From positions 608,001-672,000 of the forward strand of contig CBDDCK010000005.1 in NCBI GenBank assembly GCA_965225855.1: a stretch of DNA of 64,000 nt. Reading direction: 5' to 3'. Below are positions 1 to 64,000 of the stretch, one piece after another. This DNA is from Spirochaetia bacterium. GTDB taxonomy: Bacteria; Spirochaetota; Spirochaetia; SP-2023. Position 1 is the first letter of the stretch, and the number at the start of each line of letters is the position of its first letter. The translations under genes and the position numbers were made by a program. The notes under the pieces were generated by a model. The model had not been told where the DNA came from. It searched no databases and worked only from the letters and a program-made list of their open reading frames with translations.

Positions 1-2
1 TG

Positions 3-479
3 AAAGCTTTACGCATGACTTTGAAACCTGCATTTTTGGGTTTTGTGACAAGGACAAGTATGGCAACCATTCCCACTGCTATTGATAGTTTAAGGAAAGA
101 AATAAACATGGACGGAGGTTTGGCAAAACTTTTAGTCTCGTTATTTTTTGTATTGTTTCGTTATGGCAACCTTATCTACTTTTCAGTCGTTACTGTTTTT
201 TCGCTTCAAATATACCAGATTGATTTCGGGATAACTGAGATGATTGTCTTAATTTTAGGTTTAATCTTTGCCAGTATTGCAACAGCAGGTGCTTCCGGTT
301 TTGCCACTTTAAACGTAATTTCTATTGCTTTCATGCCTCTAGGTATACCTATAGAAACAATTTTGATTATTTTATATGCAATTGATCCAGTTATCGATCC
401 AATGAGAACGATGTTAATTGTACATACCAATGTATCTGTTGTTGGTTTTATTGGAGGAGAAAGAAATCGCAAATTGTAG
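3..479 (+). CDS. Dicarboxylate/amino acid:cation symporter (DAACS/GltP-like), C-terminal part; 5' end outside window
   Basis: Hydrophobic ORF open from the window edge, with family-like motifs FVTRTSMATIP, ASIATAG and AIDPVIDPMRT. Confidence 0.75.
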   Translation, partial: KALRMTLKPAFLGFVTRTSMATIPTAIDSLRKEINMDGGLAKLLVSLFFVLFRYGNLIYFSVVTVFSLQIYQIDFGITEMIVLILGLIFASIATAGASGFATLNVISIAFMPLGIPIETILIILYAIDPVIDPMRTMLIVHTNVSVVGFIGGERNRKL

Positions 480-611
480 TCTTCAAGTGCATCACCAAAA
501 GTATATCTCTTAAAACAGAAAGTAATCATGCTGAAATACAGAGTATAGTAGTTTATCGTATCTCAGCATGATTTTAACAAACAATTTTAACAAACAAATT
601 GGGGAAATTTC

Positions 612-2912
612 ATGACTTTTGAAGAAAAATTTAGCCTCCTCTATTTATCTGATGTAGAAAAACAAGACATGTTCAAAAAGCAACAGAAGAATATATCAGA
701 TTCATCTATATCTCTTAGCTTTTTTTTGCTCTTGTGTAACGTATTTTTACTGTTGTGTTTTTTTTTAGCCGTATTATATTTGCTTAGTTTACAAAATAAT
801 ACGACGACTTTACGCTCTAATTTACAAATACAAGGTGATGTTTTGCGCCAAGTAAATCAGCGTATATCTTCATATTTTGATAATGCATCAAAGCATTTGA
901 TGTTTTTTTATAATCTTTTATCACAGCAATTTTTTGGAACATCTGAACTTGAAGAAGATGTTTTTTTTAGCTTTGGTGAGAATTTCCTCAAGATAGAATC
1001 CGAAATAAACGCCATTTATTTTGGGAATGACAAAGGAGACTTTTACATGGTAAAACGAATAATTGATGGGGGTGGGCAAAAAATCGGCCGTAAAAAAGTT
1101 ATTAATGACGGGGGAAAAATAATAGAGAGTTGGTCTTTTTCTGATGGGGCAAAAATGGTCTATTATCCTGAATTTTTGGTAAATTCTCTTGATGATGGTT
1201 ACGATCCTAGAACCAGAGATTGGTATAAAAATGCACAAGATACAGAAAATGCCTGGTATGGTCCGTATCCTTCTTTTACCGATGAAACAGTGGGTATGAC
1301 GGGTTCTGTAAAACTATCCTACCCAGGAGGAATAACAGGTGTTGTGGGCATTGATATCGATATCAATAGATTGAGTTATTTTTTGAAAAAACTACCTTTT
1401 GCAAAAACAGGCTCAATAGTTATCAAAAATCCTAAAGGGGAATTAATTGCTATCAGCGATAGGACTAATAAAAATTATAGTCTCACTCAAATTAAATTTG
1501 ATGTTGCTAGTAACACTCAATTTGTCGCACTTCAAGGAGTCTCGGAGTTGGATAGTAGCCCAGAAATGAAACTGTTCTCCAAAAAAATATTATCCTTAAC
1601 TTCTAAGGAGCTTGAGAGTTTTTCTACTTGGAAACAGAACTTCCTCGATAAATTATTGACAATATTTTTTCCTCGCAGTTCTAAAAGTTTAAATATCCGC
1701 AATATTTTGCTTCAGGGAATTATCTATGGTGATATTTTCTTAAACGAAAAAGAATATTTATTCACATATCAACCACTTAAATTGTTTGGTGACGACATTA
1801 CCTGGCAAGCTTATACGCTCACAGATGCTTTGAGTATTAGTAATTCTTTAGAGCATTTAAGTAAAATTATTACTTATATATTTATATTTTTTATGTTGTT
1901 TATTATTGTGGTACTACAAAATGTATCCCGAACAATCACAATTCCTTTAAGTTTACTTTCTCAAATGATGAATAATTTCAGTAAAAGACTGGCTTTAGAT
2001 GTGAGTTTTAAAAATAGCTCTATAGTGAAAATCAGTGAAATAGAGAACATTGGTAGTGTATATAATAACCTACAAAATGGTTTCCGTTCATTTAAAAAAT
2101 TTGTGCCCGATGTTGTTGTCCGTCGCTCTATGAGTAATGAGCCTTTGGATAATGGTATGGATAAAAGAAATATATGTATCTTATTTTCAGATATTGAAGG
2201 GTTTACCTCTATTTCGGAACGGACAAATCCTGAAGTTTTATGTCAATGTTTGGATATTTATTTTTCAATGATGACCGAGCAGATTGGATTCAACAATGGT
2301 CTGATCGATAAATTTATTGGTGATGCCATTATGGCGTTATTTGGAGCCTTAGGAGATCCACAAGATGATCGTATTATTGTTCAAAATGCCATTACTGCGG
2401 CTCTTGGAATGCAGAGGAAAATGATAGAAATTGACAAAAAAATTCAAGAAATTGATTCTGGAATATCTATACGTACTCGGGTTGGTATCAGTATGGGAGA
2501 GTCCATGGTAGGTATTATGGGCTCAAAAGAACGTTTAAATTTTACTGCTTTGGGTGATCGCGTTAATTTAGCAAGTCGACTAGAGGCTATTAACAAAGAA
2601 TATGGTACTACTCTTATAGTTTCAGAAAAAAGCAAATTACTAACCGAAGATATATTTTTCTTTCGCTACTTAGGTTGTATCCGTGTTCGTGGCAAAATAG
2701 AAGCTGAAAAAATTTATGAACCTATAGGGTTATTAGATGAAATATCTGAAAATGAAAAGAATTACTATATAAATTTTGGTAATCTACAATCAATTTTAGA
2801 AAAAGATAGTTCGGAGCAATCCCGTAGTAAGGCTGTTAAGCTCATGTCAGAACATTTTTCTAATATATCTGACCCTGCCTTTGAAAGGATTTTGAAAAAA
2901 TATGGCTTCTGA
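612..2912 (+). CDS. Membrane-bound class III adenylate/guanylate cyclase with extracytoplasmic Cache-like sensor domain
   Basis: Two TM segments; Cache motif YDPRTRDWY...GVVGIDI; cyclase motifs LFSDIEGFT, DKFIGDAIMALFG, FTALGDRVNLASRLE. Confidence 0.9.
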   Translation: MTFEEKFSLLYLSDVEKQDMFKKQQKNISDSSISLSFFLLLCNVFLLLCFFLAVLYLLSLQNNTTTLRSNLQIQGDVLRQVNQRISSYFDNASKHLMFFYNLLSQQFFGTSELEEDVFFSFGENFLKIESEINAIYFGNDKGDFYMVKRIIDGGGQKIGRKKVINDGGKIIESWSFSDGAKMVYYPEFLVNSLDDGYDPRTRDWYKNAQDTENAWYGPYPSFTDETVGMTGSVKLSYPGGITGVVGIDIDINRLSYFLKKLPFAKTGSIVIKNPKGELIAISDRTNKNYSLTQIKFDVASNTQFVALQGVSELDSSPEMKLFSKKILSLTSKELESFSTWKQNFLDKLLTIFFPRSSKSLNIRNILLQGIIYGDIFLNEKEYLFTYQPLKLFGDDITWQAYTLTDALSISNSLEHLSKIITYIFIFFMLFIIVVLQNVSRTITIPLSLLSQMMNNFSKRLALDVSFKNSSIVKISEIENIGSVYNNLQNGFRSFKKFVPDVVVRRSMSNEPLDNGMDKRNICILFSDIEGFTSISERTNPEVLCQCLDIYFSMMTEQIGFNNGLIDKFIGDAIMALFGALGDPQDDRIIVQNAITAALGMQRKMIEIDKKIQEIDSGISIRTRVGISMGESMVGIMGSKERLNFTALGDRVNLASRLEAINKEYGTTLIVSEKSKLLTEDIFFFRYLGCIRVRGKIEAEKIYEPIGLLDEISENEKNYYINFGNLQSILEKDSSEQSRSKAVKLMSEHFSNISDPAFERILKKYGF

Positions 2913-3666
2913 ACATAATAATAATGGCAAAAATATTATCGGTATAGTAGGTGGAATTGGGCCAGAAGCCGGTGTATATCTCCATAACAAGATTGTAAAG
3001 TTGACCAAGGCAAAAAAAGATCAAGAACATTTTTCAATTATTCATATGGCCTATCCGCATGAAATTGTCGATCGTAGTAGTTACTTGCTCGATCCCCAAA
3101 ATTATACCAACCCTGGGATTGCTGTTTATAATATCATTGAAAGATTGTACAGAAGTGGTGCGCAAGTAATTGGTGTGCCATGTAATACCTGCCATGCCCG
3201 TCCTATTCTTGACTTGGTGGAAACCAAGGTTCGTGAGAATCTACATTCAAAAATTACTTTGTTAAATATGATTTACGAAGTTTACAAAGAAGCGGTAAAA
3301 AAATACAAAAAAGTAGGATTATTAGCCACTTTGGGAACGTATAGCTCACAATTGTACCAAGAGATTTTTCCATCACAAATAGAAATTTTACATCCTATTA
3401 GCCAGCAACGCTGCCAACGTGTTCATCAAGCTATTTATGATCCTAAACTAGGTATCAAAGCAAACGCTGGCTTGTTAAAGAACGATTTTGCACAAACCAT
3501 TTTCATCGAAGAAATAGATTCTATGGTAGAAAATGGGGCAGAAGCAATTATTATGGGATGTACCGAAATTCCAATAGTTCTGCAACAATCCGATGTGTCT
3601 GTGCCATTGTTCGATCCGACAGCTATACTTGCCCAGTCATTGATTGATTGGGCAAAAAAAAAATAA
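2902..3666 (+). CDS. Aspartate/glutamate (amino-acid) racemase
   Basis: IGIVGGIGP, catalytic PCNT and GCTEIP motifs; overlaps the cyclase stop codon. Confidence 0.9.
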   Translation: MASEHNNNGKNIIGIVGGIGPEAGVYLHNKIVKLTKAKKDQEHFSIIHMAYPHEIVDRSSYLLDPQNYTNPGIAVYNIIERLYRSGAQVIGVPCNTCHARPILDLVETKVRENLHSKITLLNMIYEVYKEAVKKYKKVGLLATLGTYSSQLYQEIFPSQIEILHPISQQRCQRVHQAIYDPKLGIKANAGLLKNDFAQTIFIEEIDSMVENGAEAIIMGCTEIPIVLQQSDVSVPLFDPTAILAQSLIDWAKKK

Positions 3667-3681
3667 AGAATAAAGAAATTT

Positions 3682-4197
3682 TCAATTTACAAGTAATTTT
3701 AAGAAAAACTTCTTGGCCATTTTTTTTGCGGATATTTCCTCGCTGGCACTGCTCACGGCATCGAAATTTTGCCCAATCATAGATTTCAACACAGGGGGAA
3801 CTGTTTCTTCTTTTAATAACCAGAGTCCTAGATGAATTTTTTGTTTTTTCAGCAAAGGTTTTATATTTTTTAATCGATTTTCCAGCGCAAGATTATAATC
3901 TCTTTTATATAGGATCAATGCCAGAGCATCTCCTGGCAACAATGACTTTAATAAATTTTCTAAAGCCTCAGACTGAAATCTTGGCAACGTATTAGAAACC
4001 AGTTTTGTTCGTTCTTTTCGGGTATATTTCCCTGCTGCTGTTTTTAGATGAAAGGAAGTACTCCACTGCATTTCACCGACATACAAATAAAGAGTTTGGC
4101 CAGTCAATTGGGTGAAACAACTGATAAAGATGAACCAGGTAAAAAAGATGCTCAATCGAGAAGACTTTAATTCAAAGCTGTATTTTTTGGGTAACAC
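3682..4197 (-). CDS. Hypothetical protein
   Basis: 171-aa ORF with GGAGG RBS upstream and an N-terminal hydrophobic stretch. Confidence 0.5.
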   Translation of the reverse strand: MLPKKYSFELKSSRLSIFFTWFIFISCFTQLTGQTLYLYVGEMQWSTSFHLKTAAGKYTRKERTKLVSNTLPRFQSEALENLLKSLLPGDALALILYKRDYNLALENRLKNIKPLLKKQKIHLGLWLLKEETVPPVLKSMIGQNFDAVSSASEEISAKKMAKKFFLKLLVN

Positions 4198-4681
4198 TAT
4201 TCAACCTCCACTGTAAATTTTAATGAAATTTATTTGATAGCCTGGAAAAGATTATATGAAACAATCATCTAAGTTTTGTGTGTAAGTGTGCAACGAGCAT
4301 AGCAAAAACACAAAAAAACACAAACGTTTCGTAAGCCAAATTTAGGTAAATTATTTACTATTTTGTTCATGGTGAAAATATTGCCCAAGCGCGATAAATA
4401 TGCGGCTGTTTATACCAAAATATTAAAAATACCATCAATTTATTTTAGCAAGATTTGCAAGAAAATAGTCGAGATAAGTATTAGCGAATCCTAACAAGAA
4501 GAGAGTTTTGAGGTAGATCAATATTATTGAGCAGGGCGTAGGATGCGAGGTAAAAAGACTGGGCGCAGCGGGCAAGACGCGGGCATTGGGTTTGCTAAAA
4601 GAGAAGAAAAAATTCATATAAAATATTGCGATAAACTATAGTAAGGCAGAACTGCCTTCGATATTCGTTATGAAACGATAT

Positions 4682-6406
4682 TTATCTCACCAGAAAAAAT
4701 TGACGATTTAGGTAATTTAAGCGTTCAGAGGCTTTCTGACTATATTCATCGACAGAATGATTGATCTGTATGTTGTTGTACGAATCTTTTGCTTTGCGCA
4801 GGTTTTGATGTTCGCCCGGCTGTTCATAGAACAACCCCATACTGTAGAGAATTTCCGGTTCATTCTGATCCGAATAAGAATTTACATAAGTTTCGTAAAA
4901 ATCTAAAAGATGGGCAGCATTTTTACTGTCTGTAAAAATAACAGCTGTTTGTGCCGTGTTGGGGCTTTTTTTGAACAGAGTAGTAAATATGTTGGCAAAA
5001 TCTTCAGAACCAATTTGCCTTTCTTGTAGCGGTTGGTTTTGTTCATTTTTCGCTTGCTCTAAAAATTGCGGTAGCCATTCCAACAATTTTTTAGAATCAA
5101 ATGAATTAGAAAGTGCTTTGGTTATACCTACTAGAGCTTTGCTTTGTAAATAACCTTCAATATTTGCGTTGCGCTGCCACATATTTACGGCTTGCTCGTT
5201 CATGCCGGCATCAAAAAAATATTGAGCAGCCGTATCATAAATTTCACCACGCTCACGCTCAGGCCAACTACTTAGGGTTTGATAAGCTGCATCGAATTCT
5301 CCATCTTCAAGCATCTGCCGTATATCGGAAATTACTTGGCTGGTAATACGGTAATTAATATCTTTGTCAATATTTGATATCTTTGATAAATTATTTTTTG
5401 TTAAACTACTTGGGCTGGCATTGTTGCCCAGTTGGCTGCTTGAAACATTTGGGCTTAAAGTATTATTTTTTATAATGGGTGCTGCAACCATATTTTGATA
5501 ATTGCTGCGAGAGTCTTGGCCTTGAATTTGATACTGGAGGGCCGGTTTTTCTACGATGATTTCGGCATTGTAGTATTCCAATTTGCCTGTGCTGGGAAAC
5601 TGCCGTGAGAATGTAAGAAAATAACGGCCAACAGCAGGAAATTCGAAGCGAAAAGATGTTTTCAAATTGCCTAATTCTCGTTCAAATTCAGGCTTGCGTG
5701 GATATTCGCTAAGCCCTGGTATGTAAGTCCAAATTAAGCCATGCAAAGAAACGTGGAAAGATTCACCAAAAGGGATTGTTTTGGAAACATTGGTTTGTTT
5801 ATTTGGGGTGCCACGTTGCACCGTATTATTCAAAGTGTTTAGCGATTGCGCCTTTGCTAATGTTTGAGATTTTTGGGTCTTGGCGTTTTTTGCAGAAGAG
5901 ATATTTTTCTTTTCTGTTCTTTGTGATTTTTTTGCCGGTGGTGTTCTTTTGGGGGTTGTTTTTTGAGTTGGTATGGTAGGAGTTAATCTACGTGGCGCAA
6001 ATTTTAACGTTCTATCAGCTTCAGCAGTGTTATTGTTATTGTTGCGGTTTGCTTGGTTTGTTTTTGCTAGTGTTGGAGGTTCTTGAGGTTTGGAGATAGC
6101 GGCTTTTGTTTGTTGTTGGCTTTGTTGCTCTATTGGTTTTGCCGCTGTTTCATTATTTGACTTTGTATTCAACTGTAAAGGTGTTGCAGAAAGTTGGCGA
6201 ACCGCTTCGAATTGTTGCTGAATGTCATCTTGTGAAAAACCATTTATGCCAAGCCCGGGAATGCTTTTATCTAACTTTGTGTTGTCCTCTTGATTATTCT
6301 GGGCATTCAATAGCCAGGCAAAATCCAGATACAGAGCAAAAATAAACAGACAGAAATAAAAAAGCGGGGAGAGTTTAGTTCCCGTAAGAATTATCAATAT
6401 TTTCAT
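4682..6406 (-). CDS. Hypothetical exported protein with low-complexity K/N/Q/T linker and TPR-like C-terminus
   Basis: 574-aa ORF with signal-like N-terminus and TPR-like helices (EPEILYSMGLFYE...LRKAKDSY). Confidence 0.65.
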   Translation of the reverse strand: MKILIILTGTKLSPLFYFCLFIFALYLDFAWLLNAQNNQEDNTKLDKSIPGLGINGFSQDDIQQQFEAVRQLSATPLQLNTKSNNETAAKPIEQQSQQQTKAAISKPQEPPTLAKTNQANRNNNNNTAEADRTLKFAPRRLTPTIPTQKTTPKRTPPAKKSQRTEKKNISSAKNAKTQKSQTLAKAQSLNTLNNTVQRGTPNKQTNVSKTIPFGESFHVSLHGLIWTYIPGLSEYPRKPEFERELGNLKTSFRFEFPAVGRYFLTFSRQFPSTGKLEYYNAEIIVEKPALQYQIQGQDSRSNYQNMVAAPIIKNNTLSPNVSSSQLGNNASPSSLTKNNLSKISNIDKDINYRITSQVISDIRQMLEDGEFDAAYQTLSSWPERERGEIYDTAAQYFFDAGMNEQAVNMWQRNANIEGYLQSKALVGITKALSNSFDSKKLLEWLPQFLEQAKNEQNQPLQERQIGSEDFANIFTTLFKKSPNTAQTAVIFTDSKNAAHLLDFYETYVNSYSDQNEPEILYSMGLFYEQPGEHQNLRKAKDSYNNIQINHSVDEYSQKASERLNYLNRQFFLVR

Positions 6407-6438
6407 GAATCGTTATTTTACTGAAGAAAAAATTTTTG

Positions 6439-6861
6439 TTAAGGTAAATTTTGGAGTTGCTGTTTTAACCGTTCCCGATTTTCTTGACGTAATTCTTTAA
6501 GTGTTTTCTGGTCAGTATGATCCCAATATTTATTTAACTCATCGGTGTCCCATTTGTTTTTTGGTTTACGCAAAGGGTAGAGTTTTTTCATTTGAAAAAT
6601 TCCATCATTTTGCAAGATAAAGTCTTCAATGTTGGGGTTAAAAATTGGATTTTGCCCTTCAATGTAGTATTTACCTTGTTGGATTTCTTTATTGAGTTCA
6701 ATCGTCTCTTGAATCATGGGTAACACTTTACTTGCTACAATAATGATTGTGGTTATAACAATAGCTATAGTATACCATAGTATAAATTTCAATGTAATAG
6801 GGTTTTCGCGTTTGACAATGTTTCGCAAAGATTGCCAGAGCTCGAGGAGCTTCATATTCAA
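6439..6861 (-). CDS. Hypothetical membrane-anchored protein
   Basis: 140-aa ORF, single TM helix, GAGG RBS. Confidence 0.6.
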   Translation of the reverse strand: MNMKLLELWQSLRNIVKRENPITLKFILWYTIAIVITTIIIVASKVLPMIQETIELNKEIQQGKYYIEGQNPIFNPNIEDFILQNDGIFQMKKLYPLRKPKNKWDTDELNKYWDHTDQKTLKELRQENRERLKQQLQNLP

Positions 6862-6952
6862 TTTCCTCTTGTTTAGGGACTAAAAGGCCATATTATTGTG
6901 TATAACTTATATTTGGGCAAGTCTTAAAAGCTATGGTTTGAGAGTAGTTTAT

Positions 6953-8728
6953 TTAGGGCTTCGGTAGGGAATGCTGGATTTCTTTGCTATTGCGTTGGAT
7001 TTTATGAACATACCAAGCTTGTTTTTTTTCACGATAAATTAAAGTAATTTTATCGGTGTTTTTTTTATGCAAAGGTTGGTTGGCTTCAAATTCCGCTTTC
7101 AATGTTGCGGGGAGGCTTGGGTTATTTTGCTGTGCTGTTTCATTGGCTAAGGTGCCGGGAAACCAAATATCATAATGTATAGTAAAGTTGAGCTGGGCCC
7201 CATCGCTTAGGTTGTTAATTTCTAAAGGGGGATCCAAAGCAAGTTTCGTTATATCATCGGAGGGAAAATTTTTTTCGATTATCATATGGCTGATGCCGTA
7301 AGGTACAAAATTTAGGCTTAGGGCAGGAATAGGGCTGCCTTCTTGTGTGGAAAGTTGTTCTTTTGTCAGCCAATTTCTGGCGGGAAGCAGTGCATCGCGC
7401 CCTTCATAGGCTCTTCGTGCTTGAATATTGACAAAGAGCATAGTTAGCATGTTTGCGTCTGTTTGGATTGTGTCGTCTCTCCCATAACTTAGTTGGCTGT
7501 GCAATTGTGGCTGAAGTTGGTCTATGGCTTGGTAGTAAAGCTCTACGGTTTGATAGGCACTGATATTGCGGTGTTCGGGCGGACTAAGGGCCCGCTTCAA
7601 TGGGGTGTAAACCAGCGTACCAAGCATAAGCAGCAATACAGCACAAAGTAGTAGTGAATTGCGTTTTTTGCGCCAGAAATGTTGGCGTTTGTAGCTTTGT
7701 TGGCGTTTGTGTAATTCACTAGCTAGTTCTGATGCGGCTTGTTGCCGTTGGGCGTTTGTACATTTGCGCCACAAAGAATATGGTTCTTCAGTGGAAGAGC
7801 TGACCGAATAATTTTTTATAGTCTGTTGCCAATGGTTTAAATCTAGCATATTGTTTTTTTCATGTTTTCCATGTTTTCTCTGGGGGGCGCACAATGTGTC
7901 TTGCAATAATTCAGCCCACAAATTATTGAGCTCTGGCTTGAATAATTGGGCTTTTATGTAAGGGGTGTTGTGCATGGATTGTACTGTGTCATGCAGGTGT
8001 TCTTCATGATCTTGTTGAGGAATATTTTGTGTTGCAAATGGCTGCGTGCCCGATAGTCTGTTAAATAACAAGACTGCAAGGGCATAGGCCCAACGCTGAC
8101 TGTTGTTGGGGGGCTTATCTTTATTTTCAATAGAATTTTGAATGCTCGGTAGTTGATAGGGAATAATCTGCTGCAACCTATTTTCTACTGGGCAACGCTC
8201 GGCAACAAAATGGGTTAGCTCTGGTGGCAACAATAAAAATTGGTACATATCATCCGTTTGGTTTTGTTGGTATAAAAGACTATCCCAGATGATACTTTGT
8301 TGTTGGTAGCCCAGTTGTTGATATTTTTGGCACAAGGTTTTCAGAAAGCTAAGCAATGCAATTAGAAAATTTGTTTGTAAAAATTCAGAATTACTCAATT
8401 GGCTTACGGGTTTGCCATAAAAATTTTGTTTGTTTCCAATAGTTGTTCCGGTAAGTTCAGGGAAAAATTTACTGGGAAATTGAGGGGTAGAGCCCAGAGC
8501 ATAATAGGTATTTTGGCGGTTGATAAAACAATCAAAATGCCATTCTTGTAGTTGCCATTGATATTTTTGTTTAGCTTGTGTACTTTCCGTCCCGCCCCAA
8601 AAGCCGGGGATAGGCACTAGGCTGTTGCTACGCAACATACGCGTCCATGATTGGGTTTCGCCTAGCTGTAGTTCTAATTGATTTTCTGTGTTGTAATTAA
8701 TAAAAAATAATGTTTTTGATTCTATCAT
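6953..8728 (-). CDS. Hypothetical membrane protein (central TM helix)
   Basis: 591-aa ORF immediately downstream of aroC. Confidence 0.65.
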   Translation of the reverse strand: MIESKTLFFINYNTENQLELQLGETQSWTRMLRSNSLVPIPGFWGGTESTQAKQKYQWQLQEWHFDCFINRQNTYYALGSTPQFPSKFFPELTGTTIGNKQNFYGKPVSQLSNSEFLQTNFLIALLSFLKTLCQKYQQLGYQQQSIIWDSLLYQQNQTDDMYQFLLLPPELTHFVAERCPVENRLQQIIPYQLPSIQNSIENKDKPPNNSQRWAYALAVLLFNRLSGTQPFATQNIPQQDHEEHLHDTVQSMHNTPYIKAQLFKPELNNLWAELLQDTLCAPQRKHGKHEKNNMLDLNHWQQTIKNYSVSSSTEEPYSLWRKCTNAQRQQAASELASELHKRQQSYKRQHFWRKKRNSLLLCAVLLLMLGTLVYTPLKRALSPPEHRNISAYQTVELYYQAIDQLQPQLHSQLSYGRDDTIQTDANMLTMLFVNIQARRAYEGRDALLPARNWLTKEQLSTQEGSPIPALSLNFVPYGISHMIIEKNFPSDDITKLALDPPLEINNLSDGAQLNFTIHYDIWFPGTLANETAQQNNPSLPATLKAEFEANQPLHKKNTDKITLIYREKKQAWYVHKIQRNSKEIQHSLPKP

Positions 8729-8737
8729 TGCTTTATA

Positions 8738-9940
8738 TTAGCTTTCGTTCTTTGGGAGCTTAAATTGTGGCGTGGCTATCTGAAAAGGGAAATCTTTTTG
8801 GGGAAAGTCTGACACACGGGTACTGGCTTGGCGCAGATAATGGTCGGCTAATACTAGAGCACTCATTGCTTCCACAACGGGGATGATGCGTGGGCAGATA
8901 ATCGGATCGTGCCGGCCTTCTACTACTAACTCTATTTGTTGTTGCTCTCGGCTAATTGTCTTTTGTGGTATGGATATAGAAGAAGTTGGTTTTACAGAAA
9001 TGCGAAAGAAAATAGGGGCTCCTGTGGAAATGCCACCAATAACTCCCCCAGCATGATTACTTTGGAAATTTACCTGGACTTGGCTTGAGCCTTTGTTTGA
9101 AGTTTCGCTTGGTAGGATACTATCATTGTGTTGACTGCCTAGCATTCGGGCAGCTTCAAAACCTGAACCGATGGCAAAGCCTTTGACCGCTCCAATAGAA
9201 AGCATAGCTTTGGCTAGGTCGGCATCTAGTTTATCAAATACGGGTTCACCCCAACCTGCTGGCACGCCGGTAATACGGCAAGCTACAATGCCTCCAGCAC
9301 TATCTTTGCGCTCTGCTATTGTGCGAATCTGCTGTTCCATCTTTTGTGCCGCTTGTAAATCACAGGTGCGGAGAGGGTTTTGCTCAATTACAGTTGGGTC
9401 GAAATTTCGGGCTTTAATACCCGCTGCTTCTTCGGTATAAGCTATAATCTTAATTCCTAAGCAAGAGAGCATTTTCAAGGCAATGGCTCCAGCGGCTACA
9501 CGTGCAGAAGTCTCGCGCCCAGAAGCACGGCCGCTACCCCGCCAGTCGCGAAAGCCGTACTTAGAATCATAACTCCAGTCGGCATGGCCTGGGCGGTAAG
9601 AGTTTTTAATATTATCGTAATCTTTAGAACGTGTGTCTTGATTATATAGCACCATACCGATGCTCGTGCCCGTGGTATAGCCTTCAAAAAGCCCAGAGAG
9701 GATATGAATGCGGTCGGCTTCTGTGCGTGGTGTGCTAAATTCACTTTGGCCCGGTTTACGGCGGTTTAATTGCAACTGTATTTCTTGTTCACTGATAGGG
9801 ACAGCAGGCGGCATGCCATCTACAATAACCCCAACGCCGCCACCGTGGGATTCTCCAAAGGTGCTGATGCGCAGCACGCAGCCAAAACTACTACCCGCCA
9901 TGTTTGATGTTCCTTGTTCTTTTATTTTGGGATACTGCAT
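8738..9940 (-). CDS. aroC: Chorismate synthase
   Basis: TFGESHG, RPGHAD, GRASGRET and GRHDPII motifs; true start may be the MAGSSFG Met. Confidence 0.97.
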   Translation of the reverse strand: MQYPKIKEQGTSNMAGSSFGCVLRISTFGESHGGGVGVIVDGMPPAVPISEQEIQLQLNRRKPGQSEFSTPRTEADRIHILSGLFEGYTTGTSIGMVLYNQDTRSKDYDNIKNSYRPGHADWSYDSKYGFRDWRGSGRASGRETSARVAAGAIALKMLSCLGIKIIAYTEEAAGIKARNFDPTVIEQNPLRTCDLQAAQKMEQQIRTIAERKDSAGGIVACRITGVPAGWGEPVFDKLDADLAKAMLSIGAVKGFAIGSGFEAARMLGSQHNDSILPSETSNKGSSQVQVNFQSNHAGGVIGGISTGAPIFFRISVKPTSSISIPQKTISREQQQIELVVEGRHDPIICPRIIPVVEAMSALVLADHYLRQASTRVSDFPQKDFPFQIATPQFKLPKNES

Positions 9941-10009
9941 TCAGTGTTTACATTTTTCAGTAACAAAATTTCATTCAGTGTTTACATTTTTCAGTAACAA
10001 AATTTCATT
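9938..10009. repeat. 34-bp perfect tandem duplication spanning the aroC upstream start codon
   Basis: cattcagtgtttacatttttcagtaacaaaattt x2 followed by catt. Confidence 0.9.
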
Positions 10010-10350
10010 AAGTATAGTTGCTAAGTCTGGTGATTATAGAAAATCTATTATTCTATTCAATAAAGTTTGTTTGATTTCTAATAGCTAAAATTTTGGTTAA
10101 AGTGCAGTAAAAAAACAAAGATTGTTTATTTTTGCCAAACCCCACAAATTATAGGAATAAAGTTTCTTGTTCGTTATTAAAAGACTCTCTTAATTTTTAG
10201 GGCCATATAATAGCCATAATAATTATGGTCCTAGCCATTGTCATAAGCCTTGTCAAATAAATGTAAATTTGCTATCAATTGGCCCCTTCCAATTTTTAGC
10301 TGTTGGCAGAACCCGGCAGCTAAAACCAAGCTCGATGTTGAGGACTTATC

Positions 10351-12423
10351 ATGCCAACCAATCAAAACCCAAACCCAGCTCCCTCAAAAAAAACAAGCAA
10401 AAACCCAATTAAATATGATGAGAGTAAAATCCAAACCTTAGAAGCCTTAGAGCACATTCGCTTACGCTCTGGCATGTACATTGGGCGCCTGGGCAACGGC
10501 GAACAATACGAAGACGGTATTTATATTCTCCTGAAAGAAATTATTGATAATTCTATTGATGAATATATTATGGGCAATGGGCAACGCATTGAAATCACTT
10601 TAGAGCAAAACTATGACGATGGCAGCCAATTGCAGTTTTCCCCAGCGATAGAACAAACTGTAGAGCCAAGTGAATTAGAACAACAAGCAGAAAATGGCAA
10701 CCCAAATCAAAAAATGATTGGTGGAGAAGATCAATTTAAACCCAATGAGGAACATAAAACAGATAAACGCAAAGCACAAAGTGGCAAAATTACCGTGCGA
10801 GATTATGGCCGAGGTATACCTTTGGGCAAAGTTGTTGAAGCCGTTTCGCTAATTAATACGGGGGCAAAATATAACGATGATGTCTTTCAATTTACTGTAG
10901 GTCTTAATGGCGTGGGCACAAAAGCAGTTAACGCCCTTTCGGCCTATTTTTTGGTGCGAACCTACCGCGATGGCCAAATGGTCGAAGCTGTATTTTCCCA
11001 AGGCAAACTAAAAAGCCAAACTCAAGATGCAACAAGCCAAGCCAATGGTACTTATGTTGAGTTTTGGCCCGATGAACAAATTTTTGGTAACTTTGCATTT
11101 CAGTTAGAATTCCTGCAAAACCGAATATTTCATTATTCCTGCCTAAACACCAATTTAGAGTTCGGTTTCAGTATTGGGGGCCAGCGGGAAGGCTATTTAA
11201 GCAGCCAAGGTCTACAAGATTTGCTAGAGCGTGAACTGCCCAGTGGCACTTTATACCCAGTTATGCGCTGTCAAACCAATGATGGACAACAGGGTGGGCT
11301 AGAATTTGCCTTCACCCACACCCAGCAAATTGGGGAAACTCATTTTTCTTTTGTCAATGGCCAATTTACGCTAGACGGTGGGGTTCATCTCCAAGCTTTC
11401 CGCGATGGCTTTACACGTGGCATCAATGATTTTTACAAAACATGTTATACTTCACAAGATATTCGCGATGGCTTGGTAGCTGCAATAAAAGTCAAAGTCA
11501 AAAATCCTATTTTTGAAAGCCAAACTAAAAATAAACTTGGTAATAGCGAAATGCGTGCACCCATCGCCTCCCAAGTGCGCAAAATGACTGCCGACCTGCT
11601 CTACCGCAACGAAGATTTAGCCCAAAAACTTAGCGAAAAAATCAAGCAAAACGAAAAGTTGCGTAAAGAACTTTCCAGCGTGCGCAAAATGATGCGTGAA
11701 TCCAGTAAGCGATTGGCTTTAAACATTCCGCAGCTGCGCGATTGTAAATACCACAAAGGCGAGAAACAGCCCAAAAAAGCAGAAAATAAAGAAACGATGA
11801 TTTTCCTCACAGAAGGGCAATCGGCAACCGGTTCACTAGTTTCATGCCGTGATGTTTACTACCAAGCTCTATTTTCGCTGCGCGGTAAACCGTGGAATTG
11901 TTTTGGCCGCAGCACTACTGAAATTTACCAAAATGAAGAATTGTATCACCTGCTCAAAGCCCTTGGTTTGGAAAACGGTATCGATCAATTGCGATACGAC
12001 CAAATCATTTTGGCCACCGATGCCGATGATGATGGTTACCATATCCGCAATTTATTGATGACGTTTTTTTTGCATTATTTTGAAACGCTGGTGCAAGCGG
12101 GCCATTTGTATATTTTAGAAACGCCATTATTTCGAGTGCGCAATAACAAAGAGACACATTATTGCTACAATGAAGCCGAACGAAATCACTGGACAAAGAA
12201 ACTTTCCGGTCCGGAAATAACTCGCTTTAAAGGACTGGGAGAAATTTCTCCCAAAGAATTTGGCCAATTTATTGGGGAAGATATGCGCTTAATTCCTGTA
12301 AATATTGAGCCATTTAAAATGCATATAATCCCCGATGTATTGGAATTTTATATGGGAAAAAATACACCCCAACGCAAAAAATTTATTGTGGAAAACTTAA
12401 AAGAAACTTCGGAAGTGATGTGA
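10351..12423 (+). CDS. parE: DNA topoisomerase IV subunit B (GyrB/ParE family)
   Basis: EHIRLRSGMYIG, EIIDNSIDE, DYGRGIP, GLNGVGTKAVNALS, TEGQSA, ATDADDDG and RFKGLGEI motifs. Confidence 0.9.
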   Translation: MPTNQNPNPAPSKKTSKNPIKYDESKIQTLEALEHIRLRSGMYIGRLGNGEQYEDGIYILLKEIIDNSIDEYIMGNGQRIEITLEQNYDDGSQLQFSPAIEQTVEPSELEQQAENGNPNQKMIGGEDQFKPNEEHKTDKRKAQSGKITVRDYGRGIPLGKVVEAVSLINTGAKYNDDVFQFTVGLNGVGTKAVNALSAYFLVRTYRDGQMVEAVFSQGKLKSQTQDATSQANGTYVEFWPDEQIFGNFAFQLEFLQNRIFHYSCLNTNLEFGFSIGGQREGYLSSQGLQDLLERELPSGTLYPVMRCQTNDGQQGGLEFAFTHTQQIGETHFSFVNGQFTLDGGVHLQAFRDGFTRGINDFYKTCYTSQDIRDGLVAAIKVKVKNPIFESQTKNKLGNSEMRAPIASQVRKMTADLLYRNEDLAQKLSEKIKQNEKLRKELSSVRKMMRESSKRLALNIPQLRDCKYHKGEKQPKKAENKETMIFLTEGQSATGSLVSCRDVYYQALFSLRGKPWNCFGRSTTEIYQNEELYHLLKALGLENGIDQLRYDQIILATDADDDGYHIRNLLMTFFLHYFETLVQAGHLYILETPLFRVRNNKETHYCYNEAERNHWTKKLSGPEITRFKGLGEISPKEFGQFIGEDMRLIPVNIEPFKMHIIPDVLEFYMGKNTPQRKKFIVENLKETSEVM

Positions 12424-12509
12424 AATTTTATTGCAAAATATTTTGCCTATCTAAATTGATTTACAAACAATAGAACCACACACTTACAAGTTGCTCTAAT
12501 ATTTTTAGC

Positions 12510-13109
12510 TTAGCGATACAATGTGGCTTTCATCACTTCATCAGCTTTACTATTACTTATGAGGCGTTGTATCAAGGCTTCAGCTAATAAGTGGGCACTA
12601 CCCACACCATCAGCGGTAATAATATTTCCATCGATTGCCAAAGACTGTGGTAATTTTTGTTTTTGAATATTTTCCGCTAAAATGGTTTCATCCCCCGGAT
12701 AACAAGTATACTTCCCCAGTAAATTACAAGCTTTAGCCAAAACATAGGCAGGTGCCGCACAAATGGCAGCTAAATATCGCTGCCTACTTTCTAAAGTTTG
12801 GGTATATTCTTGTAAAAAATTTACCAGCTCACTATTTTCTGCCAGATTCTTACTGCCAGGCATACCACCAGGCAAAAAAACGGCATCTGGATATTCAGCT
12901 TTAGCTAAAAATTGAGCTAAAGTTATGTGAGCCTGCAACCGCAGTTGATGGGAACTACAAACTTCTAAAGTACCATTGTTTAACTGACACTCTTCAGTTA
13001 CAGCAACCAAAATAATTTGAATACCAGCCCGATAACATAGATCATAGGGGAGGCAAAACTCTACCTCCTCAAAGCCATTTGCTAATATAATCGCCAAAGA
13101 TTTTATCAT
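12510..13109 (-). CDS. DJ-1/PfpI (ThiJ/YajL-like) protein
   Basis: GFEEVE, LPGGMPGSKNL, AAICAAP and TCYPG motifs. Confidence 0.9.
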   Translation of the reverse strand: MIKSLAIILANGFEEVEFCLPYDLCYRAGIQIILVAVTEECQLNNGTLEVCSSHQLRLQAHITLAQFLAKAEYPDAVFLPGGMPGSKNLAENSELVNFLQEYTQTLESRQRYLAAICAAPAYVLAKACNLLGKYTCYPGDETILAENIQKQKLPQSLAIDGNIITADGVGSAHLLAEALIQRLISNSKADEVMKATLYR

Positions 13110-13139
13110 TAAATTTACTCCTAACTTATTTTTTTGTAA

Positions 13140-13391
13140 TCAAAATTTATGTTTAGTCCGCTTTTGCAATAATTTTTGCAAATCAGAAAGTTTTGAACTA
13201 TCTAGCTTGCTTTGTGCTGCATTCAGCATCGCATCTTGGAGCTGTTCATAAATTTCTTTACGAAAAATTTTCACATTTTGTGGTGCCACAATGCCCAAGC
13301 GAACTTGCTCTCCTTTTACTTCTGTAATGCATATCTCAATAGAATCATTGATGATAATGCTATCGCCCTCACGCCGTGATAATATCAGCAC
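13140..13391 (-). CDS. csrA: Carbon storage regulator
   Basis: MLILSRREGDSIII...VRLGIVAP..VKIFRKEIY. Confidence 0.97.
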   Translation of the reverse strand: MLILSRREGDSIIINDSIEICITEVKGEQVRLGIVAPQNVKIFRKEIYEQLQDAMLNAAQSKLDSSKLSDLQKLLQKRTKHKF

Positions 13392-13399
13392 AAAAGAAC

Positions 13400-13846
13400 C
13401 TATTGATCGTTATGCCACAAGTCTGCTAAACGATAGCGCACCGACCAACGCTCATCACCGACAATAATTTGGCGGCCGAGATTTTGTGCTTTATTAAAAA
13501 TAATCGGCCCCTGCATATTCACCGTAGAAATTTCAGGTTCATAATCATGCAATGTAACAATCGAAAAAAACAAAAGATTCTGATCTTCATGATTTTGCAG
13601 ACCAATACTAGAAAAGTCCTCTAAAGCAGCTTGTTGAATGCTATAGTCAGAAATTAAAAACTCTGGCGATAATAGTAAAAAACTTAATTCGCTGCGTTCT
13701 AGCGACTGCAACCAATAAAACGGCAAATAAGCTGAATCAATTAACGCAAAATGACGGAGCTCTTCAAAAGCATATAAACCATATGGAAAATGAAAGAGCT
13801 GGCGAGAATCTACTTCCACATCGCCAGACTGTGTTTTTATTTTCAC
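13400..13846 (-). CDS. fliW: Flagellar assembly factor FliW
   Basis: FPYGLYAFE, FYWLQS and TVNMQGPIIFN motifs; lies between flgL and csrA. Confidence 0.93.
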   Translation of the reverse strand: MKIKTQSGDVEVDSRQLFHFPYGLYAFEELRHFALIDSAYLPFYWLQSLERSELSFLLLSPEFLISDYSIQQAALEDFSSIGLQNHEDQNLLFFSIVTLHDYEPEISTVNMQGPIIFNKAQNLGRQIIVGDERWSVRYRLADLWHNDQ

Positions 13847-13847
13847 G

Positions 13848-15092
13848 CTAGCGCAAAAAATCCATTAAACTGGTATTCATGGTTTTAGCCGCAGCCATAT
13901 ATACAGCAGTCTGGGAATTTTGCAATTCTTTTAACTCGAGAATTGCTTGACTAATATCAACTGAACGCTCTTCGGCATCCATTGCTGTATAATTGTATTG
14001 CTCTTCTTGCAACCAATTGCCTATATTTTCTGCTCTCTCTTGGCGCGCGCCAAAATTGGTACGCACCGAACTAACATTGGAAATACTTGCATCAATGGCA
14101 GCCAAATAACGGCTACCCACTGCTTCAGAATCTCCACTAAGCAAAGCATCACGCAGACCAATTACTACGTCAAAAATAGAAGCTCCACTTTCTTGGCTTT
14201 CTTTCCTTATGTTGTAAGGAGGCCGGTTATGTTGAGTCAAACCCAAAAGCTGTAAATTGTTGTGGCCATTTTGTTCTTGCAACCATATCTGATGTGGGGT
14301 AGTGCTTTGTAATACAACTCCATTACTCAATGGCGAAATTTCGGCCTTTACAGCTGCCCCACTCTCATTGATTTTTGCCACAATTGTCCGAGCATTGTCG
14401 CCCACTTCCAGTGGGATTTCAATATTATCCACCATAATGCGGCTGGTTTGCTGAACAACAAAATTATCACTGTTAATATTGCTAACAATGCGATGTGGCT
14501 GCGCCCAAAATAACGTGTTGCCGGGCACCGTTGCCTCAATATATTTACCATCGCTAATTTCTAGTGAGCGGGCCTGATTATTGCCCATGTATCGTACTTT
14601 AGTGATACTATTTTCCCCCAAAACCGGCACAAAGCCTTCTTCACTGACAAAAGCTGTATTGGTGCCTTCGGTGCCACTAAACATAGCATAACCATATTCA
14701 TCTCGGGCATTGGCAATACTGACTAAATCTTGCAGCAGCTCATTTGTTACACGGCCAATCTGTTGCAAACCTTCCTTGGCATAAGTACCACTAGCACCTC
14801 GAACCGCCATACTGCGCAATTCCTGCAAATCATCAATCACACGACTGATCTGGCTTTCAGCCAACTGAAAACGCTCATTGACATGAATAATTTGATCGCT
14901 ATATTTTTCCAGCCGATTCAATTGCGAGATATAGCGCGAGGCCCTAGCTGCTGTGATCGTTTTTTCACCTAAATTATCAAACTTTTTATTGCTACCAATT
15001 TGATTGATCAAGCTATTGACTTTGGCATCTTTCTCACGGGCATAGTGGCGAATATCATCGCTACTTTGGTAGGTGCTAGTCCGAATATTCAT
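13848..15092 (-). CDS. flgL: Flagellar hook-associated protein 3
   Basis: Flagellin-like N- and C-terminal helices ending SLMDFLR; follows flgK. Confidence 0.93.
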   Translation of the reverse strand: MNIRTSTYQSSDDIRHYAREKDAKVNSLINQIGSNKKFDNLGEKTITAARASRYISQLNRLEKYSDQIIHVNERFQLAESQISRVIDDLQELRSMAVRGASGTYAKEGLQQIGRVTNELLQDLVSIANARDEYGYAMFSGTEGTNTAFVSEEGFVPVLGENSITKVRYMGNNQARSLEISDGKYIEATVPGNTLFWAQPHRIVSNINSDNFVVQQTSRIMVDNIEIPLEVGDNARTIVAKINESGAAVKAEISPLSNGVVLQSTTPHQIWLQEQNGHNNLQLLGLTQHNRPPYNIRKESQESGASIFDVVIGLRDALLSGDSEAVGSRYLAAIDASISNVSSVRTNFGARQERAENIGNWLQEEQYNYTAMDAEERSVDISQAILELKELQNSQTAVYMAAAKTMNTSLMDFLR

Positions 15093-15210
15093 AAATTTAT
15101 ACTCCTAAATTTGTTCTGAACCTGAAAGTCTATTTTTCAAATTTTCCCATCTTCAAAACTCTAATTTTGGCTTTTATTTTTATAAAATAATTTATAAAAA
15201 TAAAATGGTA

Positions 15211-17151
15211 TTAAGCTCCAACTTGAGTGATCAGCACATCCATCAATTTATCAAAAGTAGCAATAAATTTAGCAGCAGCATTATAGCCATGCTGAAATTT
15301 CACCATGTTGGTAAATTCTTCATCGAGATTCACACCGCTAACTTCTTTACGCATATCTTCCAATTCTTTGAGCTCACCTTCAAAAGTGGTGTAGAACAAT
15401 CCAGCTCGGTGTTCTTTACTACCGATTTCCGCAATATTACTGGCAAAAAAATCTTCCATAGTTTCGCGTCCGCCAAACATCAATGGTTGGTGTGCCAAAT
15501 TGGCAATTTCTAAAGCAATTTCATTGTTGCCCAAAGGGGCTTGACGCCCGTTGTCTCCGGCACTCAATGGATTAGGTTTGGCAGAGCTAATCGTACTGGG
15601 ATCAGAAATAATAGCTTTATTGACCCTAACCGTTGCAGAAGGATTGCGCTGGAGCTGAACTTGCCATTTAGCCGCAGTAGCTATACCATTGGCAGTATCT
15701 TGCGCTATGGCTTGACGCAACACTAACGCTTGATTAGGCTGGTTTTGATCAAAAATATTTCCCGGTTCTGCTTGGCCGCGACTTTGCATCAAACCGCTAT
15801 ATTGGGTCAAAAAATAGGAACTATCCTCAAGATACGAAAGCGTAAACTGGCTTTCTGCTGTAGCGTGCAATTGCAAATTACCGTTGCGGTCCAAGCGGGC
15901 TTTGACATTGGCACCCGATTGGTTAATGCGTTCAATTACTGTTTGCACGGTATCTGTAGCATTATATGAAACATTTATGTTGCCATTAGCTGAACTTAAA
16001 ACCATTTCCCCGCTAATGCCGAGTACATCGGTTCCGACAAGTCTTTCTGTACCACTGATCTGATACAAACGCGTCTGGTCAAAATTGCCATCGCCAGTGC
16101 TATCATAGTTACCTAAAGGGTTGGTTGTTTCATTAAAAACTTCAAAAAATGCAACACCAGTTTTACCATTCAGCCCCACTCCAGAGCTGTGAATTTCATT
16201 GACTTGGGCAACATAGGTCATCGTCAATTCGTCCAGTTGAGAAATTTCTTGAACCAAATCGTTATCGCGCATATCCAGTAAAGCCTTGAGAGAACCACCT
16301 CCAAGTTGCACAGGCTCATACTCAGCTTGCGTATTGCCACTGCTTTTGGGCCAAACAACTTGAAAATAACCACCGTTTTCCAAATTAGCCTGTAACTCAA
16401 AATTTTGCACATCACCGCCTTGGATCAAGCGAAAACCTCCAATATACACTTGAAACTCATCAGCATCACGCATGTCGGTGCTAATATTAATATATTCAGA
16501 CAATTTTTGCACCAAAATATCACGCTGATCTAAAAGATCGTTAGGCTGATCCCCAACTGCTTTTGAGCGCAATATTTTTGTGTTTAATGCTCCAATATTA
16601 TTGGCTAGGTCATTTATCTCTTTGACCTGAATACCAATTTCTTCATTGACTTGCTTACGCAATCTATTCAAACGATCAAAGCGCAAATTGATGTGATCCA
16701 TCAAATTTTGCCCTCTATAGGCAATCTGCTGACGTGCATCGAGGTTTCCCGGATCAACAGAAAGGTTTTGCCAAGATTCCCAAAATTGATCGGTAACTTT
16801 GCGAATCGAATTGCCATCATTTTCTTGGTAGAGTTTATCAATTTGATTTAAATATTTACTGCGCACTTGCCAATAAGAAGCTTTTTCTTGTGATTGCAAA
16901 ATTTTATTGTCGATGAAAAAATCGCGGACTCGCTCAATGCGTGTAACAGCAACCCCCGTACCAATTTGCCCAGCTCTTTCTGGCCGGGTCAAATCTGGCG
17001 CATACAAAGGGTCTGTAGGATTCATGCGAACACGCTGCCGGCTATAACCCTCTGTTGATGAATTGCTAATATTATGAGCTACGGTGCTCAATGCAGTTTG
17101 ATGGGCCACCAAGCCACGTTTACCTGTTTCCAATTGTCCAAACGTACTCAT
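15211..17151 (-). CDS. flgK: Flagellar hook-associated protein 1
   Basis: HNISNSSTEGYSRQRV N-terminus; VSGVNLDEEFTNMVKFQHGYNAAAK C-terminus. Confidence 0.97.
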   Translation of the reverse strand: MSTFGQLETGKRGLVAHQTALSTVAHNISNSSTEGYSRQRVRMNPTDPLYAPDLTRPERAGQIGTGVAVTRIERVRDFFIDNKILQSQEKASYWQVRSKYLNQIDKLYQENDGNSIRKVTDQFWESWQNLSVDPGNLDARQQIAYRGQNLMDHINLRFDRLNRLRKQVNEEIGIQVKEINDLANNIGALNTKILRSKAVGDQPNDLLDQRDILVQKLSEYINISTDMRDADEFQVYIGGFRLIQGGDVQNFELQANLENGGYFQVVWPKSSGNTQAEYEPVQLGGGSLKALLDMRDNDLVQEISQLDELTMTYVAQVNEIHSSGVGLNGKTGVAFFEVFNETTNPLGNYDSTGDGNFDQTRLYQISGTERLVGTDVLGISGEMVLSSANGNINVSYNATDTVQTVIERINQSGANVKARLDRNGNLQLHATAESQFTLSYLEDSSYFLTQYSGLMQSRGQAEPGNIFDQNQPNQALVLRQAIAQDTANGIATAAKWQVQLQRNPSATVRVNKAIISDPSTISSAKPNPLSAGDNGRQAPLGNNEIALEIANLAHQPLMFGGRETMEDFFASNIAEIGSKEHRAGLFYTTFEGELKELEDMRKEVSGVNLDEEFTNMVKFQHGYNAAAKFIATFDKLMDVLITQVGA

Positions 17152-17192
17152 AGTTGTTATCCTCTAAAATAATCCTTCTTGATTAATTATAA

Positions 17193-17726
17193 TTATGCTT
17201 CACCATTAAAAATTCGCGAAGGTGCGGCAGCCTTAGGCTGATAATGGCCCCCCGCTCTGCCATAGACTTGGCCACAATCCAGCTCATCATCTTTCAATGC
17301 AGAAAGAAAACCTTCAATCATTTGTTGTTTTTGTTGACTGTAATGTTGCAACACTTGCAGTTCACTCTGGCGATGTACCAGATTATCACGCAATTCTTGC
17401 CAAATTTTCCGCAGGCGATATTGTTCTTGCTCTGGAAGCAACACTAATAATTCACTAATTTTCAAAAGTTGCGCTGATTCTTGCACAGAATCCTTTTGTA
17501 ATTTCTTTTGTAATTTCATGCGCAATTCCAACATTTGCTTACTGATCCGCCCTTGTTCTCGAGCCAAAAATTCCATACGTTCCAGATTTTGATTCAACGG
17601 CGACCATTCTTTATCTTTAATTGCTTTACGCAATTCACAATATAAATTTGACTGATCTTCGTTCAATTCAAACAACTTGTGGAAATATCGGTAAAGCTCT
17701 TCACAATAATCGGCCAAACTGGGCAT
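17193..17726 (-). CDS. flgN: Probable flagellar export chaperone (FlgN-like)
   Basis: Helical 177-aa protein directly upstream of flgK with C-terminal YGRAG...IFN; assignment is mainly positional. Confidence 0.65.
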   Translation of the reverse strand: MPSLADYCEELYRYFHKLFELNEDQSNLYCELRKAIKDKEWSPLNQNLERMEFLAREQGRISKQMLELRMKLQKKLQKDSVQESAQLLKISELLVLLPEQEQYRLRKIWQELRDNLVHRQSELQVLQHYSQQKQQMIEGFLSALKDDELDCGQVYGRAGGHYQPKAAAPSRIFNGEA

Positions 17727-17762
17727 AAAATCCCTCCTTTCCTATAACCATAGCACTATAGC

Positions 17763-17790
17763 TTTTCGGTTATTCTACTTTTATCATTTA
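17763..17790 (-). promoter_or_regulatory. Putative sigma-28 promoter of the flgN-flgK-flgL-fliW-csrA operon
   Basis: Minus strand TAAA-N16-ACCGAAAA versus consensus TAAA-N15/16-GCCGATAA. Confidence 0.55.
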
Positions 17791-17953
17791 GCAAAAAATA
17801 GAACCTAAGAACGTTTTATACAATTTAGGGCTATGACAAAAATTATAGAGGATTTTAAAGTTGATATAAATTCTTTACTACAGAAATATCTCAAAGAATC
17901 CCGAATTATATCGTCTGCTATTATTGGCTTCGTTTATGTCTTAATTTTTTACT

Positions 17954-18009
17954 TGTTGGCTTTCGCTTAGCGCGCAGCACAACAGCTGGCCGCTAAGCGA
18001 AAGCCAACA
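17954..18009. repeat. 19-bp perfect inverted repeat (long GC-rich hairpin; terminator or REP-like element)
   Basis: tgttggctttcgcttagcg (17954-17972) pairs with cgctaagcgaaagccaaca (17991-18009). Confidence 0.8.
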
Positions 18010-18060
18010 GAAACATAGTAGATTGCCTCGGCAGTGCAAGGGCTGCGATGAAATACGGTG

Positions 18061-18330
18061 TTAAATGTTTTGGCAAAATTCCATCCTCCCCCGGGAAATT
18101 CGGGTGATACTGGAATCTACTTTGTTTGAAATAAGAGGGGGATTTTGCTTTCTTTGTTGGGCCACGGCCTTATATACTTCATAACTACTTGGCCCATACC
18201 AAACTTTATAAAACCAAAATAAATCATCTGGTTTTTGTATGCGCTGTGGTTTCTCTAGGTAATTCGCTGGAAGGCTAGCTACCACTGGCTGGATTGTAGC
18301 ACAATAAAACGATCCCAGAGCCAGTCCCAA
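18061..18330 (-). CDS. Short hypothetical protein, possibly a remnant
   Basis: 89-aa ORF co-oriented directly after the lipoprotein gene; start uncertain. Confidence 0.3.
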   Translation of the reverse strand: MGLALGSFYCATIQPVVASLPANYLEKPQRIQKPDDLFWFYKVWYGPSSYEVYKAVAQQRKQNPPLISNKVDSSITRISRGRMEFCQNI

Positions 18331-18346
18331 GCATTTCCGCTTTAGT

Positions 18347-19000
18347 TTATTCGGCTATTGAGATTTTTTTGGTATTGGTTGCTGTACAGTTATTTATTTC
18401 TGAACTATTAGAAAGGTTTTTCGTTTTTGGATCGAGTGATTCAATACTCCAATGATTGTTGTCTGATTCAATGGTGCGCCGCGGATAATTGACGAGCCAA
18501 CGCTGCATATATTTTGGGTACTGGGTATTACTGGCATAAATTTTATCATAACTAGCCACCAAATAATTGCGGCCTTTTGTTGGCTTTGGTAGGCAGGGCT
18601 TTTTTAATGGAATGGTGCCCAGTTCGGCTTTTTGAAGCTGCGCAAATGTACTAGAATCTAAATTCACCAGCTGGCCATAATTTTCAAATTCACCCAACAC
18701 AATCTTTAATTGATGTTCAGCAGGGCTTAGTAATACAACATCAAGCCCAAAAATTAACGGTTTGGCTAAAGCGTTACCATCAATTTCGCTTACAGCTAAA
18801 AATTCGGACTTACCAACAAAATCGGGCTGAACGGTGATCAATTCCCACTTTATGCTATTTTTTGCTTTGTTAGAAAAATCTTGCGTTGCTGGAGCTGAAG
18901 CACAAGATAAAAAATTTAGCAATAAACTGGCCAAACAAATTTGGCTAAGTCCATTGCGATTTTGGTTAAGTCCATTGCGATTATACATAAATTCCCTCAA
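18347..19000 (-). CDS. Hypothetical lipoprotein
   Basis: Lipobox-like LLNFLSC after a hydrophobic stretch; 21-bp in-frame duplication (NRNGLNQ/NRNGLSQ). Confidence 0.65.
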   Translation of the reverse strand: MREFMYNRNGLNQNRNGLSQICLASLLLNFLSCASAPATQDFSNKAKNSIKWELITVQPDFVGKSEFLAVSEIDGNALAKPLIFGLDVVLLSPAEHQLKIVLGEFENYGQLVNLDSSTFAQLQKAELGTIPLKKPCLPKPTKGRNYLVASYDKIYASNTQYPKYMQRWLVNYPRRTIESDNNHWSIESLDPKTKNLSNSSEINNCTATNTKKISIAE

Positions 19001-19207
19001 AGAATGATTTCAAAATTTGGAGTAAGTATATGCTTTTAGGAGTAAGTATATGCTTTTAAATGATTCTACAGAATTTTACCCACACTCTAGCTGATGCCCA
19101 AGTTTGGAAAAATTGATAAACCATGTCAAGCTATAGCCCATTATTACCAAATTAGCCACTATCTACAATCGAATGGCTGAATCTATTTTCTTTGAACGAA
19201 TCATGAC

Positions 19208-20074
19208 TCAAAGTTTTAGGGCTAAAACTTCGCCTTCGCTTAAAACTTCAAATTGCCAAATTTTCATGCTATTGATTTCCAAAAAATAGTGTTGACCCAC
19301 ATTTAATATCGGTTGGCAAGGGCAAGTCATTACAGGTTCGGCCACGTTTAAGGCTTGCCAACGCCCCGGAGGGATTCCTAAAGCCATAACATTTTTGCGC
19401 AGCCGAATATCGTACCAGTCTATTTTTAGGCGACTAATTTCACCAATAATATACTGCAAGTCATAGTTCCAATAATTGGGAAATAAATCTCCTGCTTTAG
19501 GCTTAAATCGTCTAGCAATGTAGTATTGCAGTTTTTCAGTATTAAAGTAGCGAATGTCAAAATTCTTGTTGAGTAGTTGGGCTAGCACTTCGCTGAAAAA
19601 ACCGTTTTCCCAAGTGGCCGATATTTTATAGCTTTGCACACTACTATTTTCATCGTTGCTGTGGCTTTGCCACATAATGGCCACTCCAGCAGGTCTCCAC
19701 AACGTAACAGCTAAATTATTTGGCAAATTGGCAAACAGTGGAAAGGCTCGGATCACTATTGACTCCTTCTTTTTTAGGCTTATATCCAGTTGTCCACCAT
19801 GGGACTTTTGGTAAATTTCTGCTCGTAGCTGTAGTGCATTATTATCATAGGAGCTGCTTATATACTGTAATTTCCAGTGCCAACCAGAAAATTTTAGCCC
19901 ATTGCGATTGAGCCAATCGCGAAAATCTCCCATAACCTTTGGGGCTGAAACTAGATAATTTCTTGCTTGGGGTAGATCTTCTTGTATGAACTTACACGAG
20001 AATAGAGCCAAACAAATAGCATAATAGTATAGAAATTGCACCAGAAACTGGCCATTTGTATTGTTCCATTTCAT
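19208..20074 (-). CDS. Hypothetical lipoprotein
   Basis: 288-aa ORF with lipobox LALFSC. Confidence 0.65.
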   Translation of the reverse strand: MKWNNTNGQFLVQFLYYYAICLALFSCKFIQEDLPQARNYLVSAPKVMGDFRDWLNRNGLKFSGWHWKLQYISSSYDNNALQLRAEIYQKSHGGQLDISLKKKESIVIRAFPLFANLPNNLAVTLWRPAGVAIMWQSHSNDENSSVQSYKISATWENGFFSEVLAQLLNKNFDIRYFNTEKLQYYIARRFKPKAGDLFPNYWNYDLQYIIGEISRLKIDWYDIRLRKNVMALGIPPGRWQALNVAEPVMTCPCQPILNVGQHYFLEINSMKIWQFEVLSEGEVLALKL

Positions 20075-20163
20075 ACTTTACAAGAGGTTGATTTTTGCCA
20101 TTTTGTAGATTGATTTTTAGAATTACAAAAATCCAGCAAACCCAAACTACCGTTGTTCGTAAA

Positions 20164-20192
20164 TTGATTTTTCAGTTTGGTCACGCTATAAT
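20164..20192 (+). promoter_or_regulatory. Putative sigma-70 promoter of efp
   Basis: TTGATT-17 nt-TATAAT about 40 nt upstream of the ATG; AAGGA RBS. Confidence 0.65.
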
Positions 20193-20231
20193 CTGCCACC
20201 AAATTCCCAAATTATTGAATAAGGATACAAT

Positions 20232-20801
20232 ATGGCCACAATTAAGGCAGGCGATTTAACCAAAGGTTCGTTTCTATTGGAAAAAGATTTACCCTATATA
20301 GTTGTCGAACGTGAATTTGTAAACCCGGGGAAGGGTTCGGCATTTGTTCGCTTAAAATTGAAAAACTTGCGAGATGGTTCGGCACAGCGCATAACCCATA
20401 AAAGTCAAGATAATATTGAAGAAATTGATGTACAAGAATTTCGTGCCCAATATTTGTATAAAGATGATGCTAATTATTTTTTTATGAATAGCGAAACTTT
20501 TGAGCAATTTGAAGTCCCCATCAATACGCTGCCCGATTTACAGTATTTTGCACGGGAAGGCGAGGAATATCGTGCTGTTACTTGGGAAGAGGAAGTCCTC
20601 GATATTAAATTGCCCCCGAAAGTTGACCTATTGGTAATCCAAGCTGAAGAAGCCGTGCGGGGCGATACAGCTACATCGGTTACCAAACAAGTTATTGTGG
20701 AAACAGGGCTTCAGGTACGGGTTCCCGCATTTATTCGCAAAGGCGATAGACTCCGAATTAGTGTGGAAACCAAAGAATACCAAGAGCGGGTAAACAGTTA
20801 A
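20232..20801 (+). CDS. efp: Elongation factor P
   Basis: VNPGKGSAFVR loop, RGDTA, ETGLQVRVPAFI, YQERV. Confidence 0.97.
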   Translation: MATIKAGDLTKGSFLLEKDLPYIVVEREFVNPGKGSAFVRLKLKNLRDGSAQRITHKSQDNIEEIDVQEFRAQYLYKDDANYFFMNSETFEQFEVPINTLPDLQYFAREGEEYRAVTWEEEVLDIKLPPKVDLLVIQAEEAVRGDTATSVTKQVIVETGLQVRVPAFIRKGDRLRISVETKEYQERVNS

Positions 20802-20977
20802 ATTTTTACGCTTTGTATCTCACATAGCAATTCACTAGCTTCATTTTTTGATAACTTGGGTTTTCATAATAATTTCATGGACTGCGTTCTGATTATCGTT
20901 CTGGCCTAATTTTATCCCATAAATATTGAGTTTTATTGCTAATATTTTTATAATAACCGCATATAGAGACTAAGGAA

Positions 20978-23884
20978 TTGTGTATGAATATTTTTAGTAG
21001 AGCGATAGCATTATTGCTGCTTTTGCTTGGTACTTTGTTTTTTTCTTGCGAAAAGAATGGTGATTTAAAGGAAGATACAATTGTTCCTTTGGCTTCTGGT
21101 TATTTGCGGGGAGTGTTGGAAAATGGTTTGCGTTATAGTATTCGTGCTAATGATCGAATTAAAGATCGAATGGTAATGAAATTAGGTATTAATGCTGGCT
21201 CGCTGCAAGAAGAAGATGACCAACGGGGGCTAGCGCATTTTGTCGAGCATATGGCTTTTAACGGTTCGGTTCATTTTCCAGAAAATTCTTTGATAGATTT
21301 TGCTCAAGAAAATGGTATGAAGTTTGGGGCTCATGTAAATGCCTATACAAGTTTTGGAGAGACGGTTTATGATTTTGTGTTGCCAACGGATAGTGAACAA
21401 TTGCTCGATCAAGGGCTAGATGTTTTGTATGACTGGTTGAATGGCCTGAATATCAAACCGGAAGAAGTGGAGAAGGAGCGCGGTATTGTCTTGAGTGAAT
21501 GGCGAACTTCGCTGGGTTTTAGTGCACGCTTTAGAGATATTTGGATTCCTATACTTTTGGAAGGGTCGCGTTTTGCCCAGCGTTTGCCAATTGGTTTACC
21601 TGATGTGATTGAAAATGCTGCGCCACAGCGTTTACGTGATTTTTATGAAAAATGGTACAACACAGAAAATGCTATACTAATCCTCGTTGGAGACTTTGAC
21701 GCAGAGGCGATGGAACAAAGGCTCAAACAGCGGTTTGGTTCTATTGCGCGCCGTGGCCAAAAAGTTAGCAGTGGCTTAGAGCGTGATTGGGAAAATGTGC
21801 CCATTCGCGATAGAAATGAAAACGGTAAACCACAGCTGCGGGCTGTACAAATGCAAGATTATGAGGCTCCCTATAGAGGGGTTTCCATTGCTATCAAAGG
21901 GCAAAGAAAGCCGGTTGCTGTAACTGTTGGTCAATTTCGTGAACAATGGGCATTTTTTGTATTAGGCGTTACTCTGGTTCAGCGCCTTTCTGATATTGTG
22001 AAAAGCCACAGCGATATTGTTTTAGATACACACAATTATAGGGAAGCGTATGGTAGTGCTAGTACGTATTACTTTAAGGTTGAAGCGCAAAGCGGGCGTT
22101 TAAGGGAAGCTTATCAAATATTGTTACGGGCCATTGCCCAGTTTCAAAAATATGGCATATTGCAAAGTGAAATGAATTTAGCCATTGAGACACTGCGTTC
22201 TAATGTTGAAGAAAACTATAACAGCAGGGAAAAACGCAGTAATGGGAATTTAGCCTCCCCAGAGTTATATCAATTTTTGGGTACTGAATATAATTCTGAC
22301 ATTGTTTGGATTTATAATAATTTCGATGAGATTATTGGAAAACTCAAGCTAGAAGATTTAAATAGCATGATTCTAGAATTCCTTCATAGTGAAACTGGTG
22401 ATGTTTCGCTAATTTCTGTGGGTAAAGATTTGGCGGAATTGCCCAGTGAAGAGGAATTGATCGATGGGTATTTGGCCATGGAGCAACTAGAGGTTCCTCC
22501 GCCAAAAGATGAGAAATTGCCAGCCCAGCTTTTAGAGAATGAACCCAAGGCTGGCAAAATTATTGCAGAAAAACGCTTAGAAAATACAGGTTTCATTCAT
22601 TGGGTTTTGAATAACGGTATTGAGGTTTATTTTAAGCCAACGGAATTTGAGATCAATCAGTTTCAATATAAAGCTTTTAGAGCTGGCGGCACTATGGTTT
22701 TAGCAAACCAGTTTGGCACTGGTTCGGTGGTAAGTAGCTTACTCAATAATGTTGTTTCTGCTTCTGGTTTTGCTGGCCTTAGCCCAGAACAGTATGAACG
22801 CTATATGCTGCCCAAAAAAGTGTATCATAATTGGGCTTTTGGTCTTTATAGTGGCTTCATGTATGGTGGTGGAGATAGGGGGGATATTAAAGAATCATTT
22901 CAACAAATTTATTTATCGTTTACTGCACCACAGTTTTCGCAAAAGCTCATCGATCAGGCATTAAAAACATTGCAAACAGATTATGATGATACACTAAGCG
23001 ACCCGAATTCTCATTTTAGTCGATTGATCCGTGAGCACCGCTATCAAAATGATTTGCGTTTGGTTTTGCCAAAAGATTTGCCAAACAATTATGCAGCCTC
23101 TGATTTGCAGGAGGCTTTTGAACAATTAGTGCCCAGTGCCCAAGGGTTTCAGTTTGTCTTTGTCGGCGATATTGCGGAAGAAGAATTGAAAAAATATGTG
23201 GAGCTGTATCTTGGGGGCTTACCGACACAGGTGCCATTTGGCGCAAAAGATGTGAAAATGAATTTGTATGAGCAAGGTGGGGTGAAAGAATATTTCTTGG
23301 GGCCAGAAAATAAATCCGCTAGCTTGCTGCTTTGGGATCAGTATCTGGAGCCGAAAGAGCTTTCTTGGGAAGAAACTTATCGCTTAGATATTTTGGCGGT
23401 AGTTCTTAGTTTGTTACTTGATATTAGTGTAACGGAGGTTTTGCGTGAAGAGTTGAGTAAAACCTATTCCCCTTATGCTGTTGTGAATTTTGAATCGGTG
23501 CCACACAGACGTATGACCATATTGTTTTACTATGGTTCTGCGCCTGAAGATGTTGCCGAGCTGGATAAAACCGTTGATCAATTGCTTAACCAAATAAAAC
23601 AGGGTGAAATTGCCGATAATGAATTGGAAAAAGTTAAATTGCAATTGACGAAACTTGTTGAAGATGGTTTACAGCAAAACTTATTTTGGCTAGATGCTTT
23701 GTTAGAAACATTAAAAGAAGGCCATCAAAATATTGACGAAATAATGAGTGAGTCTCTCTTTTATCGCGAGCTGGCTAGTATCGGTAAGCAGGACTTAGCC
23801 GGGTTTGCCTCTAAGTATATTTTGCCAGCACGGAAAATCCGCTACGTTATGTTGCCTAAGAATTTGAAAAATATTGCTGAATAA
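20978..23884 (+). CDS. M16 family zinc protease (PqqL-like), lipoprotein
   Basis: GLAHFVEHMAFNGS (HXXEH), NAYTSFGETVY, lipobox LFFSC. Confidence 0.92.
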   Translation: MCMNIFSRAIALLLLLLGTLFFSCEKNGDLKEDTIVPLASGYLRGVLENGLRYSIRANDRIKDRMVMKLGINAGSLQEEDDQRGLAHFVEHMAFNGSVHFPENSLIDFAQENGMKFGAHVNAYTSFGETVYDFVLPTDSEQLLDQGLDVLYDWLNGLNIKPEEVEKERGIVLSEWRTSLGFSARFRDIWIPILLEGSRFAQRLPIGLPDVIENAAPQRLRDFYEKWYNTENAILILVGDFDAEAMEQRLKQRFGSIARRGQKVSSGLERDWENVPIRDRNENGKPQLRAVQMQDYEAPYRGVSIAIKGQRKPVAVTVGQFREQWAFFVLGVTLVQRLSDIVKSHSDIVLDTHNYREAYGSASTYYFKVEAQSGRLREAYQILLRAIAQFQKYGILQSEMNLAIETLRSNVEENYNSREKRSNGNLASPELYQFLGTEYNSDIVWIYNNFDEIIGKLKLEDLNSMILEFLHSETGDVSLISVGKDLAELPSEEELIDGYLAMEQLEVPPPKDEKLPAQLLENEPKAGKIIAEKRLENTGFIHWVLNNGIEVYFKPTEFEINQFQYKAFRAGGTMVLANQFGTGSVVSSLLNNVVSASGFAGLSPEQYERYMLPKKVYHNWAFGLYSGFMYGGGDRGDIKESFQQIYLSFTAPQFSQKLIDQALKTLQTDYDDTLSDPNSHFSRLIREHRYQNDLRLVLPKDLPNNYAASDLQEAFEQLVPSAQGFQFVFVGDIAEEELKKYVELYLGGLPTQVPFGAKDVKMNLYEQGGVKEYFLGPENKSASLLLWDQYLEPKELSWEETYRLDILAVVLSLLLDISVTEVLREELSKTYSPYAVVNFESVPHRRMTILFYYGSAPEDVAELDKTVDQLLNQIKQGEIADNELEKVKLQLTKLVEDGLQQNLFWLDALLETLKEGHQNIDEIMSESLFYRELASIGKQDLAGFASKYILPARKIRYVMLPKNLKNIAE

Positions 23885-23906
23885 AGCTAAATAAGCTATT
23901 AAAATT

Positions 23907-25139
23907 ATGGGGGAAAAAATACGGGTTGCTATTGTCGGTGCCAGTGGTTACGGTGGGGCTGAATTGTTGCGCTTGTTGCTTGCCCATCCCTATTGCCAAA
24001 CGGTTACGCTGTTCTCATCGACCTTGCAAAGTATCTACGAGAAAGGCAATGATTATAGAGAAGCTTGGCAAGAGGGCCTGCATTACCAAGACTATGCTGC
24101 GATGTGTCCTGCGTTTTATGGTTTGGGTTTGAAAATTTATGGTTTGCCTTCCCTTGTGGCAGATGAGAAAAAGGCAAAGCTTAGAGAATGGCAAATTTTT
24201 TACCGCTCTTTTGATGTTGTGTTTTTAGCAACTCCCCATGCTGTATCGGTTCAGATAGTGCAGCAATATTTAGAAAGCTCTAAGCAAGATTTTATCCAAG
24301 AGAACAAGCAAACCCAGCAGGAGCTGGCCAAAATTATTGACCTTTCGGGGGCTTTGCGTTTGAGAGAACCTGAACTTTACAGCCAATGGTATCAAGAACA
24401 AACTTTGGGCTCTGATGAATTGCAACAATGTCAATATGGTTTGACTGAATTATTTGTGCATGAAATTGCAAAGGCGCAAATTGTTGCCAACCCCGGTTGC
24501 TATGCCACGGCAATTATTTTGGCATTGGCTCCTTTGGCTAACAGTGGTTTGCTAAAACGTGTGCGTATTGACGCAAAGTCTGGGGTTTCTGGGGCGGGCA
24601 AAAAAGCAGGGGATTCGGCCCATTTCCCCCAAGTGAATGAATCGCTTTCGCTGTATAAATTACACCAACATCAACACACGCCAGAAATTGAAATGGCTCT
24701 AAGTGATTGTGCTGGCTGTCCTGTGCTGCCTATTACACTGGCTACCCATCTGTTGCCCGTTACGCGCGGCATTATGGCTACCTGTTATATTGAGCTTCCC
24801 GAGCTTTTTGAGGAAAGTTTTGAAGAGGCGCATATTGCAGAAGAAATACAAATGAAGCTACACAATATGTATAAGTCGTTTTATACGGGTTCGTCTTTTG
24901 TGCAAGTACGTCCAGTAGATTCTGTAAAAAACTTGTCGATACCGAAAATTCAAGATGTGAGTTTTTCTAACCGTTGTGATATTGGTTTGGGCTGGAATCC
25001 ACGCAACAAGGAATTGATTGTCGTTTCCGTGATTGACAATTTGCTAAAAGGTGCCGCAGGCCAAGCTGTGCAAAATATGAATGTAATGTTTGGCCTAGAT
25101 GATGTTTGCGGCTTACCTTTGGCTGCAGCCATGCCTTGA
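23907..25139 (+). CDS. argC: N-acetyl-gamma-glutamyl-phosphate reductase
   Basis: GASGYGGAEL, ANPGCYATA, SGVSGAG, HQHTPEI and IDNLLKGAAGQAVQNMN motifs. Confidence 0.95.
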   Translation: MGEKIRVAIVGASGYGGAELLRLLLAHPYCQTVTLFSSTLQSIYEKGNDYREAWQEGLHYQDYAAMCPAFYGLGLKIYGLPSLVADEKKAKLREWQIFYRSFDVVFLATPHAVSVQIVQQYLESSKQDFIQENKQTQQELAKIIDLSGALRLREPELYSQWYQEQTLGSDELQQCQYGLTELFVHEIAKAQIVANPGCYATAIILALAPLANSGLLKRVRIDAKSGVSGAGKKAGDSAHFPQVNESLSLYKLHQHQHTPEIEMALSDCAGCPVLPITLATHLLPVTRGIMATCYIELPELFEESFEEAHIAEEIQMKLHNMYKSFYTGSSFVQVRPVDSVKNLSIPKIQDVSFSNRCDIGLGWNPRNKELIVVSVIDNLLKGAAGQAVQNMNVMFGLDDVCGLPLAAAMP

Positions 25140-25174
25140 TGATTGCAATCAAGTAATGGAAAAATGGAATTGCA

Positions 25175-25201
25175 TAAAGCAAAATTTTATTATGCCGAGA
25201 A
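25175..25201 (+). promoter_or_regulatory. Putative sigma-28 promoter of the flgJ-like gene
   Basis: TAAA-N15-GCCGAGAA, one mismatch to consensus. Confidence 0.7.
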
Positions 25202-25214
25202 TATTTAGAAGGGA

Positions 25215-25772
25215 TTGGTTATGACACGGATTGACGATACGCGCGTGCCCAGAACAGCAGAAATTCAGCGCAAGTACGAGAAATTATTGCGGCAGGTGGC
25301 ACAAAAGCAAGAAGGGCGAGTTGCCCCTTCTTCAAGAATGGAAGCTGCTAATTCTGAAAAAATGAAAATGGCCGAAGCGTGCCGAGATTTTGAGGCTCTG
25401 TTTATCCAGCAGATGCTTACGGAAATGCGGCGTGGCCTGAATGAAGGTTCGGTTCTTGGGGGAAATGGTGGTTCTCTGTCGGCAGACCGCAATCGTGGTA
25501 GTTTTTTTCGCGATAAAATGTATGAAAATATTTCCAAAGATATGGCAAACCAAAGCGGATTTGGCATTGGCGCGGTGTTGTTTGAGCAGCTATACCGCCA
25601 AGAAAATCCCGATATTCTGCCCGGTTCTTCTTTAGCTGAATCTTTTGTTGACACATCTGAAACAACGGGGTCAGCAAATTCGGTTGTCCAATTACTAGAG
25701 CAGCAAAAACAAGCGTACCGACAACAGCGATCTATGTCGCAAGTGCAGCTAGTGGGCCGTTTTTATAAGTGA
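25215..25772 (+). CDS. flgJ: Flagellar rod-binding protein (FlgJ N-terminal domain only)
   Basis: EACRDFEALFIQQMLTEMR...FRDKMY...MANQSGFGIGAVLFEQL; sigma-28 box upstream. Confidence 0.75.
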   Translation: MVMTRIDDTRVPRTAEIQRKYEKLLRQVAQKQEGRVAPSSRMEAANSEKMKMAEACRDFEALFIQQMLTEMRRGLNEGSVLGGNGGSLSADRNRGSFFRDKMYENISKDMANQSGFGIGAVLFEQLYRQENPDILPGSSLAESFVDTSETTGSANSVVQLLEQQKQAYRQQRSMSQVQLVGRFYK

Positions 25773-26793
25773 GCGATCGTTTAGCAGCTTGATTCTTTCT
25801 AACAAATAAGTCTGCAGGGTATTTGCCCATATCCGTCAATGTTTGGATTTTTTGGCGTACAATGGGCAAATCTTCTTGATACGTTAGACCAAACCAAGGG
25901 TCTGGCGAGTGTAGTATTGCGATTATCGCTTGGTTTTGTTCACGCATAGCCTCTACCGTGGCGGGCAGATGGAATTCTTGTTTTAAAGCTTTTTCTTGGT
26001 TTTCTTGTTGCCAGAGCGCAGCTAAACTTTCTAAAAAGTTTGCAAATTGCTGTTGTAGGTGCTGGAAAATATTGGGGTAGAGGCCAAAGAGATTCATGGA
26101 AACAGGGGTATCTTCTGCAAGGAGCAGCGTAGAATCTTCTAAAATTGAATAAATTTTGTAGTCTTTCTTGCGAACCAATTGGGTATGTTCTTGGATATTA
26201 CTCAACCATTCCATGCCATTGGAATCCGTGTAAGTATGGCAAATACCACGGGAAACACTACCATTTTCCGATAGCGTTAGCCCCAGTTGGAAACCAACCA
26301 TCGTTAAAGGCAGTGGCGCAGGCTTGATTTGGTTTGGCTCTGCTATTGCTGCATGATTTAGCAGATACGTAAATATTTTTTGCAGGCTGTTGTAACCGTA
26401 AAAATCATCGGCATTGGCAACGGCAAAAGGACCAGTAATTTGCTTGCTAGCCGATAATAGGGCGTGCCCTGTACCCCACAGTTTTTGCCTTTGTGTTATT
26501 TGTGGCAAATAGTTGTCGGGAACATAAGTGTCATGGCGTTGGATGCTGTAGCGCAGTTCGATTTTATCGCGCCAACGCCTACCTACTTCGCCCTCAAATT
26601 TACTGACAATTTCTTCCCGCAGGATTATCATTACCCAAGAATAGCCAATACGCCAAGCATCGTAAATTGTATAATCCATGATAATGGCGTCTTTTGGCCC
26701 GACAATGCTAAGCTGTTTGTCACCACCAAAGCGAGTACCAAAGCCTGCTGCCAATAGCACTAGCCCGATATTGGAGCTGTTTGTTTCTTGCAT
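25732..26793 (-). CDS. Sugar-phosphate nucleotidyltransferase family protein
   Basis: LLAAGFGTRFGGDKQL, WGTGHA, NADDFYG and WFGLTY motifs. Confidence 0.88.
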   Translation of the reverse strand: MQETNSSNIGLVLLAAGFGTRFGGDKQLSIVGPKDAIIMDYTIYDAWRIGYSWVMIILREEIVSKFEGEVGRRWRDKIELRYSIQRHDTYVPDNYLPQITQRQKLWGTGHALLSASKQITGPFAVANADDFYGYNSLQKIFTYLLNHAAIAEPNQIKPAPLPLTMVGFQLGLTLSENGSVSRGICHTYTDSNGMEWLSNIQEHTQLVRKKDYKIYSILEDSTLLLAEDTPVSMNLFGLYPNIFQHLQQQFANFLESLAALWQQENQEKALKQEFHLPATVEAMREQNQAIIAILHSPDPWFGLTYQEDLPIVRQKIQTLTDMGKYPADLFVRKNQAAKRSLTYKNGPLAALAT

Positions 26794-26854
26794 TTTCTTT
26801 TTCTTTGCGTGTATAAATTTGCGATTTAGATTGCTCCGATTTATCGAACAATCT

Positions 26855-29692
26855 CTATTTTTTGCCAGCCGTGGTGTTCAACGTTTTTGATACAATTTCA
26901 TAAAGCCTAGTAGATATTCCAGTCGTTTGTAAAATTGTTTCCAGAGCTTGGTGCATCGCCGTTTGGCTTTGGCTATCTAGGCTTTTGTAGGCAACAAAGG
27001 ATTTAGCCAAGCCGGCTGCCATCATGCTGTTAAAACTATCCACCTGTAAGATGCGTTGGGCCAAAAATAGATAGGCTGGATAATTGTTATTCTCGCCGGG
27101 TGAATGGAATACTACTAGGTTGCGCCCTAGCACAGCATACAGTGAGCGCAGCATATTGGGGTTATCTTTTTGGAATAAAGGGTGTTTTTCCAGCCGCTCA
27201 ATATTTTGCAAGGTAGATGCGTTGGGCACGCTGGCTTGTAGGGCAAACCAACGGCATAATACCAGAAAGTCATTTTGCCAGCGTTGGCAAAAATTCTCTA
27301 AGGCCTCTTGGCTGTGTTGGCCCGGCCAATAAGCCAGAGCCTGCAGAGCTGCGTAAGAATCCGTCATATTATTAGCAGTTTGGTATTGCTCGTAGGCTAG
27401 GCCATGGTATTTTTCTAGGTGGCATAGGTAATGCAAAATGGTGTTGCGTAGTTCGCGCTTACCAACCGCTTGCTGGTTGCGTTCATATTTTGATTGCGCT
27501 AAGGCTTGGTAGCTGGCAAGCAATTCGGTTTCTAATTGCTGGGCTAATTGGTAAGCACAGGATTCTCGCCGCTGGTGTAACGCTTGGAATTGCGGGGGAG
27601 ACTGTGTTGCAGAGAGAATTTGCAGACTCGGTAGCAGTAGCAATAATGATAGATAGCGGGGCTCTAGCTTTACCGAAATCTCTGCCGAACTTTGCTCTAT
27701 GCTAGTTAGCCAGTTTCGCAATTGCTCTATATATTCTGTTGCTAGCCATGATGGGGCATTGCTTGTTGTGTTGGGTGCTTTCGATACTTTCGATATATTT
27801 GGGGGAGGGCTTAGCAATATATTTTGCAAGTATTTTTGCAGTGCCTCATAGCGGTTAAACGGGTCTTGGTCGCAAGCGATCAACAACAGTAACTCTTGGT
27901 TGCTGTATTGGTAATGGCATTCTACTGGACTGATATGGTCGAGCAACAATGAAGGTATGGGTTTTGCTGGCAATTCTTGCTTGGGTTCTTTGGCCGAGTT
28001 ATTTGAAATTTTGTAGTGCAGTGTCGTCTCTTGTTCAAAAATTAATACACTGTCTTGCAGAAGTTTTTCCCCATTGCTTGGGTGGTATAAAGCTAGGGGT
28101 AAGGGGAAGGCCAAGGGCGGAAATTTTTGACTAGAGGTTGTTGTTGCGGCATTGGGATTTTCTTGGCGCAAATGTAGCAAAAATTCTTTGCCGTCCCATT
28201 CCGAACGAACATACAGCTGCGGTGTTCCCGCTTGTTCATACCAGCATCGCAGCAAGCTTAAATCCTTGCCACCGCCTTTTTGCAGAGCATCGACAAAGTC
28301 ATCACAAGTTACGGCTTGCCCGTCAAATTGTTCAAAATAGCAATCCATGCCTCTGCGGAAAGCTTCTGCTCCGAGGTAAGATGCCATCATGCGGATTACG
28401 GCCGCACCTTTTTCATAGACGGTTTGAGTGTAAAAGTTGTTGATGTCGATAAAAGATTCGGGGCGAATGGGGTGGCGGTTGGGGCCTCTGTCTTCGGGAT
28501 ACTGGTTGTTGCGCAGCATACGCACTTGTTGAATGCGGCAAACTTCTCGGCCAAAATGGTCTTCACTAAACAATTCATCGCGGTAAACGGTAAGTCCTTC
28601 TTTTAAGGTAAGCTGAAACCAGTCGCGGCAAGTAATGCGATTGCCTGTCCAGTTGTGGAAATATTCATGGGCGATAGTAGAGGCAATGTTTTCGTAAGTA
28701 GTATCGGTAGCAGTGGTATCGGTGGCAAATACTAAACTGGAGTTAAAAATATTTAGGCCCTTGTTTTCCATCGCACCAAAATTGAAGGAATCAACGGCCA
28801 CAATCATGAATAAATCCAAATCATACTCGCGGCCAAAATTTTGCTCGTCCCATAGCATGGATTGCTTGAGGCTTTCCATTGCGTGCTGCGCTTGCTGGGT
28901 TTTGCCTTTGTCGGTATAGATTTCCAGCTTTATCTGGCGGCCGCTACAGGTTTGAAAGCTATCGCTAAGCAAGTCTAAATCGCCGGCGACTAGGGCGTAT
29001 AGATAGGCAGGTTTGGCAAAAGGGTCTTGCCAACGAGCATAATGGCGGCCTCCATCACGCATGCTGGATTCTAGCAGGTTGCCGTTGGACAACAAGCGGG
29101 GGTAGGTTTTTTGGTCTGCCTCAATTTCGGTGCTAAAGCGCGCCATTACATCGGGGCGGTCGGGGTAAAAAGTAATGTGGCGAAAGCCAGTAGCTTCATT
29201 TTGGGTACACAGTATTTTGCCAGATTGGTACATGCCTTCGAGGGATTTATTGTTGTATGGGTTTATGCGAACCTGGGCGGCAAATTGAAAACTGGGTTTG
29301 CCCGCGGTTCCCAATAGTTCTAGTTTGTTTTCTTGGTAGCAGTAGCCGGTTTGATTTGTTTGACCTACGCCCGTTTGGCTGGCTTGGAGGCCTACGCCAT
29401 CAAGTTCTATTTGCAATATTTCTAAATCTACACCGTCTAGTATGCAGTTTTGTTGTTCTAGGTTAGTTTGCTGGTATTGGGGGTTGGCGGCAAATTGAAT
29501 TTGGCTCAAGACAATCACATGGTCTGCAAAAATATTGAACGATAGATGGCAATACTCTATGTTAAAAGGGAAGGGTTGGTAGTCTTTACGATATATTGTT
29601 TGGGGCATATTTGAATTTTCCTTAAATTTTGATTTTTTGCTTTGCTTAAAAAAAGATGGTTTTCTAGTATACTGGGGCAGGCAATAGAACAC
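26855..29692 (-). CDS. pepN: Aminopeptidase N (M1 family)
   Basis: GAMENKGLN, HEYFHNWTGNR and YEKGA motifs; real start probably MPQTIYRKDY near 29608. Confidence 0.96.
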   Translation of the reverse strand: MFYCLPQYTRKPSFFKQSKKSKFKENSNMPQTIYRKDYQPFPFNIEYCHLSFNIFADHVIVLSQIQFAANPQYQQTNLEQQNCILDGVDLEILQIELDGVGLQASQTGVGQTNQTGYCYQENKLELLGTAGKPSFQFAAQVRINPYNNKSLEGMYQSGKILCTQNEATGFRHITFYPDRPDVMARFSTEIEADQKTYPRLLSNGNLLESSMRDGGRHYARWQDPFAKPAYLYALVAGDLDLLSDSFQTCSGRQIKLEIYTDKGKTQQAQHAMESLKQSMLWDEQNFGREYDLDLFMIVAVDSFNFGAMENKGLNIFNSSLVFATDTTATDTTYENIASTIAHEYFHNWTGNRITCRDWFQLTLKEGLTVYRDELFSEDHFGREVCRIQQVRMLRNNQYPEDRGPNRHPIRPESFIDINNFYTQTVYEKGAAVIRMMASYLGAEAFRRGMDCYFEQFDGQAVTCDDFVDALQKGGGKDLSLLRCWYEQAGTPQLYVRSEWDGKEFLLHLRQENPNAATTTSSQKFPPLAFPLPLALYHPSNGEKLLQDSVLIFEQETTLHYKISNNSAKEPKQELPAKPIPSLLLDHISPVECHYQYSNQELLLLIACDQDPFNRYEALQKYLQNILLSPPPNISKVSKAPNTTSNAPSWLATEYIEQLRNWLTSIEQSSAEISVKLEPRYLSLLLLLPSLQILSATQSPPQFQALHQRRESCAYQLAQQLETELLASYQALAQSKYERNQQAVGKRELRNTILHYLCHLEKYHGLAYEQYQTANNMTDSYAALQALAYWPGQHSQEALENFCQRWQNDFLVLCRWFALQASVPNASTLQNIERLEKHPLFQKDNPNMLRSLYAVLGRNLVVFHSPGENNNYPAYLFLAQRILQVDSFNSMMAAGLAKSFVAYKSLDSQSQTAMHQALETILQTTGISTRLYEIVSKTLNTTAGKK

Positions 29693-29861
29693 CAGTTTTG
29701 TTTTGTGTTTTTTATGGTTACAGCAAAAATTTTTGTGATAGCTTTTGTTAATTTGGTAAACCCCTTGAACATATTTTATAGAGCTTCGAAAATTGCGGGG
29801 TTTGCCAAATGTGTTTATAACATGATGGGCTAGAAAGCTGAATTTTTAGGAGTAATATTTT

Positions 29862-30905
29862 ATGCTAAATTTTATGGAGAGGGTAAAGGAAAATGCCCGC
29901 AGTTTACAAAAGTGTTTGGTATTAGCTGAAGGCAATGATTTGCGCATTTTGCAAGCTGGGCGCATGTTAGTTGATGAACAATTGGTGAAAGAGTTGGTGA
30001 TTTTAGATTCTAGGACTTTTGGGGATTGTGGGGCCAAAACTTTGGCAGCAAAACATGGCCTTGACTTGAGCGGCATTGAGTTATTAGAGCCAGAGGCAAG
30101 CCCTAATTTGAATGATTATGCGGCTAGTTTTTATGAGCTGCGCAAGCAAAAAGGCATTAGCCAAGATGATGCGCTGGAAGCAATGAAGAATCCGCTAAAT
30201 TTTGCAGCGATGATGCTGCGCCAAGGGCATAGCGATGCCTTGGTTGCGGGTGCGGTCAATTCTACGGCCAATGTGTTGCGTGCGGGCTTTACCATTATTA
30301 AGACTGCGCCTGGGGTTAAGCTGGCTTCATCTTGCTTTGTGATGGATTTTAGCCAGCAACCTGCTTTACTGAATGGCCGTAAATGGGGCAGCGATGGCTT
30401 GATGCTCTTTGCCGATTGTGCCGTCAATCCCGAACCAAATGCCGAGGAACTGGCCGAAATTGCCTTGCAGTCGGCCGTTTCTTGCCGTAAGCTTTTGGGG
30501 GCAGAACCAGTGGTGGCTTTGCTTTCGTTTTCGAGCAAGGGCTCGGCCAAGCATGCGCATGTTGACCGTGTGGTGCAGGCTTTGGAAATTGCCAAGGCCA
30601 AAGCCCCTGATTTGCAAATTGATGGTGAATTGCAATTAGATGCTGCGATTGATGTTGCGGTGGGCCAAAGTAAGGCCCCCGGTTCTTGTGTTGCGGGCAA
30701 GGCCAATGTCTTGGTTTTTCCGGATTTGCAGTCTGGCAATATTGGTTATAAGTTGGTGCAGCGTTTTGCTGGCGCCCAAGCCTACGGCCCTTTTTTGCAG
30801 GGCTTTGCTTTGCCGATTACCGATTTATCGCGCGGCTGTAGTGTGGAAGATATTGTCAATACTTCTGCGGTTACACTTGTACAAACGTTTGCACAAACTC
30901 AATAG
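29862..30905 (+). CDS. pta: Phosphate acetyltransferase
   Basis: FADCAVNP, LLSFSSKGS, DGELQLDAA, FPDLQSGNIGYK and DLSRGC motifs. Confidence 0.96.
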   Translation: MLNFMERVKENARSLQKCLVLAEGNDLRILQAGRMLVDEQLVKELVILDSRTFGDCGAKTLAAKHGLDLSGIELLEPEASPNLNDYAASFYELRKQKGISQDDALEAMKNPLNFAAMMLRQGHSDALVAGAVNSTANVLRAGFTIIKTAPGVKLASSCFVMDFSQQPALLNGRKWGSDGLMLFADCAVNPEPNAEELAEIALQSAVSCRKLLGAEPVVALLSFSSKGSAKHAHVDRVVQALEIAKAKAPDLQIDGELQLDAAIDVAVGQSKAPGSCVAGKANVLVFPDLQSGNIGYKLVQRFAGAQAYGPFLQGFALPITDLSRGCSVEDIVNTSAVTLVQTFAQTQ

Positions 30906-30997
30906 CACAAGTCATAATCTTCAATGCGATATTGACTGTGATTGAAGATTATGTTATTTAAGAAAATATTAAGCGAAACATTAGGAGGCTTAAACTT

Positions 30998-32275
30998 ATG
31001 AAAATGATGCACATGATTGCGGTATTCTCTTTATTGTCTTTTCTTGCTTGCGATAACGGACAAGACGGACAAGACGGGCAAGATGGACAAGATGGCAAAA
31101 ACGCTCAAGGCAACAACCAACCGGCGCCACCATCCCCGACTGTTTGCCCAAAGGCTAAATATAACCCCGCAAATAAGGCGGAACTCGAGAAACTTTTAGA
31201 TTCTGGCAGAGTGCAAGATTACAATACAATAGATACTTCCCAAATTACCGATATGTCTAGCTTATTTTATGGGAAGAGGACTTTTAACAAAGATATTAGT
31301 TGCTGGGACACTTCAAATGTTACCACTATGCAATTTATGTTCAACAGTGCTGCTGCTTTTAATCAGAATTTGGAAACAAGGGACAAGAAATGGAATACCA
31401 GCAATGTTAAAGATATGTCTTTCATGTTCAGCTATGCCACAGCTTTTAATGGCAAAATTGGCAATTGGGACACCAGCGCGGTTACCAATATGAAGTCAAT
31501 GTTTTCGGTTGCTACTGCTTTTAATCAGGATTTAGAAAGAAAGGGCAAGCAATGGGACACCAGCAAGGTTACCGATATGGCTGGCATGTTCAGCTATGCT
31601 TCTTCTTTTAATAGCAAAATTCACACTTGGAAAACCGGCAAGGTTACCGATATGAATAGTATGTTCAGCCATGCTACAGTTTTTAATCAACCCATCAATC
31701 ATAACAATGGTAATTGGGACACTGTTAATGTTCTGACTATGAGAGGTATGTTCGAGGGTGCTACCAAATTTAACCAAAACCTCAACCGTTGGAATACGAG
31801 TAAAGTTGTAGATATGACCTTTATGTTCAAAGACGCAAAAGCCTTTAACGGGCCCATTGGCAATTGGGAAACCCATAAGGTTGGTACCCATAAATTAGGG
31901 GTTAAGAAGGGTATGCAGGGAATGTTTCAGGGTGCAACATCTTTTAACCAACCCATCAATACAAACCCTAGAAATGAGCAAGTAAGTAATGTATGGGACG
32001 TTTCCAATGTTGAGTATATGCATGATATGTTTAGCGGTGCCAGTGCTTTTAACCAGCCTTTGAATAAATGGAATGTTTCCAAAGTAAAGTCTATGGATTA
32101 TATGTTTTACGGTACCTCTAATTTTAGCCAAAACCTTAATAAATGGAAGCTAACGGCAGTTACCACTTGCAAGCAGATGTTCTACAGTAGTAATATGCCC
32201 AAGCGTGTGCAAAATATAGGAAACCCAAGGCCTAAAGCAAATTCTATTGGCTGCAATCCATCGGCCGACTCATAG
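30998..32275 (+). CDS. BspA-like/DUF285 repeat surface lipoprotein
   Basis: Lipobox LSFLAC; (DGQ)4 linker; about 11 repeats of WDTS.VT.M..MF..A..FNQ. Confidence 0.9.
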   Translation: MKMMHMIAVFSLLSFLACDNGQDGQDGQDGQDGKNAQGNNQPAPPSPTVCPKAKYNPANKAELEKLLDSGRVQDYNTIDTSQITDMSSLFYGKRTFNKDISCWDTSNVTTMQFMFNSAAAFNQNLETRDKKWNTSNVKDMSFMFSYATAFNGKIGNWDTSAVTNMKSMFSVATAFNQDLERKGKQWDTSKVTDMAGMFSYASSFNSKIHTWKTGKVTDMNSMFSHATVFNQPINHNNGNWDTVNVLTMRGMFEGATKFNQNLNRWNTSKVVDMTFMFKDAKAFNGPIGNWETHKVGTHKLGVKKGMQGMFQGATSFNQPINTNPRNEQVSNVWDVSNVEYMHDMFSGASAFNQPLNKWNVSKVKSMDYMFYGTSNFSQNLNKWKLTAVTTCKQMFYSSNMPKRVQNIGNPRPKANSIGCNPSADS

Positions 32276-32350
32276 CCAAAACCATAGTTTGCTTTGTAAC
32301 TTTGTTGCGCAATAAAGCAAGGCATTGTTTCAGTGCGGAAATCTGTATGA

Positions 32351-32497
32351 TAGCAAGGCCGATCAAGACCTTGATCCAATGCGGAAAGATATATTATAGC
32401 AAGGCCGATCAAGACCTTGATCCAATGCGGAAAGCTGTATTATAGCAATGCCGATCAAGACCTTGATCGAATTGGGAAAGCTATATTATAGCAATGC
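32351..32497. repeat. 46-bp tandem repeat x3, each unit carrying the palindrome GATCAAG-AC-CTTGATC
   Basis: Units start at 32351, 32397 and 32443, with a partial unit at 32489. Confidence 0.9.
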
Positions 32498-33009
32498 GGA
32501 GTAATGTGGGGTATTTGGGCAAATTGTTGCGTGTTGCCCTGCTTATGGGGCTTTCAGAGGGTGCTTGACGGGATTGGAAGTGGTTTATAGTTAGCCTACC
32601 GTTTTTCACTTCTTTGTTTGACTTTGCCCAACACCTTTTTATATGGTCTCCATATTATATGGTCTCCATAGCAGATCAATAATGAAAAGCCACAATAGCC
32701 CCCACCTCAACACCAAACCAATAACGGCTCCAACCCCCAACTAACACCCCAAAGCAACAAACCCGATCGACACTGTATTGTCAAAATTCTTTGCGTGAAG
32801 AGCCGCAACTATATAGTGATAAGAGACCCAGCTAAATAAAGAGAAGCCCATATAGCCCAAGCTAAAGTACCCTAACACAAAAAAAGTACAAAAAAACTTA
32901 CAAAAAGCTTGTATAGGCCTTGACGCAACACCCCCCCTAGCAAAATGGGGATTTACAGACTAGCCCGTATGGGTTGGTTAATCTTTATCCATTGTTGGAG
33001 GTATTGCTT

Positions 33010-35124
33010 ATGTATAAGCTCAAACTACTTTTATTGCCTGTAGCCTGGCTACTGGCCTTTATGGCCTTGGCCTGCGCCCCACCCGATGACGATGATCGAT
33101 CTTCTGGGCCATCTTCTGGGCCGTCTATCAATAATGCCATCTACGACTTTGCTACGGCTCTGTTAACCGTACAAGGTACTGACTTAAGTCCTACAGAAGC
33201 CCAAATCCAAACCATCGTAGTAGATGGCATAGCTTTAGATTCCTATACTGCAGATGACCCAGCCACTGGGCCAGATAATAGCAATCTGGCAAAAGGTAAG
33301 TACCGTATTAAAAGCGATGGCACAGCGCTTTGGCTTAGACTTACCGATCAACATAAAGCTGCTCTTCAGACCAAGGTGGGTATGAATACCAATGGTCTAA
33401 AAAAAGGGTTGCTTACTAGCTCTGGTGCTTGGGCGGGTTTAAATACACCTAAAGACTTGGACGTTAGGAATGTACCCGATAAGCAGTCTAAAGTATCCGA
33501 TGACAATCAGCCATCTAAGCAAACTGAAGACGAACAAGCTGAAGAAGAGTCGCCTAAGCAATCTAAAGACGAACAAGACGAACAAGACGAACAAGACGAA
33601 CAAGACGAACAAGACGAACAAGCTGAAGAGGAGTCGCCTAAAGCTGCAATTACCGGTGCAAGCTACAATGTTGGCACGGCGCTGTTAACCTTGCAAGGTT
33701 CTAACTTAAGTCCTACAACTGCGACCCAAGCCCAAATCCAAACCATCGTAGTAGATGGCATAGCTTTAGATTCCTATATTGCAGATGCCACAGCCACTGG
33801 GCCAGATAGTCGCGGTCTTGCAAAAGGTAAGTACCGTATGAAAAGCGATGGCACAGCGCTTTGGCTTTACCTTACCGATACCGATAAAGCTACTCTGAAT
33901 GGCAAGACAGGTATGGATAGCAATGGTCTAAAAGATGGGTTGCTTACTAGCTCTGGTGCTTGGGCGGGTTTAGATACAGCCAAAGCCTTGGCCGTTAGTG
34001 GAAACCCCGCACCCACAATTACCCGTGCAACCTATGATGTTACTATAGGCTTCTTAGTGATTACAGGTACTAATTTACCAAAAGCAGTTACAGGCTGGGA
34101 CTTTAGCAAATTGACGCTTGTATCCGGTGATGGTAGTAATAGATTCACATTACCCCGGCATAACAGCAAAACCTATGGTTATGGAAGTAGAAACAGAGCC
34201 ACAGGTTCTAGTGCAAGTGCAACAGGCTTACAGATTACTTTAATTGGTAGTGTAAAAACGGAAGCCGAGAAGATACTGGTTAAGGAAGGTCTTCGTGATG
34301 CTAATGGTGCATACAACCTGGAAGCAGCAGCAGGATTTGCAGGTGGTAGCGCTGAAGACACAAGCAATCCTATTACCGTTAGCGGGTATACAGCCAGCAT
34401 CACCAAAGCAACCTACGATGCTAATACAGGCGAGTTATATATTATTGGTATCAAGTTACCGACATCAATTGCAAGATGGGACTTTAGCAAATTGACACTT
34501 GTATCCGGTGATGGTAGTAAGAGATACCCATTACCCGAGCACGCAATAGGTGAAAACACAGCCACAGGTTCTCGTCCAGGTGTAACCTACTTAACGATTA
34601 CTTTAAGCGGTAGTGTAAAAGCGGAAGCCGAGAAGATACTGGTTAAGGAAGGTCTTCGTGATGCTAATGGTGCATACAACCTGGAAGCAGCAGCAGGCTT
34701 TGCAGGTGGTAGCGCAGAAGACACAAGCAACCCGATTACCGTTAGCGGGTATGTAGCCAGCATCAACTTCGTATCATATATAGCTAGTACAGGCCAGTTA
34801 ATTATTAGTGGTAGCAGGTTACCGACAGCAGTTGCAGACTGGGACTTTAGCAAATTGACACTTGTATCCGGTGATGGTAGTAAGAGATTCACATTACCAC
34901 GGCACTCAACCGAAGGTGCAAATAGAGTCACAGGTTCTCGTGCAAGTGCAACAGGCTTAGACATTACTTTAAGCGGTAGTGTAAAAGCGGAAGTCGAGAA
35001 GATACTGGTTAAGGCTGGTAAAAGTGATAATAATGGTGCATATAACCTGGAAGCAGCAGCAGAATTTGTACCTGGTAGCACAGCAGACCCAACCACTAGT
35101 ATTCAATTTATAAATGCTAAGTAG
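33010..35124 (+). CDS. Repetitive surface lipoprotein (two copies of domain A, acidic DEQ linker, three copies of domain B)
   Basis: GGAGGT RBS before ATG 33010 (ORF track starts 32974); lipobox FMALAC; near-identical internal DNA repeats. Confidence 0.85.
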   Translation: MYKLKLLLLPVAWLLAFMALACAPPDDDDRSSGPSSGPSINNAIYDFATALLTVQGTDLSPTEAQIQTIVVDGIALDSYTADDPATGPDNSNLAKGKYRIKSDGTALWLRLTDQHKAALQTKVGMNTNGLKKGLLTSSGAWAGLNTPKDLDVRNVPDKQSKVSDDNQPSKQTEDEQAEEESPKQSKDEQDEQDEQDEQDEQDEQAEEESPKAAITGASYNVGTALLTLQGSNLSPTTATQAQIQTIVVDGIALDSYIADATATGPDSRGLAKGKYRMKSDGTALWLYLTDTDKATLNGKTGMDSNGLKDGLLTSSGAWAGLDTAKALAVSGNPAPTITRATYDVTIGFLVITGTNLPKAVTGWDFSKLTLVSGDGSNRFTLPRHNSKTYGYGSRNRATGSSASATGLQITLIGSVKTEAEKILVKEGLRDANGAYNLEAAAGFAGGSAEDTSNPITVSGYTASITKATYDANTGELYIIGIKLPTSIARWDFSKLTLVSGDGSKRYPLPEHAIGENTATGSRPGVTYLTITLSGSVKAEAEKILVKEGLRDANGAYNLEAAAGFAGGSAEDTSNPITVSGYVASINFVSYIASTGQLIISGSRLPTAVADWDFSKLTLVSGDGSKRFTLPRHSTEGANRVTGSRASATGLDITLSGSVKAEVEKILVKAGKSDNNGAYNLEAAAEFVPGSTADPTTSIQFINAK
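33568..33621 (+). repeat. 9-bp in-frame VNTR (gacgaacaa)x6 encoding DEQ repeats
   Basis: Directly visible. Confidence 0.95.
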
Positions 35125-35348
35125 GGTTTGGTTGTTGCAACGCTTGCATTGGCCAATTGCAGCCTTGGTAAGTTTTTTATCAAGGCTGCTTTTATCAATT
35201 ATAGCCAAATGCCAGACCTCAAAAGTTATAAAGACCGCATTATCTACCAGATTAAAGGCATTCGACAACACCGCTGGACTCCTTTTCGACTATGGCGCAC
35301 AGCCAACGCAGAAGGGGAAATGATTGGCAAATTTTTGAAGTAATTTTT

Positions 35349-36791
35349 TTAAAGTAACTCAAAAGCCGTGCCAGCTAAGAAATCACTTAACGGTGTATCT
35401 TGTTTGGAAAACAAATCGGACTGGCTATATTCCAGCGGTAAAACCAAACGCAGCATGGTTAGCGATTTGCGAAAATCTTCGAGCGTGCTGGGTTGCAGAA
35501 CCGTAGAACTTTGCATAAAGGGCAAGACCTTTTGCCCATGTTGTATCCACTGCCGTTGCACCCCAAGGGGTTGGGAAACATAAATATCTTTGATTTCCAT
35601 TTTTTTGGGGCCCGTCAAATCCAACATTACCTGCCAAACTTTTAAAGAATGAAGACTGTAGCGTTGTTGTAAATATTGGTGTAAATTGCTACACAATTTG
35701 AGCCGTTGGCTGCGGTTGCGCAACTGCGTTAAAAATTCTTTATCGGCTTTGCCCAAACACAATTCATCGACCACAACAAAATGGCGCGGCTCTTGGGCCA
35801 ACAAGCACAAAGCTTTTTCCGAGATATTCAAATGGGTAAACAAAGAGGGAAAGCTATCATCATCGCTACAAAATATTTGTTCTTCATTGAGCAAACCAGA
35901 TTCTAGCGCACAGGCCACGCCTTCTACCACCGGCGCCGAAAGTGCCCGAACGTTGCGGTGCCAATATACCGTGCGAAACATTAAATAGCGCGAAAAAGTT
36001 AAACTTTCGATAATGGTTAGGCCACGCCCCGGAATGCAAATACGAAACGGCGATTCTCGCTTTGTTTCTCCTTTTATTTCTTGTGTTTGCAAAATTTCTG
36101 TATCGAGATGGCACAAGTGAACTTGCGATAAAAGATATTCCAAATCCTGAATGCCGTAGGGCACACCGCAATAATAGGCATCGCGGTTCAGATAATCCAA
36201 CTTATCTGGGTCTAGCGTACCCGAAAGTAAAGAACGATATAACAGCCCTTCACTTTGTTCTTCTGAGGCAGTCGAAACCATCGAGGGCAAGGGCAACGAT
36301 TGATCAACCAGTGCCGCAACCAATGCCGGTGCAGTGCCTAGCTCCTTGGTGAGGATCGAGGCTATCGGTTCGTTCAAAATACAACGAGCAGATATTTGTT
36401 CATGCTCAACTGACAGCCCTTCTAAAATATGTGCATAGGGGAAATGCCCTAGATCATGAAGTAAAGCTGCAGCCAAGAAAGCCTTTGCCCCTTCCAAGCT
36501 AGGGCTAAAGCCAGCAGGAATACTATTCTTACTGGACAACAAAGCAAGCAACAAACGGCGCGCCATCCAAAAAACCCCAATGCTGTGCTCAAAGCGAGTA
36601 TGGCGCGCACCGGGGTAGACCAACGTTGCCGAACTAAGCTGGCGTATACCACTAAGGCGCAAAAAAGGCTGCGAATGAATTAGCTTTTGAAACGCCTGAT
36701 TTAAATAAACATGCTTCCACAGCGGGTCGCGTAGCGGAATATCAAAAGCGTTTTGCAAATAAGCAATCACTTCAGAACAAACTTTGGTCAT
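35349..36791 (-). CDS. HD-domain phosphohydrolase (dNTP triphosphohydrolase-like)
   Basis: RDPLW, RLSGIRQL, HTRFEHSIG, LLHDLGHFPYAH and DPDKLDYLNRDAYYCG motifs. Confidence 0.9.
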   Translation of the reverse strand: MTKVCSEVIAYLQNAFDIPLRDPLWKHVYLNQAFQKLIHSQPFLRLSGIRQLSSATLVYPGARHTRFEHSIGVFWMARRLLLALLSSKNSIPAGFSPSLEGAKAFLAAALLHDLGHFPYAHILEGLSVEHEQISARCILNEPIASILTKELGTAPALVAALVDQSLPLPSMVSTASEEQSEGLLYRSLLSGTLDPDKLDYLNRDAYYCGVPYGIQDLEYLLSQVHLCHLDTEILQTQEIKGETKRESPFRICIPGRGLTIIESLTFSRYLMFRTVYWHRNVRALSAPVVEGVACALESGLLNEEQIFCSDDDSFPSLFTHLNISEKALCLLAQEPRHFVVVDELCLGKADKEFLTQLRNRSQRLKLCSNLHQYLQQRYSLHSLKVWQVMLDLTGPKKMEIKDIYVSQPLGVQRQWIQHGQKVLPFMQSSTVLQPSTLEDFRKSLTMLRLVLPLEYSQSDLFSKQDTPLSDFLAGTAFELL

Positions 36792-36851
36792 AAAACCCTG
36801 CGATAACCCTTGTATTTGATATTCTCAACTAAACCGTGAATTATCCAATTT

Positions 36852-38630
36852 TTATTCTTTGGCAGCCTCAATTTGCTTTTGGACAAATTTTTCAATCTCG
36901 GCAATTTTTGTTGCCGTTTCACTGCGCCCTAAATCTCCTTTGGCCAGACTTTTGCAAGAAGCGTAAAATTTAATTTTTGGCTCTGTTCCCGAAGGGCGGG
37001 CCGTGATAACTGAGCCATCGCTGCCATAAAGTTGCAAAACGTTTGACTTGGGTAAATCAATATCTTGTTTGGATTCACCACTAACTAAAGTTGTAGTGCC
37101 ATTTGCATAATCCTTATACTGTGCAATTTCAATATTGCCAATTGCTTTTGGTTTATCCTTGCGCAGCGTCTCCATTATTTTGTTCATCGTTTCCAGACCT
37201 TGGGAGCCCTCAAAATAATAGTTGATCAACGTTTCTTGGTAAAAACCATAGCGGTCGTAAATATCGTTTAGATAAGCTAGCAATGAGCGGCCTTGCTGTA
37301 AATTCCACATGGCCATTTCCACCGTCATCGTACTGGCCGAAATAGCATCTTTATCGCGTGCATGGCTATCAATTAGGTATCCATAACTTTCTTCACAACC
37401 AAAAATATATTGATATTTTTGGTTATGTTCCCATTCGCGTATTAGTGCACCAATAAATTTAAAGCCTGTCAAAACTTTAAAATCGGCAACCCCGTAAGAC
37501 TTTGCAATCTCATTTTGCAAATTACTAGTTACAATGGTATTGACAAATGCTGCATTGTCTGGCAACTTGTCTTGTTCTTTGAGGGTCGAAAACAAATAAT
37601 CGCACAGCATGGCACCCAATTGATTGCCCGAAATCAAAATATATTCGCCATTTTTATCTGGTACTGCAATTCCCATACGGTCGGCATCAGGATCGGTACC
37701 CAAGACTAAATCCGCCTTTCGTTGTTTAGCATGGGAGAGAGCCAATTCCATAGCAGGGGCAATTTCAGGGTTGGGAAACTGCGTAGTTGGGAAATTGCCA
37801 TCGGGCTCGGCTTGTTCTGGGACAGTAAAAACTTGGACTCCCATTTTTGCCAGAGCCCTTTCTATGCTTTGCCTTCCCGCACCATGTAAAGGGGTGTAGA
37901 CTAATTCTAACGAATGCTGTTTTACTAGCTCGGGACGCAGCGATTGAGCTGCAACCATATCGATATATGGCTGGTCAATTTCTTCATCGATCCAGCATAA
38001 AAGCCCTTTATTCAGAGCCTCGTCTTCAGAAATACTTGGCAAATCGCCCGCTACCGAATTTACCTTAGCAATAATCTCTTTATCGTGGGGAGTGATAACT
38101 TGAGCACCGTCATTCCAATAGACTTTGTATCCGTTATATTTTGCCGGGTTGTGGCTAGCTGTAACCACAATGCCTGAACAACAACCCAATTTCTGCACAG
38201 CAAACGATAATTCTGGAGTAGGGCGCAGGCTGGTAAACACCGTGCTGCGAATGCCATTGGCTGCCAAAATCAAGGCTGCTTCCTTGGCAAACAATGCCGA
38301 ATAATTGCGGCTATCATATGCAAGGCAAACATGTCGCTGTTCTTCAGCTACATTTTCGCAAATATAGAGGGCCAACCCTTGGGTGGCCTTGCGAATTGTG
38401 TAACAATTTAAGCGGTTTAAGCCTCCGCCAATTTCGCCACGCAGCCCCCCTGTGCCAAAATCCAAAGATTTGTAAAAACGCTCATACAATTCTGTTTTGT
38501 ATTTTTCTCTGTCTATATTCTTTGGCGTTCTATCGAGTTTTTCCAGCAAATCTGCCACTTGCTGCCGAAATACTAGAAATTGTTCGTCCTTTATATATTG
38601 CTCTGCTAACATAAGAATATCATCTGTCAT
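36852..38630 (-). CDS. Phosphoglucomutase/phosphomannomutase
   Basis: FGTGGLRG, TASHNP, DPDADR, GCEESYG and RPSGTEPKIK motifs. Confidence 0.95.
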   Translation of the reverse strand: MTDDILMLAEQYIKDEQFLVFRQQVADLLEKLDRTPKNIDREKYKTELYERFYKSLDFGTGGLRGEIGGGLNRLNCYTIRKATQGLALYICENVAEEQRHVCLAYDSRNYSALFAKEAALILAANGIRSTVFTSLRPTPELSFAVQKLGCCSGIVVTASHNPAKYNGYKVYWNDGAQVITPHDKEIIAKVNSVAGDLPSISEDEALNKGLLCWIDEEIDQPYIDMVAAQSLRPELVKQHSLELVYTPLHGAGRQSIERALAKMGVQVFTVPEQAEPDGNFPTTQFPNPEIAPAMELALSHAKQRKADLVLGTDPDADRMGIAVPDKNGEYILISGNQLGAMLCDYLFSTLKEQDKLPDNAAFVNTIVTSNLQNEIAKSYGVADFKVLTGFKFIGALIREWEHNQKYQYIFGCEESYGYLIDSHARDKDAISASTMTVEMAMWNLQQGRSLLAYLNDIYDRYGFYQETLINYYFEGSQGLETMNKIMETLRKDKPKAIGNIEIAQYKDYANGTTTLVSGESKQDIDLPKSNVLQLYGSDGSVITARPSGTEPKIKFYASCKSLAKGDLGRSETATKIAEIEKFVQKQIEAAKE

Positions 38631-38696
38631 TTGATTTACTTCCTTCTATCATGGTCGAAAATTATGAAAATTATTTTATAGCATTTTCTGGATTTT

Positions 38697-39215
38697 CTAA
38701 TCTTTGCCAAACCTTAGCTTGTCATCATTTTGGAATAATAATTCCAATTCCGCATCTGAAACCATTACATTTTCATTATCACTTTCTTTATTGCAATTGA
38801 GGAATTCTTTGGCTAATTTTTCATTGCCATCACTAATTTTGACAATCGTTTTGCGCCATTCTTCATAATTTTTTTGCAATAGTTCCCTAAGAAAATTTTT
38901 TGGTGAATCCATGGCACTGCGCAAAAATATTAAAAACGCATGCTTTACCCGAAACAATTGATGGGTTAGCTCGGCAAAATTCAGCAACTGATTTCGATCG
39001 TCTAGCAAACGCTCATGCTCTTCCAACAAGCGGGCAATATTGCGCACTTCTTCAATAATCTGGACATTAAAAATATTGCCGTTGACTTCTAATTCCAGCA
39101 ATTCTTGCAGTATTTTTATGCGATTGCGCAAAAAGAAAAAATTATCATTGAAGTAAATTTGTTCCATGCGGTCAATCTTAACTAGGAAAAGTCTCGGGTG
39201 CAAATACTCCAGCAT
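38697..39215 (-). CDS. Hypothetical protein
   Basis: 172-aa helical ORF co-oriented between dgkA and the phosphomutase. Confidence 0.65.
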   Translation of the reverse strand: MLEYLHPRLFLVKIDRMEQIYFNDNFFFLRNRIKILQELLELEVNGNIFNVQIIEEVRNIARLLEEHERLLDDRNQLLNFAELTHQLFRVKHAFLIFLRSAMDSPKNFLRELLQKNYEEWRKTIVKISDGNEKLAKEFLNCNKESDNENVMVSDAELELLFQNDDKLRFGKD

Positions 39216-39221
39216 TATTTT

Positions 39222-39701
39222 TTAATAAGCGAACAAGTTTTTTAAATACGGCCCAAAAACAAGAATGCTTTGTATTGTTGCATGGATTGCACTTAGCAGG
39301 ACGAAAGCTGCTGCAATATCTTTAGCCATCATCGCCAAATAATTGAATTTTCGTTCGTAGATGTCTACCATATATTCTAAGGCAGTGTTGGCCAATTCAG
39401 CCCCAAGTACTTGAAAAATAGAAAATAAAATAATGCTCCATTCATTTTTGTTCAGTTGCCAGTAAAAGCCTAATAGCGCAACTGCAACCGCAAAAAATAG
39501 CTCAAGACGAAAATTGCGTTGGGTGCGAAACGCGTAGTAGAGGCCGCGAAAAGCCCAGCGAAAACTGGCAAAAGGGCTATGCTGATGCAATTGGTCAATC
39601 TCACTAAACCCTTGCTCAGCATTATCTTTTAATTGCTGTGCTAAATTTTGGTGGTATTGGTATGCTTTAGAAGTTGTGTTTTTTGCTTTTTTTGTATTCA
39701 T
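39222..39701 (-). CDS. dgkA: Diacylglycerol/undecaprenol kinase (DgkA family)
   Basis: SFRWAFRG, QRNFR, ELANTALE..VD and AKDIAAAFVL motifs. Confidence 0.88.
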   Translation of the reverse strand: MNTKKAKNTTSKAYQYHQNLAQQLKDNAEQGFSEIDQLHQHSPFASFRWAFRGLYYAFRTQRNFRLELFFAVAVALLGFYWQLNKNEWSIILFSIFQVLGAELANTALEYMVDIYERKFNYLAMMAKDIAAAFVLLSAIHATIQSILVFGPYLKNLFAY

Positions 39702-39895
39702 AATTTTATGATTTAGCTTTAAGCTTATCTGCCATTAATGTCAATCCCTAGCTTTTGAAATTTAATTTTTGTATAAAACCCAAACAGACGCTTAACTACA
39801 GACAAAAAAAGTAACTCCACTATATTTTGATTTTGCGTAAAGCCTCCCTGAATATTAGGATTTGGTACTCTCTACAAATAAACAATTGAAGTAAA

Positions 39896-41083
39896 ATGGT
39901 AACAGTCGTGATACAACATTTAATCAAAGTAAAACCATATCAATGTATATTTTGTATTGGAATCGTGTTTCTTTGGCCTGCAAGTATTATCAGCTGTACT
40001 AAATTCAAAAGAGAGCCGGGCCCCACCAACCAAATGTCCCAATTACTTACCGAGCCAGAGCGTTGGCAAAGCTATACACCTAAACAACGTTTTGCTATGT
40101 ACAATAATATGTTGAGTCTCTACCATAAAGAAGGCTATATAAAGTTAAAAATCGAACCCAAAAAACAAGCGACTTTTCGTATAGATACCCAGCGTCTCGA
40201 TGATATTTTTATCTCTCTTATCAATACCAATCCAGAAGACCCTTACAATAGTTATTATCTGTATAATATCGCTGGTAATTATATTGAACGCGGAGAAAAA
40301 GTAATGGGTTTATGGCTTTTGCGTTCTATGTACCAGCAATTCCCAGATTTAAGCTTGACAAATTACCCCAGTATTCACTATTTATTTTTAGATGCCTTAG
40401 GACGTATGGAAGATAATGTTGACTACCGAATTGATGCAATCCAAAAAATTTTAGCCCGTTATAACCAACAACAATTGAGCCTTATGGAAGAAAATACAGC
40501 AAATCCGCGGGGTGTTTGGCTTTATCGTTTAGGTAAAGCATATGAAATGAAGGCAACAGAAATGCTCTATGTAAACCCAAAATTGGCAGACGAAAACTTA
40601 AAAGCTGGGATGAAAGTCTACAATCAATTTTTTCGTATGGACTCGGTTTTTGTTCCCGAAGAACCCAATGCGCGCAACGTTGTGGCTAGCAAAATAAGTA
40701 TTTACAATGCTCGGCGGAATTGGTATACAGACCCAAGTTTGGAAAATCTAATTCAGAAAGTTCAATATGCAATACAAAATAACGATATTAATAATGTGTT
40801 ACGGTATCAGGCCAATGGTTTTTTTGTTTTAAGCTCTGACTATCGAGATGAAGTTAGCCGTATTGGTAGCGATATTTATTTGCCCTATTTTTTAGGTGGA
40901 GTGATACAGTTTGGCAATTTAACACCCGAGTCTAACGACAAAGAAGCTTGGCTTTACAGTACCAACTGGCCATTTCATCTAACGACATGGTACTTGTATT
41001 TTCACAAGATAGATTATCCGGTATCTCCAGAAATTGATGGTAATTGGGAGTGGGCTGGAATTTATTTAGGAGATTTTTATTAG
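39896..41083 (+). CDS. Hypothetical lipoprotein, TPR-like
   Basis: Lipobox-like IISC; helical repeats; C-terminal WEWAGIYLG. Confidence 0.7.
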   Translation: MVTVVIQHLIKVKPYQCIFCIGIVFLWPASIISCTKFKREPGPTNQMSQLLTEPERWQSYTPKQRFAMYNNMLSLYHKEGYIKLKIEPKKQATFRIDTQRLDDIFISLINTNPEDPYNSYYLYNIAGNYIERGEKVMGLWLLRSMYQQFPDLSLTNYPSIHYLFLDALGRMEDNVDYRIDAIQKILARYNQQQLSLMEENTANPRGVWLYRLGKAYEMKATEMLYVNPKLADENLKAGMKVYNQFFRMDSVFVPEEPNARNVVASKISIYNARRNWYTDPSLENLIQKVQYAIQNNDINNVLRYQANGFFVLSSDYRDEVSRIGSDIYLPYFLGGVIQFGNLTPESNDKEAWLYSTNWPFHLTTWYLYFHKIDYPVSPEIDGNWEWAGIYLGDFY

Positions 41084-41085
41084 CA

Positions 41086-42072
41086 ATGGTGAAAAAATAC
41101 TGCAAACAGATCAATCTAAAAATCTTTTGGATTCTTCTGTTGTTTCTTTTTTGCATTTTTTATGGTGCGCTGAATATGTTGGTTGCTCAAGTTGGAGGTG
41201 GAGCTGGCAGCCAAGATAGCAGAGCCAATATAAATAACCAAAATGTGTCTATAGCCGATCAACAAATGGAGCAGGCAAATTTTTCTACAAAGAAAGAATA
41301 TTCTCTAAATGCTTTTGTAAACTGGGATAAAAAATTGCTTCAAATTAAAATTTCCGTGCCAGTTAAAAAACTGGAATTACAAACGCGCTACTATGTGAAC
41401 GCGATTCTTGAAAGCTATTTTTCTGTTTGGCTTTATGATTCTGTCAAAAATCTACAAATTAATTCACAACAAACCCTAAAAGATATTTGGGGTAGTACAT
41501 CGCTAAAAAATCTTTATATGCTTTTAAAGGATATATTGAAGAAAAAATATTCCGTATTTTACCCGAACCTAAAATCTTTTTCGACTGTGTATGAAATTAG
41601 CTTGTATCCGAATTTAGTTCGTTTTTGGGCCGATGAGCAATTTAAAGCAGAAAAATTGCCCTCTGCTGTTTTGAATGCCAATGGAACCGAATTTACAGGG
41701 TTAATTATTTATGTTCAAAATCAATTGCCCGTTCGCGCAGACCCTTACGGCACCAAGAAATTCAAGCGGGCATTATTCCCTAAGATATATAATGAAAATT
41801 TGCGCTTGATAATGAACTACCGCAATGTAGAAAAAGAAATATTATTACAACGTGGAATGCTCAGTTATGATATGAAAGAGAATGAAGCACAGCATAAGAA
41901 TTTTATAGGCAGCTTTCCGTTTCGTATTGTTGCTCGTGAATTATTTGGTGAGGAGCCCACCGATATTATCATCAGTAATTCTGATGCCAATTTTATATTG
42001 GAAAATGTCTATATGAGAAAGGCTCTACAGCAGGGAAAAATTTTGATATTGTATGATGAATTGGCTTTTTGA
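41086..42072 (+). CDS. Hypothetical exported protein
   Basis: Likely start at ATG 41086 (track starts 41044); signal/TM segment; FTGLIIY and ALFPKIY motifs. Confidence 0.7.
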   Translation: MVKKYCKQINLKIFWILLLFLFCIFYGALNMLVAQVGGGAGSQDSRANINNQNVSIADQQMEQANFSTKKEYSLNAFVNWDKKLLQIKISVPVKKLELQTRYYVNAILESYFSVWLYDSVKNLQINSQQTLKDIWGSTSLKNLYMLLKDILKKKYSVFYPNLKSFSTVYEISLYPNLVRFWADEQFKAEKLPSAVLNANGTEFTGLIIYVQNQLPVRADPYGTKKFKRALFPKIYNENLRLIMNYRNVEKEILLQRGMLSYDMKENEAQHKNFIGSFPFRIVARELFGEEPTDIIISNSDANFILENVYMRKALQQGKILILYDELAF

Positions 42073-42093
42073 CAATGTGTTATATGTAGGCGA

Positions 42094-43479
42094 ATGATGG
42101 GTAATTGTTTTCGTATTTTGTTAGGTTGTGGGATTTTTTCTAGCCATGTTTTTTGGGGTACTTTTGGGATTTTATTTTCTCAAGAGCATGATAATGATTC
42201 GTTTGCTTCGTTATATGGGCCTGTTCGCTTGGGTATTATGGTTCAGGGCCAAGGGCAGGCCCTTTATAGTTGGTTTGGGCATGCAGGTATTGTTCTTTCT
42301 GGGCCGGCAAAAGTATTGCGTTCTGTAGCGCAACAACATCAAAAATATTTTGTCCATGCGGCACAATATATGGGTGAAGAATTATTATTTGATTATGGCA
42401 ATTTTGATGCCGGCGATAAAGATTTTATTCTCGACTTATTGACCGGTAAACTGAATTATTATAAATCGTATAAGAATTTTCAGCGATATAAAGAGAAAAA
42501 TGCTATATATCGAAAACGTGGGCTTGATGTATATTGGCTTAATTTAGATTCTGAAGCGAAACAAAAATTTGTTCAAATATTATTTCGGGATACAAACCCT
42601 AAAAATCGAGTTTACAAATACGATTTTTACTTTGATAATTGCCTAACTAGAATACGCGACCAACTAAATGAAGTTTTTGATGGCCGTTTAAAAGAGCAAA
42701 TTACAAGGATTAGTGCATATAATATTCGCCAAATTTTGCGCCGCGAAATCGGAGATAAATTTTGGGGTCTATTGTTGTTAGAATATTTGCAAGGAGCTCA
42801 AATCGATCAAAAATATTCGAGGTGGGACTCTATATTTTTCCCTAGTTATATGCCGATATTATTGCAAGAGCTACAGATACCGGGTAAAAATCAAGCTTTA
42901 CTAGTACAACACGAGAAAATTTTCCCATTTAGGCTTAATGAGTTGCAGCGTTTGCATACGTATAAATATTTTTACCAAAATGTTTGGGCTTTTACAGCGT
43001 ATGTGGTCCTATCATTTTTGATTGTATTTTTATGCTATTATTATAAGATAGCATTCCGTTTTAAACGATGGAGCAAAGTTATTTATTATGGATTGACAGT
43101 AATTATAAGTATATTACTAGGGGGGCTATCTGGAGTGATTTGGCTGGCGAATATATTGCATAACTTTGACGTTGCCTTGGAAAATGCTTTGATTTTATTA
43201 GGTAGCCCATTTTTATTATTGCAGCTGCCTGCTTTATTATTGTTGAGTTTTCGTTCTCTACGTGATCGAATTCATCGTCAAGCTAAAATTTTTATACTGT
43301 GGAATTGGCGCATTCATACATTCTTGGCATTTCTTGTACCTGTTTGGGCTTGGTTGTATAGTTTCATTTGGCAAAAATCCATGCAAAATATACTCTTGCC
43401 GTGGGCTGCTGTTTTGCCAGTACTACTGATTATCATATGTTTATCTGATAAAATTAAGACAATTCAATTGGTAAAATAA
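42094..43479 (+). CDS. DUF4105/Lnb-like membrane protein (putative lipoprotein N-acyltransferase)
   Basis: LYSWFGH, FDYGNFD and YKYDFYFDNCLTRIRD motifs, followed by several C-terminal TM helices. Confidence 0.75.
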   Translation: MMGNCFRILLGCGIFSSHVFWGTFGILFSQEHDNDSFASLYGPVRLGIMVQGQGQALYSWFGHAGIVLSGPAKVLRSVAQQHQKYFVHAAQYMGEELLFDYGNFDAGDKDFILDLLTGKLNYYKSYKNFQRYKEKNAIYRKRGLDVYWLNLDSEAKQKFVQILFRDTNPKNRVYKYDFYFDNCLTRIRDQLNEVFDGRLKEQITRISAYNIRQILRREIGDKFWGLLLLEYLQGAQIDQKYSRWDSIFFPSYMPILLQELQIPGKNQALLVQHEKIFPFRLNELQRLHTYKYFYQNVWAFTAYVVLSFLIVFLCYYYKIAFRFKRWSKVIYYGLTVIISILLGGLSGVIWLANILHNFDVALENALILLGSPFLLLQLPALLLLSFRSLRDRIHRQAKIFILWNWRIHTFLAFLVPVWAWLYSFIWQKSMQNILLPWAAVLPVLLIIICLSDKIKTIQLVK

Positions 43480-44616
43480 ATGACCAAAGGGGAAATCATG
43501 GATAAATCGCTAGGTGATAATACAGAGGAGTATATCACTAAATTATCGAAAATGGGTTATAAAGCCATCAAACAAGGGAAATATCAAGTAGCAGAACAAA
43601 ATTTTCGTGATATTTTAGCACTTGATGAAACAAATAATTATGCAATAGTTGGTCTAGGTGATGCGTTGCGCCGGCAAAAACGGAATAAAGAAGCTATGGA
43701 ATATTATCGCAATTGTTTAGAGCTTTATCCCGAAAATAATTATGCATTATTTGGTGTTGCCGAAAGCTACCGTGCATTAAAGTTTTATCAAAAAGCGATT
43801 GATGCTTGGGAACGCTATTCTGCCATTGATACTCAAAATATTACGGTGATGACTCGTATGGCAGATATTTACCGAAAAATGAAAAATTTGAATCGTTCCA
43901 AAAAGATTTATCAAAAAGTTTTAAAATTGGAAGCGGATAACTTATATGCTAATATTGGTTTAGCGCATGTACATTATGATTTAGGTCTGTATCAGGTTTC
44001 GCTGGATTATTGGCAACGTATTCTAAGTAGAAAAGAGGCTCGCCTTGATATCCGTGTGCTGACCTCAATAGGAAACTGTTATCGTAAACTTAATGATTTT
44101 CATCAATCGTTGGAATATTTCCGAAAAGCAGAACAACTTGACCCCCATAATTTCTATGTATTATATGGTATTGCCGATAGTTACCGTGGTTTAACATTGT
44201 TTGATAAAGCAACAGAATATTGGATTACGATGCTTAAAGCAGGTCATAATAATCAATTTATTTTAACTCGCGCAGGAGATACGGCCAGTGCTGCCGGTTT
44301 GGAACAAAAGGCAAGGGAATTTTATTCTCAAGCGTTACAGCTAGGTCCCGATATGTATGCAATTTTAGGGTTGGCCATTTTGGAGCATTCCAGTGGGAAT
44401 TACCAAGCAGCGATTGATTTGCTGGAACAACTGTTAGAAGATCATTACCACAGCCCGCGCTTGCAGTTAGATTTAGCTGTCAATTACTGTTCTATGAATA
44501 TGCCACAAAAAGCCTTTGAAAACTTAGATGTGTATATTCGTAAGGGATATGGTAATGAAGCCATTCTTGCAATGCATCAGAATTTAAAAGAGGGTCTTGA
44601 ATATAGCAATGAATAG
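43480..44616 (+). CDS. Tetratricopeptide repeat protein
   Basis: Multiple TPR units (NNYAIVGLGDALR, NNYALFGVAESYR, VLTSIGNCYRK). Confidence 0.9.
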   Translation: MTKGEIMDKSLGDNTEEYITKLSKMGYKAIKQGKYQVAEQNFRDILALDETNNYAIVGLGDALRRQKRNKEAMEYYRNCLELYPENNYALFGVAESYRALKFYQKAIDAWERYSAIDTQNITVMTRMADIYRKMKNLNRSKKIYQKVLKLEADNLYANIGLAHVHYDLGLYQVSLDYWQRILSRKEARLDIRVLTSIGNCYRKLNDFHQSLEYFRKAEQLDPHNFYVLYGIADSYRGLTLFDKATEYWITMLKAGHNNQFILTRAGDTASAAGLEQKAREFYSQALQLGPDMYAILGLAILEHSSGNYQAAIDLLEQLLEDHYHSPRLQLDLAVNYCSMNMPQKAFENLDVYIRKGYGNEAILAMHQNLKEGLEYSNE

Positions 44617-45088
44617 GATACTCATTCCTGGAAGTTTTGATCCTCCGACTAATGGGCATTTACATTTAATAGAGCGAGCTGCCCATTTGTTTCCATACGT
44701 TTGCATTTTGATTTCTGTTAATGCTAAAAAAAAGAACTTATTTAGCCAAGAAGAAAGATATGGTTTATTGCGAGCGATTACCAGTGGTTTTTCCAATGTG
44801 CAAGTAGACATTTGGGATGGCTTGGTTGGGGTTTATGCGAAAGAAGAGGGCTATGATGCTTTATTGCGTGGTCTGCGAAGTGAAGCAGATTTTTCTTACG
44901 AATTGGATATAGCGAATATAAACTACAGTTTGAGCCATTCCTTAGAGACTTTGTTTTTGCCTACTCGTCAAGATAAGAGCGTAATACGTTCATCGTATGT
45001 AAAAGAACTATGGTCTATGGGGACCGTAGTTGATGAATTTGTACCACAGATTGTAGCGCAATTACTGCGGCAAAAACTTGCAGAATAA
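44609..45088 (+). CDS. coaD: Phosphopantetheine adenylyltransferase
   Basis: PGSFDPPTNGH, LLRGLRS..DF.YE and IRSSYVKE motifs. Confidence 0.95.
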   Translation: MNRILIPGSFDPPTNGHLHLIERAAHLFPYVCILISVNAKKKNLFSQEERYGLLRAITSGFSNVQVDIWDGLVGVYAKEEGYDALLRGLRSEADFSYELDIANINYSLSHSLETLFLPTRQDKSVIRSSYVKELWSMGTVVDEFVPQIVAQLLRQKLAE

Positions 45089-45105
45089 TCCCGATAGAAT
45101 AAGTA

Positions 45106-46104
45106 GTGAGTTTAAATTCTGGGCTTTTGCAAAGCCAATTTCAAGATGAAGATTTACCAGAAGAGGGGTTGCGCCCAAAGTCGTTACTGGACTTTCAAGG
45201 CCAGAGTTTGGCAAAAGAAAACCTTGCCATATATATCCGTGCTGCGTTGGAACGCAAAGAAGCCCTCGACCATGTTTTTATCAGTGGGCCGCCCGGTTTA
45301 GGCAAAACCACACTGGCGGGCATTATTGCCAATGAGCTGGGTGCAGAATTCCGCTTAACATCAGCACCAGCACTGGAAAAGGCCAAAGACTTAGCTGGTC
45401 TGCTTACAAACCTCTCAGCGCGTGCGGTATTTTTTATTGACGAGATTCACCGTCTACGCCCTGTAATTGAGGAAATGCTATATATCGCGATGGAAGATCG
45501 CGAGTTGGACTGGATTATCGGCGAGGGGCCAGCGGCGCGTGCGGTGCGCATACCATTACCGCCTTTTACGTTGGTGGGTGCTACAACACGGCCTGGAGCT
45601 GTAAGTAACCCTTTGGTGACTCGGTTTGGTATACAGCAAAGGCTTAGTTATTATAGTCGTAAAGAATTAGAAGATATTATTATCCATAATGCCCAGCTGC
45701 TACCTGCTGAAATTGAAGCAGAAGCAGCAGCGTTATTGGCCCAATGTTCCCGTGGAACCCCACGGGTAGCCAACCGCTTATTGCGCCGGATGCGCGATTT
45801 TGCGCAAGTGTCGAATGGCACTGTGATCAGTTGCCAGATTGTCGATGCAGCAATGATGCGTTTAGAAATTGATTCTTTCGGTTTAGAACGAATCGATCGC
45901 GAAATATTACGTGCCATGATCGATAAATTTGGTGGTGGCCCTGTTGGAGTGGAAACTTTGGCTATTGCAGTTGGCGAGAATCGCGATGCTTTGGAAGATT
46001 TTTATGAACCATATTTGATTCAGTGTGGTTTATTACAGCGTTCGCCACGAGGTCGTATTGCAACGACTTTGGCCTACAGTCATTTGGGAAAAAGCTTAGT
46101 TTAG
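45106..46104 (+). CDS. ruvB: Holliday junction branch migration helicase
   Basis: [36 protein letters not shown] and EPYLIQ motifs. Confidence 0.97.
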
Positions 46105-46106
46105 CG

Positions 46107-46889
46107 TTACGGTACCAAACACAGACTTAGAGAACGAACTTCGCTGATCCAGCCTTCTTTTTCTAACAGATAAAGAGCACGACGGCACATATCAATCGTA
46201 GCCCCCGTGGTGTAAACATCATCTACCAATAGTAATTGTAATGGCCCCCGCTTACAGTAATTTTGCCAGACTAGACGGCGGGCGGGCAGTGCTAAGCTAT
46301 AAGTATCACTGTTATACAATTGCTCTAAGCGTTGCTCACGGTTTAGGCGTTTTTGTTGTACAGTGGCATTCCTTTGCAGCAGCTGCATGATGGGAAAGGG
46401 CTTGCGGCAAATATAGCCCACTTGATCCCAAGCCTCCCGTTTTAATTTTGCTTCTCGCGGAGGAACAGGTATGATTGAGTAATTTGCAAATTCGGTAAAA
46501 TAAACTTGTTGCAATAAGGCATGGAAATATTTTGCCAATGGTAGCTCTTTGTCAAATTTGTACCAATGGAGTAATTCGGCAAACAGTCCCTGATAATAGG
46601 CCAAGGGGTAGTTGCGCGTTATTTGGAAATTTGGCTGCCCTTGTAACCTGGCTATTGCATTACAGCAAGGCTCGCAATATTGTTCGGTATTATTAACATC
46701 AAATTCTTCTATCCCACATCGCAGGCAAAATTTGGAATTTGGGTTATTGTGGGTTCTTACCCAAAGGATTTGTTGTTCACATTCAGGGCATAAAAATTGC
46801 TGGCTTAGTCTGGAACATAAGTAGCAATTCTCTCGATATAAGTTGTTACTCAATATATTGTTGGTTTTGTGTTTTCTAAAAATATTCAC
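46107..46889 (-). CDS. comF: ComF family protein (zinc ribbon plus PRTase-like domain)
   Basis: CxxC pairs, IIPVP, LLVDDVYTTGAT. Confidence 0.85.
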   Translation of the reverse strand: MNIFRKHKTNNILSNNLYRENCYLCSRLSQQFLCPECEQQILWVRTHNNPNSKFCLRCGIEEFDVNNTEQYCEPCCNAIARLQGQPNFQITRNYPLAYYQGLFAELLHWYKFDKELPLAKYFHALLQQVYFTEFANYSIIPVPPREAKLKREAWDQVGYICRKPFPIMQLLQRNATVQQKRLNREQRLEQLYNSDTYSLALPARRLVWQNYCKRGPLQLLLVDDVYTTGATIDMCRRALYLLEKEGWISEVRSLSLCLVP

Positions 46890-47101
46890 TTGATAAAATA
46901 GGACAAAATCGTATAAATTTTTTCATACTAAAAATTTTTGGGATATTTTGGAACAAAATCTATTCGGTTGGAAATTTCAGTTCTGTAATAATTGCCGAAG
47001 ACTAGGCATTCTGTACAATTGCACAAGCGGGTTTAGAGTGCGGGCTAGTTCCTTTCTAGTTGGTATTTATCGTTTTTACATAGTTTATACTGGAGGTTTG
47101 A

Positions 47102-47722
47102 ATGTCGATTCAACACTATTTTCCTTTGTTTTGCCTAGATTTAGAAGGGGTCTTGTGGCCTGAAGTGTGGCATTATGTAGCTAAGTTTACGGGTATTGAA
47201 GAATTGGGTCTGACGACCCAGGAAATTGGTAGCTACGATGAATTAATGCACATACGGCTTCGTGCCTTGGAAAATTCAAAAATTAGATTATCGCAGATTC
47301 AAGAGTATATTCAAGATTTACAGCCTTTAGATGGAGCCCACAATTTTTTGAATGAATTGCGCCAGCTAGGCCAAGTAGTGATTATTTCCGATACCTTTGC
47401 CGAGTTTTTGGGCCCGGTTTTACGGGAGCTCAATAACCCGATGGTTTTTTGTAATGCTTTGGAAGTCGATAGTGATGGCTTTATTAAGCGGCACATTATG
47501 CGCAGTAGTATTGGAAAAAAGGGTATGTTGGCTGCGCTCTCGAGCCAAGGCTATAGTATTGGGGCTGCTGGGGATTCATACAATGATATTGGTATGTTAC
47601 AAGAGGCCCAATGGGGTGCTTTTTTATTTGCACCACAGCATATTACGCAACAGTTTCCACAATTGCCCAATATGCAATCCTACGGTGATTTGTTGAGCTA
47701 TTGGAAACATAGCTTGTATTAA
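47102..47722 (+). CDS. thrH: Phosphoserine phosphatase/homoserine phosphotransferase
   Basis: CLDLEGVL.PE.W, YDELM..RL, ISDTF and AAGDSYND motifs. Confidence 0.92.
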   Translation: MSIQHYFPLFCLDLEGVLWPEVWHYVAKFTGIEELGLTTQEIGSYDELMHIRLRALENSKIRLSQIQEYIQDLQPLDGAHNFLNELRQLGQVVIISDTFAEFLGPVLRELNNPMVFCNALEVDSDGFIKRHIMRSSIGKKGMLAALSSQGYSIGAAGDSYNDIGMLQEAQWGAFLFAPQHITQQFPQLPNMQSYGDLLSYWKHSLY

Positions 47723-47809
47723 AAAATTTCTTGAAAAATAATTTTATTTATTGGTAAAAATGCATCGATCAATGGGAGGCCTTTAGAAAGGAAATGCTTA
47801 GGAGGGGAC

Positions 47810-49438
47810 ATGATTTTACGCAGCGAAGATTACCAATTTGAACAAACAGTGTCTTTCGTCCAGCTTGATGAATATTATAACGAGCCGAAAGTAGAGTCGG
47901 TGCGTGGCAAGTTGTGGCAGCAACAGTTGCCATCGTTCAAGCGGAGTTTTTTGCATTTTAACAGTGATGGCCATTTGCTTTTATGCCGTACGGATACCGG
48001 GCAATCGGAGGAGGTGCGCTGTAATTATCAAGATGGTATGTTGGTCAGTCGTATCTTTATTGCCCAGAACGGCAGTGTTTATCGGGTGGAAAACCGCATT
48101 TACAATGAAGAAAATCTGTTAGTAGAAAAAAACTTCCAAGAGAATGGGATTATAAAGCAGCAGGTACGGTACAAATATAATGAGAAGTTTCAGCTAATCG
48201 AAGAGGAAAATCAGAAGCATATTAAATTATATTTTTATAATGATGATGGTTTATGCTATGAGCAACAGTTGCATGCTGGAAATGAGCATGTTCAATCATG
48301 TTTATATTATTATGATAAAGATAATAATATAGTGGAATTGCGTGAGGAAAGTCCTATAGGCCAAACATGCCGGTTGCATAAATATAGTTATGAGCATCAA
48401 TTGGTTTCCAGTTATCAGCTTATCAACCAAGATGGTTTAATTTTGACCAACTTAGAATATAAATACAGTAATTTTATTGGAAATGATTGGCTGGAACGTT
48501 ATACCTGGCGGCTTAGTGGGCGTTCGGGTAAATTGTCTTACCATTCGTTGCATTCGTGTTGGCGCAGCCCTTGCTTGGAGAGCAGCAGCTATGAATCATA
48601 CTTTTGCCGAGATTTTCAAACTTTAGAATTATCTAAAGGGAGTTACTATGGCCAGACTACCAATCTGGGTATAATGCATGGCCAAGGGCGTTTGGACTTT
48701 TTTGATGGTTCTTGTTACATAGGTCGTTTTGATAATGGGTGTATGGATGGTTATGGCTGTTTTTATTGGCCAGATGGCCGCGTTTACCGCGGTTATTTTG
48801 AGAAGAACAAAATGCAGGGGTTGGGTAATTATTATTTAGTCGATGGCTCTTTGTATCGGGGGACTTTTGCTGAAGGTCAATTGCTTTCTAGTAAGCCGTA
48901 TTATTATTTGGCTAGTACTTCGCCGTTGTCCAAGTTGTCTAGGCAAAATCGTAGAGCACAGGCTGCCAACCGTTTGAACCGCCAATTAGACTACCAAGTT
49001 AAAGACATTATTGAAATTGAAGAAATTCGCCAAGAAGAGCATAAAAGTGATGATCAAAAGTTTATTGAATTAGCTACTAAAGCCGTACAACAAAAATGGC
49101 AACAGGAGTCTATTGAGCCAGAGCAGGCAGTGCTGCTTGAGCAAACGTCTGAAACAGAATCTGTAGGTGAACAGCATAATTTGGATTTGTTTTGTTGTGA
49201 GCAGTATCCGGAAGAGTTGACAGAAAATTTTATGGCAGAGGATTTTATTGATATATTTTCCGAAATAGTAAATCCTGAAGTGGTAGCAGAAAGTGGCCAG
49301 ACTGTAGATTTTAGCCAAGATTTGGGAAAGCAAGGAGATATTTTGGAAAAGCTTGAGCAAGGTTTACAAGAAAATGACAGTGAGCTTCCCAAAGAGTTTA
49401 TGTTAGAAAATGTGGCCATGCATTGTGGGCAGGCTTGA
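47810..49438 (+). CDS. MORN-repeat protein with YD-like N-terminal repeats and acidic tail
   Basis: G.YYGQ...MHGQG, YIGRFDNGCMDGYG and YRGYFEKNKMQGLG repeats. Confidence 0.8.
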   Translation: MILRSEDYQFEQTVSFVQLDEYYNEPKVESVRGKLWQQQLPSFKRSFLHFNSDGHLLLCRTDTGQSEEVRCNYQDGMLVSRIFIAQNGSVYRVENRIYNEENLLVEKNFQENGIIKQQVRYKYNEKFQLIEEENQKHIKLYFYNDDGLCYEQQLHAGNEHVQSCLYYYDKDNNIVELREESPIGQTCRLHKYSYEHQLVSSYQLINQDGLILTNLEYKYSNFIGNDWLERYTWRLSGRSGKLSYHSLHSCWRSPCLESSSYESYFCRDFQTLELSKGSYYGQTTNLGIMHGQGRLDFFDGSCYIGRFDNGCMDGYGCFYWPDGRVYRGYFEKNKMQGLGNYYLVDGSLYRGTFAEGQLLSSKPYYYLASTSPLSKLSRQNRRAQAANRLNRQLDYQVKDIIEIEEIRQEEHKSDDQKFIELATKAVQQKWQQESIEPEQAVLLEQTSETESVGEQHNLDLFCCEQYPEELTENFMAEDFIDIFSEIVNPEVVAESGQTVDFSQDLGKQGDILEKLEQGLQENDSELPKEFMLENVAMHCGQA

Positions 49439-49587
49439 TGGGAGAACACAGCAAGTTAAGAAATATCGAGATTTTTTGTTTGTAATACAATTGCAGCAGC
49501 AAGATGTACCATCATTCTTGATTTTGTTAATCCTAGTATGTGGTTGTTCTGTTATTTTATTAGGCCCTTCAGTTTGGATTGTAATTT

Positions 49588-50169
49588 ATGGCTCTGAAAA
49601 TTCGCTATAATGCGCCTTTAACCTTGACATTTTCACTTGCATGTACAGTTGTGCTATTGCTTGATTACTATTTAGGTTTGGGTATAGGCGAGAAATACTT
49701 TGTTGTTTATGGTAGAAATTGGTTTTTTTGGAGTGATAAGCGCCAGTATTACCAGTTAGTTAGCCACGTATTAGGCCACCGAGATTGGGATCATTTGTTG
49801 GGTAATTTAACTTATATCTTATTACTCGGGCCGATTCTTGAAGAAAAGTTTGGCCCTTTTCGTTTGGGGTTTATGGTGCTTATAACTGCCTTTGTTACAG
49901 GGGTAATTAATGTTACTTATTACGATAGCGGCTTGATGGGGGCTAGTGGCATTGTGTTTATGATGATTACTTTAATTTCTATTGTGAATATCCGCCGATA
50001 TGAAATCCCAATGACTTTAATTTTAATGGCACTACTGTATTTAGCACGGGAGATAATTGGTTTGTTTACCAATGATAGTGTTTCCCAAATAGCCCATATC
50101 AGTGGCGGTATTATGGGCATTGTTCTGGGCTTTATTGTTCCGCCAAAATTGGTAGTCAAAAACCGCTAG
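49588..50169 (+). CDS. Rhomboid family intramembrane serine protease
   Basis: H...HLLGN, GASG and AHISG motifs; multiple TMs. Confidence 0.9.
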   Translation: MALKIRYNAPLTLTFSLACTVVLLLDYYLGLGIGEKYFVVYGRNWFFWSDKRQYYQLVSHVLGHRDWDHLLGNLTYILLLGPILEEKFGPFRLGFMVLITAFVTGVINVTYYDSGLMGASGIVFMMITLISIVNIRRYEIPMTLILMALLYLAREIIGLFTNDSVSQIAHISGGIMGIVLGFIVPPKLVVKNR

Positions 50170-50291
50170 CAGCGTTAGCGCAAGGACCGTGAGCTATACC
50201 ATCTCGTGTAGTGAATCCCTTCTAATAATAGAATGGAGCTTATGGCTGCAATAAGATCTCTATTATGGGTAGAAATAGTGCGCCCAACTCC

Positions 50292-52970
50292 TCAAGAAGT
50301 AGTTTGATTGCTTGATTGTATTACTGCTTGAGCTGCAGCAAGGCATGCAAAAGGTACTCTTAATGTAGAACAGGATACATAGTTTAATCCACATTGGTAT
50401 GCAAAGTTGATAGAGTGGGGTTCTCCTCCGTGTTCACCACAAATGCCAATAGAAAGGTCTGGTTTTGTTGTTCTTCCTGCAATAGTAGCATGTTTCACCA
50501 GAAAGCCTACTCCTGTAGTATCTAATATTTGAAATGGATCATTTTCTAATATTTTTTCGTCAAGGTAATTAGGGAAGAAAGAAGAAGTGTCTTCTCTTGA
50601 AAAACCATAGGTGAGTTGTGTTAAGTCGTTTGTGCCAAAAGAGAAGAAATCTGCATACTGAGCAATTTTATCTGCAGTGATGGCTGCTCGAGGAATTTCT
50701 ATCATAGTGCCTATTTTTGAACTAATGCTGAGTTTATTTTTTTGTTCTTCTTCTTTTATTATAAATTGTGCAAGTTCTTTAAGGCGTGCTAATTCAGTAT
50801 ATGAGCCTACTATAGGTATCATGATTTCAGGCTTTACTTTAATGCCTTTTTTAAGACATGATATTTCAGCATTGATGATTGCTCTAATTTGCATTTCATA
50901 TACTTCAGGATATATAATCCCTAATCTACATCCACGCAGTCCCATCATAGGGTTGCTTTCATGAAGTCTTTGTATTCTGTGTTGTATTTCAGTAATAGAG
51001 ATATTAAGCATAGATGCTAGTTCAGATTGCTGTTTTGCTTCTTGTGGTAAGAATTCATGTAAAGGAGGATCAAGAAGCCTAATGGTTACTGGTAATCCTT
51101 TCATTGCAGTGAGGATGCCTTCAAAATCTTTTTTTTGTAAAGGAAAAAGTTTATCTAATGCTTTTTTTCTACTTTTTTGATCATCAGCAAGTATCATTTC
51201 TCGAAAAATGTATATTCTATCTTCGTTAAAAAACATGTGTTCTGTTCTACATAATCCAACTCCTTGTGCTCCCAAATTTCGGGCTTTTAAGGCATCTTCT
51301 GGAGTATCAGCGTTTGCTCGAACATTAAAACTTGAAGGATAATTTTTAGGGCGTTTTGCACCTGATCGTATTTGATCGGCATAGCTAAGAAATGTTTTTA
51401 TATCATTGTCCATACTTGCTTCAATAAGTGGAAGTGCAGTATCATATATTTCTCCCGTAGAACCATCTAAAGTGAGTACTGTTCCTACTGGATATTCTTT
51501 ATCAGCTATAATTACACTTCTATCCTTTATTTGTAGCGTAGAACAACCAACAATACAGGGGGTTCCCATTCCTCTTGCTACGACTGCAGCATGGCTTGTC
51601 ATTCCTCCCGTACTTGTGAGGATGCCTTGTACTACACTCATTCCTACAATATCTTCAGGGGATGTTTGTGCGCGTACTAATATCGTTTTAATGCCTTTTT
51701 GGGCAGAATCTTGCGCTTCCCATGAAGAAATAACTATATTTCCGACTGCTGCTCCGGGAGATGCATTGATTCCTTTCGCTAATACGGGTGATGTTTTTTT
51801 AGCTTTATCATCAATACGGGGATGAAATACTTGTTGAAATAATTTTTCATCAACACGAAGTAATGCTTCCTCTTTAGTAATAAGTTTTTCTTTTACCATA
51901 TCTACAGCAATTTTTATTGCTGCGGCACCAGTGCGTTTTCCGCTTCTTGTTTGTAAAATATATAATGTTCCTTGTTCTATGGTAAATTCTATGTCTTGCA
52001 TATCGCGATAATGCATTTCTAATGTATCTTTTATTGCTACTAATTGAGAATATATTTTTGGCTGTTGTTCTTTTAGAGTATGTATTTTCTTTGGTGTTCG
52101 TATTCCTGCTACTACATCTTCTCCTTGAGCATTCATAAGATATTCACCATAAAATACTTTTTCTCCTGTTGATGCATCACGAGTAAAAGCAACACCAGTA
52201 CCAGAATCAAGCCCAAAATTTCCAAATACCATAGATTGTACATTTGCTGCTGTTCCTAACAGTCCAGAGATTTTATTTAGTTTTCTGTATGTTATAGCTC
52301 GTTCGTTGTTCCATGAACTAAATACTGCTAAAATAGCTTCTTGTAATTGTGTGTGGACATTTTGAGGAAAATCTTTTTTTGCATGTTTCTTAAAAAGGGC
52401 TTTATATGCAAATACTACTTTTTTTAATGCTTCTGCATTAAGTTCAGTGTCTAGTGCTACATTGTATTCATTTTTTACTTTTGTGAGAACTTGTTCAAAA
52501 TCATGATGGTTCATATTATATACAACATTACCAAACATATTGATAAGTCTTCTATAGGCATCATATGCAAAACGTTCATTTTGAGAAGATTGTGCTAGCC
52601 CTATAACAGATGTATCGTTCAGCCCTAGGTTAAGAATAGTATCCATCATGCCGGGCATTGATACTGCTGCTCCAGAGCGGACTGATACTAATAATGGATT
52701 TTTAGAATCTCCTAGCTTTTTTGAAAGTATAGTTTCAAGTCGAGTGATTGCTTTTTTGGTATTTTCTTTTAGTCCTGGTGGAAACTTTTTTGTTTCATTG
52801 TATTTTGCACAAGCTTCGGTAGTAATCGTAAATCCAGGAGGGACTGGTATGTTTAAGCCTGCTATTTCAGCAAGATTAGCTCCTTTTCCTCCTAGTATTT
52901 CTTTCATTGATGAATCTCCTTCGTATATACCTTTGCCAAAGAAATATATATATGCCAATGTTTCTTTCAT
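50292..52970 (-). CDS. ppdK: Pyruvate phosphate dikinase
   Basis: LGGKGANLAE, SVRSGAAVSMPGMMDT, GGMTSHAAVVARG, GLCRTEHMF and GICGEHGG motifs. Confidence 0.98.
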   Translation of the reverse strand: MKETLAYIYFFGKGIYEGDSSMKEILGGKGANLAEIAGLNIPVPPGFTITTEACAKYNETKKFPPGLKENTKKAITRLETILSKKLGDSKNPLLVSVRSGAAVSMPGMMDTILNLGLNDTSVIGLAQSSQNERFAYDAYRRLINMFGNVVYNMNHHDFEQVLTKVKNEYNVALDTELNAEALKKVVFAYKALFKKHAKKDFPQNVHTQLQEAILAVFSSWNNERAITYRKLNKISGLLGTAANVQSMVFGNFGLDSGTGVAFTRDASTGEKVFYGEYLMNAQGEDVVAGIRTPKKIHTLKEQQPKIYSQLVAIKDTLEMHYRDMQDIEFTIEQGTLYILQTRSGKRTGAAAIKIAVDMVKEKLITKEEALLRVDEKLFQQVFHPRIDDKAKKTSPVLAKGINASPGAAVGNIVISSWEAQDSAQKGIKTILVRAQTSPEDIVGMSVVQGILTSTGGMTSHAAVVARGMGTPCIVGCSTLQIKDRSVIIADKEYPVGTVLTLDGSTGEIYDTALPLIEASMDNDIKTFLSYADQIRSGAKRPKNYPSSFNVRANADTPEDALKARNLGAQGVGLCRTEHMFFNEDRIYIFREMILADDQKSRKKALDKLFPLQKKDFEGILTAMKGLPVTIRLLDPPLHEFLPQEAKQQSELASMLNISITEIQHRIQRLHESNPMMGLRGCRLGIIYPEVYEMQIRAIINAEISCLKKGIKVKPEIMIPIVGSYTELARLKELAQFIIKEEEQKNKLSISSKIGTMIEIPRAAITADKIAQYADFFSFGTNDLTQLTYGFSREDTSSFFPNYLDEKILENDPFQILDTTGVGFLVKHATIAGRTTKPDLSIGICGEHGGEPHSINFAYQCGLNYVSCSTLRVPFACLAAAQAVIQSSNQTTS

Positions 52971-53107
52971 AAGAACTCCTTATCGATTTTCAAGTATTTA
53001 GAGTATACCATCTTTAAAAATTAATGCAAAGCTTTTTTTAAAAATTAGTGCAAAACTTTTAAGATACAACTAAAGAAATTAAATACTTTTCTGCACCACC
53101 ATATCAT

Positions 53108-53378
53108 ATGGCAAAAAGAAAGATATATCGATACAAGCAATTCATGCATGTTTTAAAAGAATATCTTGTTATAAAAGTGGTTTATATTGGAATAACAAAC
53201 AATCCAGAAAGACGAGAAAGGGAACATTGCTTAGATGGTAAAAAATTCTCGCATATGAAAGTAGTTTCTATAAGAAGAATGACAAAAGCGGGTGCGAAAA
53301 AAGAGAAGCGAAAAGGTTGGCGCGATATAGAAAAAACCAAGGGAAAATCCCACATATAACAAAAATTCTAACGGTTAA
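53108..53378 (+). pseudogene. Small GIY-YIG-like nuclease, probably frameshifted near the 3' end
   Basis: VVYIGITNNPERREREH; the C-terminus reads more plausibly (REAKRLARYRKNQG, then NPTYNKNSNG-stop) after two shifts at A-runs. Confidence 0.55.
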
Positions 53379-53700
53379 AATTTAGAGCAAATATAAAAAG
53401 AGCGGTTGCGTTGCGTATGATCGTACTAAACATTTACGATTTTTTGCAATTTTTTGAGACTGCCACAGGCTCGTTGGGAAATCCCTAGGTTGCAAATCAA
53501 AAAAGCTAGTAAGGTTTTGGGCAAAAACCTTACTAGCTTTCTTTAAAAACCTTACTAGCTTTTTGAGACCATGCGCTGTTACCATGATATTTTGATACTT
53601 ACACCATCTTATACCATATTGCTGCCGACAATAACCCATATGCCGAAAAACAAAAATTCTAACGGTTAAAATTTAGAGCAAATATAGAAAGAGCAGTTGC
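53358..53700. repeat. 52-bp direct repeat pair (53358-53409 and 53649-53700, 2 mismatches), each copy ending in CRISPR-repeat-like sequence
   Basis: aacaaaaattctaacggttaaaatttagagcaaatata(a/g)aaagagc(g/a)gttgc. Confidence 0.9.
53498..53566. terminator. Hairpin with one left arm and two alternative right arms; possible bidirectional terminator
   Basis: aaagctagtaaggtttt pairs with aaaaccttactagcttt at 53524-53540 or 53546-53562. Confidence 0.6.
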
Positions 53701-53724
53701 ATACCTTTTTCATTTCGGTTTAAT
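53693..53724 (+). CRISPR. Detached degenerate CRISPR repeat
   Basis: gcagttgcatacctttttcatttcggtttaat equals the array repeat lacking the first GTT and one T. Confidence 0.92.
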
Positions 53725-53829
53725 TAGGGCCAGGGCTAGCGAGAATGTGCAGCGTGGTTTGGATAGAGACGCTGGGAAAATTCTTTGGTAAAATTAAAAA
53801 ATAAGAAATTAGGAGTTTTAGGAGTTTTT

Positions 53830-54546
53830 ATGAAAGTTTTTTGGATTGTGAAAATTTTAATGTTTGTGGCGATGATGAGTTACAATCTTTCTGGTGTGTT
53901 GTGGGCTAAGCAGCCGTTGGTGATTGGCGGTACTGTAAATGCTGGCTATACGGGTTTTAGTGGGTCTTGGACTAGCAAAACGAATGGGGTTCTCGATTTT
54001 GAGTGGGACGATGTAACTGGGCTGAGTGTGCCTATTAATGTTTTGGTACATGGGGCTTATGGCTTGAATGATTGGTTTAGCGTTGGCGGTGTGCTTGGGT
54101 TTGGTGTTGGCGTTGATTCTGATTTGGGAACGCCTAAGTATACGGTTAATGGTACTGCTACTGTGCCTTTGGTAGAAAGTGTGGTTGGCGGTTTTAGGAT
54201 TGGGCCTTATTTTCGCTTTGGTTTATGGGGCAAGGATAAAGGCGGGGGTATAGCTGTGGCTGCTTTGTTTATGATTGATTCTTTTCGGGAGCCACAGAGG
54301 TATTCTTTTTATACTGGTAGTGGTTATCTGTATTTGCAGCAAAAAGGCGTTTCGGTGGCTGGTTTGGCTTTAATGAGTGATATTTTTATCAATCGGTATT
54401 TTGGTGTAAATGTTGGTTTGGTTTTTAGTGGTTTGACGAGTGATGGAAACTTTGAAAGGGTGGCTGGCAATAAGTTGGAGCTTAGGGCTGGTGGCGTTGG
54501 CTTTTTGTTGGGGGCTAGTTTTTCTGTGCCGATAAAATTTAAATAA
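53830..54546 (+). CDS. Putative outer-membrane beta-barrel protein lying between the detached repeat and the main array
   Basis: Duplicated AGGAG RBS before ATG 53830 (track starts 53785); signal peptide ending VLWA; Gly/aromatic-rich amphipathic strands; C-terminal GFLLGASFS. Confidence 0.7.
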   Translation: MKVFWIVKILMFVAMMSYNLSGVLWAKQPLVIGGTVNAGYTGFSGSWTSKTNGVLDFEWDDVTGLSVPINVLVHGAYGLNDWFSVGGVLGFGVGVDSDLGTPKYTVNGTATVPLVESVVGGFRIGPYFRFGLWGKDKGGGIAVAALFMIDSFREPQRYSFYTGSGYLYLQQKGVSVAGLALMSDIFINRYFGVNVGLVFSGLTSDGNFERVAGNKLELRAGGVGFLLGASFSVPIKFK

Positions 54547-54594
54547 TTTTTTTGTTTTTGCTGGGATAAATTCGTTGTTTTTTGCGAGCCCAAA

Positions 54595-54631
54595 CCTATG
54601 TAAGTATTTTATCAATAAATACTTACATAGG
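54595..54631. terminator. 15-bp perfect inverted repeat between the OMP gene and the first full repeat
   Basis: cctatgtaagtattt-tatcaat-aaatacttacatagg. Confidence 0.7.
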
Positions 54632-54643
54632 GGACTGAGAATT

Positions 54644-57600
54644 GTTGCAGTTGCATACCTTTTTTCATTTCGGTTTAATAAATTCTTTAGGTCTTTAACT
54701 TTAGCAGTTGTTGCAGTTGCATACCTTTTTTCATTTCGGTTTAATCCGTTGCCACGAAACCTTACCACCAAGGGCGTTGCAGTTGCATACCTTTTTTCAT
54801 TTCGGTTTAATCCTTGGCTTTGATTTTTTGGATATTATTTAGTTGCAGTTGCATACCTTTTTTCATTTCGGTTTAATACCTCTACCCCTATCTCTCCCCC
54901 CACTCCTGTTGCAGTTGCATACCTTTTTTCATTTCGGTTTAATACCTCTACCCCTATCTCTCCCCCCACTCCTGTTGCAGTTGCATACCTTTTTTCATTT
55001 CGGTTTAATCTTATTCTGCTTCTTAAGTCTATTATAGGTGTTGCAGTTGCATACCTTTTTTCATTTCGGTTTAATTCAGACCCAACAGACAAACCATGAC
55101 CGGCAGTTGCAGTTGCATACCTTTTTTCATTTCGGTTTAATGATTTGGATTGTGAATTGTGGTAGGCTATAGTTGCAGTTGCATACCTTTTTTCATTTCG
55201 GTTTAATTGCGCTTAGTCGCAAGGTCAACATCCAGGCGTTGCAGTTGCATACCTTTTTTCATTTCGGTTTAATCCTCTGGAGGCCACAAAGTGTAAGGCA
55301 GTGGTTGCAGTTGCATACCTTTTTTCATTTCGGTTTAATTTACGGGAAATACAAAGATACAATATTTTTGTTGCAGTTGCATACCTTTTTTCATTTCGGT
55401 TTAATATGCCAATAACATCTGGACTATCTCTTTTTGTTGCAGTTGCATACCTTTTTTCATTTCGGTTTAATCCTATAGGGATCACTGGTGGCTCACCTCT
55501 TGTTGCAGTTGCATACCTTTTTTCATTTCGGTTTAATACACATCTTTAATCAAAAATCCTACTTCTTGTTGCAGTTGCATACCTTTTTTCATTTCGGTTT
55601 AATTTCACTGCGACCAAGGGCAATATCCTGTTGGTTGCAGTTGCATACCTTTTTTCATTTCGGTTTAATCTTTGGTGTAATCATAATGTCGAATTTCTGG
55701 TTGCAGTTGCATACCTTTTTTCATTTCGGTTTAATACAAGGTCACGACCGCGACTAGGCTTGTATGTTGCAGTTGCATACCTTTTTTCATTTCGGTTTAA
55801 TTATTCAAGTCACCATACTCACCGGCAGCATGTTGCAGTTGCATACCTTTTTTCATTTCGGTTTAATACAAGGTCACGACCGCGACTAGGCTTGTATGTT
55901 GCAGTTGCATACCTTTTTTCATTTCGGTTTAATTATTCAAGTCACCATACTCACCGGCAGCATGTTGCAGTTGCATACCTTTTTTCATTTCGGTTTAATA
56001 TTAAACGCAACCCCCATTCAGTCGACCTAGTTGCAGTTGCATACCTTTTTTCATTTCGGTTTAATACCATCGCCAGCAACAAGTCTCTTTGCGTGGTTGC
56101 AGTTGCATACCTTTTTTCATTTCGGTTTAATGATTCTACCATTCTCACGCCCTACAAGAGCGTTGCAGTTGCATACCTTTTTTCATTTCGGTTTAATGTG
56201 AGGTATTAACAGCCGATGATATAGTTAGTTGCAGTTGCATACCTTTTTTCATTTCGGTTTAATTTGTCAGCCCAAATTGTTCTTTTGTATTATGTTGCAG
56301 TTGCATACCTTTTTTCATTTCGGTTTAATTATGCGCCCGTGATCTACAATATTATGGTTGTTGCAGTTGCATACCTTTTTTCATTTCGGTTTAATAGAAA
56401 TATCTCTAAGCATATTAAAAATCATGTTGCAGTTGCATACCTTTTTTCATTTCGGTTTAATTCTCTTTCGATACGATGCATCCATTCTTTAGTTGCAGTT
56501 GCATACCTTTTTTCATTTCGGTTTAATAGTAGACATATGCATAACTTTGCCAAGTATGTTGCAGTTGCATACCTTTTTTCATTTCGGTTTAATTTTGTGA
56601 ATGGTCCAGTGTCTGTATTCGTTGTTGCAGTTGCATACCTTTTTTCATTTCGGTTTAATAATTACAACATTCATCGGCAATAAATAAGAGTTGCAGTTGC
56701 ATACCTTTTTTCATTTCGGTTTAATCATTGTACCCTGCGGTGTACGATCAACATAGTTGCAGTTGCATACCTTTTTTCATTTCGGTTTAATTCCAGGAGT
56801 AACCATAACAGAACCCTTAGCGTTGCAGTTGCATACCTTTTTTCATTTCGGTTTAATCATTGTACCCTGCGGTGTACGATCAACATAGTTGCAGTTGCAT
56901 ACCTTTTTTCATTTCGGTTTAATTCCAGGAGTAACCATAACAGAACCCTTAGCGTTGCAGTTGCATACCTTTTTTCATTTCGGTTTAATCATTGTACCCT
57001 GCGGTGTACGATCAACATAGTTGCAGTTGCATACCTTTTTTCATTTCGGTTTAATTCCAGGAGTAACCATAACAGAACCCTTAGCGTTGCAGTTGCATAC
57101 CTTTTTTCATTTCGGTTTAATCATTGTACCCTGCGGTGTACGATCAACATAGTTGCAGTTGCATACCTTTTTTCATTTCGGTTTAATTCCAGGAGTAACC
57201 ATAACAGAACCCTTAGCGTTGCAGTTGCATACCTTTTTTCATTTCGGTTTAATCATTGTACCCTGCGGTGTACGATCAACATAGTTGCAGTTGCATACCT
57301 TTTTTCATTTCGGTTTAATAGTCTTAGGAATGGAGTGGGAAGTCTGAAGGTTGCAGTTGCATACCTTTTTTCATTTCGGTTTAATATTTTTGCCCGTTGT
57401 TTTGCTTTTATTGTGGTTGCAGTTGCATACCTTTTTTCATTTCGGTTTAATAAATTTGCCTGTTTTATATTCTCGTAGTACGTTGCAGTTGCATACCTTT
57501 TTTCATTTCGGTTTAATTGGAAGTCTTGGCTGGTGAAATTGTTAAATGTTGCAGTTGCATACCTTTTTTCATTTCGGTTTAATTGCTTTTTCTTTTTCCT

Positions 57601-60600
57601 GTGTTTTTTCTTGGTTGCAGTTGCATACCTTTTTTCATTTCGGTTTAATTTAGTGAGTGTCTTATTGCCGTCTTGATGGGTTGCAGTTGCATACCTTTTT
57701 TCATTTCGGTTTAATTCGATATTCTAGGCGCTAGTAACGCAGCTGTTGCAGTTGCATACCTTTTTTCATTTCGGTTTAATGCACTGATGCATAAATAGCT
57801 AGGTTTATCGGTTGCAGTTGCATACCTTTTTTCATTTCGGTTTAATTCGATATTCTAGGCGCTAGTAACGCAGCTGTTGCAGTTGCATACCTTTTTTCAT
57901 TTCGGTTTAATGCACTGATGCATAAATAGCTAGGTTTATCGGTTGCAGTTGCATACCTTTTTTCATTTCGGTTTAATTCGATATTCTAGGCGCTAGTAAC
58001 GCAGCTGTTGCAGTTGCATACCTTTTTTCATTTCGGTTTAATCCTCTGGTAATTCTCCAAGGCTTCGATGCAGTTGCAGTTGCATACCTTTTTTCATTTC
58101 GGTTTAATCCTCTGGTAATTCTCCAAGGCTTCGATGCAGTTGCAGTTGCATACCTTTTTTCATTTCGGTTTAATTTTTAGGTCGTGATGGTGAAGAGCTG
58201 GAAGGTTGCAGTTGCATACCTTTTTTCATTTCGGTTTAATTAAACAATATTAAAGGCAAGTTTATCTTGTGTTGCAGTTGCATACCTTTTTTCATTTCGG
58301 TTTAATAAAATCCAAACAAATCATTCAACAAAACAAGTTGCAGTTGCATACCTTTTTTCATTTCGGTTTAATTTCTGGGATATGATCAAGCGTTTCGCTG
58401 GCGTTGCAGTTGCATACCTTTTTTCATTTCGGTTTAATCCGTAGAGACAACATTATGAATAAGCGAAGGTTGCAGTTGCATACCTTTTTTCATTTCGGTT
58501 TAATAGTAGTAACAAGACCAAAATGAACATTTCCGTTGCAGTTGCATACCTTTTTTCATTTCGGTTTAATAGTAAAACCTCCTACGTCTGCGCATAAAAT
58601 GTTGCAGTTGCATACCTTTTTTCATTTCGGTTTAATATAATTATTTTATTCTCCACCCCTATAAAAGTTGCAGTTGCATACCTTTTTTCATTTCGGTTTA
58701 ATTGTGGCAATTGCCCAATTCGGGATATTTTCGTTGCAGTTGCATACCTTTTTTCATTTCGGTTTAATTAGCAGACCGTAAGGACTTACCAAGAGCTTGT
58801 TGCAGTTGCATACCTTTTTTCATTTCGGTTTAATTAAAAAGGTTGTTACGAGCACTGTAGAACAGTTGCAGTTGCATACCTTTTTTCATTTCGGTTTAAT
58901 TTAAGCGTTGCTGGGCTAAAGGTAATGTGTTGCAGTTGCATACCTTTTTTCATTTCGGTTTAATTGTAATTTCTACTGCTGTAGATTAGATAAAGTTGCA
59001 GTTGCATACCTTTTTTCATTTCGGTTTAATTGTAATTTCTACTGCTGTAGATTAGATAAAGTTGCAGTTGCATACCTTTTTTCATTTCGGTTTAATAGCC
59101 TTTACCAAGTTCTTCCACCCAATCATGTTGCAGTTGCATACCTTTTTTCATTTCGGTTTAATTGACCCGTCAACAGGTCAGTTTCGGCCTTAGTTGCAGT
59201 TGCATACCTTTTTTCATTTCGGTTTAATATATAAATGCTAAGTAATACCTCCGAATTAGTTGCAGTTGCATACCTTTTTTCATTTCGGTTTAATAATAGC
59301 AATTGGACAACCGAAAGCAAAGGGTTGCAGTTGCATACCTTTTTTCATTTCGGTTTAATAGCCTTTACCAAGTTCTTCCACCCAATCATGTTGCAGTTGC
59401 ATACCTTTTTTCATTTCGGTTTAATTGACCCGTCAACAGGTCAGTTTCGGCCTTAGTTGCAGTTGCATACCTTTTTTCATTTCGGTTTAATATATAAATG
59501 CTAAGTAATACCTCCGAATTAGTTGCAGTTGCATACCTTTTTTCATTTCGGTTTAATGAAAACCTTGAGTAACATAAACCGGTGTAGGTTGCAGTTGCAT
59601 ACCTTTTTTCATTTCGGTTTAATATAAAAAAGCTCGGCCTGCTTGTTCAGTGTGTTGCAGTTGCATACCTTTTTTCATTTCGGTTTAATAGCCCCAGTCG
59701 TTTTTTATGAATGTTTTGAGTTGCAGTTGCATACCTTTTTTCATTTCGGTTTAATCCCAATACTACCCAAATCTCCCTCATCCTTGTTGCAGTTGCATAC
59801 CTTTTTTCATTTCGGTTTAATCCTAATACCACCCAAATCTCTCTCATTCTTGTTGCAGTTGCATACCTTTTTTCATTTCGGTTTAATCTAGGTCTGTATT
59901 TGATCTATCTCATTCTGGTTGCAGTTGCATACCTTTTTTCATTTCGGTTTAATATTTGTAGATTGTTCTACCATAGAAGATTGGTTGCAGTTGCATACCT
60001 TTTTTCATTTCGGTTTAATAATACCGATTATCTACAGACTGGCAAGCGAGTTGCAGTTGCATACCTTTTTTCATTTCGGTTTAATATTTGTAGATTGTTC
60101 TACCATAGAAGATTGGTTGCAGTTGCATACCTTTTTTCATTTCGGTTTAATAATACCGATTATCTACAGACTGGCAAGCGAGTTGCAGTTGCATACCTTT
60201 TTTCATTTCGGTTTAATATTTGTAGATTGTTCTACCATAGAAGATTGGTTGCAGTTGCATACCTTTTTTCATTTCGGTTTAATAATACCGATTATCTACA
60301 GACTGGCAAGCGAGTTGCAGTTGCATACCTTTTTTCATTTCGGTTTAATAGCCCCAGTCGTTTTTTATGAATGTTTTGAGTTGCAGTTGCATACCTTTTT
60401 TCATTTCGGTTTAATCCCAATACTACCCAAATCTCCCTCATCCTTGTTGCAGTTGCATACCTTTTTTCATTTCGGTTTAATATAATACTTACTCCATTGT
60501 GTAAGGCTGGGGGTTGCAGTTGCATACCTTTTTTCATTTCGGTTTAATGTGTATCATAGTAGGTCTTGAATCTAGGTGGTTGCAGTTGCATACCTTTTTT

Positions 60601-63600
60601 CATTTCGGTTTAATCCAACCAAGCAATCGCAGCAAAACTGCCAGGTTGCAGTTGCATACCTTTTTTCATTTCGGTTTAATAAAATAATCTTTACCCCAGC
60701 AACGAGTCTGGTTGCAGTTGCATACCTTTTTTCATTTCGGTTTAATGCATGGACAAGAGAATGCCGCAGAAACCTTGTTGCAGTTGCATACCTTTTTTCA
60801 TTTCGGTTTAATCCACAGAACAAAAACCTAAGACTTGGTTGGGTTGCAGTTGCATACCTTTTTTCATTTCGGTTTAATAGATATAAGATGCGGATTGCGC
60901 TTAGTCGCGTTGCAGTTGCATACCTTTTTTCATTTCGGTTTAATATTCCTGCCAAAATAGCGCCTATAGCCATAGTTGCAGTTGCATACCTTTTTTCATT
61001 TCGGTTTAATCATAACATGATCGATATGATGGCGCATTTTGTTGCAGTTGCATACCTTTTTTCATTTCGGTTTAATACTCTTAGGAATAGTATGAGAAGT
61101 CTGTAGGTTGCAGTTGCATACCTTTTTTCATTTCGGTTTAATTTTTTCTTCCGTGCTTATTAATATTTTATTGTTGCAGTTGCATACCTTTTTTCATTTC
61201 GGTTTAATATTTATGTTGCATATAACAACCTCCTATAAGTTGCAGTTGCATACCTTTTTTCATTTCGGTTTAATCTTCTCAGCCAATTCACGTTGATGAT
61301 TCTTGTTGCAGTTGCATACCTTTTTTCATTTCGGTTTAATACCATGACCGGCCATCGTGCCCTGCGGTGTGTTGCAGTTGCATACCTTTTTTCATTTCGG
61401 TTTAATCAGACCAAGCAGACCATCGGACTTAATCCTGTTGCAGTTGCATACCTTTTTTCATTTCGGTTTAATAAATAGATTCTGGTCTCTATAGAATTCC
61501 TTGTTGCAGTTGCATACCTTTTTTCATTTCGGTTTAATAATAGCCTGATCCAAAGGAAGATCACCTTCGTTGCAGTTGCATACCTTTTTTCATTTCGGTT
61601 TAATGAGACTACCGGCTTCATATTTGGGCTTTGAGTTGCAGTTGCATACCTTTTTTCATTTCGGTTTAATAAATAGATTCTGGTCTCTATAGAATTCCTT
61701 GTTGCAGTTGCATACCTTTTTTCATTTCGGTTTAATAATAGCCTGATCCAAAGGAAGATCACCTTCGTTGCAGTTGCATACCTTTTTTCATTTCGGTTTA
61801 ATGAGACTACCGGCTTCATATTTGGGCTTTGAGTTGCAGTTGCATACCTTTTTTCATTTCGGTTTAATATTTTCACAAAACCTTCACACTCACTCTCTGT
61901 TGCAGTTGCATACCTTTTTTCATTTCGGTTTAATAGTAAAATCATAAAGGATAAAGTAATATTAGTTGCAGTTGCATACCTTTTTTCATTTCGGTTTAAT
62001 ACCCCAACAACGAACCTGAAGATCGTAAGTGTTGCAGTTGCATACCTTTTTTCATTTCGGTTTAATCCTACAACCCTTCACAACTCACTCATAATCGTTG
62101 CAGTTGCATACCTTTTTTCATTTCGGTTTAATTTATACTGGCGCTAATGTTGGTGAGGATGTGTTGCAGTTGCATACCTTTTTTCATTTCGGTTTAATGA
62201 GACTACCGGATTCATATCTGGAGCTTGCGTTGCAGTTGCATACCTTTTTTCATTTCGGTTTAATAATTCTTAGATAATATCCATTTAGGGCTAAGTTGCA
62301 GTTGCATACCTTTTTTCATTTCGGTTTAATTAGTCATAAACAAACTTTCTAAAGAATATTGTTGCAGTTGCATACCTTTTTTCATTTCGGTTTAATTTTC
62401 TGGTGGTGTGGGCTCGGCAAAATCCAGTTGCAGTTGCATACCTTTTTTCATTTCGGTTTAATAATGATCAGCGCCCAACCAGATAACTTTGTGTTGCAGT
62501 TGCATACCTTTTTTCATTTCGGTTTAATTTTCTGGTGGTGTGGGCTCGGCAAAATCCAGTTGCAGTTGCATACCTTTTTTCATTTCGGTTTAATTTTGCT
62601 TTCTTGAATCTGCTTGTATTTTAGGTTGCAGTTGCATACCTTTTTTCATTTCGGTTTAATTTTGCTTTCTTGAATCTGCTTGTATTTTAGGTTGCAGTTG
62701 CATACCTTTTTTCATTTCGGTTTAATTCGGAAACAGTTATGCCAGTAGCATTGGAAGTTGCAGTTGCATACCTTTTTTCATTTCGGTTTAATACGATCAA
62801 CCTCGGCTTGAATCTGCTTGTATTTTAGGTTGCAGTTGCATACCTTTTTTCATTTCGGTTTAATCTACCCAAATGCCAATAATCATAAGTAGTAGTTGCA
62901 GTTGCATACCTTTTTTCATTTCGGTTTAATTCAGCTAGCAGAGATTCATGATACAGTTCTGTTGCAGTTGCATACCTTTTTTCATTTCGGTTTAATCGAT
63001 CATGTATTAAAGCAATCTTCTCACGGGTTGCAGTTGCATACCTTTTTTCATTTCGGTTTAATAGGTCACTAACGCGGCGCTGTACAGAAGTGTTGCAGTT
63101 GCATACCTTTTTTCATTTCGGTTTAATAATCCAAACCATCGTGGTAGATGGCGTAGCGTTGCAGTTGCATACCTTTTTTCATTTCGGTTTAATATGAAGG
63201 TTTATTTTGTGCCTTATGGGCTTGTTGCAGTTGCATACCTTTTTTCATTTCGGTTTAATCTCATTTCTCTCATCCTTCACAACCTTCCAGTTGCAGTTGC
63301 ATACCTTTTTTCATTTCGGTTTAATATCAAAAATAGTTTTTTGAAGAGATTTCTGGTTGCAGTTGCATACCTTTTTTCATTTCGGTTTAATTCGCTACCA
63401 ACAGAAAGACCATGACCGGCAGTTGCAGTTGCATACCTTTTTTCATTTCGGTTTAATAAAGGCTAGATTTTCTAAGGTTGGGCCTTTGTTGCAGTTGCAT
63501 ACCTTTTTTCATTTCGGTTTAATAAATTTTTATCAAAATAATGGCCACCTTGCGTTGCAGTTGCATACCTTTTTTCATTTCGGTTTAATAGGAAACTTCT

Positions 63601-64000
63601 TTCCTTGACAAGGCATATTGTTGCAGTTGCATACCTTTTTTCATTTCGGTTTAATACTTAGATTTTTAAGTGCTTCTACAGGTGTGTTGCAGTTGCATAC
63701 CTTTTTTCATTTCGGTTTAATCTATTGATTATGGGCCTGTTGGGCTCTTGGGTTGCAGTTGCATACCTTTTTTCATTTCGGTTTAATTAAAAAATCGTCA
63801 ATGTCGCTACTGTGTCGGTTGCAGTTGCATACCTTTTTTCATTTCGGTTTAATCTTAAATTTGTAACTTTTTTATAATTTTTGGTTGCAGTTGCATACCT
63901 TTTTTCATTTCGGTTTAATCTGCTTAATTTTTTAGCTTGGAGACTTGTGTTGCAGTTGCATACCTTTTTTCATTTCGGTTTAATTTTATCAACATCTCCA
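54644..64000 (+). CRISPR. Large CRISPR array, type II-C-like, about 142 repeats; runs off the window end
   Basis: Invariant 36-nt repeat GTTGCAGTTGCATACCTTTTTTCATTTCGGTTTAAT; spacers mostly 30 nt (range 28-36); 66-bp period; resembles the Neisseria II-C repeat GTTGTAGCTCCCTTTCTCATTTCGCAGTGCTACAAT. Subtype and strand are inferred; no cas genes in window. Confidence 0.98.

Follow-up and report, generated by a model that had tools for sequence, protein, structure and literature searches.

The type II-C arrays of Neisseria meningitidis are among the closest described systems, and II-C transcripts (PMC12477760) begin past the repeat, within the spacer. The spirochete locus shares with them the cas9-cas1-cas2 block, a 36-nt repeat ending in a -10-like hexamer, spacers of ~30 nt, a leader on the cas2 side and a separate tracrRNA. 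What sets it apart from the Neisseria arrays is that its two oldest repeats enclose an entire gene together with a leader copy in inverted orientation. The oldest repeat itself, with its substitutions and a deletion at an array end that is rarely lost, resembles the degenerate but stable trailer repeats described in PMC8047081; unlike in those, the terminal interval here is 919 nt long and protein-coding. The window, i.e. the whole 64,000-nt stretch of DNA that was analysed, contains the following features.

53358..53700, no strand: upstream context, a dispersed palindromic element of ~250 bp between two copies of a 52-nt duplication
53690..53724, plus strand: detached, oldest CRISPR repeat, 32/36 over the full frame, 5′ end clipped
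53725..53746, plus strand: self-derived spacer remnant, 20/22 nt matching the genome's own polA-like gene (C5:1691154-1691175)
53741..53752, plus strand: left copy of a short duplication (spacer end and clipped repeat start), right copy at 54637-54650
53786..53824, plus strand: putative extended -10-like site TG-G-TAAAAT (53786-53794) and two AGGAG ribosome-binding sites (53811-53815, 53820-53824), read from the sequence
53830..54546, plus strand: intact 238-aa gene for a predicted 8-stranded outer-membrane beta-barrel with an N-terminal signal-like helix
54556..54636, minus strand: inverted homologue of the array's 3′ leader (57/81 nt, E 1e-6, 0/500 shuffles)
54644..64000 and on past the window end, plus strand: type II-C CRISPR array, 36-nt repeat, 202 exact copies

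The detached repeat is part of the oldest end of the array. Its segment 53693-53724 agrees with repeat positions 4-36 in 32 of 33 nt (E 5e-8); in the full frame the 5′ end has three changes, and one T is deleted. Its orientation is that of all 202 exact repeats, in agreement with the earlier note, which had pointed out a near-perfect repeat co-oriented with the first full one. Outside the array, and leaving this copy aside, a genome-wide scan with a threshold of at least 24 matches found only the anti-repeat upstream of cas9 above 25 (26 matches). The exact repeats span C5:662644-675944 and are separated by 201 spacers of 28-36 nt. Beyond the array follow the leader, cas2, cas1, cas9 (minus strand) and then the tracrRNA. 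No csn2 or cas4 ORF lies within the cas block, which agrees with the type II-C label given before. The tracrRNA is predicted from an anti-repeat, hairpins and a terminator upstream of cas9, and an Rfam scan of the window gave 0 matches. Since this separate anti-repeat with its hairpins and terminator exists, the detached repeat is not itself the tracrRNA, a check that had been called for earlier; its antisense 3′ side consists of a duplicated AT-rich stretch and the dispersed element, of which 32 copies were found. The 52-nt duplication around this element overlaps the detached repeat at its 5′ end. Array repeats carry a putative promoter, the pair TTGCAT-17 nt-TTTAAT matching consensus at 8/12 positions, and the detached repeat retains a weak sigma-70-like pair with 16 nt between the same hexamers.

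The 919 nt between the detached and the first full repeat (53725-54643) are a composite, not one flush giant spacer: 22 nt of polA spacer are followed by a clipped repeat start, the gene, the inverted leader copy and a 14-nt duplication. A ribosome-binding site (AGGAG, 53820-53824), a 238-codon ORF (53830-54546) and a hairpin (54595-54631), all reported earlier for this interval, are indeed present. No shuffle out of 150 reached even 19/22 for the polA match, and 12 of 171 real spacers match their own genome at 20/22 or better; the remnant has no full repeat right after it, and the flanking 30-mers have no other strong match. For the duplication, 44 of 2000 shuffles did as well with a position-restricted score and 267 of 2000 with an unrestricted one, in a test devised after the match had been seen. 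The leader copy is ~70% identical to the leader of this array, starts exactly at the base where the true leader joins the last repeat and ends in what is likely a remnant of the cas2 stop codon. The 15-bp hairpin lies inside it (fold z -4.2, 0/200 shuffles as stable) and shows compensatory changes. A leader remnant was also sought right after the detached repeat and rejected, as 301-395 of 500 shuffles score equally well there.

Several simple classes do not describe this insert. It is no IS or transposon: a transposase ORF and another genomic copy of 53701-54643 were not found, there are no terminal inverted repeats among the repeats listed, and the 14-nt duplication is weak. Nor is it a canonical Cas1-Cas2 spacer, being 919 nt against 28-36 nt and composite rather than a single flush foreign piece. 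Because the insert opens with a self-derived spacer remnant and closes with a short duplication, flush capture as a giant spacer is unsupported. Of the two origins that had been proposed, then, insertion into the oldest spacer fits the junctions and the giant spacer does not.

Our preferred reading, to which we assign a probability of about 0.55, is that a block of ~880 bp was inserted at the junction between the oldest spacer and the second repeat, and that its gene was kept for a surface function of its own, not for immunity. The spacer-sized self match at the start of the insert and the 14-nt duplication flanking the block make insertion likely, and the 52-nt duplication next to it, around the dispersed element, points to an insertion of like kind at the same place. 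At third codon positions the gene has a G+C of 0.39, close to ruvB (0.40) and the rhomboid gene (0.38) and unlike cas9 (0.49) or cas1 (0.54), which would fit this reading as well. Against insertion speak the marginal post hoc duplication test and the repeats found at both outer borders of the 919 nt, as Cas1-Cas2 integration would leave them; neither a donor locus nor an empty allele with an intact spacer was found.

The divergence of the parts allows another order of events. The leader copy is 30% diverged and the detached repeat 11%, so the gene might predate the array and have stood beside an older CRISPR-cas locus of opposite orientation, of which a leader and a cas2 stop are left; the present cassette would have come later, its first repeat-spacer unit landing upstream of the gene. 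The host-like codon use of the gene agrees with such a replacement, as do a second partial repeat with leader and a cas2 3′ duplicate at the other array end and a lone repeat 2 with leader at C5:1152750. It requires, however, two junctions, one either side of the gene, and in three congeners no copy of the gene was found at this position, though gene order differs there anyway: right of the rhomboid gene no order is common with G001-G003, and ppdk, not found in G001 and G002, lies elsewhere in G003. We regard replacement as unlikely.

Under insertion, the block with the predicted outer-membrane-protein gene and the inverted leader copy would have stranded the first repeat upstream of the gene. 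Short-homology recombination or template switching may have been the route, possibly starting from a nick at the leader-repeat border of a sister CRISPR locus; this order of events is what we infer. Expression would come from the gene's own extended -10 site, possibly aided by the promoter of the repeat, with termination or pausing at the hairpin. That site is a consensus match and is absent from the promoter scan, which requires a -35 hexamer; structure in the 5′ UTR is no stronger than in shuffles (z -1.3). Such inserts would be tolerated at the old end of a II-C array because every repeat further downstream has a putative promoter of its own, and decay of the stranded repeat would slow loss of the block by repeat-repeat recombination.

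The 238-aa protein belongs to a small lineage family. By its predicted fold it is an 8-stranded outer-membrane barrel, in line with the barrel-like composition noted earlier, while its signal peptide is judged by eye only. The model (pLDDT 64, built from six sequences) is closest to NspA (best Z 12.3, rmsd 3.4 over 147 residues), and its atlas neighbours are outer-membrane beta-barrel clusters. It shares the predicted fold of NspA, OmpW, OprF and OmpA at 4-12% sequence identity; a Pfam search gave no match and a word-indexed protein search returned the protein itself only. A reciprocal best homologue in the congener G002 sits at a locus without CRISPR repeats or cas genes, and none of five pattern matches in metagenome contigs was confirmed as a homologue locus.

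Assembly and variation were followed in contigs of sequencing runs. Three runs of one sample, which may be the source of the present assembly, each have one contig that covers 53657 or 53695 to 54679 without difference; these contigs show no misassembly. Contigs of a second study (runs X4 and X5) retain the detached repeat, the gene and the leader copy; over 523 coding nt covered they show 12 synonymous and 9 non-synonymous codon changes and no stop. This synonymous excess, together with the homologue at a CRISPR-free locus, would argue for a function of the gene's own. One X4 contig (depth 3.4) has the detached repeat with an almost complete 5′ end, preceded by a terminator-like hairpin and with the same T missing. 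Cassette DNA was found in 0/5 of the genomes G001-G005, and repeat pattern scans of metagenome and genome collections, from which near-identical genomes may be missing, returned 0.

The earlier note had coupled the surface protein, possibly a phage receptor or decoy, to CRISPR immunity, with tracrRNA/RNase III cleavage or repeat-repeat excision among the routes; control by Cas9 binding was considered as well. Some observations would suit such a link: the detached repeat is retained in the second study and still pairs with the anti-repeat in silico (-36.8 vs -39.9 kcal/mol), and residues 161-175, predicted to form an outer loop, hold 6 of the 9 non-synonymous changes. Nevertheless, nothing indicates that Cas9, tracrRNA or excision regulates the gene. 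None of 171 main-array spacers has a seed match of at least 9 nt (3′ end) in the insert, the matches of 9-10 nt by 2 of 53 second-array spacers are within chance, and no viral homologue was confirmed among 35 pattern matches in viral contigs. Neither repeat lies inside the ORF, and repeat cuts would spare it because II-C transcripts begin downstream of the repeat (PMC12477760): the upstream cut would miss the mRNA and the downstream one would lie ~100 nt beyond the stop codon. In one X4 contig the upstream small ORF is joined to a repeat and the gene is missing, but this joint is not a repeat-repeat excision, and no precise excision joint is among the contig joints listed. Coupling is the least probable of the readings, and a very improbable one.

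Repeat-ORF-repeat cassettes, for which a search of other arrays had been suggested, do have counterparts. Non-IS, ORF-bearing inserts at the old end were seen in 7 of 52 evaluable spirochete type II arrays and in 2 of 33 control arrays, mostly Bacteroidota, so that the spirochete rate is not above control (Fisher p 0.30). This count leaves out L170 and L137, whose ORFs we take to be IS-like, L186 (cas9 between array and anti-repeat), L153 (no 60-aa ORF) and six cas1 matches that lie no more than 1.4 kb from the end of their contig. In the second array of this genome an IS-like element splits a repeat, which together with the old-end inserts favours insertion. A methyltransferase gene between second-array repeats was tried as a cassette and rejected on account of its terminal inverted repeats, 8-nt duplication and transposase-like ORF; the element is presumably of the IS1595 family.

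Some of these arrays may point in another direction, namely that II-C Cas1-Cas2 sometimes integrates gene-sized DNA, that the promoter of the repeat expresses the cassette and that useful ones persist, as in integrons. In G002, 8 exact repeats are followed by ten decayed ones over 16 kb between whole genes (a type I restriction operon, ferrochelatase, luciferase-domain, MORN, scramblase and others); repeat identity drops with distance (rho -0.79, n 10), and the old repeats have variants in common. In L176 two perfect repeats directly abut a 1,293-nt stretch on either side, which resembles a kilobase spacer, and in L193 and L136 whole genes stand behind a repeat. The L193 gene has 30 nt ahead of its start codon, too little space for a promoter of its own, and 6 nt behind its stop codon; L176 and L193 fit direct capture better than insertion. 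The right end of the 919-nt insert also coincides with a leader-repeat border. A complete ORF led by a ribosome-binding site lies 25-140 nt behind the repeat in 8 of 15 inserts of at least 300 nt, against 2.9% of random fragments, but five of the eight come from one locus (4/8 when counted by genome), and the null is lenient because surviving repeats must fall between genes; gene orientation alone is not significant (9/13, p 0.27). The spacer remnant, the duplication and the promoter-like site of the 919-nt insert do not suit capture either, nor does the main array, where 192 of 201 spacers are 30 nt and none is long. The duplication signature itself is found in only 2 of the 15 inserts: a 756-nt insert beside the G002 array shows it (0/2000 shuffles), and the 919-nt insert is the marginal case. 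On balance, integron-like capture is a tentative alternative to insertion, about half as probable.

CRISPR arrays are usually regarded as stores of 30-nt memories. About one in seven of the spirochete type II arrays examined has gene-sized DNA at its old end, and several of these inserts are a whole gene just behind a repeat with a putative promoter; array-finding software truncates such gene-bearing arrays. Our best reading is that old array ends tolerate and keep inserted genes. If the insertions are passive, arrays are an overlooked landing site for accessory genes. It is possible, though doubtful, that type II-C arrays double as platforms for gene capture and expression: Cas1-Cas2 (or repeat recombination) would write gene-sized DNA, each repeat would supply a promoter and genes would accumulate at the old end, the G002 chain being the full case. 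If Cas1-Cas2 writes such pieces, kilobase integration would be possible in Cas9-bearing systems, which would matter for DNA-writing tools and for the question of what sets spacer length. A literature search, covering main texts and mostly outside subscription papers, turned up no account of II-C arrays with gene-bearing inserts.

Integrons are rows of gene cassettes separated by related sites (attC), with a promoter upstream and the tyrosine recombinase IntI. G002, L193 and L136 are like them in having a row of whole genes with related short sites between and a putative promoter upstream, and unlike them in that the sites are CRISPR repeats, each with a promoter-like hexamer; the main-array locus holds no recombinase ORF. 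Foreign DNA that splits an array and strands repeats is also described for prophage PhiAP1.1 in type II-A repeats (10.1101/2020.10.09.333658) and for array-targeting Tn7-like transposons (PMC11837452). In contrast to these elements, the present insert is <1 kb, lacks integrase, transposase and terminal inverted repeats, and its cargo is a membrane-protein gene of host type. With a single repeat close to a cas locus and beside a non-cas gene, the layout recalls standalone repeats, mini-arrays and scaRNA (10.1101/2023.03.03.530964) and crlRNA-controlled defence genes (10.1101/2024.12.27.630466). Unlike with scaRNA and crlRNA, no guide-target pair was found here, and the detached repeat stands in the register of the array, not in the cas operon.

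The arrangement described in the earlier note, an intact gene enclosed by array repeats, is real; the window corresponds to G000:C5:608001-672000 of a spirochete-group genome. The 919-nt insert holds a 238-codon ORF with a ribosome-binding site and a 15-bp hairpin, and lies between the first full repeat of a type II-C array (202 exact plus-strand copies of a 36-nt repeat) and a detached repeat whose similarity is well beyond chance (E 5e-8; the best other non-array matches reach 25, the anti-repeat 26). Since the leader adjoins cas2, we take the left end of the array to be the old end. The main features are:

53690-53724, plus strand: detached repeat, 32/36 match to the array repeat
53786-53794, 5' of the gene: extended -10-like site by match to the sigma-70 consensus
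54556-54636, inverted: leader copy, 57/81 nt against the array's own 3' leader
beyond the array, minus strand: cas2, cas1 and cas9

Misassembly and service of the detached repeat as tracrRNA, two objections raised beforehand, both fail, because a single identical contig covers the insert in three runs of one sample (X1-X3), possibly the source of the assembly, and a tracrRNA-like anti-repeat, accompanied by hairpins and a terminator, sits upstream of cas9. The bulge of this anti-repeat holds a 15-17 nt insert (L158:9541-9660 = G000:C5:681541-681660), with a similar, shorter one in the congener G001. At the leader end of the array, the leader plus the 3' portion of cas2 occurs twice, the copies being 87% alike (L158:3945-4700 = G000:C5:675945-676700), and a partial repeat precedes the second leader copy. 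Over 52800-54679, the X1-X3 contig carrying the gene has ~2.5x the depth of the ppdk-side contig (27 vs 11), which may reflect several upstream neighbours in the sample, depth being no copy number. Neither G001 nor G002 yielded the ppdk gene itself (50292-53359), whose third-position G+C is very low at 0.18; adjoined by a small GIY-YIG ORF, it is likely a recent acquisition.

No Pfam family was found for the 238-aa protein. Its protein atlas neighbours are unnamed and OMP beta-barrel clusters (0.97), and its six homologues among 1.84 billion representatives include one from the congener G002 (Candidatus Haliotispira prima), annotated at source as an outer-membrane beta-barrel protein. The predicted structure (pLDDT 64) resembles NspA, OprF, OmpW and OmpA (Z 11-12). 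A second study contributed contigs from two samples, at depths of 2.5-6.8, that span 523 nt of the coding sequence and show 12 synonymous and 9 non-synonymous codon changes and zero stops; six of the nine fall within residues 161-175, a predicted outer loop. Given the barrel-like model and the synonymous excess without stops, the product is likely a working surface protein. Third-position G+C of the gene is host-like. The best G002 homologue stands among lipoprotein-like paralogues, apart from CRISPR; a single-protein search found a homologue in 1/60 other genomes, a profile search added weak matches in G001, and no viral homologue was confirmed among 35 pattern matches.

The further idea that this surface protein is tied to immunity, by regulatory coupling of the gene to CRISPR, found no support. 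Although the detached repeat and the anti-repeat still pair in silico, and the former is conserved in the second study, 171 spacers gave no seed match to the insert, the ORF contains neither repeat and the contigs hold no excision joint, so that we regard coupling as very improbable. One contig of X4, a second-study run, goes from 53175 straight to a repeat with the gene absent; this joint is no repeat-repeat excision.

The first 22 nt of the insert match a polA-like gene of the same genome at 20 positions (19 were reached in 0/150 shuffles), and 12/171 true spacers are likewise self-matching. The last six bases of the polA-matching stretch, together with a clipped start of the repeat, appear a second time across the left border of the first full repeat; in a test built after the fact, this short duplication arose in 44/2000 position-restricted and 267/2000 unrestricted shuffles. 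At the other end, the leader copy (0/500 shuffles as good) starts exactly at the leader-repeat border, and its far end is likely a remnant of the cas2 stop codon. Its hairpin differs from that of the array leader by compensatory changes, and the orthologous locus of G001 has the hairpin core in its leader too. In another X4 contig (depth 3.4) the 5' end of the detached repeat is nearly intact, with a terminator-like hairpin before it and a T deletion in common with our genome, where a dispersed element and a 52-nt duplication lie at the clipped end. This palindromic element (~250 bp, 53405-53658; 32 copies, modular flanks) sits between the two copies of the duplication, and each end shows short homology.

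We favour, with a probability of roughly 55%, insertion of a gene-plus-leader block by short-homology recombination, which would have placed it at the junction of the oldest spacer and repeat. The array would tolerate the block because downstream repeats carry predicted promoters of their own, and the gene would be kept for its own function. In the N. meningitidis II-C system, promoters lie within repeats and transcription starts at the sixth spacer base (PMC12477760). That the arrangement is instead the scar of a locus replacement we hold improbable.

Gene-sized inserts in arrays are commoner than first appears. Scanning 76 spirochete loci gave 63 with an array and 52 evaluable; gaps >100 nt occurred in 11, and 7 were kept after two IS-like cases, one cas9/anti-repeat case and one without an ORF were dropped. 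Among 79 control loci, mostly Bacteroidota, 2/33 evaluable arrays had such gaps, both like tandem duplications; the two groups do not differ significantly (p 0.30). Inserts in surveyed loci include:

L193, 8117-9110: whole YdeI/OmdA-family gene, nearly gene-precise, with 30 nt ahead of the start and 6 nt past the stop
L136, 10346-11189: whole gene for a 166-aa secreted-type protein
L176, 9399-10763: 1,293 nt flush between two perfect repeats
L155, 8179-9375; L128, 7076-9957; and L183: each a gene-sized insert at the old end of a spirochete array

A complete RBS-led ORF opens 8/15 inserts behind the repeat versus 2.9% of random fragments, five of the eight coming from one locus; orientation alone is unremarkable (9/13, p 0.27), and a duplication signature is present in only 2/15. 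Integron-like capture of the gene into the array is possible but doubtful. IS-like insertion is an everyday process that produces a similar arrangement, as in the second II-C array of the source genome:

G000:C5:896071-898846: IS-like transposase and split DNA methyltransferase splitting a repeat; inverted ends, 8-nt duplication

Elsewhere, the repeat of the second array occurs as a lone exact copy with a copy of that array's leader behind it (L159:12751-12840 = G000:C5:1152750), at the end of an island whose genes include one for restriction-modification and one of IrrE/HTH type. Spacers of the first array at 58963-59058 and C5:675813-675842 resemble the repeat of a third, type V-like array (C5:1074000-1094600) of this genome, and two other spacers are identical to chromosomal genes (30/30 nt).

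The II-C locus of G002, of a different Cas1 clade, has 8 exact repeats, plus another ten in decayed form spread across 16 kb:

G002:C1:1156725-1172640 (= L034:10726-19318 + L039:699-6641): decayed-repeat chain beyond the short array

Elsewhere in G002, a search allowing up to three mismatches gave no copy of these repeats. Identity drops with distance (rho -0.79; lowest 21/36), and the pieces between the repeats, 29 to 7,521 nt long, hold a type I restriction operon and ferrochelatase, luciferase-domain, MORN and scramblase genes. The main value of these observations is the recurring layout, above all this chain in a Cas9-bearing locus. Nothing on gene-bearing inserts in II-C arrays turned up in the literature searched. 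The closest known systems include II-C arrays with repeat promoters (PMC12477760) for the array, decayed trailer repeats (PMC8047081) for the detached repeat, elements inserting into arrays (10.1101/2020.10.09.333658, PMC11837452) and standalone repeats (10.1101/2023.03.03.530964).

Follow-up and report, generated by a model that had tools for sequence, protein, structure and literature searches.

An array of CRISPR spacers in a spirochaete genome, designated G000, very probably records repeated infection by diverse Sukshmavirinae-like single-stranded DNA phages: at least 21 of the 171 unique spacers of this type II-C (Cas9) array A match capsid, pilot, replication and VP5 proteins of microviruses. 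The array comprises 201 spacers between identical repeats and runs beyond the end of the window, the 64,000-nt stretch of DNA that was analysed.

54644..64000, on to window-equivalent 67944, plus strand: type II-C CRISPR array A, 202 identical 36-nt repeats
53690..53724, plus strand: degenerate terminal repeat, separated from array A by one ORF

Beyond the array end and outside the window, cas2, cas1 and cas9 follow on the minus strand with no other ORF between. These genes were assigned by TIGR01573, TIGR03639 and TIGR01865, neither csn2 nor cas4 adjoins the array, and by its gene content (cas9, cas1, cas2) the locus is a type II-C CRISPR-Cas system. A tracrRNA-like anti-repeat upstream of cas9 is predicted to form a duplex of -39.9 kcal/mol with the plus-strand repeat, and the crRNA is therefore most likely read on the plus strand. 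The degenerate repeat probably marks an old end of the array. Type II-C systems of the Neisseria type have the layout cas9-cas1-cas2 with 36-nt repeats and 30-nt spacers. Array A resembles them in gene order, in repeat and spacer length, in facing cas2 and in the anti-repeat upstream of cas9, but it is very long, and the same genome has another Cas9 locus and a locus of Cas12a plus a Cas12a3-like protein, both without cas1. An Rfam search of the window gave no match, and 17 flanks taken from overlapping spacers showed no consensus for a 3' PAM.

The genome G000, which carries this array and two further arrays (B and C), is 94% complete and 0.7% contaminated. It contains three genes above the cut-off for FlaA, the endoflagellar sheath protein; the best relatives of its LepA are from Spirochaetota (62-68%), and in a LepA tree (one marker gene, FastTree) the host groups with the Spirochaetota rows with an SH value of 97. 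FlaA and LepA thus place the host in the phylum Spirochaetota, and the spirochaete host of the original prediction, for which a check by marker genes had been proposed, was borne out.

For the analysis of the targets, the 510 unique spacers of the three arrays (A 171, B 53, C 286) were compared with microvirus profiles; the reference VP1 sequences used match PF02305 (major capsid protein). A score of at least 16 bits was reached by 37 spacers, compared to 2.3 expected (A 21/171, B 6/53, C 10/286; 13 of the 99 spacers inside 55076..63421). By gene, 24 of these matches belong to VP1, six to VP4, five to VP2 and two to VP5, and all four proteins are represented when the three arrays are taken together. 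With the best ungapped BLOSUM score, 20 of the 510 spacers reached at least 40 against microvirus ORFs, whereas reversed and shuffled controls gave none and a decoy set of the same size, made of ORFs from other viral contigs, gave two; with 150 loci the numbers were 25 and 0. The claim that many spacers derive from microviruses is upheld by both tests. The spacers cover 162 of 506 VP1 columns, and the matches run from spacer 7 to spacer 194 of array A, which suggests acquisition over its whole history. No source was assigned for 150 of its 171 unique spacers. The supporting spacers within the window are given below; peptides were read on the reverse complement, except for A80, the sole sense-strand microvirus match of array A.

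55076..55105, minus strand: A7, VP1 peptide AGHGLSVGS, 21.6 bits
55472..55501, minus strand: A13, VP1 peptide RGEPPVIPI, 17.4 bits
55802..55831, minus strand: A18 (duplicate at 55934), VP4 replication initiator peptide AAGEYGDLN, 22.0 bits
56000..56029, minus strand: A21, VP4 peptide RSTEWGLRL, 18.3 bits
56726..56755, minus strand: A32 (present five times up to 57283), VP1 peptide that overlaps A102, weak by itself (11.2 bits)
57320..57349, minus strand: A41, variant partner of A98, fits best at the LQTS motif of VP1, weak by itself
58505..58534, minus strand: A59, VP4 peptide GNVHFGLVTT, 18.3 bits
59888..59917, plus strand: A80, VP1 peptide RSVFDLSHS, 26.1 bits, 25/26 nt to PQ006351
60681..60710, minus strand: A92, VP1 peptide QTRCWGKDYF, 26.6 bits
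61077..61106, minus strand: A98, variant partner of A41, weak by itself
61341..61370, minus strand: A102, VP1 peptide TPQGTMAGHG, 32.5 bits, same peptide in L217
61473..61502, minus strand: A104 (duplicate at 61671), VP1 peptide KEFYRDQNLF, 24.4 bits, 23/24 nt to PQ006458
62865..62894, minus strand: A125, VP1 peptide TTYDYWHLG, 29.0 bits, same peptide in L316
63063..63091, minus strand: A128, VP2 pilot protein peptide TSVQRRVSD
63326..63355, minus strand: A132, VP2 peptide QKSLQKTIFD, 18.6 bits
63392..63421, minus strand: A133, strain variant of A7, 21.6 bits

All peptides cited in the original prediction were found as reverse-complement translations at the positions given there, two of them requiring a base of the repeat for the last residue. 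Of the eleven spacers that it had called microviral, those at 55076, 63392, 61341, 61473, 55472 and 55802 are significant alone (null tail at most 0.001), and those at 56726, 57320 and 61077 (null tail about 0.1) are retained by overlap or by position only, being best placed beside a conserved VP1 motif. The spacers at 57650 (null tail 0.81) and 60945 (0.24) were dropped. The overlaps between spacers are real (16/18 nt for 56726 and 61341, 12/13 nt for 61341 with 55076/63392), and because the mismatches fall at third positions they represent different virus strains. Homologous spacers differ at synonymous sites; to judge from these sequences, the targeted viruses form a diverse population and not one genome. 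The reading of the spacers as one reconstructed virus was abandoned accordingly.

The targeted viruses are as yet unsampled. Exact or motif scans for contigs with the protospacers gave no match on microvirus contigs (no match in two scans, two tailed-phage matches in a third), the spacer-specific motifs are absent from 270 VP1 homologues, and the best of these homologues is identical at 198 of 307 spacer-covered residues (at most ~64%). Using blastn, positions 56001-64000 of the window gave only weak matches to GenBank phages (E 0.7-9), four of which were microviruses.

In four related genomes 40 of 377 spacers match microvirus profiles, compared to 0.7 expected (G001 30/172, G002 10/136, G003 0/55, G004 0/14), so that the result was repeated in G001 and G002, which belong to the same genus as G000. 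No spacer is common to the three arrays of G000 and five arrays of these two genomes at E<5e-4.

Relatives of the targeted viruses are integrated in spirochaete genomes. Protein queries detected VP1 in 3 of 401 genomes of the phylum and in 2 of 401 of the class. Three Treponema succinifaciens contigs carry a prophage between a radical SAM gene and mfd, flanked by repeats of 21, 17 and 23 bp, and the adjacent radical SAM gene falls in the T. succinifaciens cluster. G152 and G234 contain mid-contig prophages with flanking repeats of 18 and 29 bp, respectively (17-29 bp overall), and we take the 29-bp repeat to resemble dif; with this repeat as query no dif-like site was found in G000. The element of G494 lacks an att repeat and interrupts a uvrA-like gene, that of G498 reaches the contig end, and G300 is a separate 5.7-kb contig. 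The gene order is VP1-ORF-VP2-VP4-ORF in G152, G234 and G494; the T. succinifaciens prophages show a permuted form of it. Two spacers of the other arrays match such elements closely (B52 27/28 nt to G494, C29 23/24 nt to the G152 prophage), and the DUF261 of the G494 element was matched by no spacer and no other microvirus locus. A PF02305 profile search gave no match in G000 or 60 relatives, and its control was silent, too. Gokushovirus prophages of enterobacteria use XerCD to integrate at dif (Kirchberger and Ochman 2020, PMC7062461). The spirochaete elements resemble these Enterogokushovirus prophages in having short flanking direct repeats and no integrase, but they belong to another subfamily and host phylum, and G000 itself contains no provirus. 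Sukshmavirinae-like viruses integrated in T. succinifaciens contigs and in two further spirochaete genomes are new here; in the text and tables covered of PMC5759034 and PMC9239249 there are no integrated Sukshmavirinae with att repeats.

The spacer matches favour the Sukshmavirinae (Shukshmavirinae) clade, which belongs to Family 3 (Tikhe and Husseneder 2018, PMC5759034; Kirchberger et al. 2022, PMC9239249). With a reference set enriched for this clade, the profile containing Sukshmavirinae scored higher for 32 of 41 G000 spacers and 36 of 42 spacers of the relatives. Another gokushovirus-like subfamily, or several, infecting this host is a less likely alternative: for nine of the 41 spacers the other profile gives the better score (for example A92, A194 and B23), the motifs missing from the VP1 homologues fit it as well, and support at the clade base is low. 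In trees the clade received 0.71 in one and 0.998 in another, and in a third it took in a Gokushovirinae C genome; of the targets, the spacers supply fragments of VP1 only. On the other hand, Sukshmavirinae-clade profiles score 10-15 bits higher with the VP2 and VP5 spacers (A128 25.2 versus 11.0 bits; the other clade had no VP5 profile), and all tested spirochaete-located elements group with Sukshmavirinae references. Their CRISPR-predicted spirochaete hosts and their VP1, VP2, VP4 and VP5 motifs agree with the viruses described here, and the integrated relatives share the gene order. What distinguishes the present case from those known is a different spirochaete lineage, a near-complete genome with dozens of spacers, and the low VP1 identity of the unsampled targets. 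A link between spirochaetes and microviruses is therefore supported but not wholly new, as in PMC9239249 (Tables S1, S4) the entry for Sukshmavirinae reads 'CRISPR predicts Spirochaetes', Family 9 is associated with Treponema, and eight Sukshmavirinae genomes are CRISPR-predicted to Brachyspira; the same survey treats spirochaete links from MAGs as doubtful.

The spacers could also be microviral without the viruses being those of this host, if phage DNA of neighbours had entered the cells or the array had been transferred. We consider this improbable: array A also took up chromosomal DNA (six of the 171 unique spacers match the own genome without mismatch) and protein queries found no resident provirus in G000, but different microvirus spacers are present in its three arrays of two Cas types and in five arrays of two other genomes, the matches span the entire array A, and spirochaete chromosomes contain integrated members of this virus clade. 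That array A was mis-binned or is chimeric, G000 being known as an assembly, is very improbable, as the array, its cas genes, lepA, flgK and flaA share one 2.03-Mb contig and a similar repeat and cas9 are present in G001.

Under the preferred reading of repeated infection by Sukshmavirinae-like phages, Cas1-Cas2 of the locus would have taken 30-nt pieces from the double-stranded replicative form throughout the history of the array, and the plus-strand crRNAs would guide Cas9 to the same form. Viral escape by synonymous change may have driven the acquisition of new spacers. The host would have no resident copy, and its relatives would integrate at dif-like sites via the host XerCD, as in enterobacterial gokushoviruses. 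In the two II-C arrays of G000, 26 of 27 matching crRNAs are predicted to pair with the virion/mRNA strand. This bias is not general (12/18 and 4/6 in the II-C arrays of G001, 0/6 in its third array, with the orientation assumed from the repeat); candidate causes are PAM asymmetry, a rolling-circle acquisition bias, or selection favouring guides able to cut single strands as well. Most microviruses lack a known host phylum; with dense spacer evidence from three near-complete genomes and with att-flanked prophages, a subfamily that is abundant in the gut and in aquatic habitats gains a host. One of the prophage carriers, T. succinifaciens, is a gut commensal that can be cultured, so that induction offers a direct test for a spirochaete microvirus, and a small integrating single-stranded DNA phage would be a possible genetic tool for spirochaetes.

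Three further spacers of array A (A66, A200 and A142) match the stem of the host Cas12a repeat in a foreign context, with scores of 19, 16 and 11 versus a maximum of 10 in 2688 shuffles (expected 3e-7).

58965..58994, plus strand: A66 (duplicate at 59031), 18/19 nt of the Cas12a repeat stem, foreign flanks
63985..64000, on to 64014, minus strand: A142, 3' half of the stem, then 10 nt that match the host cas12a gene exactly at its start

A66 also matches an intergenic element of the microvirus MK496734 (Sukshmavirinae) at 25/27 nt, including 7 nt past the stem. The GenBank microviruses MK496734, MK496751 and MG945527 carry a solitary stem between genes, outside any array; for the invaders of this host we infer such a solitary repeat from the three spacers. 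Type V-A systems for comparison are the Racr RNA anti-CRISPRs (PMC10651486) and the Cracr RNAs (bioRxiv 10.1101/2024.10.29.618823). Like these, MK496734 has a solitary Cas12a repeat stem, a short spacer-like segment and a terminator; unlike them, the stem carrier is a 4.6-6.4 kb single-stranded DNA microvirus, and microviruses are not mentioned in the searched text of either source. For a Cracr of type V-A, the cas12a promoter has to be matched at 9 or more PAM-proximal positions next to a TTTV PAM; A142 was not retained as a Cracr, as the four bases before the 10 matching nt are not TTTV.

The stem elements of microviruses are possibly an RNA decoy. We tentatively propose that Sukshmavirinae are resident, partly temperate spirochaete microviruses, some of which (~5 kb) may carry a solitary Cas12a repeat RNA soaking up Cas12a/Cas12a3, and that the host aims the three Cas9 spacers at this decoy. 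Rather likely, though, the source of these spacers is a tailed phage or another element that carries a solitary Cas12a repeat, or else a stem-like coding stretch. On large viral contigs solitary stems occur frequently (80 among the matches listed, none on a contig with a VP1 or VP4 match), the stem occurs in 0 of 197 microvirus loci gathered without regard to it, and A200 matches a solitary-stem element in L435/L446 at 25/25 nt, an element found with a pattern devised for this analysis and so not independent. The three spacers also share one open frame with synonymous-looking changes, but these changes sit in loop and flanks, and the shared peptide occurs in no microvirus and in no long ORF among 15 non-microvirus matches. 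The stem match beyond chance, the agreement of A66 with MK496734 beyond the stem, and the lack of any spacer assigned to a tailed phage likewise argue against such an origin. If the decoy is real, RNA anti-CRISPRs would for the first time be known from a single-stranded DNA phage, and the answer of the host would be a counter-move across systems; the elements in microvirus genomes allow a cheap test of RNA anti-CRISPRs in such phages. The share of microvirus spacers, length-matched, is lower in the V-A array than in array A (10/286 versus 18/171, about a third, p=0.004), which fits the decoy as well as other explanations, such as the lack of cas1 at the V-A locus.

The spacers of interest (window 55076 to 63421) are enclosed by a CRISPR array, array A, with 202 identical 36-nt repeats and 201 spacers, 192 of which are 30 nt long and 171 unique. 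Two further arrays, B and C, are present in the source genome, an assembly of five contigs (94% complete, 0.7% contaminated) in which only one copy of cas1 was found.

Window 54644 to 67944, reaching beyond the window end: array A
Beyond array A, outside the window, minus strand: cas2, cas1 and cas9 (1180 aa), type II-C layout
Beside a second cas9 and cas2: array B, 56 repeats
Next to cas12a and a Cas12a3-like gene of 1202 aa: array C, 323 repeats

The original prediction had read translated spacers of array A as capsid and replication motifs of microviruses. This observation was confirmed, and its interpretation is supported with corrections. All cited peptides are present in the sequence; six of the 11 cited spacers are significant alone, three by overlap or position only, and two are unsupported. 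Each stop-free frame of the 510 unique spacers of the three arrays was scored against the ORFs of microvirus loci. A score of at least 40 was reached by 20 spacers, by none of the reversed or shuffled controls and by two when decoys of equal size, taken from other viral contigs, were used; with 150 microvirus loci the result was 25 versus 0. Using microvirus profiles, 37 of the 510 spacers gave at least 16 bits (2.3 expected): 21/171 in array A, 6/53 in B and 10/286 in C, with 13/99 between 55076 and 63421. They match the major capsid protein VP1 (24), the replication initiator VP4 (6), the pilot protein VP2 (5) and VP5 (2), and those of array A span spacers 7 to 194. The count of 37 is a floor because variable regions escape recognition. 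The spacers do not reconstruct a single virus genome: in 11 of 13 hand-picked variant pairs the reverse strand is the one that best keeps the protein, most changes being synonymous, which points to a population of strains.

The host was correctly taken for a spirochaete, at phylum level. It carries three FlaA genes above the Pfam cut-off, and the closest relatives of its LepA, the single marker used for placement (80 loci kept), are from Spirochaetota with 62-68% identity; in a FastTree analysis of 77 rows its nearest group consists of three from Spirochaetota (SH 97). Arrays near the cas genes of four other genomes (G001 and G002, of the same genus, and G003 and G004; G005 was left out) contain 377 unique spacers, none in common with the source genome. 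Forty of them reached 16 bits versus 0.7 expected (G001 30/172, G002 10/136, G003 0/55, G004 0/14).

A tracrRNA predicted upstream of cas9 favours the plus repeat as pairing partner (-39.9 versus -29.9 kcal/mol), and the low-coordinate end is identified by a degenerate repeat, so the crRNAs of array A are most likely read on the plus strand. For array B the duplex energies are close (-43.9 versus -46.2) and left the orientation undecided; we took it as plus from the repeat layout. With these orientations 26 of 27 matching crRNAs of the II-C arrays would be antisense to viral genes (array A alone 20/21, p=2e-5, with variant pairs being non-independent). In array C, beside cas12a, 4/10 would be antisense, and in G001 the bias is weaker or reversed. 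Cas9 of type II-C can cut single strands. No PAM could be inferred, so the bias may come from PAM asymmetry, an acquisition bias or such single-strand cutting.

The ten references named Shukshmavirinae in Table S1 of PMC9239249 (Kirchberger) fall inside a 73-member clade of a VP1 tree with 139 sequences (support 0.71). The same reference clade has a support of 0.998 in a second tree and also includes a Gokushovirinae C genome in a third. The profile of this clade scored higher for 32/41 spacers of the source genome and 36/42 of the relatives, with references enriched for the clade, so that membership of the targets in the Sukshmavirinae is likely, though not proven. The targeted viruses themselves are unsampled: motif scans gave no contig with the protospacers, and among 270 VP1 homologues the closest is identical at 198 of 307 spacer-covered residues.

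In the available parts of PMC9239249, spirochaete links based on MAGs are called error-prone, Shukshmavirinae are listed as 'CRISPR predicts Spirochaetes' (8 rows, Brachyspira) and Family 9 is associated with Treponema (2 rows). The corresponding parts of PMC11281440 give Treponema hosts predicted by iPHoP for lemur microviruses, and those of PMC5759034 are the source of the Sukshmavirinae definition. The accessible text of PMC12291355, PMC8530359 and bioRxiv 2024.01.22.576691 contains nothing further on hosts, and that of PMC10651486 and bioRxiv 2024.10.29.618823 does not mention microviruses. The literature listings surveyed, subscription papers excepted, show no report of a spirochaete microvirus prophage or a microviral Racr, an RNA anti-CRISPR based on solitary repeats. 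The host lineage is new, and an already predicted phage-host link now has a much firmer basis.

A bolder, testable lead is a Cas12a stem carried by microviruses. Array A spacers A200 (19/19), A66 (18/19) and A142 (3' 14 nt, one change) match the 3' stem of the host Cas12a repeat with flanks unlike array C, and chance is excluded. Stem-directed blastn gave, among the matches listed (in one search the best 60 of 195), three GenBank microviruses with an exact copy of the stem, intergenic and gene-sense in each. In MK496734, Shukshmavirinae in Table S1, it is followed after ~20 nt by a predicted terminator, and A66 matches this element at 25/27 nt. That the spacers target a putative microvirus decoy is nevertheless a doubtful reading of these sequences: the stem is absent from all 197 other microvirus-type loci, large viral contigs often carry solitary stems (at least 120 loci; none of the 80 checked lies on a contig with a VP1 or VP4 hit), and two of these match A200 at 25/25 nt. 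A further point against it is one open frame common to the three spacers, although neither a microvirus nor a long ORF was found with its peptide. Over 10 nt the tail of A142 is identical to the beginning of cas12a; the genome has five such places, and no TTTV PAM is present at this one. In Leptospira LE1-like phages (L094:1501, KF114880 and two further records), a solitary Cas12a stem and a terminator-like hairpin lie together between genes.

Next to array C (L292, G000:C5:1065917-1074272) a long Cas12a (1568 aa) precedes the Cas12a3-like gene (E 8e-53 to PDB 21we and 9hlx). Both have the 323-repeat array in common, cas1, cas2 and cas4 are absent beside them, and G002 has a similar pair. The second Cas9 locus (L293, G000:C5:898877-906679) contains cas2 without cas1; two extra repeats at 896071 are severed from array B by a transposase-like and methyltransferase-like insert.

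Duplicates account for 30/201 spacers of array A, with pairs tandemly duplicated in up to five copies at window 56726-57283 and 59954-60313. The 36-nt spacer at 62793-62828 ends in 22 nt of spacer 62595 and is a probable recombinant of two spacers. Six spacers (window 54812, 56132, 62931 and 63128, and spacers 147 and 162 beyond the window) match the host chromosome without mismatch, five within long ORFs. Spacer 63128 (114 places) and array C spacer 276 (84 places) match multi-copy families. No common PAM was found at the self-targets, which therefore seem tolerated. The last repeat has a degenerate second copy, which lies with a leader-like hairpin between array A and cas2 (G000:C5:675944-676620). 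Between the degenerate terminal repeat and array A, a 253-aa ORF (window 53785-54546) had no match in a Pfam search and is predicted with high confidence to be outer-membrane beta-barrel-like (Atlas).

Integrated microviruses were found in spirochaetes. In three of 34 metagenome loci a radical SAM gene and mfd enclose a complete element, bordered by direct repeats (21, 17 and 23 bp). The two flanking proteins that were looked up belong to a 90% cluster named Treponema succinifaciens, one being identical to WP_273466834. L388 contains a junction of element end to element start, as an excised circle or a tandem copy would give. VP1 was detected in 3/401 phylum and 2/401 class genomes of the GTDB samples.

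L392, L395, L396, L388: T. succinifaciens microvirus prophages between radical SAM gene and mfd, 17-23 bp att repeats
G152, G234: microvirus mid-contig, 18- and 29-bp repeats
G494: microvirus splitting a uvrA-like gene, contig of 1.14 Mb, no repeat, DUF261 gene carried
G498: microvirus at contig end
G300: microvirus as separate circle

Spacer B52 matches the VP1 gene of G494 at 27/28 nt and C29 that of G152 at 23/24 nt. By analogy with the available part of PMC7062461, we infer that integration may proceed by XerCD at dif. The T. succinifaciens prophages merit a separate report. The accessory DUF261 gene of G494 (PF03196, L431:6797-7261), of a family known from Borrelia, lies between VP2 and VP4. 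A further integrated microvirus (L403:4998-9730), mid-contig on 384 kb, falls outside the Sukshmavirinae clade.

Follow-up and report, generated by a model that had tools for sequence, protein, structure and literature searches.

The window, by which we mean the whole stretch of 64,000 nucleotides analysed here, ends inside a long CRISPR array that continues beyond its right edge towards the associated cas genes. Positions are those of the window, except where the prefix C5 or G000:C5 marks positions on the host contig.

53693..53724 (+): a lone, degenerate repeat of the II-C type, ~950 nt to the left of the array
54644..64000 (+), continuing to G000:C5:675944: type II-C CRISPR array with a 36-nt repeat and 30-nt spacers
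C5:676614-681457 (-), past the window end: cas2-cas1-cas9
C5:681539-681674 (+), past the window end: tracrRNA candidate

Degenerate repeats flank the array on both sides. Over its full length (G000:C5:662644-675944) the array holds 202 repeats and 201 spacers, of which 171 are distinct. The locus has the composition of type II-C, with cas9, cas1 and cas2 present, csn2 and cas4 absent, a 36-nt repeat and a tracrRNA candidate. Cas9 is 1180 aa long and has RuvC and HNH motifs, and Cas1 exceeded the cas1_NMENI cut-off in a profile search. The tracrRNA candidate pairs at -39.9 kcal/mol with the repeat as read on the + strand, compared with -29.9 kcal/mol for the mirror pairing, and terminates in a hairpin and U-tract; on these grounds the + strand was taken as the probable crRNA strand. 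Rfam returned no match above the gathering score near the cas genes.

Duplication is a regular feature of this array, which contains four adjacent duplicate pairs and has 22 of its 171 distinct spacers in more than one copy. Six of the 171 are exact matches to the host chromosome, and the array therefore also samples non-viral DNA. As judged from the flanks of overlapping spacers, three out of four of which agree, Cas9 probably recognizes a PAM of approximately N4TC; this motif is absent beside all six chromosomal matches.

Three distinct spacers of the II-C array, one of them present twice in tandem, carry the handle of type V-A (Cas12a) repeats, and a further one is a possible fourth case:

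58965..58994 (+): spacer 66, 3 nt followed by the full 19-nt V-A handle (loop GC) and an 8-nt guide stub that begins with TAGAT
59031..59060 (+): spacer 67, identical to spacer 66 and in tandem with it
59954..59983 (+), copies at 60086 and 60218: spacer 81, starting with a 7-nt handle end
63985 to G000:C5:672014 (-), reaching 14 nt beyond the window: spacer 142, the last 14 nt of the handle (loop GG) followed by a 16-nt guide stub
G000:C5:675813-675842 (-): spacer 200, 5 nt followed by the full handle and a 6-nt stub starting TAGAT

An earlier note, made from the window's sequence, had described the tandem spacer; it was located as described, each copy flanked by perfect 36-nt repeats. Its handle gave two pattern matches in the window where 100 shuffles predict 0.01, and the claimed intact stem agrees with predicted folding, in which a 5-bp stem forms in spacer 66 alone. 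The handle of spacer 66 agrees at 19 of 20 positions with the end of the V-A repeat of the host itself, the sole difference lying in the loop, and we take it to match the end of the Francisella Cas12a repeat equally well (19 of 20, the difference again in the variable loop). The second copy is an exact duplicate, as noted; the pair is nothing special, as it is one of the four adjacent pairs.

To score the handle we computed, for every distinct spacer, the perfect overlap with its 17 fixed positions. Spacers 66 and 200 scored 17 and spacer 142 scored 12, its handle being truncated by the spacer end with all 12 of the specified bases inside it present. The remaining 168 of the 171 distinct II-C spacers scored at most 5, and 200 shuffled sets reached at most 8. 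Elsewhere, 285 V-A spacers of the host scored at most 7 and 275 spacers of the arrays in two related genomes (G001 and G002) at most 5. The overlap of 7 in spacer 81 is not above chance, since 29 of the 200 shuffled sets attained 7 or more. The occurrence of handle spacers in the II-C array is therefore real, non-random and threefold. Compared with the host V-A array, the difference of 3/171 versus 0/285 reaches only p 0.052. The three lie at positions 66, 142 and 200 of 201, which indicates separate acquisitions, and their loops differ (GC, GG and, in spacer 200, GT). No copy of their contexts was found in the genome outside the II-C array.

Three such spacers are more than sparse donors would supply. 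If PAM availability is ignored, one handle per 40 kb of donor DNA leads to an expectation of 0.09 handle spacers (P of three or more, 1e-4), and one handle per 5 kb to 0.75 (P 0.04). To arrive at three, the donors must be small or carry several handles each, or the spacers must have been selectively retained.

The search for cas12a in the host genome, proposed in the earlier note, was successful and revealed an intact-looking V-A locus on the same contig.

C5:1074340-1094684 (-): host V-A array, 323 identical repeats ending in the handle

The assignment to type V-A is based on a Cas12a of 1568 aa that lies above the family cut-off and has the RuvC motifs, and on the array repeats ending in the handle. 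Directly behind cas12a lies an ORF of 1202 aa whose only PDB matches are two Cas12a3 structures (9HLX and 21WE, E 1e-52) and which retains three RuvC motifs. From its sequence this protein appears Cas12a3-like, although it may belong elsewhere within the Cas12a2/a3/a4 group. The V-A cas4 is a truncated remnant of 85 aa, and the sole cas1 found in the host genome is that of the II-C locus. Near the V-A locus we found a single decayed repeat only, and behind the terminal V-A repeat no CreR that targets host cas12a. Among three genomes of the same genus, G002 has cas12a, an array and a homologue of the 1202-aa ORF (32%), together with cas4-, cas1- and cas2-sized ORFs. Of 23 pairs of overlapping spacers, five join the II-C and V-A arrays and many are near-identical variants, suggesting that both arrays face one diverse invader family.

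In a Cas12a crRNA the bases behind the handle form the guide. The first 10 nt of the spacer 142 stub equal positions +2 to +11 of host cas12a on the coding strand (13/16 ungapped over the whole stub), and all 8 visible nucleotides of the spacer 66 stub match cas12a at +38, also on the coding strand; the spacer 200 stub matches the +38 site at five of six. Both matches fall in the first 45 nt of cas12a, in the first codons and outside the promoter. Among 1768 ORF starts the 10-mer occurs in one and the 8-mer in 31, and only cas12a has both; genome-wide the 10-mer occurs five times outside the arrays. The match was found post hoc, and windows taken from other spacers hit a 130-nt cas12a region in 17 of 17296 cases for 10-mers and 163 of 19108 for 8-mers. 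By chance, spacer 82 also matches the +38 site, over 11 nt. No stub matched five other cas starts or leaders over more than 4 nt, and the cas12a start of G002 contains no such site.

The PAMs at the two cas12a sites are TATA and TCTG and thus do not conform to TTTV. A relaxed TNTV PAM of the host Cas12a, which would fit both sites and two overlap flanks, is not supported, as host Cas12a conserves the residues aligned to AsCas12a K548, N552 and K607, which we take to be the PAM-reading residues. The one non-TTTV overlap flank is explicable as a 2-nt slip from TTTG. It is conceivable that the host PAM changed at the cas12a sites as a means of escape.

Handles outside arrays are common in viral contigs, where the 120 loci listed comprise at least 87 distinct solitary contexts with varied loops, some of which may be chance matches in coding DNA. 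In one complete microvirus a handle follows a stop codon and precedes a terminator-like hairpin. The bases 5' of the handle in spacers 66 and 200 match none of 42 distinct array repeats. Loops GC and GG were likewise seen in 0/42 array repeats compared with 3/87 of the solitary viral contexts listed, in a census biased on the array side because several scans demanded G at the first variable loop position. One terminal array repeat (L216) does have the loop GC.

Spacers 66 and 200 share TAGAT directly behind the handle. The same pentamer is enriched behind solitary viral handles: a T[AG]GA scan, run to completion, shows it in seven of eight families, and an N[AT]G[AT]T scan, likewise complete, in 8 of 14 solitary contexts; these scans share matches and are not mutually independent. 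Across the contexts listed it occurs in 3/87 solitary contexts versus 0/459 array spacers (Fisher p 0.004), and in metagenomes in 7/10 solitary versus 9/34 array contexts, one family being shared with the viral set. Handles of this type are mostly intergenic, ahead of a ribosome site or terminator, and lie beside unrelated genes. TAGAT also forms the final 5 nt of the V-A repeat, where NTTG precedes it. It could be either a selected seed or a slippage product.

Several related ideas were examined. The idea that guides with TAGAT have a conserved target at the start of cas12a genes was discarded, TTTV followed by TAGAT being found in 0/6 loci parsed (11 examined). A second register aimed at the repeat, with guides starting TACT, was seen in two of three families of a five-locus scan and was set aside as too few. 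Apart from self-duplication, TAGAT guides showed no seed longer than 8 nt against their own neighbourhood. One guide of genome G401 (L286) has a 9-nt match to a junction of its own array, which is suggestive but not significant.

We searched viral, metagenome and genome contigs, 401 genomes of the class, phages and plasmids for the protospacers of spacers 66, 142 and 200 and found none. The closest sites in the metagenome contigs differ at four (spacer 66), three (spacer 200) and six (spacer 142) positions, in a comparison that leaves out one locus truncated by a contig edge (L173). Viral contigs searched with the spacer pair pattern of spacers 148 and 175 and with the Cas12a N-terminus gave no donor. 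A handle-like cluster in G002 (C1:786-793 kb) was rejected as a source, as it belongs to a set of scattered intergenic repeats in which the 5' portion of the handle is missing. As no protospacer was found, we infer both source and function. The earlier note had listed several sources, among which we consider a mobile element with a solitary repeat mimic the most likely; the host's own V-A array is not supported. A mobile solitary handle is, in our estimate, the probable origin of the spacers. Going one step further, we favour, at roughly 55%, the reading that the spacers are a record of immunity, provided by Cas9, to anti-CRISPR RNA elements of the V-A kind carried by the host's invaders.

An origin in the chromosomal DNA of other bacteria, taken up or transduced and sampled as a by-product of naive acquisition, appears unlikely. 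Such DNA could contain V-A junctions, CreR units or handle cassettes like those of G401, and the hundreds of handles in a single V-A array would account for three matches; chromosomal acquisition does occur, as the six self-matching II-C spacers attest. Solitary handles on chromosomes can likewise show TAGAT or the loop GG: the G401 chromosome has 12 dispersed solitary handles, two of them with TAGAT, and a CreR-like chromosomal handle (L191) has the loop GG. Against this origin stand the three different loops, the two flanks unlike any of the 42 array repeats, and the TAGAT common to two handle spacers yet absent from all 459 array spacers. Moreover, a -10-like box lies immediately 5' of the handle in most G401 cassettes but not in spacers 66 and 200, and BLAST of the II-C array against G001-G005 gave no full-length spacer match among the matches listed.

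Alternatively, the donors may be mobile while the handle serves another purpose, being either a guide unit (mini-array) for competition between viruses or a scar captured at a former Cas12a target. We regard this as rather improbable. Viral units with two handles do occur among the matches (L081 and L115), and end duplications of 8 and 13 nt (L322 and L330) would be in keeping with TAGAT arising by slippage. But TTTV directly precedes the handle in just 4 of the 87 solitary viral contexts listed, and the 5-nt register is specific, with AGAT at offset 1 behind the handle in seven families compared with 0, 1, 0 and 1 at offsets 0, 2, 3 and 4. The match of two stubs to the start of host cas12a also counts against this explanation.

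Acquisition from the host's own V-A array, followed by drift or a change of the array, is very unlikely. Spacer 66 is identical at 26/30 positions to at least four host junctions, and the II-C array does acquire self-spacers. With 323 junctions, however, a best match of 26/30 follows from the common handle, all 323 host repeats are identical, and each spacer would require different changes, the best junctions differing at four (spacer 66), seven (spacer 142) and five (spacer 200) of 30 positions, whereas the six true self-spacers match exactly. The same comparison bears on the claim in the earlier note that one CRISPR system targets another, which is not supported if it is understood as cutting of the host V-A array. 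For all three spacers the mismatches to the closest junctions extend into the 10 PAM-proximal nt, and at the closest sites the inferred Cas9 PAM is missing. Of the host-array sites with 12 mismatches or fewer, 0/167 (spacer 142) and 0/324 (spacer 200) carry the approximate N4TC; for spacer 66, 20/346 do, and the five listed have 7-12 mismatches. The three guides are thus likely not to cut the host V-A array, as far as sequence allows a prediction. In a donor, the flank of spacer 142 predicted from the canonical handle has T at position 5, fitting the Cas9 PAM.

Least probable is that the handles are kept for cross-regulation, with Cas12a cutting the II-C transcript into chimeric guides, as the nested processing proposed earlier would have it: spacers 66/67 do lie in the inferred crRNA sense and their hairpin can form, but spacers 142 and 200 are antisense so that only one of the three qualifies, tandem copies are ordinary, the best TTTV-flanked seeds of the chimeric guide in the genome are 9 nt at three unrelated sites, and the 96-nt RNA of the two spacers is predicted to take a competing long-range fold. 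Cas12a could cut the II-C precursor at spacers 66/67, and on these predictions such cutting looks incidental, a side effect.

Under the favoured reading, the donors would be related phages or plasmids that carry a handle-only element. This element would be transcribed, processed and loaded by Cas12a or the Cas12a3-like protein, and would thereby soak up the effector in the manner of Racr RNAs. A guide of the spacer 142 type, and perhaps of the spacer 66 type, might in addition hold Cas12a at the 5' end of the cas12a gene itself, in the manner of CracrVA1. Cas9 would be able to cut the conserved handle because in the host repeats either the seed is different or the PAM is missing, and the V-A array, unlike II-C, would be unable to take up handle spacers. 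Once acquired, handle spacers would be retained because the invader is not free to change the handle. A bolder version, which we consider doubtful, holds that widespread viral RNAs composed of handle and TAGAT aim Cas12a at the host V-A locus itself, and that II-C guards V-A by preferentially keeping handle spacers. TAGAT would lie in precisely the register in which the loop supplies an NTTG PAM, turning each repeat-spacer junction, and here also the 5' end of cas12a, into a binding site.

If the favoured reading is true, the natural threefold sampling, with stubs that fit the host's cas12a, would constitute in situ evidence that V-A RNA anti-CRISPRs are used; their tests so far, in the available text of the reports, used reconstituted hosts (PMC10651486; bioRxiv 10.1101/2024.10.29.618823). 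It would also mean that a second CRISPR type counters RNA anti-CRISPRs, with the conserved handle as the invader's weak spot. Mining non-V-A arrays for handle spacers would offer a route to RNA anti-CRISPRs without a phage in hand, and TAGAT behind solitary handles is a testable sequence signature. With a Cas12a3-like effector in the host, a decoy built on the shared handle would serve against two effectors, and Ba1Cas12a3 is described as binding the same crRNA pseudoknot (PMC12851939). The literature listings searched, which leave most subscription journals outside their coverage, contained no host spacers against V-A RNA anti-CRISPRs; nor did they contain the TAGAT signature, although the supplements of the CracrVA1 preprint may contain TAGAT guides.

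The putative element can be compared with three known kinds of RNA, as described in the openly available text of the sources. CreR RNAs and standalone V-A repeats are known (bioRxiv 10.1101/2023.03.10.532045, 10.1101/2023.03.03.530964). The contexts here share with CreR the anatomy of a handle with a short guide, and variant loops, as in L191, but CreR is chromosomal and lies beside cas12a, whereas the three contexts described here are absent from the host chromosome. CracrVA1 is a phage-borne handle and guide in which a 10-nt match to the cas12a promoter suffices; its site has a TTTA PAM and a promoter location, and it mimics the host CreR (bioRxiv 10.1101/2024.10.29.618823). The likeness lies in a handle whose guide matches roughly 10 nt in the 5' region of host cas12a, and the differences in sites within the first codons, PAMs of TATA and TCTG, and a host in which we found no CreR target. 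A Cracr guide should match the promoter region of the cas gene over 9 or more PAM-proximal nt; the stub of spacer 142 reaches 10 and that of spacer 66 all 8 visible, in both cases within the codons. By analogy, the donor element may be Racr- or Cracr-like, yet two Cracr features, the TTTV PAM and the resemblance to a host CreR, fail.

RacrVA1-3 are solitary-repeat RNA anti-CRISPRs that inhibit V-A; with 33-36 of 36 nt they are full repeats (PMC10651486). The element described here differs in that the bases before the handle are unlike the host repeat, which makes it handle-only over the 3-5 nt visible, and in that it is known only through the host spacers against it. The intact Cas-binding structure expected of a Racr is present in spacers 66 and 200 (17/17, the stem predicted for spacer 66), with spacer 142 showing the last 14 nt only. 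As in the Racr case, the element would be a solitary V-A repeat mimic, presumably mobile, that acts in a host with a V-A system and has kept the handle stem intact.

In seven unrelated viral families (IMG/VR loci L292-L308 and L309-L328), a solitary type V-A handle, that is, the 3' part of a Cas12a repeat outside any array, is followed at once by the 5-mer TAGAT, and the placement of TAGAT behind these handles is register-specific. A solitary V-A handle also occurs in the complete microvirus MK496734.1 (L219:2207-2265), where it lies behind a stop codon and is separated by a short stretch from a terminator-like hairpin; the handle carries no annotation in the record.

Within the host, the following spacers of the II-C (Cas9) and V-A arrays were singled out by their handle ends, composition or self-matches.

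Window 59954-59983: II-C spacer s81, with a 7-nt handle end
Window 60020-60049: II-C spacer s82, with a 7-nt handle end
Window 62793-62828: II-C spacer s124, an over-long hybrid of 36 nt
C5:1089738 (C5, the contig holding the window): V-A spacer 79, an over-long hybrid of 54 nt
Window 63128-63157: II-C spacer s129, matching dispersed chromosomal repeats
G000:C5:1091746 (G000, the host genome): V-A spacer v47, matching dispersed chromosomal repeats

Spacers s81 and s82 are adjacent, and the block of both is present three times. The 5' end of cas12a also has an 11-nt match to s82. Taken alone, neither spacer exceeds chance. In both hybrids part of a neighbouring spacer is fused to other sequence, and the second half of V-A spacer 79 matches C5:994400. 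The chromosome holds 8 exact copies of s129 (93 within two mismatches) and 48 of v47, and none of these matching copies lies beside the expected PAM (~N4TC for Cas9, TTTV for Cas12a).

The loci around the arrays contain further features.

Window 53358-53724: orphan repeat and 52-nt direct repeat pair, on one side of the II-C array
L008:936-1610: degenerate repeat and near copy of the array-flanking sequence, on the other side, between array and cas2
L009:5918-9526 (G000:C5:1065917-1069525): Cas12a3-like gene, directly behind cas12a

A membrane-protein-like gene separates the orphan repeat from the II-C array; the degenerate repeat and flank copy lie ∼620 nt past the last II-C repeat. Despite a V-A locus lacking cas1 and cas2, with cas4 only as a remnant (G000:C5:1094700-1094960 and whole genome), the host V-A array holds 322 spacers. 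The sole cas1 found in the genome belongs to the II-C system. Host cas12a is unusually long (1568 aa, with insertions), and its pairing with the Cas12a3-like gene recurs in the same-genus genome G002. Repeats scattered through the intergenic DNA of G002 include the 3' portion of a handle-like hairpin (L199:8866-14670, L210:5138).

The genome G401 has a Cas12a match, a short array and a homologue (35%) of the Cas12a3-like ORF. Twelve solitary V-A handles are dispersed over its chromosome (L279-L290; L213, L218), mostly just 3' of a small membrane/coiled-coil-like gene. Most have a -10-like box immediately 5', and the units carry a 20-nt variable stretch, often with a terminator.

At L191/L197 a solitary handle with loop GG precedes a cas12a-like gene, and its guide has a 9-nt match with a TTTG PAM just upstream of that gene. 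Handle and guide form a putative CreR-like unit, CreR being the chromosomal handle and short guide that autoregulates cas12a.

Follow-up and report, generated by a model that had tools for sequence, protein, structure and literature searches.

A single spacer, spacer 129, in the type II-C CRISPR array of a Spirochaetia bacterium matches the bacterium's own genome perfectly at eight sites, each in a different gene of a large lipoprotein-like family. The spacer is probably an accidental, PAM-less capture of host DNA, which would persist because Cas9 cannot fire on it. Self-targeting spacers as a general class are already known (described in PMC6990116 and PMC7708048). The unusual parts of the present case are its scale and the double match, as a spacer of a second CRISPR type falls on the same protein module.

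The type II-C locus and its array

The window, a DNA stretch of 64,000 nucleotides (G000:C5:608001-672000), belongs to a genome in 5 contigs with a contamination of 0.68%. The type II-C array runs on the + strand from 54644 to 64000 and continues past the window to G000:C5:675944; its 36-nt repeats, 202 in number, are all identical, and 171 of the 201 spacers are unique. The complete array (G000:C5:662644-675944) is followed by cas2, cas1, and cas9 (1180 aa), all on the minus strand, and by a tracrRNA. Cas9 passes the NCBIfam model TIGR01865 (533 bits, cut-off 100), while Cas1 and Cas2 pass TIGR03639 and TIGR01573, respectively. Along with the presence of these three genes, the absence of csn2 and cas4 from the locus places it in type II-C. 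RuvC and HNH motifs can be read in the Cas9 translation, with Pfam RuvC_III and HNH_4 above cut-off, and cas9, cas1, cas2, and the tracrRNA look intact as predicted from sequence. The nearest solved Cas9 chains are II-C enzymes of 1082–1092 aa, the best-matching stretch being residues 502–788.

The tracrRNA lies upstream of cas9 (L001:9643-9775) and carries a terminator-like hairpin. Its anti-repeat forms a duplex of -39.6 kcal/mol with the + strand repeat, compared with -13.9 kcal/mol for the reverse repeat. Since the anti-repeat pairs with the + strand repeat, the crRNA would consist of the spacer followed by the repeat, read on the + strand, which would place the PAM 3' of the protospacer. 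According to PMC8092290, transcription of II-C arrays proceeds toward the variable end. Spacer 129 lies in mid-array with 72 spacers on its cas2 side; if that side is the newer end, as we infer, these 72 would have been added after it. A sigma-70 scan across the array repeats found nothing, and none of 73 pattern hits for related Cas9 loci in genome contigs was confirmed. A phage collection (50,697 records) compared with 8000 of the 13,301 array bases gave one weak match (E 0.7), and the portion of the array inside the window, compared with five relatives, gave repeat-like and weak matches only.

Beside the array, a duplication covers the leader together with the 3' part of cas2 (L001:4047-4330 and 4650-4940), and it is interrupted by a dispersed repeat as well as a degenerate CRISPR repeat. 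A further CRISPR repeat of the degenerate kind lies at window positions 53696–53725. Two-spacer blocks are tandemly duplicated in up to five copies at 56727–57287, 57716–57966, and 59954–60282. Additionally, three distinct II-C spacers (66/67, 142, and 200) match Cas12a-type repeats with different loop bases, at window positions 58965–58994, 59031–59060, and 63985–64000 and at G000:C5:675813-675842. They differ from the host's own type V repeat (best 4–5 mismatches for 66/67 and 200), and some invader probably carries Cas12a-like repeats, as a mini-array or an RNA decoy.

Genome-wide, there are three arrays with 578 spacers (510 unique), which share targets among themselves, and one cas1 was found. 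The second II-C array (G000:C5:898877-902541; 55 spacers, 53 unique) is accompanied by cas9 and cas2 only. ORFs read by eye as transposase-like and DNA-methylase-like are contained in its end (G000:C5:896071-898877), and a lone copy of its repeat occurs at C5:1152750. The remaining array, of type V (G000:C5:1074340-1094684; 322 spacers, 286 unique), lies beside cas12a and a Cas12a3-like ORF.

Genomic matches of spacer 129

Spacer 129 (63128–63157, + strand) is flanked on both sides by exact 36-nt repeats, and its crRNA would be read on the + strand, the direction being taken from the anti-repeat pairing. In the window it matches one lipoprotein-like gene (33010–35124, + strand; 704 aa from the conserved family ATG) at 28 of 30 nt in each of two module copies, at 33204–33233 (module 1) and 33735–33764 (module 2), both on the + strand. 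These matches had been pointed out in a preliminary description together with their codon changes (GTA/GTG and ATA/GTA) and the flank TTTAGATT at both sites, all of which were confirmed; none of 100 dinucleotide shuffles gave any match. The mismatches lie 15 and 5 nt from the PAM end, and both flanks have T at +3 and G at +5.

The whole-genome search for a 30/30 match returned 8 perfect sites in 8 other genes, along with 50 sites at 29/30 and 35 at 28/30. At up to 6 mismatches there are 204 sites, all within 99 ORFs of the lipoprotein-like family. The window gene is thus not a special target but one of many near-matches, and its proximity of 30 kb to the spacer is incidental. The self-match described earlier is real, but paralogues are matched perfectly, so that the targeting is not merely "near-self". 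Moreover, the earlier suggestion that the spacer was derived from a paralogue of the window gene is supported by the eight perfect sites. Seven of these share one 2.03-Mb contig with the array, and all lie inside ORFs, at 185–1646 nt past the ATG. The idea, also proposed earlier, that the mismatches permit tolerance or reflect escape is rejected: eight sites have no mismatch, and variability at the protospacer is unremarkable for the module (38th percentile, in a set picked by spacer likeness that leans low). The spacer is one base away from the majority sequence of the module. Its crRNA is same-sense as the family mRNA and therefore cannot pair with it, and RNA targeting by Cas9 through spacer 129 was rejected for this reason.

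The target family

A module profile search of the genome found 258 copies in 111 ORFs. The 111-gene family occupies 8.2% of the genome, and the module alone 3.2%. In the 36 of 111 members that were aligned, the leader is basic-hydrophobic and ends in a nearly invariant Cys. A generic, home-made lipobox pattern matched 1 of the 111, and the members are putative surface lipoproteins. In the window gene, a Cys-bearing signal peptide is combined with two copies of the module hit by the spacer, an acidic linker, and three C-terminal repeats. Its structure model has five beta-rich domains (mean pLDDT 74, pTM 0.42) and matches generic Ig-like chains at low TM-score, so the product may be a tandem beta-sandwich, adhesin-like protein.

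The family matched no Pfam or NCBIfam family, and a search of 40 relatives, three of them congeners, did not detect the targeted module. Among the best 7993 candidates scored, the module had 91 protein hits, of which 86 were on contigs equal in length to those of this genome and 5 on other ENA contigs. A poly-C(7) tract lies upstream of the window gene (32931–32937, + strand). Tracts of at least 6 C precede 106 of 109 family genes examined (7 C in 84, 6 C in 20), which suggests phase variation. A DUF285 lipoprotein-like gene (30998–32275) lies directly upstream of the window target gene.

The inferred PAM

Flanks of non-self protospacers were obtained from two sources, contigs of four runs compared with the array and spacers overlapping other spacers. 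Three non-host contigs from one sample of another study match 8 spacers at about 8x the depth of the related strain's cas contig, and are likely phage or plasmid sequences of this species. They measure 4293, 7746, and 12728 nt, with a depth of 37–45 in run X5. The 3' flanks read for three of the eight matches all have T at +5: TTATT for spacer 54 (58175–58204, after allowing a last-base mismatch), CACAT for spacer 71 (59295–59323), and TCCAT for spacer 76 (59624–59653), all on the + strand. Spacer-spacer overlaps numbered 5 under strict matching (null 0.25) and 13 under looser matching (null mean 1.9). Their flanks have T at +5 in 11 of 13 cases, of which about 2 are expected to be false, and spacers 7 and 133 share one partner and are hence non-independent.

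Counted by distinct non-self spacer, T occupies +5 in 12 of 14, with one mixed (spacer 132, once G) and one A (spacer 189). Against a background T of 0.30 this gives a binomial p of 2.7e-5, or 8.7e-4 after multiplication by 32 position-base pairs. This rule came from the first 8 flanks, 7 of which have T; of 8 further flanks, 7 agreed with it (p 0.0013). No such bias exists on the opposite (5') side of the protospacers, where T stands at the same distance in 2 of 17, and T at +3 occurs in none of the 16 non-self flanks. From these flanks, the PAM of this Cas9 would provisionally require T at +5 (NNVNT). The proposed N4GATT motif was rejected: GATT at +5 to +8 is present in none of the three contig flanks and in none of the overlap flanks reaching +8, and it follows 44 of the 204 family sites, including 2 of the 8 perfect ones. 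The search for the PAM has thus given a provisional T at +5 from 14 non-self spacers, and not N4GATT.

The family sites show the opposite composition. In all 204, +5 is A (155) or G (49) and never T, and +3 is T in 199. Flanks such as CTTAAGTT and TTTAGATT fall outside the inferred NNVNT. The lack of a PAM at spacer 129 is unremarkable alone, because about 73% of module positions are without T at +5 anyway.

Self-targeting spacers and chance

The three arrays have 510 unique spacers, of which 11 match the host genome perfectly; two of these fall on the lipoprotein-like family. Six of the 11 belong to the II-C array (3, 23, 126, 129, 147, and 162). Three others in the window hit single-copy targets: spacer 3 (54812–54841) and spacer 23 (56132–56161) with C at +5, and spacer 126 (62931–62960) with G at +5, all on the + strand; outside the window, +5 is A for spacer 147 and G for spacer 162. 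The inferred T is therefore found in 0 of 6 perfect II-C self-targeters versus 12 of 14 non-self spacers (Fisher 7e-4), and the weight of the PAM-less evidence is carried by this 0 of 6. Spacer 129 itself has perfect protospacers outside the arrays and lacks the inferred PAM at them. Elsewhere, PMC7708048 puts the share of self-spacers with a consensus PAM at about 1.5% for type II (II-C excluded) and 12.8% for type V. Self-targeting II-C spacers of Flavobacterium columnare are, as PMC8092290 puts it, almost always without the canonical PAM.

The family is also the expected place for repeated matches, as 4.1% of genomic 30-mers occur at least 8 times and 76% of those lie within family genes. 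At least two family-targeting self-spacers would arise by chance with p 0.23 when the share of the family genes is used and 0.046 when that of the module is used, so the enrichment of self-spacers over target size is weak (p 0.05–0.23).

The second match in the module and the congeners

In the type V array, spacer 276 has a perfect protospacer (25/25) in the window gene at 33163–33187 on the minus strand, with the 5' flank GGAC and the target-RNA flank GUCCU. The spacer is antisense to the family mRNA, and its site lies 16 nt upstream of the spacer-129 site, on the other strand of the same module. Spacer 276 has 48 perfect sites in 48 genes, all in the first module at 141–159 nt from the ATG, and 243 sites within 5 mismatches. 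Cas12a recognizes TTTV as its PAM. None of the 243 sites has TTTN on the PAM side, and the other two perfect type V self-targeters likewise lack TTTV. Overlaps among Cas12a spacers numbered 6 (null 2.8), with one TTTC and one TTTT among the flanks. Cas12a spacers 271–273 were rejected as self-targets, the match being a spacer shared with the third array.

The ORF beside cas12a is a Cas12a3-like effector by sequence likeness, with Cas12a3 as its only PDB matches (E 1e-52), not Cas12a or Cas12a2. A second, stand-alone Cas12a3-like ORF (G000:C5:1804250-1807993; about 1243 aa; PDB E 3e-82) lies far from the three arrays. Cas12a3 favours a purine-rich PFS and contacts A at +2, as stated in PMC12851939. 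The spacer-276 target PFS is pyrimidine-rich, and A at PFS +2 occurs at none of the sites.

In one congener (G001), spacer 40 of 72 in the orthologous II-C array has at least 38 dispersed self-sites, one of them perfect, among the best 40 of 64 candidates scored (the listed sites include G001:C1:280287). Its target is an intergenic dispersed repeat upstream of the congener's own, different multicopy gene family, and the three sites read all have C at +5. The orthologous Cas9 is 49% identical, and its single overlap flank has C at +5, which speaks against the T rule. A second array of G001 has one single-copy self-match. No many-site spacer was found in one array each of G002 (best 40 of 53 candidates) and G003. 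The recurrence of multi-site self-targeting in a congener is suggestive but not significant. Taken together, two systems on one module 16 nt apart and the parallel in a congener suggest something slightly beyond pure chance.

Origin and persistence of spacer 129

The accidental capture of spacer 129 may have proceeded in a few simple steps. Cas1-Cas2 would now and then integrate host DNA without the PAM selection of Cas9. Because it fills 8.2% of the genome, the family would offer the most host DNA, and so the largest single target, to such chance self-sampling. Self-spacers with a PAM would be lethal and lost, whereas PAM-less ones could drift along. Spacer 129 would persist because Cas9 is predicted not to engage any family site, given that its PAM appears from the flanks to need T at +5 and that no family site has it. 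The spacer of the Cas12a array on the same module may have come through this filter independently.

It is unlikely that the spacer records incoming family cassettes with Mu-like ends, phage-packaged from kin cells, through which the module would be sampled in excess as invader DNA. Such an origin differs from accidental capture in the source of the spacer and not in its tolerance, as again only PAM-less spacers would survive because chromosomal paralogues match. The genome does hold a Mu-like prophage (about G000:C5:1257.7-1293.7 kb) with a transposase (phrog_310), a transposition protein (phrog_296), terminase, major head, Mu Gp27, GemA, and Mor; the transposase was identified by PHROGs, the Pfam Mu-transpos_C search giving no hit with its control also silent. 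The left end of this prophage matches an end upstream of 30 of the 111 family genes, two spacers of the Cas12a array come within 3 and 4 mismatches of prophage sequence, and the module is matched independently by two arrays. However, the end occurs at just 4 of the 8 perfect-site genes (p 0.14), and no prophage end was found at the window gene, which thus lacks the two flanking ends of a mini-Mu. Moreover, no II-C spacer lies within 6 mismatches of the prophage, and weak matches to family genes or flanking sequence are no more frequent for the spacers than for shuffled ones. A mobile source is hence possible, though not required. A broader and speculative proposal, which we consider doubtful, is that arrays of the genus repeatedly capture expanding host surface-protein families that spread from cell to cell as mini-Mu cassettes, and that DNA-cutting Cas9 and RNA-sensing Cas12a3, both directed at one module of the 111-gene repertoire, brake this spread or drive shuffling once an allele gains a PAM or PFS.

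A prophage could also matter in another way, by an anti-CRISPR that holds Cas9 inactive; under such inactivation, or under silencing, self-targeting would be tolerated at any flank. Six perfect self-targeters in one array, the many small unnamed ORFs of the resident prophage, and the link of self-spacers to prophages and Acrs drawn in PMC7708048 fit this explanation. It is nevertheless very unlikely, since the self-spacers should then keep the acquisition PAM as the non-self spacers do (12/14), yet 0 of 6 have it; no Pfam anti-CRISPR was detected in the 46 of 70 small prophage ORFs scanned, which is a weak test. Equally hard to credit is a selected regulator or diversifier, in which Cas9 represses the family or rare cuts drive gene conversion, while the spacer of the Cas12a3 array senses mRNA. 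In its favour, 98 of 111 family genes have a site within 2 mismatches of spacer 129 or spacer 276, the perfect Cas12 sites all fall in the first module, Cas12a3-like effectors are present, and a congener spacer matches a repeat upstream of that genome's own multicopy genes. Against it, the inferred PAM or PFS is present at no site, neither protospacer shows escape-like variability, arrays of two other congeners (one each) carry no many-site spacer, and the poly-C tracts of the family offer a simpler switch. Repression by Cas9 as in Francisella, raised in the preliminary description, is unlikely because the targets are intragenic, matched over their full length, and same-sense as the crRNA, besides having no inferred PAM. 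Binding of dCas9 on the template strand represses more weakly. Features of the scaRNA type are likewise missing from spacer 129, which is an ordinary mid-array spacer with 30/30 matches at 8 sites, none at a promoter or 5' UTR. Finally, an assembly chimera joining array and targets from different strains is extremely improbable: the genome is in 5 contigs and related strains exist, but the array and 7 of the 8 perfect sites share one contig, contamination is low, and a genome-wide family would supply targets in any strain.

If accidental PAM-less capture is the correct explanation, the case would illustrate in nature, and cleanly, that PAM discrimination by itself can protect hundreds of near-perfect sites on the chromosome, and it would supply a provisional PAM (T at +5) for an uncharacterised 1180-aa Cas9. 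Spacer 129 would then drop out of the candidate cases of gene regulation by CRISPR. If the capture of mobile cassettes were true, adaptive immunity would be linked to how a mobile multigene surface repertoire is controlled. A narrow literature search found no published self-spacer against a multicopy lipoprotein family, and a search pairing mini-Mu with CRISPR spacers found none.

Comparison with known systems

In the Cas9-scaRNA system of Francisella novicida, as presented in PMC12231574, a Cas9 guide matches an endogenous lipoprotein gene, as is the case here. That system is of type II-B and uses a stand-alone scaRNA with a partial R-loop of 11–14 bp at the 5' UTR. In contrast, the present system is of type II-C, with an ordinary array spacer pairing 30/30 inside coding sequence, without the inferred PAM. 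The NmeCas9 system of Neisseria meningitidis (II-C; PMC12477760) shares the layout of cas9, cas1, cas2, and array, with 36-nt repeats and 30-nt spacers. The similarity of the two enzymes is limited to the nuclease core, and in place of the N4GATT of NmeCas9 the non-self flanks here point to T at +5 without GATT. By the same account, NmeCas9 normally enforces the PAM at acquisition. Cas12a3 enzymes are RNA-triggered nucleases of tRNA tails (PMC12851939), to which the ORF beside cas12a is matched by sequence search. Spacer 276 is complementary to the family mRNA; however, in place of their purine-rich PFS with A at +2, all 48 perfect sites have GUCCU.

Flavobacterium columnare, as described in PMC8092290, likewise has a II-C array with intact cas genes, several arrays alongside one cas1, and phage-matching spacers with a PAM next to self-matching spacers without one. 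The evidence here is genomic and not from an acquisition experiment. Compared with F. columnare, one spacer here hits a species-specific family of 111 genes at 8 perfect sites and about 200 near ones, and a second CRISPR type falls on the same module.
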